Below, in pieces: positions 1-57,963 of a DNA stretch of 57,963 bases. Every line of letters starts with the position of its first letter. Position 1 is the stretch's first letter. The DNA is from a virus. Lineage: Duplodnaviria; Caudoviricetes. The notes beneath the pieces are model-generated. The model ran no database searches. It saw nothing but the letters and a program-made list of their open reading frames with translations, and was not told the DNA's origin. The translations under genes were made by a program, and so were the position numbers. Where the stretch lies: positions 1-57,963 of IMG/VR virus record IMGVR_UViG_3300033997_000554. One strand, given 5' to 3'.

Positions 1-61
1 CTTTCTTGCTTTATGCCAAGGACGAATTCTTACGTATCGAGTATGCGCCGTACAAATAATT

Positions 62-107
62 AAAGGGCATAAGCAAATTCCCTAATCGGGATTTCCTTAT
101 GCCCTTT
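62..107. repeat. Imperfect inverted repeat just beyond the integrase stop (att-region or terminator candidate)
   Basis: AAAGGGCATAAG (62-73) pairs with CTTATGCCCTTT (96-107); inner AAATTCCC/GGGATTT. Confidence 0.6.
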
Positions 108-146
108 CATTACTGTCAGTTATTTCAACGACTTACGGGATTCCCC

Positions 147-1361
147 TTAGGCCACCAGCCGCAGGCTGGGGGACTTTTGGGGGACTTCTTGTTGTCGCCT
201 CTCCCGCATGATGGCCAGCAAGTTGAGCGATTCACCGTCTGCGCCCGGGGCCTGGATAGCCTCGAGAGCGTCGTAAATCTCGCGCAGCTGCGCCACGGCA
301 TAGTGATCCGTCATGCTGCCGGATTTGTGCCATAGGATCTCGTTTTGGGTCCGATCCGAGACCCCGGCAGCCCGCAAGCGCATCCCGAGGGTGTGGCGCA
401 GGTCGTGCAGGTGCAGATCCGCCATGCCAGCAGCCGTCCGAGTCTTACCCCATGCATACTCGAATCGATCCGCGAGCGTCTTGTGAGGCCGCTCGGGCAG
501 CGTCCAGCCCAGCGGGTGTGGGCCTTTAGCGAGCCGCGCCCACTTGGGGAGATCCTTTACGTAGGTGAAAACGAATTCCGGATGCTTGCCCCGCTGGCTG
601 TCAACGATGCCTTGCGCGGTTGTGTTGCAAACGATGATCCTCTCCCGTTTCCGCCCCTTCACGTACTCCCGCGGCACGATGAAGACCGAACGAACCAGGC
701 CAGGGCGGATCTCGAGGGGGAGTTCCCAGGTCCACCGCAGATTCGAAAGGACATTTCGCCGGACGCCGGTATTCAAGTCGAAAAGCAGCACCTTCGCCAA
801 GTAACCTGGCGCGCTGGCCAGGAGCCTGTCCTGCTCGGCCCAGGTTATGGGGCGGGGAGGGCGCTGATCTTCGAGTTTCAGCAGGCTGATGTGGGGAGCG
901 CTCTCCAGCCAGGTCATGCGGTTCGGGAATCTCCATCGCCTTGCGGCGCGGTTGCAGATGGCCCTGACGCATTCCAGGCTGTTGTTGACCGTCTTGTCGG
1001 CCCAGCCGAACGCCTTGCGCTCCTCGATAAATGGCACGAGGGCGTCGTCGTCGAGCTGATCCAATGTTAAAGAGCCAAGGAGGGCCACCAGCGGCTCAAG
1101 CGCGTAGGTTGACGCCGTCGCCGATGGCATGCCTTCCTTCTCCAGCAGATATCTGGCCGCCGCAGCGGCCAGGGTTACCTTTGGCCGAACTCCGTTGGTC
1201 ATGTCGTCACGGATTTCGGCCTTGCGTTGCATCAGGTAGTCGCTGGCGTCCCCCTGATTTTGGAAACCACGTTTGCGAATTCGGTGCCCCCTATATCGGG
1301 CGTCGACCTCGAACGTGCCGTCTTGCGACGGGTAGATGCCACTTGTTCTAGAACGTCCCAT
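147..1361 (-). CDS. int: Tyrosine recombinase / phage integrase
   Basis: 404 aa; TGVR, HDLRHT box II, and ILWH...MTDHY with catalytic Tyr. Confidence 0.95.
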   Translation of the reverse strand: MGRSRTSGIYPSQDGTFEVDARYRGHRIRKRGFQNQGDASDYLMQRKAEIRDDMTNGVRPKVTLAAAAARYLLEKEGMPSATASTYALEPLVALLGSLTLDQLDDDALVPFIEERKAFGWADKTVNNSLECVRAICNRAARRWRFPNRMTWLESAPHISLLKLEDQRPPRPITWAEQDRLLASAPGYLAKVLLFDLNTGVRRNVLSNLRWTWELPLEIRPGLVRSVFIVPREYVKGRKRERIIVCNTTAQGIVDSQRGKHPEFVFTYVKDLPKWARLAKGPHPLGWTLPERPHKTLADRFEYAWGKTRTAAGMADLHLHDLRHTLGMRLRAAGVSDRTQNEILWHKSGSMTDHYAVAQLREIYDALEAIQAPGADGESLNLLAIMRERRQQEVPQKSPSLRLVA

Positions 1362-1576
1362 TTGCGTACTCCGTTCTTGGGCGCGGGACGCTCATTGCCC
1401 GCCGTCAGTTTATAGCGGTCCCAGGCCGCGTCGAGATCGGCCCGTTCATAGACAACCGATGTGCCGGCCTGGACTCCCTTGCCAGCGAGCAGCGGGGCGA
1501 GTTTGGCTTCGAAGAACCGGCGCTTGACGCCCAGGTACTGCTGGGCTTCAACGGTGTTGAAGCAGCGCTTTTGCAT
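1232..1576 (-). CDS. Excisionase-like HTH protein
   Basis: MQKRCFNTVEAQQYLGV...VVYERADLDAAW resembles HTH_17/Xis; overlaps the int 5' end. Confidence 0.7.
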   Translation of the reverse strand: MQKRCFNTVEAQQYLGVKRRFFEAKLAPLLAGKGVQAGTSVVYERADLDAAWDRYKLTAGNERPAPKNGVRKWDVLEQVASTRRKTARSRSTPDIGGTEFANVVSKIRGTPATT

Positions 1577-1577
1577 G

Positions 1578-2225
1578 TCAGATCCTCCTGAACTCGACGA
1601 TCCAGACCCAGGGGTCGGCGTCCCAGGACTCGGCGCCGTTGATGCTGCTCCACAGTTCGCGGAATGAGCGCTGCGGCCATTGCAGGCGGCGCGCCAGCTC
1701 GTCGGCTGATTCGACGCTGGCGTCGCGGCATTCGTCGCCCACGAACAAGCGCGGGTCGAATGCGCCTTCCGCCAGCGCATCCTCGTAGCTGATGCCTTGC
1801 AACCGCTCTACGCGCACGCCGGTCACTTCCAGCTCAAGCCGACTCGCCCAGCGCGGCATGAACCGGGCGTGGCGATACCTGCCCGGTTGGGGCGGACCGT
1901 CATGGGGTGGCGTGCCGGTGTGCTTCCAGTCACGCCTCGCACCGTCGGCTTCGTACTGGATCGGAGCCCAGGGCACGTTGTAGCCGGCGTCCAGGCACAG
2001 GTCGGCGATCTGGCTGCCGCTGCACCTGTCCAGGTCGGCGGTGCTGCGCCAGGGCTCACGCACCCACAGGCGGTCACCGGGGTGGCCGTAGGGGCATGAC
2101 GTTTTCCCGGGAGCCGCCCACGCGCCGGCCGGCTGCGGCCTCACGACCCGCCGCGTCTGCGTCTTGTTGCCGGCCAGCAACGCCCGCGCCATCGCTCCGT
2201 TGAAAGGGATAGGCCGTTCTTTCAT
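1578..2225 (-). CDS. Phage ASCH/PUA-like protein (MKERPI-F...KTQTRR family)
   Basis: N-terminal MKERPIPFNGAMARALLAGNKTQTRR, GDRLWVRE, MPRWASR, C-terminal W..NPWVW-like motif. Confidence 0.75.
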   Translation of the reverse strand: MKERPIPFNGAMARALLAGNKTQTRRVVRPQPAGAWAAPGKTSCPYGHPGDRLWVREPWRSTADLDRCSGSQIADLCLDAGYNVPWAPIQYEADGARRDWKHTGTPPHDGPPQPGRYRHARFMPRWASRLELEVTGVRVERLQGISYEDALAEGAFDPRLFVGDECRDASVESADELARRLQWPQRSFRELWSSINGAESWDADPWVWIVEFRRI

Positions 2226-3223
2226 TGCGGCACCTCGTTCCATTCGCGGCCGTCGAGCAGCCGGCCGGCAGCCACCTTGCCCGGTCGATGAACCATCGAC
2301 CAGCCATCGGCGCTCGTTGCGCCGACCGGGTAGTCGTCGCGCGCAACACGACCGTCCCAGGCAACCGCCGCGGTGTCATAGCCGCCGGCGCCGAAATCCC
2401 CAGATCCAGGCGCCCAGTCACCCCACTGCTTGAACAGGAACGGCACTCCAGCGTTCTGGCATTGGTCGCGCAGGCTGGCGGCCCAGGCCGGATGCATGGG
2501 GCGTGCCCCGGGGCCGCTCTCGCCGCCGACGATTACCCAGTCCAGAGCCTCGCCCAGGTGCAACCCAGCGCGCCGGCAGGCGGCGCCCAGGTCGACCGGC
2601 CCGAGTAGCGGTTCCATGCTCAGGAAGCGAACGCGCGCCGGCAACTCGAGCAGCTTGGGGATATCTCGGTCGGCCTCGGCTTGATTCACGATGGTGGCGC
2701 CGATCCAGACGTTGGGATACATCCGGTCGAAGTCGAACGGCACAGGCAGCATGTTGCCTACGTTGCCGATACGTTTCGTCAGCAGCAGCCAGTCCAGGTT
2801 GGGCGTGGCCTCGATCTGCCCGTAAAGATCCTCGCGCCAGGCCGGGTCCACGGCATTGTCGAAGACGTCAGCCAAGCTGGCGCAGAACACCCTCGCTCGA
2901 GCTGGGGCCAGCCTCAGGGAAGCGCATTTCGGCACCGGGCAGACCGGCAGGCCCCCGTTGATCTTGCCCGCGCCGTGTCCACGCCATCCGCAGTCCAGGC
3001 ATTGGTAGAACGGGCTGCCGTTCCAGGACAGCGGCTTGCGCCAGTTGGCGGCGCTGGTCCGCCGGCGCGGCGCGCCCGGCCCCCAGTTGATAGCCCGGCC
3101 GCCGGCGAAGCGGGCGTTGCGCGTCTCTGCGTAGCAGTGGTCACAGCCGGGCCCGACCTTCTGGCAGCCTTCCCACGGGTTGAAAGTATGGTCGGTCCAT
3201 TCGATCTTACTGTTCTCAGCCAC
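2222..3223 (-). CDS. DUF5131 / phage Gp37-Gp68 family protein (three-Cys motif)
   Basis: SKIEWTDHTFNPWEGCQKVGPGCDHCYAE, LLLTKR, RFLSMEPLL, WVIVGGESG, FKQWG; GTG start with GGAGG RBS. Confidence 0.9.
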   Translation of the reverse strand: MAENSKIEWTDHTFNPWEGCQKVGPGCDHCYAETRNARFAGGRAINWGPGAPRRRTSAANWRKPLSWNGSPFYQCLDCGWRGHGAGKINGGLPVCPVPKCASLRLAPARARVFCASLADVFDNAVDPAWREDLYGQIEATPNLDWLLLTKRIGNVGNMLPVPFDFDRMYPNVWIGATIVNQAEADRDIPKLLELPARVRFLSMEPLLGPVDLGAACRRAGLHLGEALDWVIVGGESGPGARPMHPAWAASLRDQCQNAGVPFLFKQWGDWAPGSGDFGAGGYDTAAVAWDGRVARDDYPVGATSADGWSMVHRPGKVAAGRLLDGREWNEVPQ

Positions 3224-3959
3224 TGATGCCTCCTTGTGCGGAAGCCTTGGGCTCGCGCCGGATTTGAATCCCGTAGATGGCCCACTCACCGGGGTGATGC
3301 GTCGCCATGTAGTGGCTGATGCGCCGCGCGCTTTTCAGCAGCCACGCCGGCACAGGCGGCGCTGTGGCGCCCAAGTAAACCAGCTCATCATCGCCCGCCT
3401 CGGCGCTGGCCTGGGGCACGGCATAGACCTTGGTGCCCGCCGGCAGCGGCCGCGAAAGACGGAAGGTATTGCCGTTGGGCTGCACGACGCCCACTGCCTC
3501 CCCGGCTACAGGGGCGCTTGCCAGGGCGGCGCGTCGCAGCACGTCCTCGCGGACCCCGGGGATGCGGCACATGGGCGGCCGCACCCCGTTGGCGCGGTCG
3601 CACTCGTCGTTCGCGCACAGCACGGCATCGGCCTGCCCGGCTTTGCATACGTCGGTAGGGCGTGCAGCCCGCTCTTCGGCTACAGGGGCGGCAATTTCCG
3701 ACACCTCAAAGACACCGAAACCGACCTCCAGTAGGGCCTTGAGCAGCCCCAGCCCTTTGTCGATGAGGTCGCCCGAACTACTGCTGGCTGCCTTTTGCCA
3801 AGCGGCACCGAGGCGGTGCGCCCCGATATTCCCCGGCTGGTGGTGGTACGTAAATGCTCGGTGCGGTCCGGGGAGGTCGAACGCTGCGCCATACGCACCC
3901 AGGGCGCGAGTGAGCGTGACGACAATCGCCGGCTGCGCGATCTTGTTCTGTTCATTCAT
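3216..3959 (-). CDS. Hypothetical phage early protein (mosaic)
   Basis: 247-aa ORF packed into the leftward operon, AAGGA RBS. Confidence 0.65.
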   Translation of the reverse strand: MNEQNKIAQPAIVVTLTRALGAYGAAFDLPGPHRAFTYHHQPGNIGAHRLGAAWQKAASSSSGDLIDKGLGLLKALLEVGFGVFEVSEIAAPVAEERAARPTDVCKAGQADAVLCANDECDRANGVRPPMCRIPGVREDVLRRAALASAPVAGEAVGVVQPNGNTFRLSRPLPAGTKVYAVPQASAEAGDDELVYLGATAPPVPAWLLKSARRISHYMATHHPGEWAIYGIQIRREPKASAQGGISG

Positions 3960-3962
3960 AGT

Positions 3963-4244
3963 TCAGTCCTTTGCGCCCGCTCGCATGTTCCTGGGCACCT
4001 CGTAGACGGTCACCAGGGTTTCGTGGGCAAAAAACCAGATGTGTTCGGCGTGGATGCGGACATTGTTGGCCCTGCGGTGCTGGAGCCAGCACTTGTCCAA
4101 GAAGCGCTTGAGCTTCCCGGCCGCGTCGCCGTGCCGCTTGCCTTGATCGAAGGCGCGCTGCGCGGCAGCAGCGCGGGCCGACTTCGGCAGGCCGAGACGC
4201 TCTTTCAGGCGGGCGTCGGCATGATCGGTGATTGTGACTGCCAT
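3963..4244 (-). CDS. Small protein with T-HA-R--ER motif (possible BECR/RNase-like fold)
   Basis: MAVTITDHADARLKERLG...WFF...LVTVY, 93 aa, GGAGG RBS. Confidence 0.65.
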   Translation of the reverse strand: MAVTITDHADARLKERLGLPKSARAAAAQRAFDQGKRHGDAAGKLKRFLDKCWLQHRRANNVRIHAEHIWFFAHETLVTVYEVPRNMRAGAKD

Positions 4245-4246
4245 GT

Positions 4247-4720
4247 TCACCCCTCCGCGGCCTGGCGGACCTGCTGGCCGCCGTCCGGCGCCGGCAGGAG
4301 GTTGGCCGCCGCTGCATGCTCCAGCACGGTATGGCCCGTCGGCAGCATGATCTGACCGAGAAACGCGCCTTCGAACGAGAGGATGCCAGTCTCGATGGCC
4401 ATGATCTGGCCTTTGATCCAATCGCGCAGGATCGAATACACGGCGACGCTCGCCACATCCATGGCCTTTTTCTCGTACTGGGCCCGCGTGCCGGTGCGGC
4501 GATGACTCCACGGGTTCTCCTTGAGCCAGGCCGCGGCGTAGCCTTTGGTCGACGCCTTCACGGACACCTGGCGGCCTCGGTATTCGAACTGCACCAGCAG
4601 CTCGCCGGCGCCGTCGTCCACCATGCTGCCGAACTTGCTGCAGCCGAAGGCGCGCAGCAGTTTCTGAATCTCGCCCAGTGCCTTCTCGCCGCTGGTCGCG
4701 GTGCTGTAGGGCAGGGCCAT
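4247..4720 (-). CDS. Conserved hypothetical phage protein
   Basis: 157 aa, translationally coupled to the upstream gene; ILRDWIKGQ...FEGAFL motif. Confidence 0.75.
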   Translation of the reverse strand: MALPYSTATSGEKALGEIQKLLRAFGCSKFGSMVDDGAGELLVQFEYRGRQVSVKASTKGYAAAWLKENPWSHRRTGTRAQYEKKAMDVASVAVYSILRDWIKGQIMAIETGILSFEGAFLGQIMLPTGHTVLEHAAAANLLPAPDGGQQVRQAAEG

Positions 4721-5274
4721 CAGGCATCCCCCTTACGTTGTGCTGCAATGGCGTCGAGGGCAGAGCCGGCCGTCTCGCGCCAGTCAGAGCCATGTTGCAG
4801 ATAATGGCCCAGCAGGAAGTGAATCACCGCCGCCTGCTCGTGCTCGGACTTGCGCTTGATCTGTTTGCCATCCGCCCGCAGCAATTCTGCCAAGTCCGCG
4901 CATCTGAAGTTGGGCCGCCCGAGGATGTCGGCAAGATCGTCGTTGAGCGGCGGCAGCACGGGCCGCGCGTCGCCAGCAGCGGCGGGCAGCGGATGCGCCC
5001 CGCTGTAGATGCAGTGCGATCCCTGCCACACGCCAACGCTGACGCCGCGCGGATCATGGTCCACGGTAACGGTGATCGGGGCATCCTGTTCGGTGCTGAC
5101 TGCAGGCGGGGTCGGTGAAGGCTCCGCGGCCGCCAGCAGGTCGGCGAGGCGCTCCAGGCCAGCCATGGCGGTATAGCCTTGGGGAAGAAAGCCGAGGGCG
5201 GCGCGAACCTCGGCCAGCTCGTGCTGAGCAGCGGCCACCGGGGCCAGGCGCCAGGTGTTTTCGATCTTGCTCAT
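4720..5274 (-). CDS. Hypothetical phage protein
   Basis: 184 aa with stop/start overlaps at both ends; ILGRPNF...EQAAVIH motif. Confidence 0.7.
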   Translation of the reverse strand: MSKIENTWRLAPVAAAQHELAEVRAALGFLPQGYTAMAGLERLADLLAAAEPSPTPPAVSTEQDAPITVTVDHDPRGVSVGVWQGSHCIYSGAHPLPAAAGDARPVLPPLNDDLADILGRPNFRCADLAELLRADGKQIKRKSEHEQAAVIHFLLGHYLQHGSDWRETAGSALDAIAAQRKGDA

Positions 5275-5759
5275 GCCTGCGCCTCCATGGCGATCTTGAT
5301 GCGGGTTTGGTGGAACAGGTCGCCCTGGTCGTCGCGCTGGCCCAAGGCGATCACACGGCGCAGTATCGGCAGTGCGTGCCGCAGGCCTTCGATAGTGCGT
5401 TCCTGGATAGGCACCAGGTAGTGCAGCGCGATGTACAGATCACGCAGGGGCTGCAGCGGCAGTTCCTTGGCGTGGCGGATGCTCCACATCTCGAAGTGCC
5501 AGATCAGCCCTTCGATCGCGGGCGCGGCCTCGTACTTGTGGCCGTCGCAGGCCACGAAGGTCGGGTAGCCCTTGGCGTTGACCGACACCTTGCCGGTCCG
5601 GTCCAGCTCATCGAACAGCTGTTCCAGGGGGCGCATCACGATTTCTGAGCCCATAATCATCGGGGCGGCCACGGGACGCGCCATGCGCCCCGCCCGAGGC
5701 CGTCGTCCCTCGGCGCGCCGGGCCTGGCGCCGGTCGTGGCGGTTCATGTAGGGATGCAT
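5271..5759 (-). CDS. Hypothetical phage protein
   Basis: Starts MHPYMNRHDRR right after the exonuclease stop; typical GC3 codon usage. Confidence 0.7.
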   Translation of the reverse strand: MHPYMNRHDRRQARRAEGRRPRAGRMARPVAAPMIMGSEIVMRPLEQLFDELDRTGKVSVNAKGYPTFVACDGHKYEAAPAIEGLIWHFEMWSIRHAKELPLQPLRDLYIALHYLVPIQERTIEGLRHALPILRRVIALGQRDDQGDLFHQTRIKIAMEAQA

Positions 5760-5761
5760 GA

Positions 5762-6376
5762 TTACGCGGCCTCCCTCTGCAGGTCCTGGATGCTGAAATA
5801 GACGTCCATGCAGCCGCGCACGTCCGCCAGGGCACTGTGCGCGTTCTCCAGCGGCTTGCCGGTGAAGTACTGCACCGCTTCGCCCAGCTTGGGCGTCTTG
5901 TGGTGGTGGCGGTTGGCGGCCACCATCTTGGCGGTGGGCGGCAGTTTCAGGATGGGCGTGGCCAGGCGCGCGGTGCACTCGGCCGTGCCGGTTTTCCAGC
6001 GTTCCAGGTCGTGTTCCAGCTCGCCGGCGCGGTGCTGGGCGATGCGGATGATGCGGGCATCGAAGGACTCGTTGTGTGCGATGCGCTTGCGTCCGGCCCA
6101 CATCTCCAGGAACAGCGACAGGGCCAGCGTCTCGGGTACGCCCACCGCCATGGCGTACTCGGTGGTAATGCCGTGGACCTCGGTGCCCTCATCGGGGATG
6201 ATCCAGCCGTCCGGCCGGACGACCAGGTCCAGGCTGGCGACCGTCTCGCGCGAGTCCAGGTCGACCAGCGCCGCGGCCAGCTGCACAATGTGGGGCTGGT
6301 CGGGGTGTTCAGACGGATCCTTGAACAGCGGCAGGCCGGTGGTTTCGGTGTCGTAGAAAAGTGCCAGGTTTTGCAT
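5762..6376 (-). CDS. DEDDh 3'-5' exonuclease (DnaQ-like)
   Basis: FYDTETTG, AHNESFD, AHSALAD motifs. Confidence 0.92.
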   Translation of the reverse strand: MQNLALFYDTETTGLPLFKDPSEHPDQPHIVQLAAALVDLDSRETVASLDLVVRPDGWIIPDEGTEVHGITTEYAMAVGVPETLALSLFLEMWAGRKRIAHNESFDARIIRIAQHRAGELEHDLERWKTGTAECTARLATPILKLPPTAKMVAANRHHHKTPKLGEAVQYFTGKPLENAHSALADVRGCMDVYFSIQDLQREAA

Positions 6377-6391
6377 GTCGTGGTCCTTGTG

Positions 6392-8176
6392 TCAGGCGGC
6401 GGCGCGCAGCGCGGGCTGGGCGTTGGTGCCGTGGTCGATCCAGTGGCTGGTGAAAAGGTCGGTGGGGGCGGGCGGGGCGGATTTCAGGGTGCCCAGCACC
6501 AGGGCGGTGTCGAGTTCGCCGTCTGCGGCCAGGGTGTCGAGCAGCCCCAGCAGGTCGCCGCGGCCGGGCTGATCCAGGCAATCGAAGCGGTCCAGCAGCA
6601 CGCAGCGCAGCCCGGACTGGGCGGCCAGCGCCAGCCCGATCAGGGCGTCGGTGCGCCAGCGCTCGGACTCGGACAGGAGCCGATAGGCGCGGCCGCCGTA
6701 GGTGATGGCCATGTCGCCGGCGATCGCCACCGCCGGCCAGTTGGCCAGGCTGGCCAGGTGAGCGAGACGGTCGTTCATCGGCTGCAGGGCTTCGGCCAGG
6801 ATTTCGCCGGGGATGCCGTCGGGCGCCAGCGCGTCGCCGATCTTGGCCCAGGCCTGTACCTCACCGTGGTACTGCGCTGCATTGGCGGTGCGCTGTTTCG
6901 CGCTGTCGGCGGCCTGCTTCGCGTTCAGCAGCGCCTGCACGCGCTCGTGCACTTCCTTGCGCTGCTCCTTGAGGGCGTTGAGTTGCGCGCGCACGGCTTC
7001 GACGTCGGCGGTGTCGATCGCCTCCGGAGCGTTCACGGCTTCCAAGCTGGCTGCGGCTTCTTGGGCGGCGGCGATATCGCGGCGGTCGTTCTCCACGCTG
7101 CGCGCCATCAGCTCGCGGGCATCGATGGCCTTGGGCAGCGCGGCCGCGGCCTCGGCGTCCCCGGGGGCGTCGAGCTTCCCGTACTGGGCCTCGTAGCGCT
7201 CCAGCACCTCGAGGATCCGCATATCGAGCGGCCCGGGCAGCAGCAGGGTCACCTTCTCGCAGTTGTAGACGTCGTCCAAGCAGAGGGCCAGTTCGTGCAC
7301 CAGGCCTGTCCGCGGGCCGGCGCCAGCGCGCAGCTGGAGCGCTTCGACGTGCGCGACTGCCTTGCCATGCTCGGCGAGGTCGTATTCCAGCTTGCGGGTC
7401 AGCTCGGGCAGGCGCGCCGCCTTGGCCTGGCGAGCTGCCACCTGATCGCGCGCCGCCGCGTAGGCCTCGGCCTTCTGCACCAGCTTGCCCAGCGATTGCG
7501 CCGTCGCCTCGATGCGTTCGTCCAGGCCGGCCAGTTCCGCGCCGGCGTTCTCGAGTGCCGCGCGGTCGAACGCGGGCTCGTCGGCCGCCCAGTCCTTGGC
7601 CTTGACCTCGCCGTAGGCTTCTCCGGTGACGGTGCGCCAGGCGCCCTTTGCCTGGGTCGCCTGGTCCTTGGCGTACTTCGAGCCCGCGGCGAATCCGGTA
7701 CGCAGGATGGGCTTGATCTGGGTCACCAGCTCGGCGTTGCATGTCCGGGCCAGCAGGCGGGCGGCGATATCGTCGGGGCGGATCTTCGCGCCGGTCAGCG
7801 TGAACAGCAGGCTGCGCCGGTCGTTGGCCTCGGCCTGGGCGAAGCGTTCGGGCGCCAGGACGAAGGGCAGGGCCGGGCTGGTCGGCACCAGGTCCTGGCC
7901 ATCCGCCACGCCCTTGGGCAGTGTCATCGACACGGCGCCGGCGTCCAGTTCCACGGTCACCGCGCCCAGCTTCGCGCCGTCGCTGACCAGCATGTCGTAC
8001 TCTTTTTTCAGGCCGACCCGTTCCGGCGTGCCCTGCAGCGCCAGGCGGACGGCTTCGGCGACGGTCGACTTGCCGGCGCCATTCAGGCCCGACACCAGCG
8101 CGAGCGGGGTGGGCAACTGCAGGTCCACGGCGCGGGCGCCCTGGAAGTTCTCGACGGTGATACGGTTGATTCGCAA
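6392..8176 (-). CDS. SMC/SbcC-like ABC ATPase with coiled coil
   Basis: VENFQG, Walker A GLNGAGKST, long Ala/Glu coiled coil, LSESE signature, LLDRFD Walker B; TTG start with GAGGAG RBS. Confidence 0.85.
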   Translation of the reverse strand: MRINRITVENFQGARAVDLQLPTPLALVSGLNGAGKSTVAEAVRLALQGTPERVGLKKEYDMLVSDGAKLGAVTVELDAGAVSMTLPKGVADGQDLVPTSPALPFVLAPERFAQAEANDRRSLLFTLTGAKIRPDDIAARLLARTCNAELVTQIKPILRTGFAAGSKYAKDQATQAKGAWRTVTGEAYGEVKAKDWAADEPAFDRAALENAGAELAGLDERIEATAQSLGKLVQKAEAYAAARDQVAARQAKAARLPELTRKLEYDLAEHGKAVAHVEALQLRAGAGPRTGLVHELALCLDDVYNCEKVTLLLPGPLDMRILEVLERYEAQYGKLDAPGDAEAAAALPKAIDARELMARSVENDRRDIAAAQEAAASLEAVNAPEAIDTADVEAVRAQLNALKEQRKEVHERVQALLNAKQAADSAKQRTANAAQYHGEVQAWAKIGDALAPDGIPGEILAEALQPMNDRLAHLASLANWPAVAIAGDMAITYGGRAYRLLSESERWRTDALIGLALAAQSGLRCVLLDRFDCLDQPGRGDLLGLLDTLAADGELDTALVLGTLKSAPPAPTDLFTSHWIDHGTNAQPALRAAA

Positions 8177-8185
8177 GGTTGCTCC

Positions 8186-9346
8186 TCAGGAGATGGCAAG
8201 CAATTCACGGCCACCATCAGGGCGCATGGCCGTCACCACGCCGCGCAGCTCAAGGGCTTCGAGAAGCGACGCGGCGCGGTTGTAGCCAATGCGAAGATGG
8301 CGCTGAACAAGGGAAATGGACGCGCGGCGGTTCTCGACCACCACGCGGCGGGCTTCTGCCAGCAGCGGGTCGTCGCCGTCGTCGTCGGTGTCGTCGGCGC
8401 GCAGGGCCGGGCCTGTGCTGGTGCGGAACATGTCCGCTTGGCGGTCGTCGACGTATTCGCCGCCCAGGGCGTCGACCAGATCGGCCACCAGGCCGCGCAA
8501 GATGGTCGCCATGAGGAAAAAATCAGCCTCGAATTCCTCGGCTTCCGTCTTGGCGGTGCGTTCGACGTCCATCTGCACGACGTCGGCGGGGAGGATGCGT
8601 TTCAGCACCAGTTCGTCATCCAGCACGAACGAGATGCGGTCCTGCCACGTCAGGGCGAGGCGAGTGCACTGCATGCCGCTTTGGATGTGGTGGCGTACCT
8701 CCGCAGGGTCCAGGGGGCGATTGACGTACTGCACAGCGCCCGCACCTTCGCCAGCCGCCCGCAGGTCCGCCAGCGTGTCGATGGTGAAGCCTTCCGGCGC
8801 CTCATCATCGGCGAGCCAGGCAGTCATCGCGCCGGCCGCCGCCGTGCGCACGGACAGGCGGTCAAGCGCGAAGTGGTCGATGCTCTCGCACAGCAGGGCG
8901 ACCGCGGCGTCGCGCGGGCCGCTCGAGGCGCTGTCAATTCCCAGGCGGCCGGCGTAGGTGTCGATCCAGACCAGGACATCATCCTGCTGCCGGAACGCCG
9001 CGGGCAGCATCTGGTCGATGACCTGCTCGCGGATCTCCTTGCGCTGCTTTTTGCCGGGCTTGTAGCCCTGGGCCTCCTCGACCTTCGCCGCAGCTTCTTG
9101 CACCTGCAGGTCGATCGCCTTGGCGGGCATCACGCGCGATTCGGTGCGCTGGCGCAGCAGCAGATGGCCCTGCACCTCGTGCACGAGCCCGTAGCCCTCG
9201 TGAACCGGCGCCCAGCCGGTGGACTCGGCCTGCAGGTCGGTCGTGGGCACGAATTGATGCTGCTCCAGCATGCCGACCAACTGGGGCAGGGATACAGCCC
9301 ACCCGCCGGGCAGGCTGTAGACCGAGAGGTTGCGGAACAAAGCCAT
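8186..9346 (-). CDS. rdgC: Recombination-associated protein RdgC fused to a C-terminal FtsK gamma domain
   Basis: LFRNLSVYSL...STGW...LALTWQDRISFVL...LVDALGGE, then DPLLAEARRVV...ASISLVQRHLRIGYNRAASLLEALE. Confidence 0.9.
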   Translation of the reverse strand: MALFRNLSVYSLPGGWAVSLPQLVGMLEQHQFVPTTDLQAESTGWAPVHEGYGLVHEVQGHLLLRQRTESRVMPAKAIDLQVQEAAAKVEEAQGYKPGKKQRKEIREQVIDQMLPAAFRQQDDVLVWIDTYAGRLGIDSASSGPRDAAVALLCESIDHFALDRLSVRTAAAGAMTAWLADDEAPEGFTIDTLADLRAAGEGAGAVQYVNRPLDPAEVRHHIQSGMQCTRLALTWQDRISFVLDDELVLKRILPADVVQMDVERTAKTEAEEFEADFFLMATILRGLVADLVDALGGEYVDDRQADMFRTSTGPALRADDTDDDGDDPLLAEARRVVVENRRASISLVQRHLRIGYNRAASLLEALELRGVVTAMRPDGGRELLAIS

Positions 9347-9361
9347 TTCGGTCACCTGGCC

Positions 9362-10564
9362 TTATTCGGGCGCCTGGACGCTGCGGCGCCGCGTGCTGCC
9401 GCCGCGCTGGGCCTCGGACGTCAGTGACAGGCGCCTCGATTGGTACAGCTGATGCAGCCGGGCCCGCTCGCCAAGGTCGTCTACGCCGTCGATCGAGTCG
9501 CTGGCCAGGTCCAGGACGTCGATGGTCTTGGCGCTCTGGATCTGGTGTTCCACCTTGGCCGGATCCAGGCCGCCGCCTTCGTTGCCAGCGGTGGGGAGTT
9601 CGGCTTGGTTCTGCTCGGTGGGTTTGGCCTGCGGCTCGGATGAGGCCCTGGCCGCCGTCGCCGTGCGGTGCGCCGGGTTACCTGCCTCGGCCTGCGCCTT
9701 CGTGGGCGCGGTGTCGGGTTGGGCAGACTGAGGCGGCTGGCGCGTACCTTCGTCAGCCTGCCGCATCACTTCGCCGGTTTCGCGGTCAATTTCCTCGACC
9801 GGGCGGCCGGTGTCCATGTCGATAACGATGCCTTGTTCGATGTTGACACCGCGGCCCGCCTCGGCAGCGTGGCTGACCGCCAACGCATTGGAAACCTCGA
9901 TCGAGCACGGCATGTACTTGAGCACCTGGAGGAGCGGGACCTTGCGCGCGTACATTTCCCAATCGCGGTAGCTGTAGTGCTTGCGGCCGACCTTGTTGTA
10001 CTTGTCGCGGTGTTTCTCAATTTTCGACACGCGCCAGAGTTCGATGATGGGCATTGCGGCATCGCGCACCCAGCCGATGGCATAGGCATGCGTGATGTCC
10101 TCGGGTGCGTCCAGGTCTGTTTCGTTGTGGATGACCAGGTCGCGGCGCGCTCCGTCGGTGAACGTGTACTCTTGGTCGCGGAAGATCACGCCGGTGAATA
10201 CAGTGCCGCGCCCGCTGCGCGCGACCAGGTCCACCAACCCTTTCCAGCCGGGGACGAATGTGCAGGTGCGACCGTAGGGAATCAGGTAGCCTTGTCCATT
10301 GACGCCGGGCTCAAGGCCCAGCTGGCCGGCGGTCATGATCGAGGCTGCGATGCTGTGCTGGTCGCAGTTCTGCAGCTGAGTGCTGCTGCTGAATGCCGTA
10401 AGAGCGAGACGGGACATGCGGTCGGCAGTCAGATGCTTGGGGAGCGCCAGGGCGAGCTGCGGCTTAAACCTGTCCATAAAGTGGCTGAACGCGGCCAGCG
10501 GCGTTTTGGTAGGCTGGTTCGTCTTCTGCAGGTCTGCCATGCTGGTGGATTGCTGGGCGGTCAT
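9362..10564 (-). CDS. recT: RecT-family single-strand annealing recombinase
   Basis: ALPKHLTADRMSR, LGLEPG...GYLIPY, GWKGLVDL..RSG, WEMYARK..LKYMP. Confidence 0.9.
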   Translation of the reverse strand: MTAQQSTSMADLQKTNQPTKTPLAAFSHFMDRFKPQLALALPKHLTADRMSRLALTAFSSSTQLQNCDQHSIAASIMTAGQLGLEPGVNGQGYLIPYGRTCTFVPGWKGLVDLVARSGRGTVFTGVIFRDQEYTFTDGARRDLVIHNETDLDAPEDITHAYAIGWVRDAAMPIIELWRVSKIEKHRDKYNKVGRKHYSYRDWEMYARKVPLLQVLKYMPCSIEVSNALAVSHAAEAGRGVNIEQGIVIDMDTGRPVEEIDRETGEVMRQADEGTRQPPQSAQPDTAPTKAQAEAGNPAHRTATAARASSEPQAKPTEQNQAELPTAGNEGGGLDPAKVEHQIQSAKTIDVLDLASDSIDGVDDLGERARLHQLYQSRRLSLTSEAQRGGSTRRRSVQAPE

Positions 10565-10566
10565 AA

Positions 10567-10788
10567 TCAGCGTCCTTGCTTGTGGCTGTTGCGGTAGTCG
10601 CGGTACTCCGCGGCGGTGGCGAGCGCGACGGTCTGGCGCTCCTCGGGCTTGGCGTCGCGGTGGTACTGCTCGACCTGACTGACCAGGAACTGGGCGGGAT
10701 CCCAGGCCAGGTGCTGGGTCACTACCGACTTGCCGGCCTGATCGGTGCGCCGGACGAACACGTCGCGGCTGACGGGGTGAAGGGACAT
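10567..10788 (-). CDS. Small hypothetical protein
   Basis: 73 aa with GAGGAG RBS, between nuclease and recT. Confidence 0.7.
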   Translation of the reverse strand: MSLHPVSRDVFVRRTDQAGKSVVTQHLAWDPAQFLVSQVEQYHRDAKPEERQTVALATAAEYRDYRNSHKQGR

Positions 10789-10803
10789 GCGGGGCTCCTC
10801 TGG

Positions 10804-11607
10804 TTATCGGAAAAGGCAGGAAGACCAGCGCGCGCAGTACTTCGGGCTGCATAGGACGCTGGAGGGGTTGGGAGGGAAGAGGCCGGTGCGGAACATTGCG
10901 GCGGCGTGTTCGAGCAGGCCGGGCTTGTCGGGCTCGCCGACCATCACGCGGCGGGCATCGAAAACGGGGCTTACGGCCGTGGCCGGCCGGCTGCTGGTGG
11001 ACAGGGCGATGATTTGAGAGCCCACTGTCGTGACCTTTTTGGTGGCCTCGTACATGAGCTGGTAGGTGCCCGTCTGTGCGGCGCGGCCCTGGGTCACTGC
11101 CTTGCCGTCGACCAGGACGCGCGTGCCGGTCTTGACGTCGGGCACCACGATGCCGCCCTCGGTCGCAGCCACGCGGGCGCGGTCCATGGTGCCGGTCAGG
11201 CGCACGGTCATGCCGTTGCCGCAGTCGATATTGAGCGGGTCCAACGTCGTCTCGACGTCGATGTACTCGAAGCGGGGCGCGATTTCGGCGCAGTACTTGA
11301 CCAGCACCACCAGGGCGATGCGCTCGGCTTCGTCGATCGACAGGCCGTCCTGCGCCATGTCGACTTCCTGGGCGGGGTTGCGCAGTTCATCAACCAGGAC
11401 GCCGGCGGCGTCGTCGGGCGTGCAGGCCGTGCCGTCCAGGCGGGCGCGGTCGAACGCGGCCGTGCCGGCGTGCACGGCGGTGCCCAGCAGCGCGCGCACG
11501 CCGGCAGGCTTTCTCATGCCCAGGATGTGCGTGCCTTCCCAGGCGTGCGCGCAGTCGAACAGGCGGCCCCAGCTGGAGGCGCGGACGGTGAAAACGTTGG
11601 GTTCCAT
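10804..11607 (-). CDS. PD-(D/E)XK exonuclease, Cas4/AddB-like (RecT partner)
   Basis: GTAVH, GTMD...DVKTG, Q..TY, one N-terminal Cys plus C-terminal CSPKYCARWSSC (Fe-S staple pattern). Confidence 0.88.
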   Translation of the reverse strand: MEPNVFTVRASSWGRLFDCAHAWEGTHILGMRKPAGVRALLGTAVHAGTAAFDRARLDGTACTPDDAAGVLVDELRNPAQEVDMAQDGLSIDEAERIALVVLVKYCAEIAPRFEYIDVETTLDPLNIDCGNGMTVRLTGTMDRARVAATEGGIVVPDVKTGTRVLVDGKAVTQGRAAQTGTYQLMYEATKKVTTVGSQIIALSTSSRPATAVSPVFDARRVMVGEPDKPGLLEHAAAMFRTGLFPPNPSSVLCSPKYCARWSSCLFR

Positions 11608-11621
11608 GTCAGCAGCTCCGT

Positions 11622-11810
11622 TCAGCGCGAGGCGTGGCGCTCGGCGCCGGCCGGGTGGTGGCGCGGGGCATCGAGCGTGGGGCCCAGCACGCCCGTCATG
11701 GCGGCCAGGAAGATCACGCCGCCGACGATGCCGGCCGCGTAGGAAGCCGCGTCCAGGTCGCGGCCCGTGCGGCGCGCGCGGCGCCAGACGATGCGGAGAC
11801 GGCGGATCAT
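11622..11810 (-). CDS. Small membrane protein
   Basis: 62 aa, basic N-terminus plus one hydrophobic helix; ATGA overlap. Confidence 0.6.
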   Translation of the reverse strand: MIRRLRIVWRRARRTGRDLDAASYAAGIVGGVIFLAAMTGVLGPTLDAPRHHPAGAERHASR

Positions 11811-12091
11811 GCTTCCCTCGCGTAGTCAGTGTCGGGCACGATCACGACATCGCCGTGGATGGGGCGCGGCTCGCCGCGCGCCGCCTCGTACAGATGGGAC
11901 GCCGCGGCGTTCACCGGTAGGCCCTTGGCGCCGGCCGACTGGTCGATGAGCATGGCGTGCTGGCGTTGGCCCAGGCTGACAATCTCGAGGGCGTCGGCGC
12001 CGATGAGCTGGCGGACGTCGATCAGCGCGTGCGGGCCGTGCAATTCGGTGTCCGTGCCGTCGGCGCGGACCAGCTTGCGGGTGGGCTTCAT
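11807..12091 (-). CDS. DUF3846-like protein
   Basis: MKPTRKLVRADG...MLID..G..KGLPVN..AS.LY...IHGDVVIV. Confidence 0.7.
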   Translation of the reverse strand: MKPTRKLVRADGTDTELHGPHALIDVRQLIGADALEIVSLGQRQHAMLIDQSAGAKGLPVNAAASHLYEAARGEPRPIHGDVVIVPDTDYAREA

Positions 12092-12297
12092 TGGCGGGGC
12101 TCCAGGGGCAGGCGCTGCCCTGCACGGATCTGGCGGCTGGGCAGGCAGGTAAAGACGGTGGTGATATTTCGGGGGAAGATCGCGCGGACGCGCTCGCATT
12201 CCGCAGCGGTTTCGAACCGCTCGATGCGCATGACCGGCGGGCGGTCGTGGCCGGCCGGCAAGAAGGCGAACAGCACCCAGATGGTGGCGACGGTCAT
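12088..12297 (-). CDS. Small hypothetical protein
   Basis: MTVATIWVLFAFL...FETAAECE...TCLP; ATGA overlaps at both ends. Confidence 0.6.
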   Translation of the reverse strand: MTVATIWVLFAFLPAGHDRPPVMRIERFETAAECERVRAIFPRNITTVFTCLPSRQIRAGQRLPLEPRQ

Positions 12298-12791
12298 TGG
12301 CGCGCCTCGCGTGCGAGACGGCAGACTTCGCCGGCGCGGCCGGCCTGCTGTTCGGTGAACATGCCGAAATGGCAGATGGACGGCGAAATGGCCAAAGCGC
12401 GCGCGAGCCAGGCATAGGCGGCGCTCTGCTTGCCTGCATACCGTTCGCCGACCAGCGCCAGGAAATCGGCCTTGGCGACCTTGCGCGCCTGGATAGTCGC
12501 CTTGGTGGCCATGATGCCCAGCGGCAGATCCGTGTCCGGGTGCAGGCCTACGTAGGCGCCGCATTGGCTGCAGAGATAGGCGAAAGGCCAGGGGCCGTAT
12601 TCGCGGCCGTATATCTCCGCGTTCGAAATGAGGCGCACCTGGCCGCCGCAGCAGTGGCACGCCTTGGGCGGCTCGATGCGATCGCGCACGCGCGCCAGCG
12701 CGCGCCGGGAAACGTAGGGGAGGGGGGCGGGCGCGGTCAGCTGGGTCTTGCTCCGGCTGCGCGGGTCGACGCCAAGGACTTGGATCGTCAT
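12294..12791 (-). CDS. DUF3268-like zinc-finger protein
   Basis: CHCCGG...IYGREYG.WP..YLC..CGAYVGLHP.T..PLG. Confidence 0.8.
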   Translation of the reverse strand: MTIQVLGVDPRSRSKTQLTAPAPLPYVSRRALARVRDRIEPPKACHCCGGQVRLISNAEIYGREYGPWPFAYLCSQCGAYVGLHPDTDLPLGIMATKATIQARKVAKADFLALVGERYAGKQSAAYAWLARALAISPSICHFGMFTEQQAGRAGEVCRLAREARQ

Positions 12792-12895
12792 ACGGTCGGG
12801 CTCCAGGGATCGGTGCGGCGCAGGACGGCCGCGATGAAGTCGATCGCGCGCGCCATGACATAGGCGACGGGAACGAGGATCAGGGCGCCGGTCAC
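12788..12895 (-). CDS. Very small hydrophobic protein
   Basis: 35 aa, GTGA/ATGA coupling to neighbours. Confidence 0.45.
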   Translation of the reverse strand: MTGALILVPVAYVMARAIDFIAAVLRRTDPWSPTV

Positions 12896-13260
12896 GGTTG
12901 CACCCCGCGGGCCAGGATCTGGCGGGCGCGCTTGACCAGTTCGGCCTGCAGCTGCTGAACGCCCTCGGCGCCGGCGCGCTGATCGAAGGGCCACTTGCTG
13001 ATCGCCGCCAGCACTACGCCGCCGGCGGCCTCGGCGGCCAGGTCGCACTGAAACGTCTCCGCCCACCACTCCAAGGACTCGCCGAAGGCCGTAGTGGCGC
13101 GGCCAGCGAACAGGTCGCAGAGGACGCTGAGAATGTCGGCGTCAGTCACGTCGTGTGAGCAGAGGCGAACCGGCGAACAGGTGCCGTAGCTGGCAATGGA
13201 GGTGTGGTTGGCGGGTATGCCCGCAGTGGGTGCGATCTTGTCCTGGGTTTGGACTTGCAT
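12892..13260 (-). CDS. First gene of leftward early operon, hypothetical
   Basis: 122 aa, GGGAG RBS, directly downstream of pL. Confidence 0.7.
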   Translation of the reverse strand: MQVQTQDKIAPTAGIPANHTSIASYGTCSPVRLCSHDVTDADILSVLCDLFAGRATTAFGESLEWWAETFQCDLAAEAAGGVVLAAISKWPFDQRAGAEGVQQLQAELVKRARQILARGVQP

Positions 13261-13309
13261 GCCTGTCTCCCTGGTTGAATTCGGCTCCGCCGCGTGCAGC
13301 GGGACTGAT

Positions 13310-13357
13310 TACCAGAAGGTTACCTTCAGGTAATTTTCAGAACAATACCTAAGGGTA
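13310..13357 (-). promoter_or_regulatory. pL promoter with three repressor operators (oL)
   Basis: Minus strand TTGTTC-N17-TAACCT (13345-13317); operators TACCAGAAGGTT 13310-21, TACCTTCAGGTA 13321-32, TACCTAAGGGTA 13346-57. Confidence 0.8.
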
Positions 13358-13375
13358 AACTTTTTTGTAACAGGC

Positions 13376-13400
13376 AAAGAAAAACCGCCCTGAGGCGGTG
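13376..13400 (-). terminator. Intrinsic terminator of the immunity transcript
   Basis: Minus strand ACCGCC-tcag-GGCGGT followed by TTTTCTTT. Confidence 0.75.
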
Positions 13401-13434
13401 TTGGTGGTTCTTAGGCGACGGGTGTAGCGGTGCG

Positions 13435-14058
13435 CTACAAGGGGGTCATCTTGCGAGGCATCGACTCTATCGGGGGCATCCTGGGCCGGCGCTGCTCAGA
13501 TGGAGGGACTTGCGGCTTACTGAACGAGAGGCACAGGGTATGAGCGCGGTTGAAAGCCTCGGTGAATCCGAACAACGAATACGAGATCGTTGCTGTATCG
13601 TACCCAAAGTCGTACTTGATCCGCACCTTGGAGCCAGCGGACATAGCGCGGAGGATCTCTGTAAATCCAGTAAATTCCTCGAGCTCCACAAATCCGTATC
13701 GGTCCCCCATCGATCCTCTCGAAAAACCCGGGACGAGGAATGGTCGACCACTATCGACACGTATCGTTAGATTAACGGGCACTTCTTTCTTGTCGGCTTG
13801 GAGAGCTTTCCCGTAATCAAAGATCGTGGAGATATCTTGGAGGCACGAAGGCGGGAAAAAGCTGACTGTCAGTACAGCGTCGTCATTCTCACCCGAGGTG
13901 CTGATTCTCGTGATCTTGGCTGGCCCGTCGGTCAACACTATGCTTGTCCAGCGCCCGTGGGTCTGCCGAAGGGAAGTCTGCCCTTGAGTGACTTGCGCCA
14001 TGCCCTGCGCACTAAATCCAATTATCGCGGCCGCACAGAAAAGTATCGGAATTCTCAT
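13435..14058 (-). CDS. Exported/periplasmic protein, IalB-like; lysogeny-expressed accessory gene
   Basis: Signal peptide MRIPILFCAAAIIGFSAQGMA, HGRW near the N-terminus, YSLFGFTEAF..A..LC near the C-terminus; AT-richer than flanks. Confidence 0.7.
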   Translation of the reverse strand: MRIPILFCAAAIIGFSAQGMAQVTQGQTSLRQTHGRWTSIVLTDGPAKITRISTSGENDDAVLTVSFFPPSCLQDISTIFDYGKALQADKKEVPVNLTIRVDSGRPFLVPGFSRGSMGDRYGFVELEEFTGFTEILRAMSAGSKVRIKYDFGYDTATISYSLFGFTEAFNRAHTLCLSFSKPQVPPSEQRRPRMPPIESMPRKMTPL

Positions 14059-14116
14059 TTGGTCACATTCGGGCTAAAAATTTCCGCAATTCGGTACAAG
14101 TTTGAGGTGCCGGTGC

Positions 14117-14494
14117 TCAGGCAGCCTTTTCGGTCTCGTCTCTTTTGATTGCTGGCTGCTCCGCGTATGCGTCGACTTGGCGCGCTACCCACTGTTCGAT
14201 ACCGCGGCGCTGTTCGGGCGTTAGCCCTTCGTAGGCCTGGCGGCTCACAGTCGCAAATGGCCACGCGCCGAGGTCATCTAGTCCATCAAACCAATAAGCG
14301 GGCAGGTCCAGGACAGACTCGAACTCGCGCACCATTTCCTCACCGAGCTTTTTTGTCCGGTTAAGCACACGCGACACGTAGTTCGCTGGCTTGCCGACAG
14401 CATTGGCGATAGTCGCTTGCTTACCTCCAAAACGCTCATTCATGAGTCGTTGGAAGCGAGCAAGGCGTGTCGCGTAGATATCGTCCATCTTCAT
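14117..14494 (-). CDS. cI: CI-like HTH repressor without an S24 peptidase domain
   Basis: 125 aa; GGKQATIANAVGKPANYVSRVL HTH, E..LDLPAYWFD; divergent from cro. Confidence 0.85.
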   Translation of the reverse strand: MKMDDIYATRLARFQRLMNERFGGKQATIANAVGKPANYVSRVLNRTKKLGEEMVREFESVLDLPAYWFDGLDDLGAWPFATVSRQAYEGLTPEQRRGIEQWVARQVDAYAEQPAIKRDETEKAA

Positions 14495-14501
14495 CGTTTG
14501 G

Positions 14502-14584
14502 AGTGTGGCCCGCTACGCGCCTAGGGGTAAACAACCTCCAGGTAAACAATCTGCTTGCACTAAAAGATTACCTGAGGGTAAAGT
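14502..14584. promoter_or_regulatory. Divergent pRM/pR promoters with three operators (oR)
   Basis: pR TTGCAC(14555)-N18-TAAAGT(14579); pRM minus strand TTTACC-N18-CACACT; operators CGCCTAGGGGTA 14518-29, AACCTCCAGGTA 14533-44, TACCTGAGGGTA 14569-80. Confidence 0.8.
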
Positions 14585-14591
14585 TTGGGCT

Positions 14592-14909
14592 ATGAGCACC
14601 TGCCCCAACACTCCTACCCGCATTCCGATTGAGCCGCTCCTCCGCTGGCTGCGCGAAACGCCGAGAGCCGAAGCCGAGGCCAAGTGTGCCGAGCGCGGTA
14701 CTTCGGTCGGATATCTGAGGCAGATAGCTTATGGCTACAAGCTCGCTGGCCTGAACGGTGCCGATATCGAGTTGATAACGGACGGACAATGCCGGCGTCA
14801 GGACCTGCGCCCTAACGACTATGCCCGCATTTGGCCGGAGTTGGCTGCACTGGAAAAGGGAAGGGCGCGGCCGCCTTCTACGCTGGCCGAGGGGGTGGAG
14901 CATGTCTAG
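14592..14909 (+). CDS. cro: Cro/YdaS-like transcriptional regulator
   Basis: GTSVGYLRQIAYG...IELITDGQCRRQDLRPNDYARIWPEL. Confidence 0.85.
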   Translation: MSTCPNTPTRIPIEPLLRWLRETPRAEAEAKCAERGTSVGYLRQIAYGYKLAGLNGADIELITDGQCRRQDLRPNDYARIWPELAALEKGRARPPSTLAEGVEHV

Positions 14910-15291
14910 CACCGCCAGCCGATTCATCCGTGCGATGCGCCAATACGACGCGGCCACGTTTGCTCGCCTCGCGGGGCAAGTCGAGGCAGCGATCGAGAAG
15001 GAACGGCGCAGTCGGGCGCTCAGTCCGACAGGAAGCCAGCTGGCAGCCGGTCGTCCGAATCGAACACTGCTATCAGTAACTCCGGTCGCACCGATACCGC
15101 AGGCGATTGGCCGTCCTCTCCCAGCACAAGGCGGACCAGACCATAGTCCGTGGCCCCGACCTGTGTGCACTTCACCTGCAGCGCTGCAGGCCGGTCCGTC
15201 GTTTCCGGATAAAGCTGCAATGGGTTTTTGCCAAGCAGCGTCGCCGCTGCCGCGAGCATCCGGTGCGTCAACGTCTCCGGGTGAAGCATGA
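14902..15291 (+). CDS. Hypothetical protein coupled to cro (3' part overlaps an antisense gene)
   Basis: GGAG RBS and ATG overlapping the cro end; only the first ~40 aa look protein-like. Confidence 0.4.
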   Translation: MSSTASRFIRAMRQYDAATFARLAGQVEAAIEKERRSRALSPTGSQLAAGRPNRTLLSVTPVAPIPQAIGRPLPAQGGPDHSPWPRPVCTSPAALQAGPSFPDKAAMGFCQAASPLPRASGASTSPGEA

Positions 15292-15310
15292 CGATTATTT
15301 CCTTGCTCAT
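15020..15310 (-). CDS. Counter-oriented small hypothetical protein
   Basis: MSKEIIVMLHP...RLPAGFLSD, 96 aa; GGGGA RBS; TAGAAT -10 element at 15360-15355. Confidence 0.6.
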   Translation of the reverse strand: MSKEIIVMLHPETLTHRMLAAAATLLGKNPLQLYPETTDRPAALQVKCTQVGATDYGLVRLVLGEDGQSPAVSVRPELLIAVFDSDDRLPAGFLSD

Positions 15311-15393
15311 CGAGAGTTCCCCCAACGTAGGAAAGGGCGGTGTAGGAGCCTCCGATTCTACGTTGCGTGGGAACCCCGTGCGGGGAGGGCGCG

Positions 15394-15624
15394 ATGCCTG
15401 AGCAGCCGCCGCCGGCCGTCGCCGCGTCGCCATCCCGCCGCCGTCTGCTGCTGGGCCTGGCTTCGGCGCCGCTCGCCATTGGCCTGCCGGACCTGCGGCC
15501 GCCCGCGCCCGTGGTGCTGGGCTTCGACCTGGCCGGAGCCGTCGACGTGACCGCCACCTGCATCCGATTTTTCGACGCCGCCGGCCGCCTGCGCTTGGTC
15601 ATCGGCGCTTTTTCTTCCCCTTGA
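15394..15624 (+). CDS. Small protein with a twin-arginine-like signal
   Basis: SRRRLLLGLASAPLA; GGGAGG RBS. Confidence 0.55.
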   Translation: MPEQPPPAVAASPSRRRLLLGLASAPLAIGLPDLRPPAPVVLGFDLAGAVDVTATCIRFFDAAGRLRLVIGAFSSP

Positions 15625-15696
15625 GCTGACTGCATGCCGGCATTGTGCCCGCCGCCGCGCGCCAGGCCCAGCCGAGCAATATCCGATAGGTAACCC

Positions 15697-15927
15697 ATGA
15701 CGAACCCGACCCTGCATTCCCTGGAATCCCGCCCCGCCGAATCCTCGACTGGCGGCAAATGCACTGAGCGGCTGGACATTCCCTGCACCGCTGACCTGTA
15801 TGACGCGATCGCGGCGCTGGCCACCATGAGTGGCAAGACGAAGGCCGAGTACGCGCGCGCTGTGCTGGAGCAGCATGCGTTCGGCGCGATCGGCTTTGTG
15901 CGCGCACGCGCCGGCACGGTGGCATGA
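15697..15927 (+). CDS. Ribbon-helix-helix-like regulator (CII position)
   Basis: ERLDIPCTADLYDAIAALATMSGKTKAEYARAVLE strand-helix-helix pattern. Confidence 0.7.
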   Translation: MTNPTLHSLESRPAESSTGGKCTERLDIPCTADLYDAIAALATMSGKTKAEYARAVLEQHAFGAIGFVRARAGTVA

Positions 15928-15931
15928 CGCC

Positions 15932-17893
15932 ATGGCCAAGTCGAGAATCAACCATTTCGGCGTCTTTTCGGGATCGGGGATCGGTGCGGCCGGCATGCAG
16001 GACGCCAAGCCGTCCATCCCCGGCCTGGAGGGTGAAATGGTCTGCCTGGGCGGGATCGACGTGGATCCGGCAGGTGCGGCAGACTTCGAGAAATTCACGG
16101 GCGTGCGCTGCACGGTGCGGGACATGTTCAGCCGCAACCAGTACATCGCATTCCACGGCCACGAGCCGCCGGTCGGGTGGGTCGAGGCGATGCCGGCCGA
16201 TATTCGCGCGGCCGCGGGCGGGCATCGGCCGCACATCCTTTTCCTGTCCGCGCCGTGCAAGGGCTTTTCTGGGCTGCTGTCTCACGCCCGCAGTCTCACG
16301 GCCAAGTACCAGGCGCTCAACGAACTGACGCTGCGCGGCATCTGGCTGTGCCTGGAGGCCTGGAAGGACGACCCGGTCGAGGTCATCCTGTTCGAGAACG
16401 TGCCGCGAATTGCCACGCGCGGGCGCCACTTCCTGGACCAGATCGTTCAGCTGCTGCGCCACTATGGCTACGTCGTGCGCGAAACTGCCCATGACTGCGG
16501 CGAGCTGGGCGGCCTGGCCCAAAGCCGCAAGCGCTTCTTGCTGATCGCGCGCCACGCCGAGAAGGTGCCGGCTTTCATCTACGAACCTCCGAAGCGGCCG
16601 CTGCGCGCCGTGGGCGAGATCCTGGGCCGCATGCACCTGCCGGGTGACCTGCGGGCCGGCCCCATGCACCGCATCCCGAACCTGAGCTGGAAAACCTGGG
16701 TGCGGCTGGCGTTCGTCGAAGCTGGCAGCGACTGGCGCAGCCTGAACCGCCTGGCGGTGCAGGACGGCTACCTGCGCGACTACCTGCTGGTGCCGGAAAT
16801 GCGCCGTTGTGCCCTCGGAGTGCATTCGATGCAAGACAGCACCGGCGTGGTGGCCGGGCGGAGCCATCCGCTGAATGGCGCCTTCTCGGTGGCCGATCCT
16901 CGTTTCGATCCGTCGGCGGCGTGGAAGGACGGCCAGGCCTACGGCGTGCGCCGCTGGGATGTGTCGACGGGCGCGATCGCAGGCCAACAGGGTCCGGGAC
17001 AGGGCGCCTACAGCGTTGCCGACCCGCGCCACCATGGCCCGGCCAAGCACAGCAACGAGTTCCGCATCGTCCGCTATGACGAGGTTGCGCGCGCAGTGAC
17101 GGGCGCCCACGGCACCGGCCAGTGTGTGGCCGACCTGCGCGGCTTCGGGGCCGACACCCACAAGAACGTGTTTCGCGTGGTGCCCTGGACCAACAGCGCC
17201 GGCACGGTCAGCAGTGGTCACGGCCCTTCGAGCGGCGGGCAAGCCGTTGCGGATCCGCGCGGCGGTCCGGACGCCAGCAAGCTGCACGGTAAGTTTCACA
17301 CGGCGGACTGGGCGGAACACTCCCATGCAGTGATCGCCGGCTATGCCAATGGCGCGTTCGCCGTAGCCGACCCGCGGCCCGGCCTGGCCCGCGAGCGCGG
17401 CGACCACTACCTGACCGCAGGGCACTACGGTGTCGCTGCCTGGGACAAGCATGTCGGCGCCGTATCGGCGTCAGCCTGCCACGATAACGGCCGATGGACT
17501 GTCGCCGATCCGCGAAATTTCGAAAATTCGCAACTTTCGCTGCCCGCGGCCAACGACAAGCTGGTGTGCCGCATCATCGCCGAGGACGGCACCTGGCACC
17601 GGCCGTTCACCACGCTCGAGCTGGCGGCCCTACAGAGCATCTACGACCCCGACGACTACGCCGAGGCCGAGGAGCGCGGCGAGGTGTTCCAGATGGACGG
17701 CACTTCCGACAGCGCCCACCGGGAGCGCATCGGCAACGCCGTGCCGCGCAAGGCGGCCAAGGCGATGGCCGAGGAAATTGGCCGGGCCATCCTGCTGTCG
17801 CGCGCCGGCGAATCGTTCCAGCTTTCGGCGACGCCCATCTGGGTGCGGCCGATCGCCACGGCGTTGGCCGTGCGCGGCGGGGAGGGCGCATGA
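15932..17893 (+). CDS. DNA cytosine-C5 methyltransferase with a repeat-expanded variable region
   Basis: Motifs I FSGSG, IV APCKGFS, VI FENV, VIII QSRKR, IX RPFTTLELAALQ, X RIGNAVP. Confidence 0.92.
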   Translation: MAKSRINHFGVFSGSGIGAAGMQDAKPSIPGLEGEMVCLGGIDVDPAGAADFEKFTGVRCTVRDMFSRNQYIAFHGHEPPVGWVEAMPADIRAAAGGHRPHILFLSAPCKGFSGLLSHARSLTAKYQALNELTLRGIWLCLEAWKDDPVEVILFENVPRIATRGRHFLDQIVQLLRHYGYVVRETAHDCGELGGLAQSRKRFLLIARHAEKVPAFIYEPPKRPLRAVGEILGRMHLPGDLRAGPMHRIPNLSWKTWVRLAFVEAGSDWRSLNRLAVQDGYLRDYLLVPEMRRCALGVHSMQDSTGVVAGRSHPLNGAFSVADPRFDPSAAWKDGQAYGVRRWDVSTGAIAGQQGPGQGAYSVADPRHHGPAKHSNEFRIVRYDEVARAVTGAHGTGQCVADLRGFGADTHKNVFRVVPWTNSAGTVSSGHGPSSGGQAVADPRGGPDASKLHGKFHTADWAEHSHAVIAGYANGAFAVADPRPGLARERGDHYLTAGHYGVAAWDKHVGAVSASACHDNGRWTVADPRNFENSQLSLPAANDKLVCRIIAEDGTWHRPFTTLELAALQSIYDPDDYAEAEERGEVFQMDGTSDSAHRERIGNAVPRKAAKAMAEEIGRAILLSRAGESFQLSATPIWVRPIATALAVRGGEGA

Positions 17894-18330
17894 CTCAGTC
17901 CATCATCCAACCGAAGCGCCCCAAAGGGGCTGGCTGGACGGAGGTGCCCCGCAACGCCATCCCCGCACAGGTGCTGGCCTTCGGCTACCCCATCACCGCC
18001 TGGCTACACGGGGCCAGCGGCCTTTATGTGCTGTCCGCGGTCGAGGTGGCAGTCGCCGCCGAACCCGGCGAGCCCGAACTGGGACCCGAATACCACCTGA
18101 GCGTCAGCCTCAGCGGCGAGCGCTGCAGCGCTGCGGACGCCGCGTGGGTATTGGACGAGTTTGAACTGATCGACGCGACGGAGGATAACCACGTTCCTTC
18201 CGGCCGTGTGCGCAACTTCTGGCGGCCGGTGGCCGATCGCTGGGCAGGATACGAATGTCCCTGCCAGGAAACCGAGCCGGTCATGCGCGAGGACAAAGGT
18301 GATTTCGTCTGGCGCGGGGTGACCCAATGA
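17890..18330 (+). CDS. Hypothetical phage protein
   Basis: 146 aa, ATGA-coupled; EYHLSVS...EDNHVP.G..RNFW. Confidence 0.7.
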   Translation: MTQSIIQPKRPKGAGWTEVPRNAIPAQVLAFGYPITAWLHGASGLYVLSAVEVAVAAEPGEPELGPEYHLSVSLSGERCSAADAAWVLDEFELIDATEDNHVPSGRVRNFWRPVADRWAGYECPCQETEPVMREDKGDFVWRGVTQ

Positions 18331-18347
18331 CTCGCGCCTTATCCACG

Positions 18348-18608
18348 TCAACGCTTCGCGCTGAGCGTGGCAATCACCTTAAGTTTCAGCGCTTTTGCAT
18401 CTTTCATGGCTTGGCGGCTGCTCCCGGTCAGGCCATGCGCGGAACGAAAGGTGGTCTCGTAATACCAGTGCCCCCCCCGTTGAATGGAGTGCCGGATCCG
18501 GACTTTGCCGCGGTACTGCCCATTTCCCAGCGGGTAAGCCCGTGCGCGGACATCAAACGTACCGCCCAGTTTGTGAGGATGTTGCTTGAGCTTGTCGTCG
18601 GGGGTCAT
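18348..18608 (-). CDS. Counter-oriented small basic protein
   Basis: 86 aa, GAGGG RBS, AT-richer; beta-strand run plus C-terminal helix. Confidence 0.5.
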   Translation of the reverse strand: MTPDDKLKQHPHKLGGTFDVRARAYPLGNGQYRGKVRIRHSIQRGGHWYYETTFRSAHGLTGSSRQAMKDAKALKLKVIATLSAKR

Positions 18609-18694
18609 TTTTTTCCCTCAGGTCAATGGTGGTCTCGGAATATAGCCCTCTCAGCACCAATGCGCCAGCGGATTGGTTTTCGGGGCATGTGTGT

Positions 18695-18832
18695 ATGAGG
18701 CAAGCGTCCATGTTCGAAGCCGGCACCTGGCCCGAGGGATGGGATGGCGATGAGCCGCTTGGCGACACCGTGCTGCCCGTGGTCTACCAGAACGGCTGGG
18801 TGCAGCCGCTGCTATTTCTCAACCATCTATGA
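18695..18832 (+). CDS. Small hypothetical protein
   Basis: 45 aa, ATGA-coupled to the replication gene. Confidence 0.45.
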   Translation: MRQASMFEAGTWPEGWDGDEPLGDTVLPVVYQNGWVQPLLFLNHL

Positions 18833-19911
18833 CAAGACCTGCACCCTACCCGGCCGACACGCGCGCCAAGGGCTGGCGGTTCGAGCTCGACCACGAGCGG
18901 ATCCGACAGTCGGACACGTGGGCCCTCGCGACACCAGAGATCCGTCCGTGGCTGCTGATGCTGTGGATGACCGCCTGGGAGCAAACGCCCTGCGGCAGCC
19001 TGCCCCAGGACGATGAGCTTATCGCCGCACGCATCGGTATGCCTCTGGACCAGTTCCAGGCCTGCAAGGCGCGCCTCATGCGCGGCTGGTGGTTGGCGGG
19101 CGATGGCCGGCTGTACCACGACACGCTGGCCGAACGTGTGCTGGAAATGATTGAACGCCGCGATGGAGAGCGCAACCGCAAAGCTGAATATCGCGAGCGA
19201 AAGAAGGCCGAGCGCGCCGCAGCCCAGAACGGAAGTAGTCCCGGATCGTCCGCTGGTAGTCCTGATTTGTCCCACGGGACAGGCGCGGGACTCCCTGGGG
19301 ATTCCGGAGGGAGTGACGCTACCGGAACCGGAACCGGAACCAGTAATAAAAAAGATATGGCGGCGGCGGCTTTACATCCTCCCGCGCGCGATCCTGCGGA
19401 CGACCTCGCGCCGCCGCTGGCGCTGGAGGACAAACCGCCGTCCGAACAGGCCATGGCCATCGCGGTCTGGCTGCGCCAGCGGGAGAAGAACCGCGGCAAG
19501 CCGCCGCGCGGCGCGCAGAGCAACGACCCTCGCATCGTCCGCTGGGTGCAGGCCGGCATCACCAGCCTGCAGCTGGTGGAGGCGTATGGCCTGGCCGTAG
19601 CGGACCGGGACGCGAGCGGCGATCAGGGAACGATCACGGCCGGGTTTCTCGACGTGTTCGTCGACAAGGTGGTGAACCCGCCCGCGGCCGCCAGCAGGCT
19701 GGACGGCAAGCGCCCCGCTGCCGCGAAGGCGGCCGACCCGCTGGCCTGGGTGACCAGCGCCACCGGCATCACCGAGCAGGGCGCCAAGCTGGGCCTGACC
19801 CAGGGCGGTGCCGAGCCGTTCTGGCAGTTCAAGGACCGAGTGATCGCGCGTGCCGGTCTGACCGACGACGACAAAGCGCGGCTGCGCGCCGACTACGGGG
19901 TGAACCTGTGA
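18829..19911 (+). CDS. Phage replication initiator (DUF1376/YdaU-like N-terminus)
   Basis: LLMLW..AW.Q.PCGSLPQDDELIA, DGRLYH, charged helix, TGTGTGT linker; canonical position. Confidence 0.8.
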   Translation: MTRPAPYPADTRAKGWRFELDHERIRQSDTWALATPEIRPWLLMLWMTAWEQTPCGSLPQDDELIAARIGMPLDQFQACKARLMRGWWLAGDGRLYHDTLAERVLEMIERRDGERNRKAEYRERKKAERAAAQNGSSPGSSAGSPDLSHGTGAGLPGDSGGSDATGTGTGTSNKKDMAAAALHPPARDPADDLAPPLALEDKPPSEQAMAIAVWLRQREKNRGKPPRGAQSNDPRIVRWVQAGITSLQLVEAYGLAVADRDASGDQGTITAGFLDVFVDKVVNPPAAASRLDGKRPAAAKAADPLAWVTSATGITEQGAKLGLTQGGAEPFWQFKDRVIARAGLTDDDKARLRADYGVNL

Positions 19912-20135
19912 ACGCGGCCGTTCAGTGCGTCTACTGCGAGCGCTTCACCCTGCGCCACCCGCACACCGCCATGGCCGCGCAAGGCCTGGGCCGCTGCGCG
20001 CTCATGACCGACCGTCCCGGCAGCTTCGTCAGCCCGTTGTGGCGCCGCAGCTGCGCGACCTACCAACCCGCGCCGACGGCCAAGGCCGAGGCGCGCATCG
20101 AATGGCTGCGCGACCTGCGCAGCGAGGGAGCCTGA
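19908..20135 (+). CDS. Small Cys-rich protein
   Basis: CVYCERF...GLGRC...RSC. Confidence 0.7.
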   Translation: MNAAVQCVYCERFTLRHPHTAMAAQGLGRCALMTDRPGSFVSPLWRRSCATYQPAPTAKAEARIEWLRDLRSEGA

Positions 20136-20623
20136 TGACCATCCAATCCCACACCCTGGTGCTGCCGTACCCGATCAGCGCGAACCGCTACTGGGCCAGT
20201 CGCACGGTTACCGCGCGCGGCGGCAGGTCGTTCACCAGCACCTACGTCACGCCCGAGGCGAAGGCCTACAAGGCGCAGGTGCTGGCGCTGGCGCGCAAGG
20301 CCGGCGTCGCCCAGCCGATCGCCGGCCGCGTCAAGGTCGAATTCACGCTGTTCCCGAACCGTCCGCAGGACTGGCAAAAGCGCATGCGCAAGGGCGGCAC
20401 CGCGTGGGACGACACCGTGCAGTGCTTGGACCTGGACAACGCCCAGAAAGTCGTCCTGGACAGCCTCAAGGACGTGGTTTTCGAGGACGACCGCTGGGTG
20501 CGCGAGATCCACGCGCGGCGCGCTGAACCGGACGAGCACGGCGCGCGCCTGGTGGCGGTCGTCACGCCGTTGCACACCCACGACCCGCAGTCTGTGCTGT
20601 TCGGCCTGGAGACTGCCGCATGA
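20135..20623 (+). CDS. rusA: RusA-like Holliday junction resolvase
   Basis: LPYPISANRYW, DLDNAQK..LDSL...FEDD. Confidence 0.9.
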   Translation: MTIQSHTLVLPYPISANRYWASRTVTARGGRSFTSTYVTPEAKAYKAQVLALARKAGVAQPIAGRVKVEFTLFPNRPQDWQKRMRKGGTAWDDTVQCLDLDNAQKVVLDSLKDVVFEDDRWVREIHARRAEPDEHGARLVAVVTPLHTHDPQSVLFGLETAA

Positions 20624-21225
20624 AGATCAGCGATCGCAACCTGGAAATCACTCGCCGGCGCGAGGCTGGTGAACCGAGCGCCGAGCTGGCGCGCGCCTAC
20701 GGCATCTCGCCCGAACGCGTGTGGCAGATCGTCACCACGGTTCAGCGCCACCAGCGTGGCGAACCGCCCAAGCAGCGCCGGCGATACCCGGCCAGCACCG
20801 CGGCGCCCACGCGGCCCGTGGTGCGCCCGCGGCTGCGCCTTTGGCCCGATCGCCCGACCGGCTCCGAGTGGTACGAATGCGTCGGCGCCGGCCGCATGGG
20901 GGTGGGGGCCACGAAGCTGGAAGCCTATGCGCGCTGGCAATCTGCGGGGCCCGTCGCCAGCAGCAACACCGACGCCAGCACCCCAACCCGCACGGCCGCC
21001 AGCCTCCCGGTGGAGCGGCAGCCGGAACCGACACCGACGCCGCTCGCGCTCACGCCGGTTCACGCCAGCCAGGTGCAAGTGCTGCCCGGCGTCACCACTC
21101 GCAAGCCCCTGCGCATGACCGCGATGCTGGGCCTGAACGCCGAACGCATCGGCGCCCAGCCGCCCATGCACTCGATGCACGGCGGTAGCCGCGCGCGCAC
21201 CGGTGGGTTCCATGACCAGGAATGA
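20620..21225 (+). CDS. HTH DNA-binding protein
   Basis: RNLEI.RRREAGE..AELARAYGISPERVWQIV. Confidence 0.7.
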   Translation: MKISDRNLEITRRREAGEPSAELARAYGISPERVWQIVTTVQRHQRGEPPKQRRRYPASTAAPTRPVVRPRLRLWPDRPTGSEWYECVGAGRMGVGATKLEAYARWQSAGPVASSNTDASTPTRTAASLPVERQPEPTPTPLALTPVHASQVQVLPGVTTRKPLRMTAMLGLNAERIGAQPPMHSMHGGSRARTGGFHDQE

Positions 21226-21280
21226 CCAGCTGGCCGGGGAGGCCGGCGCACAGAATTTTCACGATTGCCAGGAGCGCACA

Positions 21281-21907
21281 GTGTCCGAACCGCTTTTCAA
21301 GGGTGCCCACCAGGCGCTCACCTACGCCTTCAACTACTCCGCCGGCACCCTGGACCGGCCGGCCATGGTGAAGATGGCCGATCGCACACCGCGCACCGGC
21401 CGCGGCCTGGCCGGCGTCGACGGCGCGGCCCAGGCCGGATTCATCCTGCGCGAGCTGCAGGCGCTGGCGCCGCTGCACCAGCGCATCCTCGAGGCCCGGT
21501 TTCTGCCGCAGACGACGCCGTGTCCGTGCTGCCGTAGCAGCGTGTGGGACCAGGACTGGTTCGCCGCGGTGCGCGCGGTATCCGACGGCGTCATGGCCAG
21601 CGGCATCCTGTCCGGGCACATCGTGCACCGCGCCGTGCGCGACGGCATCGTCGCCCGCTACTTCGCCGCCAAGGCCAACCGCGGCCGCGTCCTGCTGTCT
21701 GACCTGGCCGTGCATGCTGGCGTCAGCGATCGCACCGTCACGGATCAGAACGGAAAAATCACCATCTGGCTGCGCGGTTCGCGCGTAGTGCGCAAGGGCG
21801 CCGGCGTGGTCGAGGAGGGGAAGAAGGGCGAGGAAGCCCGCGCCATGGAGCTTATCGAATCCGTGCTGCGTGGCGCTGGCATCGTAGGGGAAGAGGCCGC
21901 AGCTTGA
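21281..21907 (+). CDS. Late-gene regulator, antiterminator Q-like
   Basis: LFKGAHQALTYAF, CPCC, C-terminal HTH LAVHAGVSDRTV; directly upstream of pR'/tR'. Confidence 0.7.
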   Translation: MSEPLFKGAHQALTYAFNYSAGTLDRPAMVKMADRTPRTGRGLAGVDGAAQAGFILRELQALAPLHQRILEARFLPQTTPCPCCRSSVWDQDWFAAVRAVSDGVMASGILSGHIVHRAVRDGIVARYFAAKANRGRVLLSDLAVHAGVSDRTVTDQNGKITIWLRGSRVVRKGAGVVEEGKKGEEARAMELIESVLRGAGIVGEEAAA

Positions 21908-21932
21908 CATTTGCGGATCGCACCCGCAAAAT
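21904..21932 (+). promoter_or_regulatory. Late promoter pR' with a palindromic spacer (candidate Q-binding element)
   Basis: TTGACA-N17-CAAAAT; ATTTGCGG...CCGCAAA inverted repeat. Confidence 0.75.
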
Positions 21933-21970
21933 CGGCCCCATTCTGTCACTGGTCAACAGTGCGTCTAAGG

Positions 21971-22003
21971 ACCCCGCCGGGAAACCGAGCGGGGTTTTTT
22001 TTT
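21971..22003 (+). terminator. tR'-like intrinsic terminator
   Basis: ACCCCGC...GCGGGGT followed by a T run. Confidence 0.85.
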
Positions 22004-22007
22004 GGTG

Positions 22008-22751
22008 CTATGCAAATAGACCCATCCCCAAATTAACAAGCCACAAGACCCCCGACCAAACCCATCGTAGGAAACGCACGGGGGACCGATATGGGTAGTA
22101 CGCCATGACTAGTTGGATCGTGATCGCAAGAGCTGCAAGGCTTGCAATAACTCTTGGGAACTGAAACTCAAGGTTGAACCAGTCTAATTTGTAGCGAGCA
22201 AGATATTGCTGTCGTCTAAATGATCGGTGTTTTTTTGGAGAAAGCCGGAAGGCGACCGTATGTTTTTTTGAGTCTTTCCATTCAGGCCCTCTGCTCGTGT
22301 TTGTGACGTATGTTGAAAAAAACGCGGAAAGGATGCCATTACCATCTCCAAGCCAAATGACCTGCGGCTGAGCTTCGTCAGTCCCAATTACCGGTTTACC
22401 TTTGGGAAGCGAACTGTGATCTATCTGTATCGATTCAGGGGGGAGCTTTTCGATCAGAACTCTCCGAAAGTCCCGGATCACCTCCGCTTCCATAGCTCTG
22501 GCCACGGGCGTGGTGTATCTAGATTGCCAAGTCGCCTTGCCTTCTCGAAGGTCGGGGGCAAGGTGAAAGCGCGCGGCTAGATAGGCCAGCACTGCTGCTA
22601 CACATAGCCAAAATACTATCGGGGAGGTCGAGTTGGTGACCTTTACTCCGATGACCGTACTGACTATGGAAAGATCTAGTAGTGCAGAACCCAGAATCGC
22701 GGCAGAAAAGACGACGAGATTGCGTCGCGCTTTTTCTTGGACATCGTCCAC
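22008..22751 (-). CDS. Moron-like multi-pass membrane protein
   Basis: AT-rich, opposite strand; GGAG RBS before GTG; hydrophobic helices at both ends flank a soluble loop; TACAAT -10 at 22806-22801. Confidence 0.75.
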   Translation of the reverse strand: MDDVQEKARRNLVVFSAAILGSALLDLSIVSTVIGVKVTNSTSPIVFWLCVAAVLAYLAARFHLAPDLREGKATWQSRYTTPVARAMEAEVIRDFRRVLIEKLPPESIQIDHSSLPKGKPVIGTDEAQPQVIWLGDGNGILSAFFSTYVTNTSRGPEWKDSKKHTVAFRLSPKKHRSFRRQQYLARYKLDWFNLEFQFPRVIASLAALAITIQLVMAYYPYRSPVRFLRWVWSGVLWLVNLGMGLFA

Positions 22752-22824
22752 TTTCAATTCTCCGTAAGTGATATCGACGGCCAAATCGGGCCGCGTCCGG
22801 ATTGTATTGCACCCTGTTACATCC

Positions 22825-23550
22825 ATGCCAAAACCTAAGTCTCGACCCCAAGCGCCCAAGCCGGCGCGGAAATCGCCTGCGCGCTCCAAACGCTCGCTGT
22901 CGACCGCCGCCCGCCGCGTGGTGTCTGCGGATAGCCCGCTGACGCCCCAGCAGCGCCGGTTCGTGGACGAGTTCGCCGCCGGCGGCTTCCAGAACCAGAC
23001 CAAGGCCTACGAGGCGGCCTATCGGGCCCGCGGTGCTGCGGCCATCAGCGGCGCGTCGCGCTTGTTGAACCAGGCTAACGTCGCGGCGGCAGTGCAGGTC
23101 CTGCGCGACAAGCTGTCGGCGAAGCTGGAAGTCACCGCCCAGCGCGTCCTAGAGGAATGGGTGGCCATGGGCTTCTACGACGCGGCGGACCTGGTGGTGA
23201 CGGACGAGCATGGCGTACTGCGCGATATCACCAGCCCGAAGGATCTGCGGCTGTTGCCCGAGCGTGTGCGCCGCTGCATCGTGGGCTGGAGCTGGGACCG
23301 CAACAGCAATTTCACGCTCAAGCTGGCGGCCAAGACCCCGAATCTGGAGCTGATCGCGCGCCACCTGGGCATGTTCGTGGAGCGCAAGGAGCTGCGACTG
23401 GGCGACCTGGACAAGAAGTCCGACGCCGAGCTGGATGCCGCCATCGCGCAGGCCGCCCAGGAGATCGCCCAGGCCGAAGGTATCCCCGTGGAAAAGGTGC
23501 TTGCCCAGCTGCGCGCCGGCGGCGCTGGCGCCGGGCCCACGATGCACTGA
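22825..23550 (+). CDS. terS: Terminase small subunit
   Basis: LTPQQRRFVDEF...NQTKAY..AY...ASRLL, VTAQRVLEE, LELIARHLGMF. Confidence 0.9.
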   Translation: MPKPKSRPQAPKPARKSPARSKRSLSTAARRVVSADSPLTPQQRRFVDEFAAGGFQNQTKAYEAAYRARGAAAISGASRLLNQANVAAAVQVLRDKLSAKLEVTAQRVLEEWVAMGFYDAADLVVTDEHGVLRDITSPKDLRLLPERVRRCIVGWSWDRNSNFTLKLAAKTPNLELIARHLGMFVERKELRLGDLDKKSDAELDAAIAQAAQEIAQAEGIPVEKVLAQLRAGGAGAGPTMH

Positions 23551-24956
23551 TGTCCAACCCGCGCGTGATGCTGGCCAGGGCGCTGCAGGAGCGTGCGTGG
23601 CGCGCCAAGCGCAACCGGCTCAAGTACTACCGCCCCTACGAGAAACAGAGGGAGTTCCACGCGCAAGGCGCCGCATACCGCGAGCGCCTTTTTTCTGCCG
23701 GCAACCAGCTGGGCAAAACGTTCTCGGGCGCCTACGAGACGGCCATGCACCTGACCGGGCGATACCCGGAATGGTGGGAAGGCAAGGTTTTCCAGAAGCC
23801 CACGGCGGGCTGGGCGGCCTCGGTGTCGTCGGCGCTGACGCGCGACGGCATGCAGCGCCTGCTGCTGGGCCGACCTGGCGTCGACAGCGAACGCGGGACC
23901 GGCGCCATCCCTGGCGACGCCATCAAGGAGGTGGCGCCGCTGGCCGGCGTGCCGGGCGCGGTGTCCATGATCGTGGTGCGCCATGGTGGTGGCGGCGACG
24001 TCCAGGCCGGCGAGAGCGTGCTGGGCTTTCGCAACTACGAGCAGGGCCGGGAGAAGTTCCAGGCCGAAACCCTGGATTTCGTCTGGCTGGACGAGGAGCC
24101 GCCCCACGACATCTACATGGAGGCCATCACCCGGACCAACACGACGCTGGGCCCGGTGTATCTGACCTTCACGCCCCTGATGGGCATGTCGGCGACGGTC
24201 AAGCGGTTCCTGATCGACAAGCACGCCGGCACCGTGGTGGTGTTCATGGGCATCTACGATGCCGAGCACTACACCCGCGAGCAGGCCGACGCGATCCTGG
24301 CCAGCTACCCGGACCACGAGCGCGAGGCGCGCGCCTACGGCAAGCCGGTGCTGGGCTCCGGCGCGGTGTTCCCGGTGCCGGAATCCAGCATCGTGGTGCC
24401 GCCGTTCAACATCCCCGACAGCTGGCCGCGCATCTGCGGCCTGGATCTGGGATGGGACCACCCGACGGCGGCGGCCTGGCTGGCGCACAACCAGGACGCC
24501 GACATCGTCTACGTGTACGACGTCTACGCCGCCAAGAAGCAGCCGGTTTCCGTGCACGCCAGCGCCATCAAGGGGCGCGGCAGCTGGATCCCGGTGGCCT
24601 GGCCGCACGACGCCCTGCAGGCTCAGAAGGACACCGGCACGCCGATGCGGGACGCCTACCTGGCCGAGGGCGTGTCCATGCTGCCGGAGCGCACGCAGTT
24701 CGAGGATGGCTCGAATGGCGTCGAGGCCGGCATCCAGATCATGCTCAACCGCATGGTCACCGGCCGATTCAAGGTCTTTTCTCACCTGGAACTCTGGCTT
24801 TCCGAGTACCGCACCTACCACCGCAAGGACGGCGCCATCGTGAAGATCGATGACGACGTCATTTCCGCATCGCGCTACGGCGTGATGTCCCTTCGCTACG
24901 CGGTCAACAACGTACCGATCAACTTCAAACGACACCGGGAAAACTGGCGCGCATGA
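23550..24956 (+). CDS. terL: Terminase large subunit (P22-like)
   Basis: AGNQLGKT, WLDEEPP, TFTP, GLDLGWDHP, DDVISASRY. Confidence 0.95.
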   Translation: MSNPRVMLARALQERAWRAKRNRLKYYRPYEKQREFHAQGAAYRERLFSAGNQLGKTFSGAYETAMHLTGRYPEWWEGKVFQKPTAGWAASVSSALTRDGMQRLLLGRPGVDSERGTGAIPGDAIKEVAPLAGVPGAVSMIVVRHGGGGDVQAGESVLGFRNYEQGREKFQAETLDFVWLDEEPPHDIYMEAITRTNTTLGPVYLTFTPLMGMSATVKRFLIDKHAGTVVVFMGIYDAEHYTREQADAILASYPDHEREARAYGKPVLGSGAVFPVPESSIVVPPFNIPDSWPRICGLDLGWDHPTAAAWLAHNQDADIVYVYDVYAAKKQPVSVHASAIKGRGSWIPVAWPHDALQAQKDTGTPMRDAYLAEGVSMLPERTQFEDGSNGVEAGIQIMLNRMVTGRFKVFSHLELWLSEYRTYHRKDGAIVKIDDDVISASRYGVMSLRYAVNNVPINFKRHRENWRA

Positions 24957-27235
24957 ACACTTCCGTAACCGGCTTCCGCCTTCTCGATGGCAGCGACAGC
25001 GCGACCGCGCACGCCCGCGATCAGGCGCCGGCCGACGCCGGCGCGCTGTCCGTGTCCCAGCTCGAGCGCTGGCTGGACGAGATCCGCAACCAGCCGACCT
25101 GGCGCCGTGAGGCGGACAAGGCCTGCGACTACTACGACGGCAACCAGCTGGACGCCGAGACGCTGGCCCGCCTGGAAGCGAAAGGCCTGGGGCCGCTGGT
25201 CACCAACCTGATCCAGCCGACGGTCAACGCCGTGCTGGGCATGGAGGCCAAGACTCGCACCGACTGGCGCGTCGGGGGCGACGACGACCAGTACCAGGAC
25301 GTGGCCGAGGCGCTGTCGGCAAAGATGCACGAGGCCGAGCGCGAGGCCCAGGCAGATACCGCCACGTCGGACGCCTACGCCAGCCAGATCAAGGCCGGTT
25401 TCGGTGTGGTGGAGGTGTCGCGCAACAGCAACCCCTTCAACTACCCCTACCGCGTCACCAGCGTTCCCCGCTCCGAGATCTACTGGGACTGGCGCAGCCG
25501 CGCCTTGGACTGGACCGATGCCCGCTATGTGGTGCGCAAGAAGCGCTACGACGCCGACCACATCGCCGCGTTTTTCCCCCAGCACCGGGAGATGATCCTG
25601 GCCGCGGCCGGCTGGCGGGACTGGGCGGACTACCTGACGACCGAAGCTCGTATGTCGGCGGACTTCTTCAATGACATCGGGCAGGGCACGCGCACCACCT
25701 GGGACGACCTGGACTGGCGCGACATCGAGCGCAGGGTGGTGACGTGCTTCGAGGTCTGGTATCGGATCTGGGTGCGCGGCCTGGTGCTGGCGCTGCCCGG
25801 GGGGCGCACCCTGGAATTCAACGAGCAGAACCAGGTGCACCGCGCGCTGGTCGCTGCCGGCGCCGTCCAGCCCAAGCTAGCCGTCTACGACAAAATTCGC
25901 TGCGCCTTCCACATCGGCCCGATCCGGGTTCAGGACCGCGCCACGAACCGCCGGCGCTTCCCGTACATCCCGTTCTTCGGCTACCGCGAGGATCTGACCG
26001 GCGTGCCCTATGGGATCATCCGGGCCATGCTGTCCCCGCAGGACGAGGTGAACGCCCGCGCGGCGCGCATGATGTGGCTGATGAACAGCCGGCGCACCTT
26101 CATCGACTCGGACGCCCTGGACGCGAAGTACAACACGATGAGCGACGTCAGCCGGGAGATCGGCCAATCGGACGCCTTCATCGTGACAAACCCGAACGCG
26201 CTGCGGCCTGGCGCCAATATCCGGGTCGAATCGAATTTCGACCTGTCCCAGCAGCAGTTCCAGGTCATGCAGGAGCGCAAGCAAGCCATCCAGGAGGCGG
26301 CCGGCGTGTACGCCGCCATGATGGGCCAGCAATCCAATGCCAGCTCCGGCCTGGCCATCCAGTCGCTGGTGGAGCAGGGCGTCACCACGCTGGCCAAGAT
26401 CAACGACAACTACCGGGTCGCGCGCCGCGGCGTCGGCAATGCGCTGCTGGAGCTCATCAAAGAGGACATGACCGACCAGGCCGAGATCCTGGTGGACAAC
26501 GGCACGGTCAAGCGCAAGGTGGTGGTCAACATCCCTCGCAAGGACCCGGTCACGGGCCAGGCCTACAAGGAGAACGACGTGCAGACGGCGCCGGTCAAAG
26601 TGGCGCTGTCCGACGTCCCCAGCACCCCGACCTACCGCGCCCAGCAGTTCGCGGCCTTCTCGGAAATCCTCAAGTCCATGCCGCCCAACATGCAGGCGCT
26701 GCTGATCCCCTTCGCGCTGGAAATGTCCGACTTCGGCAAGCGCAAGGAGATGGCGGCGTTCCTGCGGGCCCAACTGGGCATCCAGGCCGATCCGAACTCG
26801 CCCGAGGCGCAGGCCGCCAAGCAGCAGGCCGATCAGGCCGCACAGGCCCAGATGCAGACCGCCATGCAGGACGCCCAGTCGAAGATCGCCGAGCGCGAGG
26901 CCAAGACGCAGAAGCTGCTGGCCGAGGCCGAGCGCATCCGCGCCGAGGCGGCCGGCGCTGGCGACACCGATACGGTGGGCCAGGTGGACGGCGCGCTGGC
27001 GCGCTACGAGGAAGAGGTGCAGAAGCTTCGCCAGCAGCTGGCCGATCGCACCACCGAATGGCAGACCCGCCTGCAGCAGACCGAGATGCACGAGGAGGCC
27101 GAGACGGTGCGCGCGCGCATTCGCGCCGAAGCGCAGACCGGCGGCGCCCAGCTGCAGGAGCGGTTCCAGCAGCTGACGGACGAGGTCGACCAGGTGCTGG
27201 CGCGCCTGGGTACCCGTCCAGCCACGGTCGCGTAG
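24953..27235 (+). CDS. Portal protein (P22-like, with C-terminal barrel)
   Basis: YYDGNQ, NLIQP.VN.VLG.E, FPYIPF, QDEVN, SG.AI, Gln/Ala coiled tail. Confidence 0.9.
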   Translation: MNTSVTGFRLLDGSDSATAHARDQAPADAGALSVSQLERWLDEIRNQPTWRREADKACDYYDGNQLDAETLARLEAKGLGPLVTNLIQPTVNAVLGMEAKTRTDWRVGGDDDQYQDVAEALSAKMHEAEREAQADTATSDAYASQIKAGFGVVEVSRNSNPFNYPYRVTSVPRSEIYWDWRSRALDWTDARYVVRKKRYDADHIAAFFPQHREMILAAAGWRDWADYLTTEARMSADFFNDIGQGTRTTWDDLDWRDIERRVVTCFEVWYRIWVRGLVLALPGGRTLEFNEQNQVHRALVAAGAVQPKLAVYDKIRCAFHIGPIRVQDRATNRRRFPYIPFFGYREDLTGVPYGIIRAMLSPQDEVNARAARMMWLMNSRRTFIDSDALDAKYNTMSDVSREIGQSDAFIVTNPNALRPGANIRVESNFDLSQQQFQVMQERKQAIQEAAGVYAAMMGQQSNASSGLAIQSLVEQGVTTLAKINDNYRVARRGVGNALLELIKEDMTDQAEILVDNGTVKRKVVVNIPRKDPVTGQAYKENDVQTAPVKVALSDVPSTPTYRAQQFAAFSEILKSMPPNMQALLIPFALEMSDFGKRKEMAAFLRAQLGIQADPNSPEAQAAKQQADQAAQAQMQTAMQDAQSKIAEREAKTQKLLAEAERIRAEAAGAGDTDTVGQVDGALARYEEEVQKLRQQLADRTTEWQTRLQQTEMHEEAETVRARIRAEAQTGGAQLQERFQQLTDEVDQVLARLGTRPATVA

Positions 27236-27279
27236 CGCGCCGACACAGATTCCCCGCCCTGGGATACGGGCAACCACTG

Positions 27280-27316
27280 GCCCCCGCCGAGAAATCGTCG
27301 GGGGCTTTTTCGTTTT
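27280..27316 (+). terminator. Intrinsic terminator after portal
   Basis: GCCCCCG...CGGGGGC then TTTTTCGTTTT. Confidence 0.7.
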
Positions 27317-27355
27317 CAACCCCCGGACCTATCCGAGAACTAGGAGCAGGAAGAG

Positions 27356-28414
27356 ATGACCACGGACACCACGACGGGCAACCCCATCGACAACCTCGAT
27401 GAAGTCTTGCGCGACCCCCTCAGTTTGACGGACGACGCGCTGGCCGCGCTGGTCGGTGGGCAGGATGCCACCACCAGCGCCGCCGACCAGTCGACCGCCG
27501 ATGACGTCGCGGCCACCGCCGCCGGCGCCAAACCCCAGGGCGATACCAGCGGTGCAACGCCCGGCACCGACGAGGGCGGTAAGCAGCAGGGGGCCACGGC
27601 CGCCGCTGCCCCGCAGGAAGGCGAAGCCGTTGTGTTGGCGAGGGACGGCAAGAACGTCATCCCCTACCAGGTGCTGCAGCAGGAGCGCGAACGCGCAATC
27701 CGTGCCGAGCAGATGGTGCGGGATCTGACGACCAAGCTGGAACAGGATCAGGCTGCCGCCCAGCAGGGAAAGGCAACCAAGTCGCTCGATCTGGACCAGA
27801 TCGTCGACCAGCAACTGCTGGAGCAGCTGCGCGAAGAAGCTCCCGACGTGGCGCGCCGGATGGACAACCTGATCGACCTGGCCAAGAGCCTGAGCGAACA
27901 GGTCGACGCCGGCCGGCCCGCCGCCGAGGAAGCGGAAGCCGCGCGCCGCGAACAGCAGGTGCAGGCACTGGTGACCGTCGAGGACACCATCGTGTCGATC
28001 CCCAAGCTCGCCCACCTCCGTGCCACCGCCCCGGCCGAGTTCAACGAGGTCGCCACCATCGACGCCATGCTGCGCGCCAAGCCGTCATGGCAGGACAAGC
28101 CGCTCGCCGAGCGGTTCGGTGCCGCCCTCCGTATGTACGAAGCCGAACACGGCGAGATCGAGCTACCCGACCCGGCCAGCGCCGCGGCGGGCAAGCAGCC
28201 AGCCGATCCTGCCGCGCGCGTTGCCGAGGCCGTCGCGAAAGCGAAGGCCGAAGCGTCGGGGCCTTCCACGCTTTCTGATATCCCTGGCGGCCAGCCGGCC
28301 GCCACATCCGAGGCAGACGCCATCGCGGCGCTGTCGGGCAGTGCCCTGACGGACCGCTTCATGAACATGTCGCCGGATGAAATCGAAGCGCAGCTGGCGC
28401 GCCTCTCTTCGTAA
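27356..28414 (+). CDS. Scaffolding protein
   Basis: Acidic, helical, between portal and capsid; DGKNVIPY.VL, P.TLSDIPGG. Confidence 0.8.
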   Translation: MTTDTTTGNPIDNLDEVLRDPLSLTDDALAALVGGQDATTSAADQSTADDVAATAAGAKPQGDTSGATPGTDEGGKQQGATAAAAPQEGEAVVLARDGKNVIPYQVLQQERERAIRAEQMVRDLTTKLEQDQAAAQQGKATKSLDLDQIVDQQLLEQLREEAPDVARRMDNLIDLAKSLSEQVDAGRPAAEEAEAARREQQVQALVTVEDTIVSIPKLAHLRATAPAEFNEVATIDAMLRAKPSWQDKPLAERFGAALRMYEAEHGEIELPDPASAAAGKQPADPAARVAEAVAKAKAEASGPSTLSDIPGGQPAATSEADAIAALSGSALTDRFMNMSPDEIEAQLARLSS

Positions 28415-28435
28415 ATCCCACGAACTGGAGGCTTT

Positions 28436-29734
28436 ATGTCCCAAACTACTGTTCCCGTTGGCTCGCCGCTCGCGCGCAAGGTTTTCGGCGCGGCGCTGTT
28501 CGCCAACACCCAACGTCAGCCCTCGCTGATGAACAACCTGACCGGGGCGGCGCCGAAGCAATCGGCCGCCGAGGCGAAGCTGAAAGGCCAGACCAGCCCC
28601 GACATGCCGCTCGTGCGCGTCACCGACCTGACGAAGTCCCAGGGCGACCAGGTCAGCGTCGACCTGATCAACCAGACCGGCGGCAAGCCGATCATGGGCG
28701 ACAAGCAGGCCGAGGGCAAGGGCGAGCGCCTGGACATGTCCAGCATGGACATCCGCATCGACCTGGCCACCAAGGTGGTGGACGCCGGCGGCAAGATGAC
28801 CCAGCAGCGCACCGTGCACAACCTGCGCGGCCTGGCCATGGCGAACCTGCAGGGCTGGTTCCGCCGCTTCAACGACCAGTCCACCATCGTGCACCTGGCC
28901 GGCACCCGCGGCTCCCAGGTCGGCACCGACTGGGTGGTGCCCATGGCCAACGATCCGGATTTCGCTGAAATCATGATCAACCCGGTCAAGGCGCCGACCT
29001 ACAACCGCCACTGGGTGGCTGACGGCACGTCGCTGGTGCAGGGCGGCCAGGCGCTGGGCGCGATCGATACCACCGACACCTTCAAGCTGGAACACCTGGA
29101 CCACCTGGGCGCGATCATCGACGACATGGAGTTCAAGCTCCAGCCGATCAAGATCGCGGGCGACGCCGCCGCCGATGACGAGCCGCTGTACCTGCTGCTG
29201 GTGACCAACCGCATGTGGCAGAGCATTCTGACCAACACGGCGGCCAACAGCCTGCAGTGGCGCACGTTCCTGCAGAACGCCTGGAACCGTGCCTCGTCGT
29301 TCACCGGTCCGAAGAAGCACCCGCTGTTCACGGGCGAGGCCGGCATCTGGCACAACATCCTGGTGCGCAAGATGGACCGCGCCATCCGGCTGAACCCGGG
29401 TGATTCGGTGCGCTACTGCACCCAGGCCGGCCAGGCCAGCGCCACCGAGGCGGATGTCACTATCCCGACGTTGCAACCGGGCTTCGCTGTCGACCGCGGC
29501 ATGCTGCTGGGCGCCCAGGCGCTGGCGCACGTCTACGGCAAGAACCAGGGCTCGGACACCTACGCCAACTGGATGGAGAACCGCTACAACTTCGAGCGCA
29601 ACCTCGAAGTCGCGGGCGAAGTCATGTGCGGCAAGGCGAAGCTCCGTTTCTCGGTGCCGGACGCGCGCGGCAACAAGATCCCGACGGACCACGGCGTGAT
29701 GGTGCTGGACACCGTCGTCAACCTCAACACCTGA
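28436..29734 (+). CDS. Major capsid protein (N4-gp56/DUF4043-like)
   Basis: RVTDL.K..GD.V, P.MGD...EG.GE, M.QQRT.H.LR, HPLF.G, LLGAQAL, DHGV. Confidence 0.9.
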   Translation: MSQTTVPVGSPLARKVFGAALFANTQRQPSLMNNLTGAAPKQSAAEAKLKGQTSPDMPLVRVTDLTKSQGDQVSVDLINQTGGKPIMGDKQAEGKGERLDMSSMDIRIDLATKVVDAGGKMTQQRTVHNLRGLAMANLQGWFRRFNDQSTIVHLAGTRGSQVGTDWVVPMANDPDFAEIMINPVKAPTYNRHWVADGTSLVQGGQALGAIDTTDTFKLEHLDHLGAIIDDMEFKLQPIKIAGDAAADDEPLYLLLVTNRMWQSILTNTAANSLQWRTFLQNAWNRASSFTGPKKHPLFTGEAGIWHNILVRKMDRAIRLNPGDSVRYCTQAGQASATEADVTIPTLQPGFAVDRGMLLGAQALAHVYGKNQGSDTYANWMENRYNFERNLEVAGEVMCGKAKLRFSVPDARGNKIPTDHGVMVLDTVVNLNT

Positions 29735-29786
29735 TCGGCGGCGGGCGGCCGGCTGGCCGCCTGCTCCGGTGGAACTGGAGAACTTC

Positions 29787-30206
29787 ATGGATCGCTACTC
29801 TCCCGACTACAACGCCAAGCCTCTGCACACGCAGGCCTTCGGCAATGCCTGGGTCGAGACCTACGGCTACCGCGGCGCGGCCGGCACCACGGACAAGGTC
29901 TACTTGGGCGTCATCCCGGCCGGCGTCGTCGTCACGGCCGTGCGCCTGGTCACCGACGCCGCTGGCGCCGGCGTGAAGGCGGACCTGGGCTTCGAGCCCT
30001 ACGACGCCAGCGACGGTCCGGTCGCCGATCTGGACGCCTGGCTGGCCGGCGCCGACATCGCCGCCGCCGGCAACGTCGATTCGACCGCCCATCCCATCCT
30101 GTTCAAGCGGCCGGTCAAGCTGGTTGCCACGATCAGCGGGGCCGCCTTCACGGGCACGCCGCAGCTGACGGCCGTAGTCAACGGCCAGATGGTGGGCGTC
30201 GCCTAA
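29787..30206 (+). CDS. Putative capsid decoration protein
   Basis: Small beta-rich protein directly after the major capsid gene. Confidence 0.65.
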   Translation: MDRYSPDYNAKPLHTQAFGNAWVETYGYRGAAGTTDKVYLGVIPAGVVVTAVRLVTDAAGAGVKADLGFEPYDASDGPVADLDAWLAGADIAAAGNVDSTAHPILFKRPVKLVATISGAAFTGTPQLTAVVNGQMVGVA

Positions 30207-30244
30207 GCCTTTTCGGGGCTGTCTCGCCGCATTGCGCGGCTTTC

Positions 30245-30280
30245 GGGGCTGGGCGGGAAACCGCCTGGCCCCACCTTTTT
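30245..30280 (+). terminator. Intrinsic terminator after capsid genes
   Basis: GGGGCTGGGCGG-gaaa-CCGCCTGGCCCC then a T run. Confidence 0.7.
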
Positions 30281-30290
30281 GGAGTTCCCT

Positions 30291-30716
30291 ATGGAACAGG
30301 ACAACCTCATCCCGATCATGTACATCGGGGCGAAGGAGCAGAAGAAGGACACGGTCGCCGGCACCGGCCTGGTGTGGGAGCGCGGGCAGATTCATTTCGT
30401 ACCGCCGCTGATCGCCATCAAGCTGACGCCCCACAAGGACGTCTGGCGCGAGGCCTGGGAGGAAGCGGACGAGAACCCGGGCAACATTGGCCTGGTCGTG
30501 ACCACGCAGCAGGCGATCGGCGGCCGGAAATTGTCCGAGCAGAGCCAGGTGCCGCCTTTCAACATGCCCAACCTGCAGGGCATGAAGAAGGAAGACCTGG
30601 CGACGTTCGCCCGTGCCCAGTTCAACCATGAACTCGACGCGGCCCTCAAGAAGGACGAGATGATCCAGCAGATCGTCAGCCTGGCCAACTCGCGCGCCGC
30701 GGGCGAACCGACGTAA
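30291..30716 (+). CDS. Hypothetical structural-region protein
   Basis: YIG.K..K.DT..GTG.VW; C-terminal SAP/Rho-N-like helical motif. Confidence 0.7.
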   Translation: MEQDNLIPIMYIGAKEQKKDTVAGTGLVWERGQIHFVPPLIAIKLTPHKDVWREAWEEADENPGNIGLVVTTQQAIGGRKLSEQSQVPPFNMPNLQGMKKEDLATFARAQFNHELDAALKKDEMIQQIVSLANSRAAGEPT

Positions 30717-31366
30717 TGGCCGCCCTCGCAGATTTCGAGCGGTTCGTGGTGCCGCTGATCGAAGGCGCGCCCACGCCGGCGGTCGAGGATGCCATCGTCG
30801 ACGCAGCGATCGAATTCTGCACCCGCACCCGCGTGCTGCGCGCGTTCCTCGATCCGGTGACGCTGGTGCCTGGCACGGCCGAGTACGAGCTGGACCCGCC
30901 CGAGGCTGACACGCAGATCGTCGATGTGGTGGCGGCTTGGCTGCCCGAGGGCCCGGTGACGTCGGCCACGCGCGCCGAACTCGAGGAGAAATTCCCCGAC
31001 GGCTGGGCTTGGCGCCAGGTCGGCAGCACCGCCGACGTGCAGCACTTCTACTGCCGGCTGCCGGGCTTCGTGCAGTTGGTGCCGGCGGTGACGGTCAAGG
31101 CGCCGCGGGCGCTGCGGCTCGAGGTGGCCTACGCGCCCACCAGGAACGCGCGCGAGCTGCACGACGTGCTGCTGAATCGGTACGCCGAGAAGTTGGCCAA
31201 CGGCGCGCTGGCGCGCCTGCACCAGCATAAGGCGGGCTACGCGGATCCCGGCCGCGCTGGAGGCTACCAGACGGAGTTCGACCGGGATTGCAACACGCTG
31301 GCCGACGATGGCGCCCGTGGCTTTGCCAAGCGCCGGATGCGCACTGGCGGGGACGAATTCAAATGA
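30716..31366 (+). CDS. Head-tail adaptor-like protein
   Basis: AIVDAAIEFC..T, Y.E.LA.GAL.RL; position. Confidence 0.7.
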   Translation: MAALADFERFVVPLIEGAPTPAVEDAIVDAAIEFCTRTRVLRAFLDPVTLVPGTAEYELDPPEADTQIVDVVAAWLPEGPVTSATRAELEEKFPDGWAWRQVGSTADVQHFYCRLPGFVQLVPAVTVKAPRALRLEVAYAPTRNARELHDVLLNRYAEKLANGALARLHQHKAGYADPGRAGGYQTEFDRDCNTLADDGARGFAKRRMRTGGDEFK

Positions 31367-32004
31367 AAGTCGGCGAAGTCATCACCCGCGCGCGCACCAT
31401 CCTGCAGGACGACGGCGCCGTTTACTGGGACGACACCGAGCTGCCCATGTGGTTGAGCGACGGCCGCCTGGAGGCGTACCGCCTGCGGCCCGACCTGTAC
31501 GAGGTGTCTGAGGATTTCGCCTGCGCCGAAGGTGCGCGCCAGGCTCTGCCGGGTGGCGCCCGCATGCTGTTCGACGTGCCGCGCAATGTCTCGGCGCCGC
31601 GCCAGCGCGCCATCACGGTGGCCGACGCCGCGGCGCTGGGCCGCGTGCGCCCGAATTGGCGCAGCCAGTCCAAGGCGCAGGAGATCCGCCACTTCCTGTA
31701 CGACGAGCGCAGCCCCGGCCAGTTCGACGTGTATCCGCCGGCGCGAGCTGGGGTGGTGATCGAGTTGTCCTACGCGAAGCCGCCGGCGGCGGTCACGAAG
31801 GACGACGGCGACAAGGAGCTGGCCGAGGAGGGCGCCTACGCGCCGGCGCTGGTGGACTACATCCTCTACCGCGCCTTCCTCAAAGAGGCCGACACGGTGC
31901 CCGCGTTCCACCAGCGCGCCGCCCAGCACCTGGCGGCATGCCAGTCCACCCTGACCAGCGACGTCACCGCCAAGGCGATGACCAGCCCCAACGAGCAGAA
32001 ATAA
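31363..32004 (+). CDS. Adaptor-like protein (DUF6682-like)
   Basis: I.RAR.ILQD....W...EL..W, F.VYPP, ALVDYILYRAF.K. Confidence 0.7.
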   Translation: MKVGEVITRARTILQDDGAVYWDDTELPMWLSDGRLEAYRLRPDLYEVSEDFACAEGARQALPGGARMLFDVPRNVSAPRQRAITVADAAALGRVRPNWRSQSKAQEIRHFLYDERSPGQFDVYPPARAGVVIELSYAKPPAAVTKDDGDKELAEEGAYAPALVDYILYRAFLKEADTVPAFHQRAAQHLAACQSTLTSDVTAKAMTSPNEQK

Positions 32005-32007
32005 CGC

Positions 32008-32397
32008 ATGGCAACCGACAAAATCCGCCTGGTGCAGGGAGACACCGCGCCCCAGCTGCAGCTGTCACTGACGGATCAGCGCACGCGGCGCCCGCTGGAT
32101 CTGTCCGCACCCGGCACCACCGCCCGGCTGCTGTTCCGCGAGGTGGGGGCCGACGCCGTCAAGGCCACGATGCCGTGCTTTGCGATCGCGGGCTACGTTG
32201 ACCCCGAGACGGGCGACGTCGATTACCGCCCGCCCTATGACGTGGCCGGCCGTGGTGGCCGCCTGGCTATGGATTGGTCGGCCGACGCCCTGGATACGGC
32301 GGGCGAATTCGAAGGCGAGGTCGAGGTGACCTTTCCCGATGGCCGCATCCAGACGGCATTCGCCATCCTGAAATTCCAGGTGCGGGAGCAGTTCTAG
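32008..32397 (+). CDS. BppU-like tail/baseplate accessory protein
   Basis: IRLVQGDT.P.L...L.D, G.FEGEVEVTF.DG..QT. Confidence 0.65.
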   Translation: MATDKIRLVQGDTAPQLQLSLTDQRTRRPLDLSAPGTTARLLFREVGADAVKATMPCFAIAGYVDPETGDVDYRPPYDVAGRGGRLAMDWSADALDTAGEFEGEVEVTFPDGRIQTAFAILKFQVREQF

Positions 32398-32398
32398 C

Positions 32399-32932
32399 AT
32401 GACCGGCCCCGTTCACCTGGAGCATGAAATTGTCGCCGCCACGGTCGACGCCTCGGGCACCCTGGTGGCGCGCGTGGACGCGGTGGCGGACCCCCTGGGC
32501 CTGAATCCCATCCTGGCGGACCTCGGCCTGGCCGTGGATTACTTCCGCCTGGTGCGGATCCTGAACCGCCATGACCTGGCGGCGGCCGTCGATTGGCGCG
32601 CCGTCGCCGTAGTGGGCCAACGCCGCGATGGCGCGACCGCCTCTGACGTGATCGGCGCCGGCGTTGCCTTCGGCCGGGCCGACGTTGCTGGCGCGCTGGA
32701 CCGGTTTGCCCTTGCGTACGCGCGGCTGTCGGCCGGCACCGCAGTGGATTGGGCCCGGCAGCAGGTGCGCTCCATTCGATTCGACGCCGCGGTGGCGGTC
32801 GACGTCGTCGCGCTGGCGGTGGCCCGCGAGCGCCGTGATGCAGCCGCGTCGCATGACTTCGGCCGTGTGGTGCTGGAGAACTACGCCCTGGACTATGCCG
32901 ACGACTACGTCGGCGACGCCACTTCCTTCTGA
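32399..32932 (+). CDS. Hypothetical tail-region protein
   Basis: 177 aa, co-oriented and tightly packed. Confidence 0.6.
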   Translation: MTGPVHLEHEIVAATVDASGTLVARVDAVADPLGLNPILADLGLAVDYFRLVRILNRHDLAAAVDWRAVAVVGQRRDGATASDVIGAGVAFGRADVAGALDRFALAYARLSAGTAVDWARQQVRSIRFDAAVAVDVVALAVARERRDAAASHDFGRVVLENYALDYADDYVGDATSF

Positions 32933-32944
32933 AAGGACTTTCCC

Positions 32945-33406
32945 ATGAGCAACATGCTGAACAGCTCCGGCGCCCTGAACCGGGGTGACCTGGAAATCAT
33001 CGTCCACCGCGGGCGCACCGGGCAAATCGAGCGCTTCGTCATCAAGAACTTGTTCACCGATGACGGCCTGGCTTATCTGGCCGCCCGCGCCGCTGGCGAA
33101 GCGGTGGGGGTGATTTCCCATATGGCGCTGGGCACCGGCACGACGCCGGCGGCGGGTGCAGAAAAGACCCTGGAGGCGGAAATCGCTGGCAGCCGTGTGC
33201 CGGTCACCATCTCCGGCACCGGCGCGCAGCGCCTCTATACCGCGACTTTCGGCGAAGGCGTGGGGTCGGGCCCCGTCACCGAGGCCGGTCTTTTCAATGC
33301 GGCCACTGCCGGCACGATGACGAATCGCTCTGTGTTCGGCGTCAAGAACAAGGAGCCCGAGGACGTGTTCACCATCAACTGGACGCTGGCCCAGCAGCGC
33401 GGGTAA
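32945..33406 (+). CDS. Tail-fibre-associated protein
   Basis: KNL.TD.G, HMALGTG, TEAGLFN. Confidence 0.7.
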   Translation: MSNMLNSSGALNRGDLEIIVHRGRTGQIERFVIKNLFTDDGLAYLAARAAGEAVGVISHMALGTGTTPAAGAEKTLEAEIAGSRVPVTISGTGAQRLYTATFGEGVGSGPVTEAGLFNAATAGTMTNRSVFGVKNKEPEDVFTINWTLAQQRG

Positions 33407-33409
33407 GCC

Positions 33410-34702
33410 ATGGCCCGATTGCTCACCCTGCGCCGCAACCTGGCGCGCCTGCTGACCCGCGACGAGGTCGACGACAACTTCGTCAACGTCGCTTCGGACT
33501 TCTCCGGCGCCGTGGACCCCGCGACGTTGACGGGTGCCTACGTCGCACCGTATATGCGCTGGGCGGACATCGGATCCGGGTGGCTCAAGCGCCGCAATGC
33601 GGCCAACAATGCCTGGGAGCCGGAGCAGCGCTTGCTTCGCCGCACGGTGCAACCGTTCAACACGAGCGAGCTGCCCACGGCTGACGGCGGGCCCATCTAT
33701 GTCAACGGGCAAGGCATGGCCGAGTTCGACACAGCGGCGGGCATGTATCGCGTGAAGTCGCCTGTTCCTGTGGGGGCAGTGGCCTGGTGGCCGCTGCGTT
33801 CGTCCATCCCGGCAGGCCGGATCCCCGCCGATGGCCAGACCATTTCGCGCGCCACCTTTCCTGACCTTGCCGCCATGGTGGTGGCCGGCACGGTGCCAGT
33901 GGTGCCGGAAGCCGACTGGCTGGCCGACCCGCTCAAGCGCGGCAGCTACACGCTTGGCGATGGCTCCACTACCATCCGGGTGCCTGATCTCAATGGTAAG
34001 TCTGCTGGGGCGGTTGGCGCAGTGTTTCTCCGCGGCGACGGGGCGCTTTCGGGTGGCGTGAATGGGAGTGTTCAGCGTGATGCGTTGCAGAACATCACCG
34101 CTTCGGTGGGGCTTGCATACGGTAATGTGCAGTTGCCTTCAGATGGCGCATTTAACAACACCGCTTATACCAGCGGCTCGGCCCCCGAATATCCGTATTC
34201 AAATGCGACTCAGCGGCTCACGTTCGACGCTTCGCGCGTTGCGCGAACTGCTACCGAGACGCGGCCGACGAACGTCACGGGCGTTTGGACCATCCAGGCG
34301 TTCGGTGCCATCACCAATCCTGGAAGCGCCGATGCCGCCCAGCTGGCTAGCGACTATGCCGCACTCAATGCCGGCTTCCAGACGTTGAATGCCAGCTTTC
34401 AGACGTTGCGTGCCCAGGCGTTCGGCGTTGGCCAGAGCATGCAGAACGTCGCGGGAAGTCGCACCATCGGTGTGGCCTACACGAATACGACCGGTCGCCC
34501 CATCGTGGTTTACGTCTCGGGGGACACGAATACAAGCGCAGGCGGGAACCTGGGCATTACGATTGGCGGCCTTTTCGTCACGCGGGCCGTCTGGGCGTCG
34601 CAAGGTATCGCTCTGGCGGTGACGGCGGTGATTCCACCCGGTATTGCGTATGTGGCGAACGCCTCCGGAATTTCTCTCAGCCAATGGCAGGAGTACAGGT
34701 AA
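33410..34702 (+). CDS. Tail fibre protein with collar domain
   Basis: LT..EVD.NF, PVG...WW....IPAG....DGQ, .RVPDLNG, Q.DALQNIT, ETRP.N, YTNTTGRPI C-terminal domain. Confidence 0.85.
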   Translation: MARLLTLRRNLARLLTRDEVDDNFVNVASDFSGAVDPATLTGAYVAPYMRWADIGSGWLKRRNAANNAWEPEQRLLRRTVQPFNTSELPTADGGPIYVNGQGMAEFDTAAGMYRVKSPVPVGAVAWWPLRSSIPAGRIPADGQTISRATFPDLAAMVVAGTVPVVPEADWLADPLKRGSYTLGDGSTTIRVPDLNGKSAGAVGAVFLRGDGALSGGVNGSVQRDALQNITASVGLAYGNVQLPSDGAFNNTAYTSGSAPEYPYSNATQRLTFDASRVARTATETRPTNVTGVWTIQAFGAITNPGSADAAQLASDYAALNAGFQTLNASFQTLRAQAFGVGQSMQNVAGSRTIGVAYTNTTGRPIVVYVSGDTNTSAGGNLGITIGGLFVTRAVWASQGIALAVTAVIPPGIAYVANASGISLSQWQEYR

Positions 34703-35142
34703 TGAGAACATTCAAGGACACCGCGAGCGGGCAGTTCTATCAGTTCGACGACGACGTGATCGCGGATAACTCGGCCGGTCACTATGTATTCCGTTCGCCG
34801 TTCGGACTGGTCGATGCGCCGCTTACCCTGGTGCCCGCCTCTTTGGAGGAAATGCCCGAGCCGCCGGCAGGACCGCCGGTGTCGGTCTCGCGCTATCAGG
34901 GCCGCGAGGCGATGCGCCTGACTCGTTTCCCCGCGGAGGGGCACCCTGATCGAACCCTGTTCGAAGCCTTCGAGGAGCTACTGAACGATCCGACGACGCC
35001 AGCGTACTACCGGCGAGCCTGGGATGAACTGCAGATATTCGAGCGTGGGAGCGCCATGCTCAACGCCGCGGCTGACGTCCTCGGCCTTACCCAGGCGAAG
35101 CGGGATGACCTTTTCCGTCTCGCCGCGGCCATCAAGGCCTAG
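34702..35142 (+). CDS. Tail fibre assembly/accessory protein
   Basis: Coupled to the fibre gene; VSRYQGR, LGLT....DDLF..A. Confidence 0.7.
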   Translation: MRTFKDTASGQFYQFDDDVIADNSAGHYVFRSPFGLVDAPLTLVPASLEEMPEPPAGPPVSVSRYQGREAMRLTRFPAEGHPDRTLFEAFEELLNDPTTPAYYRRAWDELQIFERGSAMLNAAADVLGLTQAKRDDLFRLAAAIKA

Positions 35143-35168
35143 CTGGTAGACCTCACACAGGAGCAAAG

Positions 35169-35516
35169 ATGGCTGAACCTACCAGCGCGATCAGCGCAGC
35201 ACTGCCCACGGCGTCGGCACTGCTTTTCGGTGCGATGCTGCCCGGGGTGGATGGCGGCGCGCTGATCGGCGCGTTCGCCGGCGCCGCCTTGTTCATCGTT
35301 CACAGCAACGAGTTGGGTGTCGCAAAACGGCTGGTCTACGGTCTGGTGTCCTGGCTGATTGGCTACTTCGCGGCGCCGGAGTTGGGCCGCCTGATCGGCA
35401 TTCAGGAAACCGTGGTGACCGGCTTCGGTGCGGCCGCGGTGGCCGTCACCGTCGCCATCACGGCGATCAAGAAGATCGAGGCGGCAGATTTCACCTTCTG
35501 GAAGCGGGGAGGCTGA
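35169..35516 (+). CDS. Putative holin
   Basis: MAEPTS, GAFAGA, 3-4 TM helices, basic C-terminus. Confidence 0.75.
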   Translation: MAEPTSAISAALPTASALLFGAMLPGVDGGALIGAFAGAALFIVHSNELGVAKRLVYGLVSWLIGYFAAPELGRLIGIQETVVTGFGAAAVAVTVAITAIKKIEAADFTFWKRGG

Positions 35517-35517
35517 C

Positions 35518-35826
35518 ATGCACCCTTGGGACTTCGGCAGTACCGTCACGGGCCACCATCTGGTGGCCCTTCTTTTTGTCGTCGCCAATTTCGCCACCGC
35601 CCTGCGCCTGGCCTGCTACCAGCGCCGCGGCGCGCGGTATCGCGTGGGTATGTCCGTGGTGGCCTATCTCATGGTGGTGCTGACTGGCGGCCAGGCGCTC
35701 GATGTGCTGGCGCGGCAGGGCGCGGTCAGCCCGTGGCAGCTGGGCCTGACGCTGCTGCTGGCCTTCCTGGTGTTCCGGGCCCGCGGCAACGTCGCCAACA
35801 TCGCCAAGCCGGCGCGGGCGAGGTAG
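35518..35826 (+). CDS. Putative holin (second)
   Basis: 3 TM helices, YQRRGARYR, RARGNVANI. Confidence 0.75.
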   Translation: MHPWDFGSTVTGHHLVALLFVVANFATALRLACYQRRGARYRVGMSVVAYLMVVLTGGQALDVLARQGAVSPWQLGLTLLLAFLVFRARGNVANIAKPARAR

Positions 35827-35828
35827 CG

Positions 35829-37484
35829 ATGCGGGAAGCGGAAAAGGCGTTCACGGGCATGCTGCCCAGGGTTGAGCCGCACCTGTTGCCGACCGGTGCC
35901 AGCCAGGACGTGCTGAACGCCAGCCTGCAGCGCGGCTCGCTGGTGCCGTACCGGGCACCGGACAAGGTCGCTGACCTGGCCAAGGTCGGCACGAAGCTGG
36001 CGATCTACCGCTTCGGCCGTTCGATCGATGACGACTCGCGCTACTGGTTCCACTGGCTGAACGATACCGATGTGGCGCGCGGCGCCATTCCGGACGACGC
36101 CCAGGAGCGGACCTATTTCACCGAGGCCGGCCAGCCGCCGCGGGTGACGGATTCGACCATGGCCACGACCGACGGCCAGATGCCGTCCGCCTGGTATCGG
36201 CTGGGCATCCCGGCGCCGACGTCGCGGGCCACCGTGACGGTCGCTCTGCAGCCCGATCCTCCCTCGGGCCTGGAGCGCCAGTCGTGCCTGCTGGCGTATA
36301 CCTTCGTGTCGGCCTGGGGCGAGGAGGGCCCGCCCAACGAGGTGAGCGACCCGTTCAATGCCGCCACCAACGACACCCTGAACGTGATCAACATGGAGGG
36401 GCCGCCGGCCGGCGAATACAACATCACGTTGAAGCGGCTCTACATCTCCACCACCGACGCCACTGGCACGGCCGTGCTGCGCTTCTGGAAAGAGGTGCCG
36501 GCGGGCGCCGTGACCTTTTCCGACAAGGTCGACTTCACCGAGCTGGGCGAGGCGCTGCCCGAGCGCGCGCTGGTGCCGCCGCCGGCGGACCTGTTCGGCC
36601 TGATGGCGCACCCCGGCGGGTTCATGATCGGATTTTCTGGCAAGCGGGTGTACCGGTCGGAGGTGTTCAAGCCCTTCGGTTGGCCCTACTACTCGCCGGT
36701 CGCCGACGAGATCGTAGGCGGCGCCATCATGGGCCAGGCCACGGTCGTGTGCACCAAGGGCGACACCTATCTGGCGACCCAGGCGGATCCGGTCACCCTG
36801 ACACCGGTGCGCCTGGACGGCAACCAGCCGTGCGTCGCCAAGCGCACCATCAGGGCGTTCAAGGGCGGCGTTGTCTACGCCTCTCCCGATGGCCTGGTCA
36901 TGGTCGATCAGGCCGGCGGCGTGGGCGTGGTGACCGAGGAGCTGCTGACCCGGGCGCAGTGGCAGGCCTACCGGCCGGCCTCGATGCATGCCAGCGTGCA
37001 CGACAACCGCTACTTCTGCTGGTTCGACACCGGTGCCGAGCGCGGCGGCCTGATTTTCGACCTGACGCGCGGCGCCATGTCGCTGACCCGTACCGATGTG
37101 TATGCCACGGCTTCGTACTCGGACGGCCGGCGCGATGAGCTGTTCCTGGCGCTGCCTGATGGCAACGTGCACAAATGGGACGGAGGCGCGGTGCCGCTGG
37201 CCATGCGCCGGGTGAGCAAACGATTCATCCTCGAGCGCGCCCAGAACATAGGCGCCGCCCAGGTGGTGGCCTCGGCCTATCCGGTGACCTTCCGGCTGCG
37301 GGCCACGATCGAAACGTCCGGCGGGCCGCTGGATGTGGAGGTGCAGCACCAGGTCACGAGCGGCCGGCCGTTCCGGCTGCGCGGAAACTATCGCGCCCGC
37401 AGCTACGAGTTCACCGTGGAAGGCGCCGCGGCTATTTCCGAGGTGACCGTGGCGTCGGTCCTGGGCAACGTCACGGCGGTCTGA
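35829..37484 (+). CDS. Tail nozzle / stabilization protein
   Basis: F.G..PR..P.LLP, YTFVS.WGEEGPP, C...R.I, V.YASPDGLV, RPFRL. Confidence 0.7.
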   Translation: MREAEKAFTGMLPRVEPHLLPTGASQDVLNASLQRGSLVPYRAPDKVADLAKVGTKLAIYRFGRSIDDDSRYWFHWLNDTDVARGAIPDDAQERTYFTEAGQPPRVTDSTMATTDGQMPSAWYRLGIPAPTSRATVTVALQPDPPSGLERQSCLLAYTFVSAWGEEGPPNEVSDPFNAATNDTLNVINMEGPPAGEYNITLKRLYISTTDATGTAVLRFWKEVPAGAVTFSDKVDFTELGEALPERALVPPPADLFGLMAHPGGFMIGFSGKRVYRSEVFKPFGWPYYSPVADEIVGGAIMGQATVVCTKGDTYLATQADPVTLTPVRLDGNQPCVAKRTIRAFKGGVVYASPDGLVMVDQAGGVGVVTEELLTRAQWQAYRPASMHASVHDNRYFCWFDTGAERGGLIFDLTRGAMSLTRTDVYATASYSDGRRDELFLALPDGNVHKWDGGAVPLAMRRVSKRFILERAQNIGAAQVVASAYPVTFRLRATIETSGGPLDVEVQHQVTSGRPFRLRGNYRARSYEFTVEGAAAISEVTVASVLGNVTAV

Positions 37485-37486
37485 CG

Positions 37487-38656
37487 ATGGCGACCTCTGC
37501 ACGATCCGGCCTGCGCTACGCGGACCTGCCGGCGATCGAGTCCGCCCGGCTGCCGGACAACCCGGCCGCGACGCGCGCGCTCGAGCAGATGCGCCTGACC
37601 CTGGCGACGCGCTTCGGGAAGGGCGGCCAGGCCGTCGACAAGGCGGTGACCTGGGGCGACCTGGTCGAGAACGGCATCGTCACGATGCGCGGTGCCGATG
37701 GCAGGCCCATCCTCATTAAGAATCCAGGGGGCACGTTCCAGCCCAGCACGCCGCCCGTGGTCGACGGCATCCCGCCGGCGCCGACCGGATTCAAGGCGAC
37801 GCCCGGCCTGGGCACCGTGGTGCTGGAGTGGGACAAGCCGAATTTCGCCTACTTCGGCTATGCGGAAATTTTCCGGGGCACGACCGACAACCAGGCGCAG
37901 GCGCAAAGCGTCGGCCAGACCACCGGCTGGGTGTATGCGGATCCGGTAGGCGGCGCCACCGCCACCACCTATTTCTACTGGGTGCGGTTCGTGTCCGTCG
38001 GCGGCAAGGTGGGGCCGTTCAACGCCGTGGGCGGCACGACCGGCGCCGTCTCGCTGGACCCTGCCTACCTGATCGACGTCCTGTCGGCCGCCGGCGACCC
38101 GAAGGCGCTGCTGTACGAGATCCCCGAGCCGACGGAAATCAACGGCGTGCCGGTGCCGGCCGGCATCTACATGCGCGACCTGTACGTCGCAAACGGCTCC
38201 ATCTCCAACGCCAAGCTGGGCAACGCTTCGATCACCGACGCCAAGATCGCCTACCTGTCGGCGGCCAAGGTCACATTCGGGGAAATGAGCGGTGATCGCA
38301 TCGCCGTGAACAGCCTGAACGCGGACCGGCTGACGGTGGCGTCGCTGTCCGCGCGCCTGGCCGTCATCACGACCGCCTACGTCAAGACGGCCAACATCGA
38401 GGACGCGGCGATCACCAACGCGAAGATCGCCAACCTGAGCGCCGACAAGATCACCGCCGGCGTGCTGAACGCTGCGCGCATCGCCGCGGGTTCCATCACG
38501 GCGGACAAGCTGAATGTGGCCAGCCTGTCGGCCATCACAGCCACGATTGGCCTGCTGCGCACGGCGGTCAGCGGCGCCCGCCTGGAGATCCGCGACAACC
38601 TGCTGCTGGTGTACGACGCCAACAACGTGCTGCGCGTGCGTCTGGGGATCTGGTAA
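37487..38656 (+). CDS. Tail tip protein with FN3 domain and J-like C-terminus
   Basis: PPAPTG, YYWVRFV-like FYWVRFV, ITNAKI/SADKI repeats, VYDANNVLRVRLGIW. Confidence 0.8.
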   Translation: MATSARSGLRYADLPAIESARLPDNPAATRALEQMRLTLATRFGKGGQAVDKAVTWGDLVENGIVTMRGADGRPILIKNPGGTFQPSTPPVVDGIPPAPTGFKATPGLGTVVLEWDKPNFAYFGYAEIFRGTTDNQAQAQSVGQTTGWVYADPVGGATATTYFYWVRFVSVGGKVGPFNAVGGTTGAVSLDPAYLIDVLSAAGDPKALLYEIPEPTEINGVPVPAGIYMRDLYVANGSISNAKLGNASITDAKIAYLSAAKVTFGEMSGDRIAVNSLNADRLTVASLSARLAVITTAYVKTANIEDAAITNAKIANLSADKITAGVLNAARIAAGSITADKLNVASLSAITATIGLLRTAVSGARLEIRDNLLLVYDANNVLRVRLGIW

Positions 38657-38946
38657 TGCCGGCCGGCATCGAAACCTACGGGCCCAATGGGGCGGTCCTG
38701 ACGTCCTACCTGAGCAAGATCAGCCGGCAGTACGGAAAGGTCGCCACAGGCACGTCGGACGGGGCGCACTCCGATGGCCGGCTGGCAGAGGGCGGTGAAC
38801 CCTGGTTTGCGACCCTGCCGCAAGGGAACCCGGCGAGCGTCAATGCCCCATTCGTCTGGCGCGACGGCATCACCCTTCGGTGGAAATTCCTGGAGGACAT
38901 GCCGGGCGACAGGGCGACCGCCACCATCATCTACGGGGTGCGGTGA
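38656..38946 (+). CDS. Small tail-tip-associated protein
   Basis: MPAGIETY..NG, ends IIYGVR; coupled to the tail tip gene. Confidence 0.7.
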   Translation: MPAGIETYGPNGAVLTSYLSKISRQYGKVATGTSDGAHSDGRLAEGGEPWFATLPQGNPASVNAPFVWRDGITLRWKFLEDMPGDRATATIIYGVR

Positions 38947-39591
38947 ATGGCTGCCGGCTTTCAACTGCTTTCCGGCGCCAGCGAGCTGATCGTGGACAGC
39001 TCGTCCATCAACATGTTCCTGCGCCACGCCGGCGTGGCCAGCAACGCGGCAGCGGTGGCGGCCATCGACCCCGTCTTGTTCTTCCGGCCGGTGGGCGAGG
39101 CCTGCTATCTGGCCTGGGCCAATCTCTCGGGCGGCACGCTGGAGTTTGCGTTCAACAATCCGGCCGAATACTACGTGTTCGACCGACCGGTGACCCCGAG
39201 CTACCTGGATGCATTCAACGAGTCGGGATCGCAGATTTTCACGGCGGCGCAGCGCCCGCTGAACGTCATCGGCAGCGTGAACATCCCCGACTACTACACC
39301 GCCTACCGGCTGGCATATCGGGACGGCTGGACCTACAGCGGCCTGGTGTCTGGCAAGTACGCCTACAACCAGGCCTTCGTCCGGCAGGGCTACAACTCGC
39401 TGCCGGGCGTGACGGGCTGGGAGACCTATCTCATGGCCGAAGCGCTGCAGGCGACCGCGAACGGCTTCTGGGCGGGCTTCCCGCAGTTCGGCGTGCGATT
39501 CCTGGGCTGGAGCCCGACCCGCACCAACACCTTTATCTCGTATGCACCCAGCCCGCAGGTGTCGATCATCGACGTGGCCGGGATTCTCTAA
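38947..39591 (+). CDS. Tail-tip-associated protein (possible receptor binding)
   Basis: MAAGFQL, YYVFD, F...G..IF, ends IIDVAGI. Confidence 0.7.
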   Translation: MAAGFQLLSGASELIVDSSSINMFLRHAGVASNAAAVAAIDPVLFFRPVGEACYLAWANLSGGTLEFAFNNPAEYYVFDRPVTPSYLDAFNESGSQIFTAAQRPLNVIGSVNIPDYYTAYRLAYRDGWTYSGLVSGKYAYNQAFVRQGYNSLPGVTGWETYLMAEALQATANGFWAGFPQFGVRFLGWSPTRTNTFISYAPSPQVSIIDVAGIL

Positions 39592-39612
39592 CCAACCGCT
39601 GGCAAGGACGAC

Positions 39613-39900
39613 ATGCAAAAGGAAATCGAAAACGCGATCTTCTCCAACGTGGGGAACCGCATCACCCAGGAGCTGGCCATGGGCCTGGTGATGAGTCTGC
39701 TGCAGGTGGCGCAGCAGGCCGTCGAGGCCGCCCGCAGCGAGGCGTTGTCGGCCGCGGCGTCCATGGTGCCGCCGGCCGCGGCGGCGCAGGGGGCGGACGA
39801 AGCTGGCGCCATCGACCCGGCCTATGCCCGCAAGGCCGAGGTGCCTGCCCCTCGCCGGCGGGCGACCACGCCCACCAAGACCACGAAGGCGCGCCGATGA
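39613..39900 (+). CDS. Hypothetical protein
   Basis: NVGNRITQELA.GL motif; AAGGA RBS. Confidence 0.65.
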   Translation: MQKEIENAIFSNVGNRITQELAMGLVMSLLQVAQQAVEAARSEALSAAASMVPPAAAAQGADEAGAIDPAYARKAEVPAPRRRATTPTKTTKARR

Positions 39901-40370
39901 GCGCGCCTTTTTTTGACCAGGCGACGGCGCTGCGCTGGATGCGCGGCAACGCCAGCGCGGTCGAGTTCCTGCGCACGGCGTTCGACGTGGCGCATTTCTG
40001 GGACGACCTGATCGACCGCGACAGGATTCTCAGCGATGCCGATATCAACCGCGCCATGTTCCAGGCGCTGGTGGTGCTGCCGCGCAATGCGTTCTACCAG
40101 GCCAATTTCGCAAGCCTCAACGCGGTGCTGGCGAACGCCGCGACCAACTGGACGATCGCCACGGATCTGGAGCGCGCTGGCGGCGTGGCCGGCAAGCGCA
40201 CCGCCTATGTCCTGCGCGCCTCCTACGTCGACCTAGTGACCTACTGCGCGCTGCTGCTGGGCGGCATGGATTGGGCGCGCGCGGTGGGGGTGGAGCTGCG
40301 CCAGCTGGCTGAACCGTATCCCGAGTACTTGACCAACCTGGAGGCCGAGAAGGCCGCACGAGGTGACTGA
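39897..40370 (+). CDS. All-helical protein with a DDxxD motif
   Basis: HFWDDLIDRD, LP.N.FY; ATGA-coupled. Confidence 0.75.
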   Translation: MSAPFFDQATALRWMRGNASAVEFLRTAFDVAHFWDDLIDRDRILSDADINRAMFQALVVLPRNAFYQANFASLNAVLANAATNWTIATDLERAGGVAGKRTAYVLRASYVDLVTYCALLLGGMDWARAVGVELRQLAEPYPEYLTNLEAEKAARGD

Positions 40371-40371
40371 G

Positions 40372-41559
40372 ATGGGCTGCATGTCCACGGAAGTGAAACA
40401 GGATCCGGCCGTCGGCCGGGCCCAGGAAGCCAATGCCCAGATCGGCATGCGCGCCCAGGATCTTGCCGAGCGCAATTTCGAATGGAACCAGCAGCTGACG
40501 GAGCAGTTCGCGCCGATCTACCAGGGGCTGCTGAACAATGCGCTGGGCGAGGCCAACAAGAACGCGCAGCGCGGCGACGATCAATGGAATCAGTACAAGT
40601 CCGTATTCCAGCCGATCGAGAACAAGATGGCCGAGGAGGCCATGAACTACGACAGCCCGGAGGAGATCGCGCGACGCGAAGGCCTGGCCGCGGCGACCGT
40701 GGGCAGGCAGTTCGACAACACCCAGGCGCAGACCTCGCGCGAGATGGCTCGCATGGGCGTTTCGCCCACCAGCAGCTTGGGCAGCACCGCCATGACGGAT
40801 CAGGCCAATGCGCGGGCGCTGGCCACCGCGGGCGCGGTCAACAAGGAGCGCAACGACACCAAGCTGCTGGGCATGAGCCTGCGCGAGAACGCGGCGAAGT
40901 TCGGCCGGAACCAGACCGGCACCGGCATAGCGGCGTCGCAGGCGGCCCTGCAGGCGGGGAACTCCGCCACCGGTGTGATGGGGGCGCAGTCGGCCCAGGG
41001 CAATGCCGCGGGGACGGGGCAGGGGCTGCTGGGGACTGCAAGCGGTGCATTCAATTCCATGGGGCAAATGGGGCTCAACCAGATGCAGATGCAGCAGAAC
41101 GCGAACTCTGCCAGTCAGGCTGGCCTCGGTTCGCTGTTGGGCACTGGGCTGATGGCTGGCGCCATGGCGTTCTCGTCGAAGGAATTGAAAGAGGACGGGG
41201 AACCGCTGGACGACGACGAGGCACTGGCCGGCCTTACGAAAGTACCGGTAGAGCGGTGGAAATATCGCGCCGGCGTGGCGGATGGTGGGGAGCACGTCGG
41301 TCCCTACGCCGAGGACATGCACGCGCAATTTGGTGACGAGGTCGCCCCGGGCGGGGTTGGCCTGGACATGATCAGTGTGAGCGGGCAGCACCACGCCGCG
41401 ATTCGGGCGTTGGCGAAAAAGGTGGATCGACTGGAACGGCGACGTGCCAAGCCCGGCCTGGTGCCCGTTGCGGCGCCCGCGGAAGAAGGGGGCGGTGCAT
41501 TGCCGCCGGCGTTGTCGGGCGACTTGTCGGCCGGCCTGATTGGACTGGAGAGGATCTGA
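40372..41559 (+). CDS. DNA ejection/pilot-like protein with C-terminal S74-type chaperone domain
   Basis: Gln/Ala/Gly-rich helices, hydrophobic GSLLGTGLMAGAMA, then FSSKELKED...W.Y...HVGPYAED plus coiled coil. Confidence 0.7.
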   Translation: MGCMSTEVKQDPAVGRAQEANAQIGMRAQDLAERNFEWNQQLTEQFAPIYQGLLNNALGEANKNAQRGDDQWNQYKSVFQPIENKMAEEAMNYDSPEEIARREGLAAATVGRQFDNTQAQTSREMARMGVSPTSSLGSTAMTDQANARALATAGAVNKERNDTKLLGMSLRENAAKFGRNQTGTGIAASQAALQAGNSATGVMGAQSAQGNAAGTGQGLLGTASGAFNSMGQMGLNQMQMQQNANSASQAGLGSLLGTGLMAGAMAFSSKELKEDGEPLDDDEALAGLTKVPVERWKYRAGVADGGEHVGPYAEDMHAQFGDEVAPGGVGLDMISVSGQHHAAIRALAKKVDRLERRRAKPGLVPVAAPAEEGGGALPPALSGDLSAGLIGLERI

Positions 41560-43340
41560 TGGCGATGAATGGAAGCTTTGCGGGTGGCCTGGCCGATGGC
41601 CTGCGCAATGGGATGGCAATCGCCCAGGCTTATGACGTGTCCAAGGATCGGGCGCGCGAACGTGAGGAGGCCGACCGGCAGAAGCGTGTGAACCGGGAGA
41701 TTGCCGCGGCGATGGGAGGAACCCGCGACCAACTGCAGGCACCTGCGGGGCTGGAGCCGGTGCAGGGACCGCAGGCGGTGGCTGCTGGGGACGCGATGGG
41801 AGGCGGGCCAGGCCTGCAGCCTGTCGCTACCAGCGCTCCGGTAGCGCCGGCCACGGCAACCGCCCAGTCGTTGGGGCTGGCCGATGTATCGACGGGCGGG
41901 GCGGGCTTGGGCGCTACCCAGGCCGGGCTGCCGAGTGCCGGGCAATCGGCCGCAATGGCGCAAAAAAAAAGTCCTTCGCCCGTTGATTACCTCGGGGCGG
42001 GTGATTTCGGAGAGGTCGCGGACGGACTGACGCGGGCATATCGGAAAGCCCTGGAGCTGGGAGAGCCAGGCCGAGCCATGGAACTGCTGGCAGATCGCGA
42101 GAAATACGTCGGCCAGCACCGAGAACAGGCCTTTGCTGCGGCGCAGGGACGCTACCAGCTGACCGGCGATCCGAACGCCTATGTCCCCTTCGTGAACCGC
42201 TTCATGCCGGGAGGCATCGAGGTGAAGGCGATCAATCGCCGTAGTGAACAGGCCGGAGGCGCGCCGGTGTACGACTTTGTCGGCGTGGACACCGTGACCG
42301 GCAAGCCGGTGCAGCAGCCTATCACCGAGAACATGTTGCAGACCTTCGTGCGCAGCATCAGCGACCCGAAGGCGCAGCAAGCGATGGTGGCGCAGCAGGC
42401 GAAGCTGCTTTTCGATGCCGAGCAGAAGCGCCGCGAGCAGGTGCTGGCCAGTCAGCTGCGCAAGGATGAGGAGGCGGCCAAGCCTCGCATTCTGGGGAAA
42501 GACCAGACGCTGTACACGCCCGACGGCCAGGGCGGCCTGCGCGTCGGCGCGCAGGGCAGCGAGGCCGGCAAGCCGAGGATGACGACCTCCGACAAGGATT
42601 TCGCCAACCACGTCATGCGCATTTTCAAGGTGGACAGCTTGGACGGGCTGGGCGATGACCAGCGCAAGTTGGTGAGCGGCATCATCGCCACCGGCGAGAA
42701 CATCAACCGCCTGAATGCCGGCACGCCAGCCGGCGAGGTACTGACGGCGGGGAACCTGGCGGCGCTGGCCCAGCAGGTGCAGGACGGCACCGCCGAAATC
42801 ACGCCTATCCGGCTGGGCGATCGACAGTTCGGCTTTGGTGTTGAGCACGAGGGCCAGCTGGTGCGCCTACCGGTGTCCGTCGTGCCCAAGGCGGTGCAGG
42901 AGCAAATCCGGGCGCGCTTGGTGGCAGCGCCTGCTCAGGGTGAAGGCCAGGCGGCGCCGGCCGCGGCCGCTCCGGCCGATGCATCTCGGCCAGCACAGCC
43001 GGTGCCGAGTGTGGCCAAGCCAGCGCCGGCCGGCCGCGCCGCGCCTGCTGCCGCCAACCCCCGAGCGGCTGCGGCCGACAGCGCAGAGGGGGCTCAGCTT
43101 GATACCGCCCGCGCCGAGCTGCGCCAGGCACAAGCCCTCGTGCGCCAATTGCGCTCCAGCCCGCCCGGATTGAAAGCCGGCCAGGAGGCGCGTGCGAGGC
43201 ACGCTGCGCAGCTGCAGCAGGCCGAGCGCGATGTCGAGCTGGCCCGCGTGGCCGAGCAGGCCGCGGCCGAACGCTGGGCCCGTGCCACCGAGGGATCCGA
43301 ATTCACGCGCGCCGCCATGGGCCGCACCACCGCAGAATAG
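41559..43340 (+). CDS. Internal virion / ejection protein
   Basis: GSFAGGLADGL N-terminus, Ala/Gln-rich; position before the giant virion protein. Confidence 0.7.
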   Translation: MAMNGSFAGGLADGLRNGMAIAQAYDVSKDRAREREEADRQKRVNREIAAAMGGTRDQLQAPAGLEPVQGPQAVAAGDAMGGGPGLQPVATSAPVAPATATAQSLGLADVSTGGAGLGATQAGLPSAGQSAAMAQKKSPSPVDYLGAGDFGEVADGLTRAYRKALELGEPGRAMELLADREKYVGQHREQAFAAAQGRYQLTGDPNAYVPFVNRFMPGGIEVKAINRRSEQAGGAPVYDFVGVDTVTGKPVQQPITENMLQTFVRSISDPKAQQAMVAQQAKLLFDAEQKRREQVLASQLRKDEEAAKPRILGKDQTLYTPDGQGGLRVGAQGSEAGKPRMTTSDKDFANHVMRIFKVDSLDGLGDDQRKLVSGIIATGENINRLNAGTPAGEVLTAGNLAALAQQVQDGTAEITPIRLGDRQFGFGVEHEGQLVRLPVSVVPKAVQEQIRARLVAAPAQGEGQAAPAAAAPADASRPAQPVPSVAKPAPAGRAAPAAANPRAAAADSAEGAQLDTARAELRQAQALVRQLRSSPPGLKAGQEARARHAAQLQQAERDVELARVAEQAAAERWARATEGSEFTRAAMGRTTAE

Positions 43341-43349
43341 AGGGAATAG

Positions 43350-46300
43350 ATGGAAAACTTTGAAAATCCCGCTGACGGGATCGAGTTCAAAGACAACGTG
43401 GCAGCGCGCCGCGATCAGGTCCGCGCCGACCTGGATGTCCAGTTCTCGGACGCCGGTGCGCCGGCGGGCGCCACCGGCAAGCCCTTGCCGTTCACTTTCC
43501 GCGTAGCCGACTACACGCGGGCGCAGCAGGATGGCGGCGGCATTGAGTTCGTCGACTTCCCCAAGACGCTCGCCGGCGGCGCGATCAAGGGCGCCGGCAG
43601 TGCCGTGCGCGGCGTGGGGAAGGTTGCCGAAGGCCTGGGCCGTGTCGGCGTGACGGCGGTGAACCAGGCCTTTGATGCTGGCCTGGAAATCCCGACCAAC
43701 CCCCTGGAGGGGGCGGCGGATGCAACGCATCGCCTGGGCGAACGCGTGCTGGATTCGCGCACGGCAGAGGCGAAGCGCCGTGAGGCCGACTCGCAGCCGG
43801 GCGGCGACCTGGACAAGCCAGAAACCTGGACGCTGGGCCGCGACCCGTCAGCATCGGGCTTGGCCCTGCAGGCGCTGAACGCCGGCGGTTCCAGCGCGCT
43901 GCCTGTCCTCGCGTCGGTGGCTGCCGGCCCCTTGGGGGTCGGGGCCCGCATGGCCGCAGGCGCTGCTGCTGGCGGCGCCATGGGCGGCGGCAATGCGATC
44001 GAGCAGGCGCGAGAAACGATCGACGGCCTGGACGACCAGCAACTGGCCGCTGCATCGTCCGCATATCGAGATCTGATCGCGCAGGGCGTGACGCCGGAGG
44101 AAGCGCGCGCCCGGGTGCGCGCCGACGCCGAGAATGCCGCATTCGTGCGCACGCTGCCTGTGTCCGCCGTCGGCGGCGCGGCGACCGGCCGGATCCTGTC
44201 GCCGGCGGGCCGCGTGCTTGGCGATCGCGGCGTGGTGGCGCAGACCCTGGGCAAGGCCGCCTTGGCCGGCACCGAGGAAGCCGTCCAGGAGGTCGGCGAG
44301 GGCTATGCCACCCAGAAGGGTATCAACGCCGGCGCGGGCATGGCGCTGGACCCGATGGCCGGGTCTTTCGGCAACGCGGCGCTGGGCTTCGTCGCAGGCA
44401 TGGGGCCGGGCGCTGTGCATGGCGCAACCGAAGGCGTGCGCCACCGCGGCGTGCCGTCGGCGCCGAGCCTCGAGGCGGGCGACGTGATGCACGCCAGCGG
44501 CAAGCCGTTCGTGACGGCCAGCGCCGCGCGCCAGCGTGCCGAGGAGCTGGGGGAGTGGGCGCAGGTGCTGCGCTACGAAAACGGGTTCATCGTGCGGCCT
44601 GGGGCGGCGGTCGACCAGCAGGCCGCTGGCGCCGCGCCGACGGCAGCTGAGGGCAGCGGCGGCACCGAGGGCGCGCCGGCTGCCACGGACACGGCGAATG
44701 CAGACGGCCAGGCCGCAGGCTTCGCGCCGCGCCAGCAGGTCTACCTGCGGCAGAACGGCCGCGAGCTGCCCGTCGAGTTCCTGGGCGTGGAGAGCAACGC
44801 CGCGACCGCGCGCGCCGGCGGTGAACAGCTGGCCCGAATCCGGACGGCCGACGGCCGCGGCCGCTTCGTGCGGCTGTCTGAACTGTTCGCCGAGCCCATG
44901 CCGGGCAACTCGCTGCGCCAGGCCATGGACGGGCCGGCGGCGCTCGAGGGGCCGGAGGCCTTTCCCGTGCTGGACGGGCCGATCCAGCGCGCGGCATTGC
45001 CGGCGCCGGACGGGTATGCCGCTGGCGAGGGCTTCGTCGCCCGCGACTCGTGGCGCATGCCCGCCAACGCGCCGCGCGGGATCCGCAACAACAACCCCGG
45101 CAACATCCAGAGGGGCGCCGGCTTTCAAGGTGAAGTCGAGGGCAATGATCCGCGCTTTGCCACCTTCGCCACGCCGGAGGATGGTATCCGCGCGATCGGG
45201 ATGAACCTGCTGACCTACCAGCGCCAGCACGGTCTGGACACCGTGCGGGGAATCTTGAACCGGTGGGCGCCGCCGTCTGAAAACGACACCGGCGCATATG
45301 TGGGCCAGGTGGCGCGCGCGCTGGGCGTGGAACCCAACCAGCAGCTGGATCTGAGCGACCCGGCGACGCTGACCGGGTTGACCGCCGCCATCATCCGCCA
45401 CGAGAACGCCATGCAGCCTTACAACGCGGCGCAGCTGGAGGCAGCGGTAAGCGCCGCGCTGTCCGGTGCGCCGGTGCGGCGCGCGTTGCCGGCCCCGGTC
45501 TATCAGGTCGACGGCGAGGGCGTGGCGGCCACCGCCGGCCAGCGTGACGCCGAGCTGGCGCGCCAGGCGGCTATGGGCATGACGCCCGATGTCGCGGCCG
45601 CCGGCGAGCGCCACCCCGGCGCGGCAACCGACGCCGCAGCCCACGAGGCGGCCACGTCGCCGACGAACGACCGCCCCGAGCCGACCGACGCCCAGAAGGA
45701 TGCCGGCAACTACAAGGTCGGGCGCACGCGCATCGCCGGCCTGGATATCTCGATCGAGAATCCCGAGGGGTCGGAGCGCCGCGGCACGTCCCCTGACGGC
45801 ACCAGCTGGGCCAACCGGATGGCGGGCCACTATGGTTACATCCGTCGGACTCAGGGCGCCGACGGCGACCAGGTGGACGTATTCGTTCGCCCTGGCACCA
45901 CGCCCGATTTCGCCGGCCCGGTGTTCGTCATTGACCAGGTCGATCCTGCTGGCGGCCGGTTCGATGAAGCGAAGGTGATGCTGGGCTACGACACCCGCGA
46001 GGACGCCGAGCGCGCCTACCGCGACAGCTACACGCCGGACTGGCGTGGCATGGGCAAGATCACCCAGATGGACGTGCCCACGTTCAAGCGCTGGATCGAC
46101 GAAGGCGACACGACGAAGCCCGCGTCGGAATCCGGCCTGGGTACGCTGGTGGCCGAGCCCGACATTACCGCCAAGGGGGGCCGCCCCTTCCTGACCCGTG
46201 GCGCGGCCCAGCGCGCCGCCACGCTGCACGGGAATGCCGACGTCGAACCGGTGGATGGCGGCTTTGTGGCGCGGCCGCGCACCGGCCAACCCCCGCGCGA

Positions 46301-49300
46301 GGCGCCGGCACCTTCTGCGGCCGACTTTGCGCGCGGCGCGCGGCGCGACTTCCTGCAGATGGTGCGCCAGGCCGGAGGCATCCGCCCCGAGCTGGCAGCC
46401 GATATCTACGGCGATCGCGCCCACCTGGCCAACCGGCGGGCGCCCGGCCTGTTCCGCCAGGGTGGCATGGACGCCGACCGCCTGGTGGAAGCCATGCAGC
46501 AGGCCGGTTACCTGCCTATAGAGGGCGACACCGTCGACTTGGCGGGCACGGCTATGGATCGCGTGCGCGAGGCGCTGGAGGGCGAGGCGGTCTATTCGCT
46601 CGAGCAGATGGACGAGGCGGCGCGCCGCGCGTATGCTGAGCGCCAGGCCGAACGGTTCAGCGATGCCAAGGATAAAAACAAGCTGGCCGAGGATCTTTTT
46701 GGCGCGATCGACGCCATGCCGGCCGACACGACCATGCAGGAGCTGGCGGCGCAATTCGATGCCGCGGTCTACCTGAGCGAGCAAGGAATTACCGATGTCC
46801 CTACCCAAGAAGCCATCATCGAGCGAGCCTCAATCCAAGCCGACGGAGACGCCGGAGCATTCGAGCAAGCCGTTAAGTCCCAAGCAGCGGCGCTTGGTCG
46901 GCGGGACGATGGCGATCCTCGGCGCCCTTCGCAACAGCCAGGAGCGGGAAGCGATGGAGCAGGCGCAGGAGGTGATCGCCAAGGCGGCCCGCAAGGACTG
47001 ACCCTCGAAAGCCCGACGCCTGACGGGCTCCGGGCGGCAGCCAGCCAGCAGGCCGCCCAGCAGCAACAAGCCACCATCGAGGCCCGAGAGGCCGACCAGC
47101 GCGGCGCAGCTGATGCCGCGCGCGACGATTTTGTCCTGACCGGCAGCGACCGGGCGGCCGACCAAGCCGCAGCGCGGGGCCAGCAGGAACTGGCACCGGC
47201 CCCGGAAGCCCCCGCCGCGGCCAGCGAGCCGACCGCCCGTCCTGGTGGTCGCATCGAAGATTTCGGCGAGACGCTGCAGGGCGCCCGCAAACACTACGCC
47301 GAGCAGTACGCCGAGCGCATGCGCCAGGCCGAGGCGTTGCCGATCCGCGATCACGCCCTGGCCGAGACGTGGCCGGAGCCGAATTACGGCAAGCTCCTCG
47401 AGGACGGCGCCGACCCGTTCCTGGTGGCGCTCGTGCACGCCAGCCGCGACGAGATTCCCAGCAAGCCGCGCAAGGGATGGAAGCTCAAGGGCTGGGTCGA
47501 CCAGGTGCAGCGGCTGCGTGAATTCTCCGGCGAGCTGCTGGCGGGCAGGATCAGGGGCGCCGACGTGCGCGCCATCCTAGATAAGTCGCAGGATCTGCGC
47601 GACGTCTACGGGCGGGCCCAACTGTACGAGGCCGTGGGTCATGATCGATCCCTGCGCGGCGTGTCCCTGCGGTCGGCAGACTACAGCGTTTTCGCCGGCG
47701 AGAGGTTCGACCCGCCGCGCCGGATCTGGACCGTAGAGCGCAAGGCGTCCACCGGCATGGGCAACTGGCCGCAGATCGCCGCCAAGGGCGACAGCGCCGC
47801 GGCAGCCATCGCCGATTTCAAACGCGAGATGGACAGGCAGGCCGGCGAACCGGCGCCGGCGCGTGAGGTGCGTTTCGATATCTACTCGCGCCCGCGCATG
47901 CCTGGTTTCTACATCGGCAAGAAGGTCGGTCGGACCTACATCGACTTGCAGCACTTCGATGACGTCAAGGCCGCCCGCGCCTACCTGGCCGAGAACAAGG
48001 AGCAGCTGACCCAGCGGCTGGACGAGCTGAAGGACGTCCCGGCGCACCGGCGCGAGACGAACGCGCCGCGGGTTGGCGTGGACCACCGGGATGGCGGTGA
48101 CGTGACGCCGGCGCAGTTCAGCGATGCCTTCGGCTTTCGTGGGGTGCAGTTCGGCAATTATGTCGAGGGCGGCCGCCGCCAGGCTGATCTGAACGAAGCC
48201 TACAATGCCCTGATGGATCTGGCTGGCGTCATCGGCGTGCCGGCGCGTGCGCTGTCGCTCAATGGCGAGCTGGGCCTGGCCTTCGGCGCGCGCGGCGCCG
48301 GCGGGAAGGATGCCCCCATGGCGCACTACGAGCCCGGCCAGGTCGTTATCAACCTGACGAAGAAGCGCGGCGCGGGGTCGCTCGCGCATGAATGGTGGCA
48401 CGGCCTGGACAATTATTTCTCGCGCCGTGGCGGCACGTCGGCCGGGTACGCCTCAGAAGCAGGCGCTGCCACCACCGGCATCCGGCCCGCGATGGCCGAG
48501 GCCTTCGGGGCGCTCAAGCAGACGATCGGCCTGATCGGCATGCGAGAGCGGTCGCGCAAGCTGGATGAGCGCAAGGCGAAAGACTACTGGTCCACCGGCC
48601 GCGAGCTGTCCGCGCGGGCGTTCGAGAGCTATGTGATCGCCAAGCTGGCCGACCAGGGCGCCGCCAACGACTACCTGGCCAACGTGGTGCCGGAGAAGGC
48701 CTTCGGCGACGAGCTGGCCTACCCGTACCCGACCGCCGCCGAGATCCCGCAGATTCGGGCGGCGTTCGATCGCTTTTTTCAGACGGTGGATCAGGTGCCC
48801 GGCGAGGATGGCCGGATTGCGCTCGAGAGTCGGGGCGACGGCGGGCAGGGTGTCGACCCTGCCGAAGCGCGGCGCCTGGCGGCCGACTTCATGGGCAAGC
48901 TGCCGGGCGCAGCCGCCCTACGCGTGTCGGTTGTGGAGCGCGTCGACCAGATTCCCGAGGGGGCGAAACCGTCCGTGATGGCCGAGGGAGCCTACTACCC
49001 GGCGGGCGATGGCGGCCGGATCTACCTGGTGGCTGAAAACGTGCCCACGGCGGAGCGCCTGCAGCAGGTGCTGGCGCATGAGGTTGTCGGCCACTTCGGC
49101 GTCGAGGCGCTTCTGGGCGATCGCTTCCGCGACGTGCTGGCCGACGTGCGCCGTCTGGCTCGCGCGCCGGATGGCGCGCACATCCCGCGCGACGCGGGCC
49201 CGGACCATCCGCACTACGCCACCTTCGAGGCTGTGACGGCGCGCTATCCGGACTATTCGGCCGCCAACCGCGCCCGCGAAGTCCTGGCGCGCATGGCGGA

Positions 49301-52300
49301 GCAGGGCAAGCGCCCGGTGTTCCTGGAACGTCTCTACGGCATGATCCGCGCCGCGCTGCGGCGGCTGGGCCTGAACCTGCAGTTGAACAACGCCGACATC
49401 CGCAAGATGGTCGTCGACGCCGGCCGGTTCTTGCAGCGTGCGCCGGCGGCGCGAGTGAGCGCCGGCATGCAGGAAGCCGCCGCCTCGATGGCGGCCAGCC
49501 GCGGGGCAGACACCTCCGGCGCCGCCGTGACCGTGCTGACCGGCGAGGAGCTGGGCGCGGCCGAGCTGGGCGCCAAGGAGCTGCGCGATGCCGCGCGCAC
49601 CTGGGCGGCGGAGAACCTGAAAGGGAAAAATTTCGTGAACCGCGCGACCGGTTGGGCGGTGCAGGTCAGCCAACGCGGCATCAAGGAATCGCTGTCACGC
49701 AGCGCCCGCATCAGCAAGGTCCAGTCCATGGTGGCATTGCCGGGCCTGATCGAACAGGCCATCCTGGGCCATTCGGAAGCCAACCGCAACAAGCAGCGTG
49801 ATCCCTTTACCAGCCAGGTGCACACGCTGTATGCGCCGGTGGAGATCGCCGGCCAGGACTACCTGGCGCGTCTGGTCGTGAAGGAAAACGCCAACGGTCA
49901 CCTTTTCTACGACCACGATCTTTCCGAGGTGGTGGAAGCAAAACGCCCCGACAACACGTCTGCCGTAAGCATTCCCGCTTCCAAAGCGGGCGCAGATCAG
50001 ACGCCGTCAGGGCGAGGTTTTACGGTAGAAGATATCGCGGCGATCGTCAACAGGGAGGGACGGGCCGGCTGGGTGTTCGATCCTGGCGCGCTCGAGTCGC
50101 GCCGCCGCTACGAGAAAGCCCCGCCAGCCGCGGGGCTTCGTACTTCTGAGCTCGTGGAATCGCGCGCGGCCGCGGCGACCGCAGGCACCCCGCCAGCGCA
50201 GCCCGGCGCGGCCCGCGAGCCCAAGCGCGGCGCCAAGATCGAGCGCCCGGGCGAGACGCTGTCCGACATCGAGCGGCGCCAACGCAACAAATTCTTGGGC
50301 AAGATCGGCGCGTGGGCGGAGCAGGAACCCATCAAGGCGCGCCTGGCCAAGGCGTCCGATCGCTGGCAGGCGAAGCTGGTGCAGGGCATTTTCGATCAGT
50401 TCGCGCCGCTCAAGGGGATCAGCGCCACCGCCTACATGCAGGCGCGCCTATCCAAGGGCGCCGACGGCGCCGCCGAATACCTGGTGCGGCACGGCGCGGT
50501 CAAGCTGCAGGACGGCGCGCTGGACACTGCCGGCGGCAAGGGGCTGGCGGAAATCCTGGCCGGCTTGAACGGCGAACACGACCATTTCATGGCCTGGATC
50601 GCCGCCAACCGGGCCGAGCGCCTGGCTGCCGAATGGCAGGTGCGGTTCGACAACGGCGTGACCGAGCGCTTTGCGAACGAGGCCGCCGCGCGCACCGAGG
50701 CGGCGAAGTGGCCCGGCGCCAAGGCCGAGCCCGCGTCGCGCGAACGGCTTTTCACGCCCGACGATATCGAGGCCGGCAAGCGCCTGGCTCAGGGCAAGAT
50801 GGCCGACGGCCGCGATCGCGCCACCGTCTACCGCGAAGCCCTGGGCCAGTTCAACGAGCTGCAGCGCTCCGTCCTGGACGTGGCGCAGGAGGCCGGCCTG
50901 GTCGACCCCAGCTCGCGCAAGCTGTGGGAGAGCGAGTTCTATGTGCCGTTCTATCGGGTGATGGAGGACGACGCTACCGGCACCATGGGGCCCGGTCAGA
51001 TCGGCGGCCTGGTGGGCCAGCACGCATACAAGCGCCTCAAGGGCGGCACGGACAAGCTGGGCGACCTGGTCGCCAACACGGTGTCGAACTGGTCGCATCT
51101 GCTGTCCGCGAGCATGAAGAACCTGGCCGCGCAGGGCGCGCTGCAGGAGGCGGAAAAGCTGGGTGTCGCCACGCGGGTGCGCCAGGCCGAGCGGGGCAGC
51201 GTGCGCGCCATGTTCGCCGGCCAGGAACGCCACTACCAGGTATCCGATCCGCTGGTGCTGAACGCGCTGACGTCGCTGCATTACGTCGGCTCCAATGACC
51301 CATTCACCAAGGCGGCGCGAAAGTTCAAGCACGCGCTGACGGTGGGGGTGACCATCAGCCCGACCTTCCGCGTGCGCAACTTGCTGCGCGACACGATCCA
51401 GGCCATGGCGATCGACAGCAACCTGTCCACCAATCCGCTGCGGAGCCTGGTGGAAGGGTGGAAGGCAACCGGCGCCGAGAGCGACACCTGGCGCCGGCTC
51501 ATGGCTGGGGGCGGGGCGGTGCGCTTCGGATCCTTCAACGACGGCAACGCCCGCAACGTGAAGCGCCTGGTCGACGAGCTGGGCGCTCATCCCGACGACG
51601 TCATCACGTCGCCGGCCGGCATGGGCCGCGCGCTGCGCAAGGCCTTCGACTGGTATCAGGAAACTGGCGACCGATCCGAGACGATCAACCGCGCGGCGAT
51701 CTACCAGCAGGCACGCAAGGCCGGCCGCAGCCATCTGGAGGCCAGCTATGCCGCCCGCGACCTGATGGACTTCACCGCCGGCGGCACGTTCTCCGCCGTG
51801 CGGATGCTGTCGCAGGTGGTGCCATTCTTCAACGCACGCCTGCAGGGCATGTACAAGCTGGGCCGCGGCGCGGCCGCGGATCCTGCCCGGTTCGCCGCGG
51901 TAACGGGCGCCGTGGCGATGGCGTCGGCGCTGCTGTACCTGGGCATGAAGGACGACGACGACTACAAACAGCTGCCCGACTGGGCGCGCAATTCGTTCTG
52001 GATCACGAAGTTGCCGGGCACGAACCACTTCGTCTACATCCCGAAGCCGTTTGAGATCGGCGCCCTGGGCAGTGTGGTCGAGCGCGGCACCGAGCTGGCC
52101 TTTGGCGGGGACGACTTCCGCCTGCGCGACTTCGGCCGGACGGTGGGCGCCATCCTGAGCGAGCAGCTGTCGATGAACCCGGTCCCGCAGCTGGTCAAGC
52201 CGGCGATGGAAGCGGCGTTCAACTACGACTCCTTCCGCGAGCGCGACATCGACAGCGTCGGTCAGCAGCGCCTGCCGGCCGGCGATCGCTTCACGGCGTC

Positions 52301-52838
52301 GACCTCGGCCGGGGCGGTGGCGCTGGGCAAGGCGCTGGGCCTGTCGCCGCAGCGCCTGGAACACCTGGTGCGCGGCTACTTCGGCTGGCTGGGAACGCAG
52401 GCGCTGAACGTGTCCGATCACCTGGCCAGGCCGCTGTCGGGCCTGCCCGAGAATCCGCGCCGCGACCTGAGCCGCCTGGATAACTGGTTCGTAGTCGGCG
52501 ATTTCGTGAAGGAATCCGACCCGCGCTCGAGCAAGTACATCCAGCGGTTCTATGACGAGCAGCGCGAACTCAACCAGGTCTACGCCGCCTTTTCACAGGC
52601 GCGCGAGCTGGGCGACCTCGAGCGCGCCCGCGAGCTGGCCGGCGACGACCAGATGCGCCTGCGCGCACTGTTCAAGGCTGCCGACAGCCAGCTGCGGGAC
52701 GTCAATCTCAAGATCAAGGCGCTCGAGCGCGCGAGCATCCCGGCCGACGAGAAGCGCGCGCAGCTGGACCTGCTGTACCGCGCCCGTAACCGCCTGGCCG
52801 CGCTGGCCGACCAGCACGCCCGCAGCGCCCGTCCCTGA
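43350..52838 (+). CDS. Giant polyvalent virion protein (3162 aa)
   Basis: Lysozyme-like RGIRNNNPGNI (~45075), pyrophosphatase-like HYGYI..T.GADGD.VDVF (~45830), LPD1-like HEWWH (~48387), zincin HEVVGH (~49078), LPD3-like domain (~49530-49920), LPD38-like C-terminus. Confidence 0.9.
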   Translation: MENFENPADGIEFKDNVAARRDQVRADLDVQFSDAGAPAGATGKPLPFTFRVADYTRAQQDGGGIEFVDFPKTLAGGAIKGAGSAVRGVGKVAEGLGRVGVTAVNQAFDAGLEIPTNPLEGAADATHRLGERVLDSRTAEAKRREADSQPGGDLDKPETWTLGRDPSASGLALQALNAGGSSALPVLASVAAGPLGVGARMAAGAAAGGAMGGGNAIEQARETIDGLDDQQLAAASSAYRDLIAQGVTPEEARARVRADAENAAFVRTLPVSAVGGAATGRILSPAGRVLGDRGVVAQTLGKAALAGTEEAVQEVGEGYATQKGINAGAGMALDPMAGSFGNAALGFVAGMGPGAVHGATEGVRHRGVPSAPSLEAGDVMHASGKPFVTASAARQRAEELGEWAQVLRYENGFIVRPGAAVDQQAAGAAPTAAEGSGGTEGAPAATDTANADGQAAGFAPRQQVYLRQNGRELPVEFLGVESNAATARAGGEQLARIRTADGRGRFVRLSELFAEPMPGNSLRQAMDGPAALEGPEAFPVLDGPIQRAALPAPDGYAAGEGFVARDSWRMPANAPRGIRNNNPGNIQRGAGFQGEVEGNDPRFATFATPEDGIRAIGMNLLTYQRQHGLDTVRGILNRWAPPSENDTGAYVGQVARALGVEPNQQLDLSDPATLTGLTAAIIRHENAMQPYNAAQLEAAVSAALSGAPVRRALPAPVYQVDGEGVAATAGQRDAELARQAAMGMTPDVAAAGERHPGAATDAAAHEAATSPTNDRPEPTDAQKDAGNYKVGRTRIAGLDISIENPEGSERRGTSPDGTSWANRMAGHYGYIRRTQGADGDQVDVFVRPGTTPDFAGPVFVIDQVDPAGGRFDEAKVMLGYDTREDAERAYRDSYTPDWRGMGKITQMDVPTFKRWIDEGDTTKPASESGLGTLVAEPDITAKGGRPFLTRGAAQRAATLHGNADVEPVDGGFVARPRTGQPPREAPAPSAADFARGARRDFLQMVRQAGGIRPELAADIYGDRAHLANRRAPGLFRQGGMDADRLVEAMQQAGYLPIEGDTVDLAGTAMDRVREALEGEAVYSLEQMDEAARRAYAERQAERFSDAKDKNKLAEDLFGAIDAMPADTTMQELAAQFDAAVYLSEQGITDVPTQEAIIERASIQADGDAGAFEQAVKSQAAALGRRDDGDPRRPSQQPGAGSDGAGAGGDRQGGPQGLTLESPTPDGLRAAASQQAAQQQQATIEAREADQRGAADAARDDFVLTGSDRAADQAAARGQQELAPAPEAPAAASEPTARPGGRIEDFGETLQGARKHYAEQYAERMRQAEALPIRDHALAETWPEPNYGKLLEDGADPFLVALVHASRDEIPSKPRKGWKLKGWVDQVQRLREFSGELLAGRIRGADVRAILDKSQDLRDVYGRAQLYEAVGHDRSLRGVSLRSADYSVFAGERFDPPRRIWTVERKASTGMGNWPQIAAKGDSAAAAIADFKREMDRQAGEPAPAREVRFDIYSRPRMPGFYIGKKVGRTYIDLQHFDDVKAARAYLAENKEQLTQRLDELKDVPAHRRETNAPRVGVDHRDGGDVTPAQFSDAFGFRGVQFGNYVEGGRRQADLNEAYNALMDLAGVIGVPARALSLNGELGLAFGARGAGGKDAPMAHYEPGQVVINLTKKRGAGSLAHEWWHGLDNYFSRRGGTSAGYASEAGAATTGIRPAMAEAFGALKQTIGLIGMRERSRKLDERKAKDYWSTGRELSARAFESYVIAKLADQGAANDYLANVVPEKAFGDELAYPYPTAAEIPQIRAAFDRFFQTVDQVPGEDGRIALESRGDGGQGVDPAEARRLAADFMGKLPGAAALRVSVVERVDQIPEGAKPSVMAEGAYYPAGDGGRIYLVAENVPTAERLQQVLAHEVVGHFGVEALLGDRFRDVLADVRRLARAPDGAHIPRDAGPDHPHYATFEAVTARYPDYSAANRAREVLARMAEQGKRPVFLERLYGMIRAALRRLGLNLQLNNADIRKMVVDAGRFLQRAPAARVSAGMQEAAASMAASRGADTSGAAVTVLTGEELGAAELGAKELRDAARTWAAENLKGKNFVNRATGWAVQVSQRGIKESLSRSARISKVQSMVALPGLIEQAILGHSEANRNKQRDPFTSQVHTLYAPVEIAGQDYLARLVVKENANGHLFYDHDLSEVVEAKRPDNTSAVSIPASKAGADQTPSGRGFTVEDIAAIVNREGRAGWVFDPGALESRRRYEKAPPAAGLRTSELVESRAAAATAGTPPAQPGAAREPKRGAKIERPGETLSDIERRQRNKFLGKIGAWAEQEPIKARLAKASDRWQAKLVQGIFDQFAPLKGISATAYMQARLSKGADGAAEYLVRHGAVKLQDGALDTAGGKGLAEILAGLNGEHDHFMAWIAANRAERLAAEWQVRFDNGVTERFANEAAARTEAAKWPGAKAEPASRERLFTPDDIEAGKRLAQGKMADGRDRATVYREALGQFNELQRSVLDVAQEAGLVDPSSRKLWESEFYVPFYRVMEDDATGTMGPGQIGGLVGQHAYKRLKGGTDKLGDLVANTVSNWSHLLSASMKNLAAQGALQEAEKLGVATRVRQAERGSVRAMFAGQERHYQVSDPLVLNALTSLHYVGSNDPFTKAARKFKHALTVGVTISPTFRVRNLLRDTIQAMAIDSNLSTNPLRSLVEGWKATGAESDTWRRLMAGGGAVRFGSFNDGNARNVKRLVDELGAHPDDVITSPAGMGRALRKAFDWYQETGDRSETINRAAIYQQARKAGRSHLEASYAARDLMDFTAGGTFSAVRMLSQVVPFFNARLQGMYKLGRGAAADPARFAAVTGAVAMASALLYLGMKDDDDYKQLPDWARNSFWITKLPGTNHFVYIPKPFEIGALGSVVERGTELAFGGDDFRLRDFGRTVGAILSEQLSMNPVPQLVKPAMEAAFNYDSFRERDIDSVGQQRLPAGDRFTASTSAGAVALGKALGLSPQRLEHLVRGYFGWLGTQALNVSDHLARPLSGLPENPRRDLSRLDNWFVVGDFVKESDPRSSKYIQRFYDEQRELNQVYAAFSQARELGDLERARELAGDDQMRLRALFKAADSQLRDVNLKIKALERASIPADEKRAQLDLLYRARNRLAALADQHARSARP
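46795..47001 (+). CDS. Overprinted 68-aa ORF in the +1 frame of the giant gene
   Basis: AAGGA RBS 7 nt before the ATG; GC3 bias shifts from the host frame to this frame. Confidence 0.6.
   Translation: MSLPKKPSSSEPQSKPTETPEHSSKPLSPKQRRLVGGTMAILGALRNSQEREAMEQAQEVIAKAARKD
49938..50016 (-). ncRNA. Predicted ~75-80 nt cis-antisense hairpin RNA inside the giant gene
   Basis: CGCCCUGAC/GUCGGGGCG, CGUCUG/CAGACG and CCCGCUU/AAGCGGG stems, ending in UUUUGCUU; mismatches are G-U pairs only on the minus strand. Confidence 0.6.
50022..50050 (-). promoter_or_regulatory. Internal antisense sigma70 promoter
   Basis: TTGACG (50050-45)-N17-TACCGT (50027-22). Confidence 0.6.
50112..50138 (-). terminator. Internal minus-strand terminator upstream of the antisense promoter
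   Basis: AAGCCCCGC-ggctg-GCGGGGCTT followed by TCT. Confidence 0.55.
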
Positions 52839-52862
52839 CGCCTACCACCTGATCCAACACCC

Positions 52863-52886
52863 GCGCGCCCTCCGGCGCGCTTTTTT
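52863..52886 (+). terminator. Intrinsic terminator between the giant gene and the endolysin
   Basis: GCGCGCC-ctcc-GGCGCGC-TTTTTT. Confidence 0.75.
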
Positions 52887-52898
52887 CGAGGAGCCATC

Positions 52899-53309
52899 AT
52901 GTTCGCATTCAGCCTTTCGGCGCGCAGCCTGCAGCGCCTGGACGGGGTACACCCCCGACTTGTCGAAATCGTCAAACTGGCGATCCAACGCACCGCGGTC
53001 GATTTCACGGTAGTCGAGGGTCTGCGCTCGCCCGAACGCCAGCGCGAGCTAGTCGCCCAAGGCGCCAGCCAGACGCAGAACAGCCTGCACCTGCGCCAGC
53101 AGGACGGCTATGGCCACGCCGTCGACCTGGCGCCGCTGGTCGGTGGCGCGATTCCGTGGAGCGACTGGGAGCAATTCCGCCGCCTGGCCGACGTGGTGAA
53201 GGCCTGCGCGGCCGAGCAGGGCACGCCGGTGGAGTGGGGCGGGGACTGGAAGTCGCTCAAGGACGGTCCTCACTTTCAGCTGCCGCGCGGCTGGGCGGCA
53301 GCAGCATGA
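52899..53309 (+). CDS. Endolysin, M15 family L-Ala-D-Glu peptidase
   Basis: LS.RS..RL.GVHP.L, EGLRS.ERQ, S.H......GHAVD, WGGDW...DGPHFQL. Confidence 0.92.
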   Translation: MFAFSLSARSLQRLDGVHPRLVEIVKLAIQRTAVDFTVVEGLRSPERQRELVAQGASQTQNSLHLRQQDGYGHAVDLAPLVGGAIPWSDWEQFRRLADVVKACAAEQGTPVEWGGDWKSLKDGPHFQLPRGWAAAA

Positions 53310-53830
53310 TGAAGATGACCGGCCTGCTGGTGGGGTGGCGGGGGTATGCCGTTGCGGTGGTGGTGGGGGCGGTTGCTGCTGGTGGCGTGGCCTGGACAGC
53401 CCAGGCCTGGCGCTATACGGCGCAGTTGGCGGAGGTGCGTGCCGACCACGCGGAAGATCAAGCGGCCCAGGCCAAGGCTACGGTGGCCGCCGTCGAGGCT
53501 GTCAGGAATGAAGAAAGGCGGCGTATGGCCGCCGTGGAGATTGCCCGTGATGATGCCCAGAAACAAGCCGCTGCCGCGGCTACTGATGCTGCTGGCGCTC
53601 GTGATGAGCGTGACCGCTTGCGCGCCCGTGCCAACACGCTGGCTCGCGCCGCAGCAGCCGAACACCCCGCCCTTGCCGACGGAAGCCCGTCAGGAGCCGC
53701 TGCCGTCGATCTGCTCGCCTACATGCTCGGCCGCGCTGTCGATCGAGCTGAAGCGCTTGCGGGCATTGCAGACCGTGCCCGCGTCGCGGGACTGACCTGT
53801 GAGCGGGTGTACAACGATTCTCGCCGCTAA
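53306..53830 (+). CDS. Rz: Rz-like inner spanin (DUF2514-like)
   Basis: N-terminal TM helix, coiled coil, ADRARVAGLTCERVY. Confidence 0.85.
   Translation: MMKMTGLLVGWRGYAVAVVVGAVAAGGVAWTAQAWRYTAQLAEVRADHAEDQAAQAKATVAAVEAVRNEERRRMAAVEIARDDAQKQAAAAATDAAGARDERDRLRARANTLARAAAAEHPALADGSPSGAAAVDLLAYMLGRAVDRAEALAGIADRARVAGLTCERVYNDSRR
53550..53795 (+). CDS. Rz1: Rz1-like outer spanin lipoprotein embedded in Rz
   Basis: LLMLLALVMSVTAC lipobox, Pro-rich, +1 frame within Rz. Confidence 0.8.
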   Translation: MMPRNKPLPRLLMLLALVMSVTACAPVPTRWLAPQQPNTPPLPTEARQEPLPSICSPTCSAALSIELKRLRALQTVPASRD

Positions 53831-53945
53831 TTTCCCGCGTGAGGTGAGCATCATGCAAAGATCTTCTCGATAGATGCGTGCGACCACCATTGCGGAATAA
53901 TTGTGTAAACTCGATGCGGACACGAATTGAAATATATCTAAACTG

Positions 53946-54755
53946 ATGATTGAAAAAAAAGAGCTTGTTCCCCCTCTTAAATGGGCGGGGGGGAAGCGAT
54001 GGTTTGTGACCAACTATCGGCATCTAATCCCAGACTCCTACGATGGTTATATAGAGCCATTTGTGGGATCGGGGGCTCTTTTCTTCACGCTGCGTCCGAA
54101 ACAGGCAATTCTCGCTGATGTAAATCCGGAGTTGATTAATCTTTATTCGGTAATACGATCGGATCCGTATGGCATGCAGCGCAAATTGCTTCGCCATCAA
54201 AGGCTGCACTCAAAAGAGTATTTTTATTATATGAGAAAATCTGTCCCTCGCTCTGAGCTGGGGCGGGCGGCCAGATTTCTTTATCTAAATAGAACGTGCT
54301 GGAACGGGCTGTACCGGGTCAATGCTCAGGGAAAATTCAACGTTCCAATTGGGACGAAGACGTCTGTTGTGATGGATACGGATGACTTTGAAGCATTGGG
54401 GGGGGCGCTGAATGGCGTGTCTTTGCTGTGTTCGGACTTCGAGGCTGTTGTTGATCGGGCGCAAAAAAACGATTTTGTATTCGTTGACCCGCCCTATACC
54501 GTAGCTCACAACTTTAACGGCTTTGTGAAATATAACGAGGTGTTGTTTTCATGGGGTGACCAAGAAAGGTTGATGCAGGCGGTGAGTCGGGCGGTGCGTC
54601 GTGGGGCAAAAGTGTTAGTCACCAATGCTGCACACGATTCTGTCCGAGCGCTTTATGCAGGCTTCGAGCAAATGTATGTTTCCCGCAGTGGAGTCATTGC
54701 GGGTAAGGCAAGTGCACGAGGTAATTTCCAAGAGCTTGTGATTCGTTGCTACTAA
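53946..54755 (+). CDS. dam: Dam-family (D12 class) N6-adenine DNA methyltransferase
   Basis: LKWAGGK, EPFVGSG, FLYLNR.CWNGLYRVN..G.FNVP.G, DPPY. Confidence 0.93.
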   Translation: MIEKKELVPPLKWAGGKRWFVTNYRHLIPDSYDGYIEPFVGSGALFFTLRPKQAILADVNPELINLYSVIRSDPYGMQRKLLRHQRLHSKEYFYYMRKSVPRSELGRAARFLYLNRTCWNGLYRVNAQGKFNVPIGTKTSVVMDTDDFEALGGALNGVSLLCSDFEAVVDRAQKNDFVFVDPPYTVAHNFNGFVKYNEVLFSWGDQERLMQAVSRAVRRGAKVLVTNAAHDSVRALYAGFEQMYVSRSGVIAGKASARGNFQELVIRCY

Positions 54756-54760
54756 AAAAA

Positions 54761-55306
54761 ATGGACACTTGGGACGAAATAAAATCTAAGATGGCACGAA
54801 AACTGCAGACACCCGGGTGGTCCGCAGCAGGGGAGGTTGTTTTCACTCTTGTTGTGTCGAATCTCTCCTTGGGAATTATGCTGTTCATCGCATTTTTAAT
54901 CGATCGGGATGCCGAGATTTCAATGTGCGGCATATGGGAGCGGTTGGCAAGTAGCATAAATCCCACTGAAGTTTTGATATATATATTGGCGGTAATTACT
55001 CCGACTTTGTGGTATATGGCTGTCAATGTTCGCGCAAGAAAATACTTAAAAGGGTTTACCTGGATCCTGTTCTTGCAATGCGCTCTTATATTGGGGAGTG
55101 CTATTGTTTTTGCTCTCGCAAAAACTGGAATGACGTTGAATCAGCGAGTATTGATTCCGTTTGCTTGGGGAAGCTTTTTGTTTGCGATTGCGATTTGGTA
55201 CGGCGTCCTTGTATTTCAGAAAAGTGTTAAAGAGGGGCCGCATGTTGATGCAAGTGATATTGCGGCTAGAGGCGGCAAGGCAATGGCGCAGGAGCTGGAT
55301 TCATGA
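54761..55306 (+). CDS. Four-TM membrane protein, unknown function
   Basis: Four hydrophobic ~20-aa segments; starts 5 nt after dam and overlaps the next gene (ATGA). Confidence 0.8.
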   Translation: MDTWDEIKSKMARKLQTPGWSAAGEVVFTLVVSNLSLGIMLFIAFLIDRDAEISMCGIWERLASSINPTEVLIYILAVITPTLWYMAVNVRARKYLKGFTWILFLQCALILGSAIVFALAKTGMTLNQRVLIPFAWGSFLFAIAIWYGVLVFQKSVKEGPHVDASDIAARGGKAMAQELDS

Positions 55307-56451
55307 AGAATAGAGCGGAGTTAGAGGCTTTTCGAGCCATTCCAGTCGAACAGCCTATAGGTGTTTTTTTTCTCGCCAGTATTCCGGCTCGAGATTTGGT
55401 GGAAATATCTTCTGCAGATTTGCGACACATGGAGCAGGAACTCGATCGCTACGTGGGTATTCAACGGGAGTTGAAGGCGGATCGGGTCGCTGAGATTGGA
55501 AAATTTGTTAATTCGGTTGATGCAACCTTCCCTACTTCCGTAGTGTTGGCGGTAAAAAGTTCGTGCGCTACCTTCGATGAGAAAAGAGGCACGCTAACCC
55601 TGCATGAAGGGATTGACGAAAGTTCGGGTGAGCCTATTCCGCTAGGAAAGGTAGCCAATATCCTGGATGGACAGCATCGCGTCGAAGGCCTGAAAGCGCT
55701 GGTTGAGCACGAGACATTCGATGTGCCAGTTTCAATATTCGTTGATGCTGATATTGCCGACCAGGCGTATATATTCGCAACCGTTAATTTGGCACAGACT
55801 AAGGTCAATAAAAGCTTGGTCTATGATTTATTGGATTATGCTAAGGCTCGAAGTCCTCAGCGCAGCGCGCATGAGATTGTTGTTGCATTAGACGGCGCTC
55901 AGAAAAGTCCGTTGTATCAGAAGATTAAGCGCTTGGGTACTGCTACACCTGGTCGCCAGCCTGGAGTCGAGACCCTCGCCCAAGCCACTGTGGTTAACGC
56001 GATTCTGCCCTTAATCTCCAGAGACCCAGAGACAGATCGTTTTGAGTTGGCGAAAGGAAAAAAGCTGTCGTTGAAGGATGTTCGATATGAAAGCACTCCT
56101 TTGCGTCATTTGTGGATAAAAGAACGAGATACTGATATTGCGAGAATATTGTTTGAATATTTTGCCGCTGTGAAGGAGCAGTGGCCCGAGGCATGGGATT
56201 CTAAAGAGAGGGGCGCAATGTTGGCGCGAACGAACGGGTTTCGTGCATTTTCTAAATTTTTTAAATTGGTTTATCTTCGCGAGCGTCCGGTGGCGGATTT
56301 GGAGAATCCGATCGTTTCGAGATCTAGGTACTCCAAGTACTTTTCCAGGGTCAAGCTGGAGAGTGAGTCGTTTAATTCTATGTATTTTCTTCCTGGCACG
56401 AGCGGTGAGACTTCCCTATTCAACCAACTCCGGAGAGATACCGGCGTCTAG
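55303..56451 (+). CDS. DGQHR-domain (DndB-like, ParB/Srx fold) protein
   Basis: GIQR.L...RV.EI..F, FPTSVVL, ILDGQHRVEG, IF.TVN..QTKV.KSL.YDL. Confidence 0.9.
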   Translation: MKNRAELEAFRAIPVEQPIGVFFLASIPARDLVEISSADLRHMEQELDRYVGIQRELKADRVAEIGKFVNSVDATFPTSVVLAVKSSCATFDEKRGTLTLHEGIDESSGEPIPLGKVANILDGQHRVEGLKALVEHETFDVPVSIFVDADIADQAYIFATVNLAQTKVNKSLVYDLLDYAKARSPQRSAHEIVVALDGAQKSPLYQKIKRLGTATPGRQPGVETLAQATVVNAILPLISRDPETDRFELAKGKKLSLKDVRYESTPLRHLWIKERDTDIARILFEYFAAVKEQWPEAWDSKERGAMLARTNGFRAFSKFFKLVYLRERPVADLENPIVSRSRYSKYFSRVKLESESFNSMYFLPGTSGETSLFNQLRRDTGV

Positions 56452-56574
56452 TGAAAGTCAAAGGCGCGCACGTTGTATTTGAGTTCGCGCCGTTTCCTGT
56501 CATGCCGAAAGTATCGTGGCTGTTGTTTGAGTGATTGCGCCACTTCTGAGAGAGCGGAGTTGCGGCCTGAGTTG

Positions 56575-56605
56575 AAAACGCCCCAGCCCGTGAGGGGCTG
56601 AGGCG
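56575..56605 (-). terminator. Intrinsic terminator of the SOS-regulated minus-strand gene
   Basis: CGCCTCAGCCC-ctcac-GGGCTGGGGCG-TTTT. Confidence 0.7.
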
Positions 56606-56684
56606 AGTGCTCTGCGGCGGCCGGCATGGGCGTCGCGAGCGTGATAAATCTATCATGGCCAATGGCCTCGTGGTGATGTGAGGC

Positions 56685-56999
56685 TCACTCGGTGACCCAT
56701 TGCATCCACCACCCCTGGTAGTAGCGCACACCGGCGATTTCCTCGAAGCCACAGACCATCATGCCCCGGTCCGATCCAAAGGTCAGCAACACTGGGTCAA
56801 GCAAGTCGGGGATCGCGCTTGGGATCCTGGCGCCAAACTTGGCCAAGCTTTCCATGGTCAGGCGCGGTACGTGGCGATTCAGCCCGTCATGGGGCATCGA
56901 GTACATCCGGACCGTGCCCACGACGGGCTGGCCTGGATCGTTGTCGCGGCGGCGTTCGCCGAGGTGGTGTGTGCGTAGGACGCTGCACTGGAATTGCAC
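56685..56999 (-). CDS. LexA-regulated small protein (candidate antirepressor)
   Basis: 104 aa, GTG start; L.DP.L....GM...GFE.I....YYQ.W; directly downstream of an SOS box. Confidence 0.7.
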   Translation of the reverse strand: MQFQCSVLRTHHLGERRRDNDPGQPVVGTVRMYSMPHDGLNRHVPRLTMESLAKFGARIPSAIPDLLDPVLLTFGSDRGMMVCGFEEIAGVRYYQGWWMQWVTE

Positions 57000-57014
57000 G
57001 ATCTTGCTCGAAAA

Positions 57015-57059
57015 ATACTGGATATATATCCAGTATAATTCGCCATCAAAGCGGTGCAA
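57015..57059 (-). promoter_or_regulatory. LexA (SOS) box overlapping a sigma70 promoter
   Basis: Perfect 22-bp palindrome ATACTGGATATATATCCAGTAT (57015-36); minus strand TTGCAC-N16-TATACT. Confidence 0.9.
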
Positions 57060-57092
57060 TTAGGCCCCGATTTTGGCCTTAGGGGACGGAAC

Positions 57093-57287
57093 ATGGCGGA
57101 TGTGACGGACTGGCAGCAGCGTGACGAATACTACTGGGCAGGGCCTGGCAGCTGGACCATCTGCCGAGTATTCGCACAGAACCGCTGGCAGTATGAGGTG
57201 TGGGCGGTGAATGGCACGCGCCACGGCATGGAGCCGTCCCTGGCCGCCGCGATTACGCTCTATGAGAAGGTCAAGCCGGTGTCATAG
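57093..57287 (+). CDS. Small Trp-rich hypothetical protein
   Basis: 64 aa, AGGGGA/GGA RBS, divergent from the SOS box. Confidence 0.65.
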   Translation: MADVTDWQQRDEYYWAGPGSWTICRVFAQNRWQYEVWAVNGTRHGMEPSLAAAITLYEKVKPVS

Positions 57288-57963
57288 GATCGACAGGTTC
57301 GACGGCGTCGGGAAGCTTGTACTTGGAGTTGCCCACTTCCTGGCGCACGGGGTGCCAGCTGAAGGCGGTTTCGGGGAGTCCTTGCGAGAGCATGGCCACC
57401 GCCTGCGCGGTGGGTAGGTCGGGGGCCATCCATTGCAGCGCCAGGTCGGGAGGCAGTGCCACCGGCCGGCGGTCGTGGAGGTCGATCATCCCGCCCGCCG
57501 CGTCGTTGGTGACGATAGCAAAGCCGTGAGCCTCGTCTTTCTCGGCGCCTGGCTTCCAGTCACTCAGGCCTGCGAAGAACAGCGGGGCATCGTCTTTCGA
57601 GTGAATGAAGTAGGGTTGTTTGGGAGGTTTGGTGCTGTCGGCAAGCGGCTTCCATTCGTACCAGCCATCCGCCGGTACGAGGATCCGCCCGCGCCCGATG
57701 AGCATCTTCCACGGCCATGCGCCGGCCAGGATCTTGTCCAGGCGGGCATTCGACATCAGGTGCTTGGAATTGCTGGGGCGCCATCCCCATGGCAGGCGTT
57801 CGACTTCGAACTCGCCCGCAAGCTGGTGCATTGCCAGCGGCTGCCTGCCGGGCGGGATGTTGTAGTCCGGCCCGGCCGGGTCGGAGAAGATTCGGCGGGG
57901 ATTGGGGAACAGGCGCTCCACGTAGTCCATGGGGCCTGACTTCTGGACGATTCGGCCGCACAT
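57271..57963 (-). CDS. SOS response-associated peptidase (SRAP/HMCES/YedK family)
   Basis: MCGR N-terminus, YNIPP, WG, NAR, ADGWYEW, HDRRP. Confidence 0.95.
   Translation of the reverse strand: MCGRIVQKSGPMDYVERLFPNPRRIFSDPAGPDYNIPPGRQPLAMHQLAGEFEVERLPWGWRPSNSKHLMSNARLDKILAGAWPWKMLIGRGRILVPADGWYEWKPLADSTKPPKQPYFIHSKDDAPLFFAGLSDWKPGAEKDEAHGFAIVTNDAAGGMIDLHDRRPVALPPDLALQWMAPDLPTAQAVAMLSQGLPETAFSWHPVRQEVGNSKYKLPDAVEPVDPMTPA

What the first reader, a model, noticed from the sequence alone, without database searches (positions are those of the whole stretch)
53946..56451. Candidate defence/modification system: Dam-type methylase + 4-TM protein + DGQHR protein
Seen: three tightly coupled genes (5-nt gap, then ATGA overlap) form a sharply AT-richer block inserted between the spanins and the SOS/SRAP end of the prophage. 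No restriction endonuclease is recognisable. Known: DGQHR/DndB-like ParB-fold proteins occur in DNA-modification and anti-phage loci (DndB, DpdB and, as I recall, Dazbog), small multi-TM proteins are common abortive-infection effectors, and the post-lysis position is a moron hotspot. Inference: the methylase marks self DNA or is itself guarded, the DGQHR protein senses DNA state or nucleotides, and the TM protein is the effector. I do not recognise this three-gene combination as a named system.
Basis: partly seen in the sequence, partly recalled or inferred. Interest (0 to 1): 0.8.

Follow-up and report, generated by a model that had tools for sequence, protein, structure and literature searches.

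The report
Methylase, membrane protein, DGQHR cassette
A prophage carries a three-gene block (a DNA adenine methylase, a small four-helix membrane protein and a ParB-like "DGQHR" protein) that recurs as a unit in many unrelated bacteria and looks like an undescribed methylation-linked anti-phage system.

Summary
Window 53946-56451 encodes a Dam/DpnM-like N6-adenine methylase, a 181-aa four-helix membrane protein of no known family, and a 382-aa DGQHR (ParB/Srx-fold) protein. They have the stated 5-nt gap and ATGA overlap and sit in a 47% GC block inside a 67-70% GC provirus.

The trio is a conserved unit. In 99 related loci from many phyla and 19 viral contigs:
- The membrane gene lies directly upstream of the DGQHR gene in 95 of 95 testable loci.
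- An adenine methylase lies in the locus in 90 of 94 testable loci. It is usually the same D12 clade, sometimes the unrelated MT-A70 family, placed upstream or convergent downstream.
- The 4 exceptions have a D12 or MT-A70 match elsewhere in their genomes (one weak).
- No other neighbour gene family recurs in more than 8 loci.

A sister clade, NCBIfam's "phosphorothioation-associated DGQHR protein 1", has the same small four-segment membrane partner beside dnd genes in 5 of 5 plasmid loci.

PADLOC 2.0.0 holds no model for the pair, and my paper searches found no description.

Best reading (about 0.5): a modification-coupled exclusion system. The methylase marks self DNA, and the membrane-anchored DGQHR NTP switch reads methylation state, as DndI and SspE read phosphorothioate. 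The mechanism is inferred, and no nuclease domain was found.

The parts
53831..56460 (.). AT-rich inserted block (about 47% GC) holding the cassette, inside a 67-70% GC provirus
   Evidence: Composition profile; GC 0.473 over 53831-56460 against 0.671 for 1-53830.
53831..53945 (+). 115-nt AT-rich spacer between the spanin-type gene and the methylase; presumed control region, no promoter called
   Evidence: Sequence. The sigma-70 consensus scan found no site here: 2 sites in the whole 53600-56800 region, both inside genes, against 3.4 expected from shuffles.
53946..54755 (+). Dam-family (D12 class, DpnM-like) N6-adenine DNA methyltransferase, 269 aa, with FVGSG and DPPY motifs
   Evidence: PF02086 8.3e-47; TIGR00571 230 bits against cut-off 114.85; PADLOC MTase_II 4.4e-94. 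Best solved relative is DpnM 2dpm (1.9e-54), then E. coli Dam (8.8e-29). Motifs read from the translation.
54761..55306 (+). 181-aa membrane protein of no named family: N-terminal helix, four transmembrane helices, C-terminal cytoplasmic helix
   Evidence: No hit in four HMM libraries. Four hydrophobic segments at 22-40, 62-80, 96-114 and 129-147. AF2 pLDDT 89.7. No PDB fold match at E<=0.001. The family profile finds 1875 representatives at E<=0.001, and the best 150 are all 149-248 aa.
55303..56451 (+). 382-aa DGQHR-domain protein: ParB/Srx-fold N-terminal domain (about residues 10-165, DGQHR at 122-126) plus an all-helical C-terminal domain (166-382) of unassigned fold
   Evidence: TIGR03187 188 bits against cut-off 58.85; below cut-off for TIGR04172, DpdB and DndB. 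AF2 pLDDT 89.2. Foldseek finds ParB, Noc and KorB. VIA-align finds PadC (Z 7.8), KorB (6.6) and sulfiredoxin (6.1), with no clear match for residues 166-382. The DGQHR motif is exact in 99 of 99 relatives.

Best explanation
The block is a self-contained, horizontally mobile, modification-coupled exclusion (defence) module carried as prophage cargo. Three steps are proposed.

Step 1 (family shown, target inferred): the DpnM/Dam-like methylase puts N6-methyladenine on resident DNA, probably at GATC. This marks the host chromosome and the prophage as self.

Step 2 (inferred): the DGQHR protein is a ParB/Srx-fold NTP-binding switch held at the inner membrane by its translationally coupled four-helix partner. 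It reads the methylation state of DNA. This parallels the DGQQR/DUF262 proteins DndI and SspE, which read phosphorothioate.

Step 3 (inferred, least certain): on meeting unmethylated incoming DNA, the pair blocks the infection at the membrane. It could do so by holding or damaging the entering DNA, or by disturbing the membrane (abortive infection).

The lysogen would gain protection from superinfecting phages, and progeny of the prophage would leave already methylated.
For: 1. Strict pairing. A 146-258 aa multi-segment membrane ORF ends within -120 to +130 nt of the DGQHR start in 95 of 99 related loci; the other 4 start at a contig edge. One profile iteration from the window's protein reaches 95 of 95 of these ORFs, with 1 extra hit among 6711 ORFs. 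A start codon that overlaps the upstream stop is available in 76 of 95 loci (4-nt overlap in 49).

2. Methylase linkage. An adenine methylase lies within 300 nt in 87 of 99 loci and further away in 3. Nine loci have none, and 5 of those have under 200 nt of upstream sequence. That gives 90 of 94 testable loci.

3. The methylase is swappable. It is D12 class in most loci and the unrelated MT-A70 family in 5. On the DGQHR tree, well-supported branches force at least 3 changes to MT-A70. The methylase gene sits upstream on the same strand or convergent downstream, as in restriction-modification systems.

4. The 4 loci without a linked methylase lie in genomes with a D12 match (2 of 4, one of them weak at 23 bits) or an MT-A70 match (the other 2, at 1.9e-28 and 2.5e-31). 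MT-A70 was found in 0 of 14 control genomes.

5. Sister clade. In 5 of 5 plasmid loci annotated 'DNA phosphorothioation-associated DGQHR protein 1', a hypothetical protein of about 171-180 aa lies directly upstream and dnd-type modification genes lie within 9 kb. One search checked two of these upstream proteins and found four hydrophobic segments in each. So the same two-gene architecture accompanies a second kind of DNA modification.

6. Precedent. DndI (DGQQR ATPase plus HNH nickase) senses phosphorothioate and spares modified DNA (PMC11662687, abstract and section 18).

7. Mobile context. Nineteen IMG/VR contigs carry it. Neighbours include P2-type tail and regulator genes and integrases, and it occurs on plasmids. 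Of 136 flanking ORFs, 23 hit PADLOC models at E<=1e-8; no background control was run.

8. No further neighbour family occurs in more than 8 of 99 loci, so the unit is these three genes.

9. Complex prediction for the membrane protein with the DGQHR protein gave weak support. Score 0.48 (runs 0.43-0.52), best of 3 controls 0.00. That mark was reached by 116 of 157 solved complexes and 2 of 215 mismatched pairs, but at 0.60 or under by only 18 of the 157 solved complexes and by both mismatches that passed. Runs agree in at least 77% of contacts, and the partner's pLDDT is at least 72.

10. The DGQHR protein is highly conserved across phyla (mean column identity 49%, 47 invariant columns), while its partner is not (16%). 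This fits a universal ligand such as DNA or NTP rather than a locus-specific operator.
Against: - No nuclease domain was recognised. Pfam and PADLOC match only the DGQHR/DndB/DpdB region. The helical C-terminal half has no clear structural match (best Z 5.0).
- Some loci carry a bona fide restriction enzyme next to the methylase: BglII/BstYI family in L001, L017, pTR3_1 and pRiA4, and HNH in L003 and L044. In those loci the pair is not simply the missing restriction enzyme, and the methylase may belong to that enzyme.
- Four intact pairs lack a linked methylase, so the pair is not obligatorily lethal without an adjacent one.
- Characterised DGQHR proteins have non-restriction roles. DndB is a repressor of the dnd operon (PMC4507180, passages).
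- GATC is not avoided in the provirus (353 sites, O/E 1.07), which is uninformative either way.
- No expression data: no RNA run was listed.
- No experiment exists. The defence role rests on gene context and analogy.
- The flanking-gene defence rate (23 of 136) has no control.
Confidence: 0.5

Rival explanations
1. Modification-control module. The DGQHR protein acts like DndB (a repressor that limits modification) or like DpdB (an ATPase helper of a DNA-modifying enzyme). It would tune or assist the neighbouring methylase, with the membrane protein as an anchor or sensor, and there would be no restriction arm.
For: DndB is a DGQHR protein that binds the dnd promoter and lowers phosphorothioate frequency (PMC4507180, passages). 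A DndB-like protein bound ATP and GTP in vitro (bioRxiv 10.1101/2025.10.10.680097, passages). The window protein scores 6.6e-25 against a PADLOC DpdB model and 81.8 bits against NCBIfam DpdB. No nuclease domain was found. The pair coexists with true restriction enzymes in some loci. DpdB's helper role is recalled, not read here.
Against: The window protein is below the curated cut-offs for DndB (16 bits against 328) and DpdB (82 against 300). Repressors of locus-specific operators usually diverge, yet this protein keeps 47 invariant columns across phyla. The same pair accompanies two unrelated methylase families and, in the sister clade, dnd clusters that already have their own DndB (L105). 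Dam-type methylases need no ATPase helper (general knowledge). A dedicated membrane partner present in 95 of 95 loci has no role in this model.
Confidence: 0.2
2. Two separate functions that travel together. The methylase is a phage anti-restriction or epigenetic methylase. The membrane+DGQHR pair is a methylation-independent superinfection-exclusion or addiction module, for example one that ties DNA to the membrane as the ParB paralogue Noc does.
For: The DGQHR fold is closest to the ParB, Noc and KorB NTP switches. Four loci have the pair without a linked methylase. The position at prophage ends is typical of accessory cargo. Phage-borne Dam methylases that evade host restriction are mentioned in PMC10853773 (passages). 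Noc's membrane tethering is recalled, not read here.
Against: Linkage in 90 of 94 testable loci, with repeated replacement of the methylase by another adenine methylase family, is hard to explain without functional dependence. So is an unlinked D12 or MT-A70 match in all 4 exceptions (one D12 match is weak).
Confidence: 0.12
3. A restriction-modification variant in which the DGQHR protein is itself the endonuclease. ParB/Srx-fold proteins can have DNase activity, and the helical domain carries a possible Rx6H, HEPN-like motif. The membrane protein would only localise it.
For: ParB/Srx superfamily members with nuclease and NTPase activity are cited in PMC10853773 (passages, its reference 19). 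DndB is described as ParB-like plus HEPN in PMC3632139 (passage). H190 is invariant (100 of 100), residue 187 is K or R in 100 of 100, and R183 is R in 79 of 100. The convergent methylase arrangement is typical of restriction-modification systems.
Against: No nuclease or HEPN family was matched by sequence or by fold. R183 is not invariant. The pair co-occurs with separate restriction enzymes. This rival overlaps the best explanation and differs only in the effector step.
Confidence: 0.1

Closest known systems
IscS-DndBCDE-DndI and SspABCD-SspE (phosphorothioate-sensing defence with DUF262/DGQQR effectors)
   Same: A DNA-modification module is encoded beside a ParB/Srx-fold NTPase protein with a D-G-Q-[HQ]-R motif, and that protein discriminates modified self DNA. 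DndI's ATPase is stimulated by the modification (PMC11662687, abstract and section 18). There is weak fold likeness: SspE Z 4.6, BrxU 4.3, DndI 3.3.
   Different: Here the mark would be N6-methyladenine made by a single methylase, not phosphorothioate. The DGQHR protein has no HNH/DUF1524 nuclease domain. It has an obligatory four-helix membrane partner that DndI and SspE lack.
NCBIfam TIGR04172 'DNA phosphorothioation-associated DGQHR protein 1' with its upstream small membrane protein (uncharacterised as far as I found)
   Same: This is the nearest named family by sequence: 199 bits, with 26-30% identity by tblastn. It has the same two-gene layout in 5 of 5 plasmid loci: a hypothetical protein of about 171-180 aa that abuts or overlaps the DGQHR start. 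Two of these upstream proteins were checked and have four hydrophobic segments.
   Different: The window protein is below the family cut-off (199 against 450 bits). Those loci sit beside dnd genes rather than a Dam or MT-A70 methylase. The two membrane-protein families are not demonstrably homologous (hhalign probability 4.4%).
DndB and DpdB (DGQHR proteins of the Dnd and Dpd modification systems)
   Same: DGQHR domain with the QR, DGQHR and FxxxN motifs, encoded with DNA-modifying enzymes (PMC4619093 passages).
   Different: Scores are far below both equivalog cut-offs. There are no dnd or dpd genes in the window. DndB and DpdB are not known to me to need a membrane partner (recalled).
DpnII/Dam-type Type II restriction-modification and orphan phage Dam methylases
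   Same: The methylase is a full-length DpnM-like D12 enzyme with a DPPY motif. The gene orders (methylase upstream, or convergent) resemble restriction-modification operons. BglII/BstYI-family enzymes accompany the pair in 4 loci seen.
   Different: No recognisable restriction endonuclease is in the window's block. The conserved partners are a membrane protein and a ParB-fold protein.
ParB / Noc / KorB NTP-dependent DNA clamps
   Same: These are the best structural matches for the N-terminal domain: Foldseek E 2.2e-4 to 5e-4; PadC Z 7.8 and KorB Z 6.6.
   Different: There is no sequence-level relation to solved structures. No ParA, parS or HTH/dimerisation domains were identified, and the C-terminal domain is different.

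Membership tests
Dam family / D12-class N6-adenine DNA methyltransferase (TIGR00571, PF02086) | Score above the curated cut-offs over the full length | tested here: met
   TIGR00571 230.1 bits against 114.85, residues 8-266; PF02086 160.5 bits against 22.
Dam family / D12-class N6-adenine DNA methyltransferase (TIGR00571, PF02086) | SAM-binding FxGxG and catalytic DPPY motifs | tested here: met
   EPFVGSGALFF and FVDPPYTV are in the translation and align to DpnM.
Dam family / D12-class N6-adenine DNA methyltransferase (TIGR00571, PF02086) | GATC target specificity | not testable with these tools
   Inferred only from the closest solved relatives, DpnM and E. coli Dam. It needs methylome sequencing.
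DGQHR domain family (TIGR03187) | Score above cut-off, plus the QR pair, DGQHR pentapeptide and FxxxN motif | tested here: met
   188.2 bits against 58.85. Q54 is Q in 97 of 100; R55, D122-R126, F158 and N162 are invariant in 100 of 100. Motif definitions come from PMC4619093.
DndB (TIGR03233) | Equivalog score and a dndCDE neighbourhood | tested here: not met
   16.1 bits against 328. There are no dnd genes in the block.
DpdB (NF041060) | Equivalog score and a dpdA neighbourhood | tested here: not met
   81.8 bits against 300. The block holds only three genes.
DNA phosphorothioation-associated DGQHR protein 1 (TIGR04172) | Score above the cut-off of 450 bits | tested here: not met
   199.1 bits. 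A true member (L105) scores 466.
GmrSD / SspE / DndI type (DUF262 plus HNH/DUF1524) | C-terminal HNH (DUF1524) nuclease domain | tested here: not met
   No PF07510 or HNH hit. For fold, residues 166-382 have no clear match, which is inconclusive at the level of fold.
GmrSD / SspE / DndI type (DUF262 plus HNH/DUF1524) | ParB/Srx-fold N-terminal NTPase domain with the DGQ[QH]R motif | tested here: met
Type II restriction-modification system | A cognate restriction endonuclease beside the methylase | tested here: inconclusive
   No REase model was hit by any of the three proteins. Novel nucleases cannot be excluded.
   No Dazbog model appeared among the PADLOC hits. That PADLOC 2.0.0 holds Dazbog models is my recollection, not checked.
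Proposed methylase + membrane protein + DGQHR cassette (this work) | Membrane-protein gene abutting the DGQHR gene, with an N6-adenine methylase in the same locus | tested here: met
   Window. Relatives: 95 of 95 and 90 of 94 testable loci.

The most novel reading that the evidence does not exclude
The four-helix membrane protein and the DGQHR protein form a modification-agnostic immune pair. A ParB/Srx-fold NTP switch reads whether DNA carries the host's mark: N6-methyladenine (probably G-m6A-TC) in this clade, phosphorothioate in the TIGR04172 sister clade. It signals to a dedicated membrane partner instead of to a fused nuclease. Restriction would then be carried out at the cell membrane, where foreign DNA enters. 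This would be a new way of coupling epigenetic self-marking to defence.
Probability: 0.3. Interest if true: 0.85.

Novelty: new variant of a known kind. Interest (0 to 1): 0.72.

Why it matters
If the cassette is a defence system, it adds a compact three-gene, widely transferred type to the modification-based systems. I saw it in 186 GTDB species representatives, 19 viral contigs and several plasmids. It would give the large and mostly unexplained DGQHR family a role outside Dnd and Dpd. It would also link adenine methylation to a membrane-anchored ParB-like switch, a pairing with no described precedent in the literature I could search. Because the sister clade sits beside phosphorothioation genes, one experiment series could explain two orphan gene pairs. 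For phage biology, it would be another case of prophage cargo that protects the lysogen.

Tried and rejected
- Nucleotide search of the block and protein search of the DGQHR protein against 50,697 deposited phage records: no match.
- Earlier notes of this scan: nothing to show.
- Fused forms: the 'longer' search (670-2000 aa) found none at E<=0.001. The tool calls this weak evidence.
- Membrane-protein family. No consistent Pfam family among 49 members; the best was DUF2871 in 3 of 49 at 0.0016. The Atlas gave only hypothetical clusters. No Foldseek PDB match at E<=0.001.
- Homology between the window's membrane family and the dnd-linked one: hhalign probability 4.4%. HMM E-values were 0.0074 and 2.5. 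Not shown.
- Profile of the DGQHR family against PDB sequences: 0 hits at E<=1.
- Promoter and terminator scans gave fewer or similar sites than shuffles, with none in the upstream spacer. The GC hairpin after the DGQHR stop is not better than shuffles (z -0.59).
- Flanking direct or inverted repeats that would mark an insertion: only short chance-level pairs.
- GATC avoidance in the provirus: none (O/E 1.07).
- HEPN idea for the C-terminal domain: the motif is only partly conserved and there is no fold support. Left open.

Literature searches: 'DGQHR' (8 papers), 'DndB-like', 'PF14072', 'ParB-like + anti-phage + methyltransferase + transmembrane', 'DndB + adenine methyltransferase + defense system' and the P2/P4 hotspot papers. 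None of the listings or passages I read describes this cassette. Supplementary tables of PMC10853773, PMC9122126 and PMC13586616 were not opened and might list it.
Full report
**1. What is in the window**

The record is a complete IMG/VR provirus of 57,963 bases. It has an integrase at 147-1361, a terminase, a P22-type portal, a capsid gene and a 3162-aa polyvalent protein. An M15 endolysin lies at 52899-53309, a DUF2514 spanin-type gene at 53306-53830, and an SRAP gene at the right end.

Between the spanin region and SRAP lie three + strand ORFs: 53946-54755, 54761-55306 and 55303-56451. The stated 5-nt gap and the ATGA overlap are in the sequence. GC falls from 0.67-0.70 to 0.44-0.50 across the block and rises again after about 56460.

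**2. The three proteins**

*Methylase.* It is a full-length D12/Dam-family N6-adenine methyltransferase: PF02086 8.3e-47, TIGR00571 230 bits against a cut-off of 114.85, and PADLOC MTase_II 4.4e-94. FVGSG and DPPY motifs are present. Its best solved relative is DpnM (1.9e-54), then E. coli Dam (8.8e-29), and both of those methylate GATC. A GATC target is therefore an inference.

*Middle protein.* It has no hit in Pfam, PADLOC, NCBIfam or PHROGs. It has four hydrophobic segments. Its AF2 model is confident (pLDDT 89.7): an N-terminal helix, four long helices and a C-terminal helix. There is no PDB fold match at E<=0.001, and only hypothetical clusters appear in the ESM Atlas.

*Third protein.* It is a DGQHR-domain protein: TIGR03187 188 bits against 58.85. 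It is below the curated cut-offs for TIGR04172 (199 against 450), DpdB (82 against 300) and DndB (16 against 328). Its model (pLDDT 89.2) has a ParB/Srx-fold N-terminal domain. Foldseek matches it to ParB, Noc and KorB at E 2e-4 to 5e-4. VIA-align matches PadC (Z 7.8), KorB (6.6) and sulfiredoxin (6.1). The all-helical C-terminal domain (166-382) has no clear match (best Z 5.0). No nuclease family is matched.

**3. Is the trio a unit?**

The DGQHR protein has thousands of database relatives.

- A scan of one genome per GTDB species found 186 relatives, and the best 80 loci were kept.
- IMG/VR gave 19 more.
- The 106 genome hits beyond the best 80 were not examined.
- ORFs were called by my own script (first start codon after a stop), and membrane segments by a Kyte-Doolittle window.

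*Membrane gene.* In these 99 loci a multi-segment membrane ORF of 146-258 aa ends within -120 to +130 nt of the DGQHR start in 95. The other 4 begin at a contig edge. A profile seeded with the window's protein reaches 95 of 95 after one iteration, with 1 further hit among all 6711 ORFs of the loci. An overlapping start is available in 76 of 95.

*Methylase.* Placements across the 99 loci:

| Methylase placement | Loci |
|---|---|
| D12, directly upstream, same strand | 63 |
| D12, downstream, convergent | 14 |
| D12, downstream, same strand | 3 |
| D12, mixed or overlapping | 3 |
| MT-A70, adjacent | 4 |
| Further than 300 nt away | 3 |
| None found | 9 |

Of the 9 with none, 5 have under 200 nt of upstream sequence. 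So 90 of 94 testable loci carry an adenine methylase, and 87 of those are adjacent.

*Other neighbours.* No other neighbour family occurs in more than 8 of 99 loci. The recurrent ones are phage tail, regulator and integrase genes and a second, larger DGQHR protein.

*The membrane family at large.* It has 1875 representatives at E<=0.001 in the 1.84-billion-protein library. The best 150 are all stand-alone proteins of 149-248 aa. No fused forms of the DGQHR protein were found (weak evidence).

**4. Signs that methylation is functionally required**

*The methylase family is replaceable.*
- Five loci carry MT-A70 instead of D12.
- On a FastTree of 100 DGQHR proteins, well-supported branches force at least 3 changes to MT-A70.
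- Thirteen of the 15 convergent-D12 loci form one clade, mostly viral contigs with P2-type neighbours.

*The four pairs without a linked methylase.* These are L043, L048, L062 and L063.
- Their genomes contain a D12 match in 2 of 4. G001 scores 9.9e-18; G003 is weak at 23 bits.
- The other 2 contain an MT-A70 match: G002 at 1.9e-28 and G004 at 2.5e-31.
- MT-A70 was found in 0 of 14 control genomes.
- These are draft genomes, and whether those methylases serve the pair is unknown.

*Links to GATC-type restriction enzymes.*
- In four loci the methylase next to the pair is itself paired with a BglII/BstYI-family restriction enzyme: L001, L017, Acinetobacter pTR3_1 and pRiA4.
- In two loci it is paired with an HNH protein: L003 and L044.
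- From recall, BglII/BstYI enzymes cut sites with a GATC core. That would fit a common G-m6A-TC mark, but this was not tested.

**5. A sister module beside phosphorothioation genes**

Plasmid hits at 26-30% identity are annotated 'DNA phosphorothioation-associated DGQHR protein 1'. One of them scores 466 bits on TIGR04172.

In 5 of 5 such loci inspected, a hypothetical protein of about 171-180 aa abuts or overlaps the DGQHR start, and dnd-type genes lie within 9 kb. Two of these small proteins were checked and have four hydrophobic segments at positions like the window's. Sequence homology to the window's membrane family is not demonstrable (hhalign probability 4.4%).

So the 'small four-segment membrane protein + DGQHR' layout accompanies two chemically different DNA modifications.

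**6. Mechanism**

*Shown:* the families, the fold, the linkage and the mobility.

*Inferred:* the rest. The nearest worked-out paradigm is DndI.
- It is a DGQQR (DUF262) ATPase fused to an HNH nickase.
- It couples with IscS-DndBCDE.
- Its ATPase is stimulated by phosphorothioate DNA, so that it leaves self DNA and restricts unmodified phage DNA (PMC11662687, abstract and section 18).

SspE is described likewise in listing abstracts. A DndB-like protein bound ATP and GTP in vitro.

I therefore propose that the methylase marks self DNA. The DGQHR NTP switch, held at the membrane by its partner, discriminates methylated from unmethylated DNA. The pair then blocks unmethylated invaders.

Binding between the two proteins has weak computational support only.
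- Score 0.48, against a best control of 0.00.
- That mark was reached by 116 of 157 solved complexes and 2 of 215 mismatches.
- At 0.60 or under it was reached by only 18 of the 157 solved complexes and by both mismatches that passed.
- Runs agree in at least 77% of contacts, and the partner's pLDDT is at least 72.

The effector step is open. It could be membrane damage, tethering or occlusion of entering DNA, or a cryptic nuclease. In the helical domain H190 is invariant and a partly conserved Rx6H resembles a HEPN motif (HEPN in DndB per PMC3632139), but there is no fold support.

**7. Against the defence reading**

- No nuclease domain is found.
- True restriction enzymes sit beside the methylase in some loci.
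- Four pairs have no linked methylase.
- DndB, the best-studied DGQHR protein, is a repressor.
- There are no expression data and no experiment.
- The defence-gene rate among flanking ORFs is 23 of 136 at E<=1e-8. Five of those are the second DGQHR protein, and several are generic helicase or regulator hits. The rate lacks a background control, and 31 of 167 flanking ORFs (mostly from viral contigs) were dropped for size.

The rivals are a DndB/DpdB-like control module (0.2), two independent cargo functions (0.12) and a restriction-modification variant with the DGQHR protein as nuclease (0.1).

**8. Comparison with what is known, and novelty**

- PADLOC-DB 2.0.0 (2023) matched the third protein only to DpdB and DndB models and the second protein to nothing. 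Later libraries and DefenseFinder were not available.
- Full-text searches and the passages read gave no description of this cassette.
- The P2/P4 hotspot papers do not contain the words ParB, DndB or Dam in their main text.
- Supplements were not opened.

I rate the cassette a new variant of a known kind: modification-based self/non-self systems with a ParB-fold reader. The membrane partner and the adenine-methyl mark are the new features.

**9. Verdict**

This is a real, widespread and apparently undescribed three-gene module. Defence is the most likely role (about 0.5), and the mechanism is inferred. Interest 0.72.

Noticed in passing
window 43350-52838 (+): A 3162-aa polyvalent protein with InPase, LPD5, LPD1, LPD3 and LPD38 domains lies just upstream of the lysis genes. 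It is probably a virion-delivered multi-enzyme protein.
   Followed up: partly
L009:1745-4126, L015:2218-4536, L055:2138-4498, L067:3033-5309, L068:8180-10462(-): Five related loci carry a second, 758-793 aa DGQHR-domain protein (TIGR03187 129-155 bits). In four of the five (L009, L015, L055, L068) its coordinates overlap or abut the methylase gene. In L067 it lies between the methylase and the membrane gene. This makes a four-gene variant, and its N- and C-terminal regions match no family.
   Followed up: partly
L001:3899-4558, L017:3945-4748, L103:1084-1731, L104:1846-2652: BglII/BstYI-family restriction enzymes sit with an adenine methylase (MT-A70 or a long D12 type) beside the membrane+DGQHR pair in four loci. 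This hints that the pair is tied to GATC-core methylation.
   Followed up: partly
L105-L109 (plasmids): The TIGR04172-named DGQHR protein 1 has its own small partner of about 171-180 aa (four hydrophobic segments in the two checked) next to dnd clusters in 5 of 5 loci. No dndFGH gene is annotated within the 9-kb flanks shown.
   Followed up: partly
L052:7144-7893 and L010:7153-8316: The ORF just downstream of the cassette in L052 matches the PADLOC candidates PDC-M41B and PDC-M30B (8e-123). In L010 the downstream ORF matches DISARM DrmC (1.6e-139). These are neighbouring defence genes.
   Followed up: no
window 1-57963: CTAG is strongly under-represented in the provirus: 21 sites, O/E 0.38. 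GTAC is mildly under-represented (O/E 0.77), and GATC is not (O/E 1.07).
   Followed up: no
window 56685-57059 (-) and 57054-57287 (+): Two small ORFs (124 and 77 aa) lie between the cassette and SRAP, in GC-rich backbone. They have no Pfam match.
   Followed up: no
window 55303-56451, residues 183-190: The conserved stretch RSPQ[KR]xxH has H190 invariant, a basic residue at 187 in 100 of 100 and R183 in 79 of 100. It resembles an Rx6H HEPN motif, but the fold is unassigned.
   Followed up: partly
L048:4156-5453: In one pair that lacks a methylase, an IS-type transposase (HTH_38 plus rve) lies directly upstream of the membrane gene. A second fragment that matches the membrane-protein profile overlaps it. 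This suggests the locus was disrupted by the insertion.
   Followed up: no
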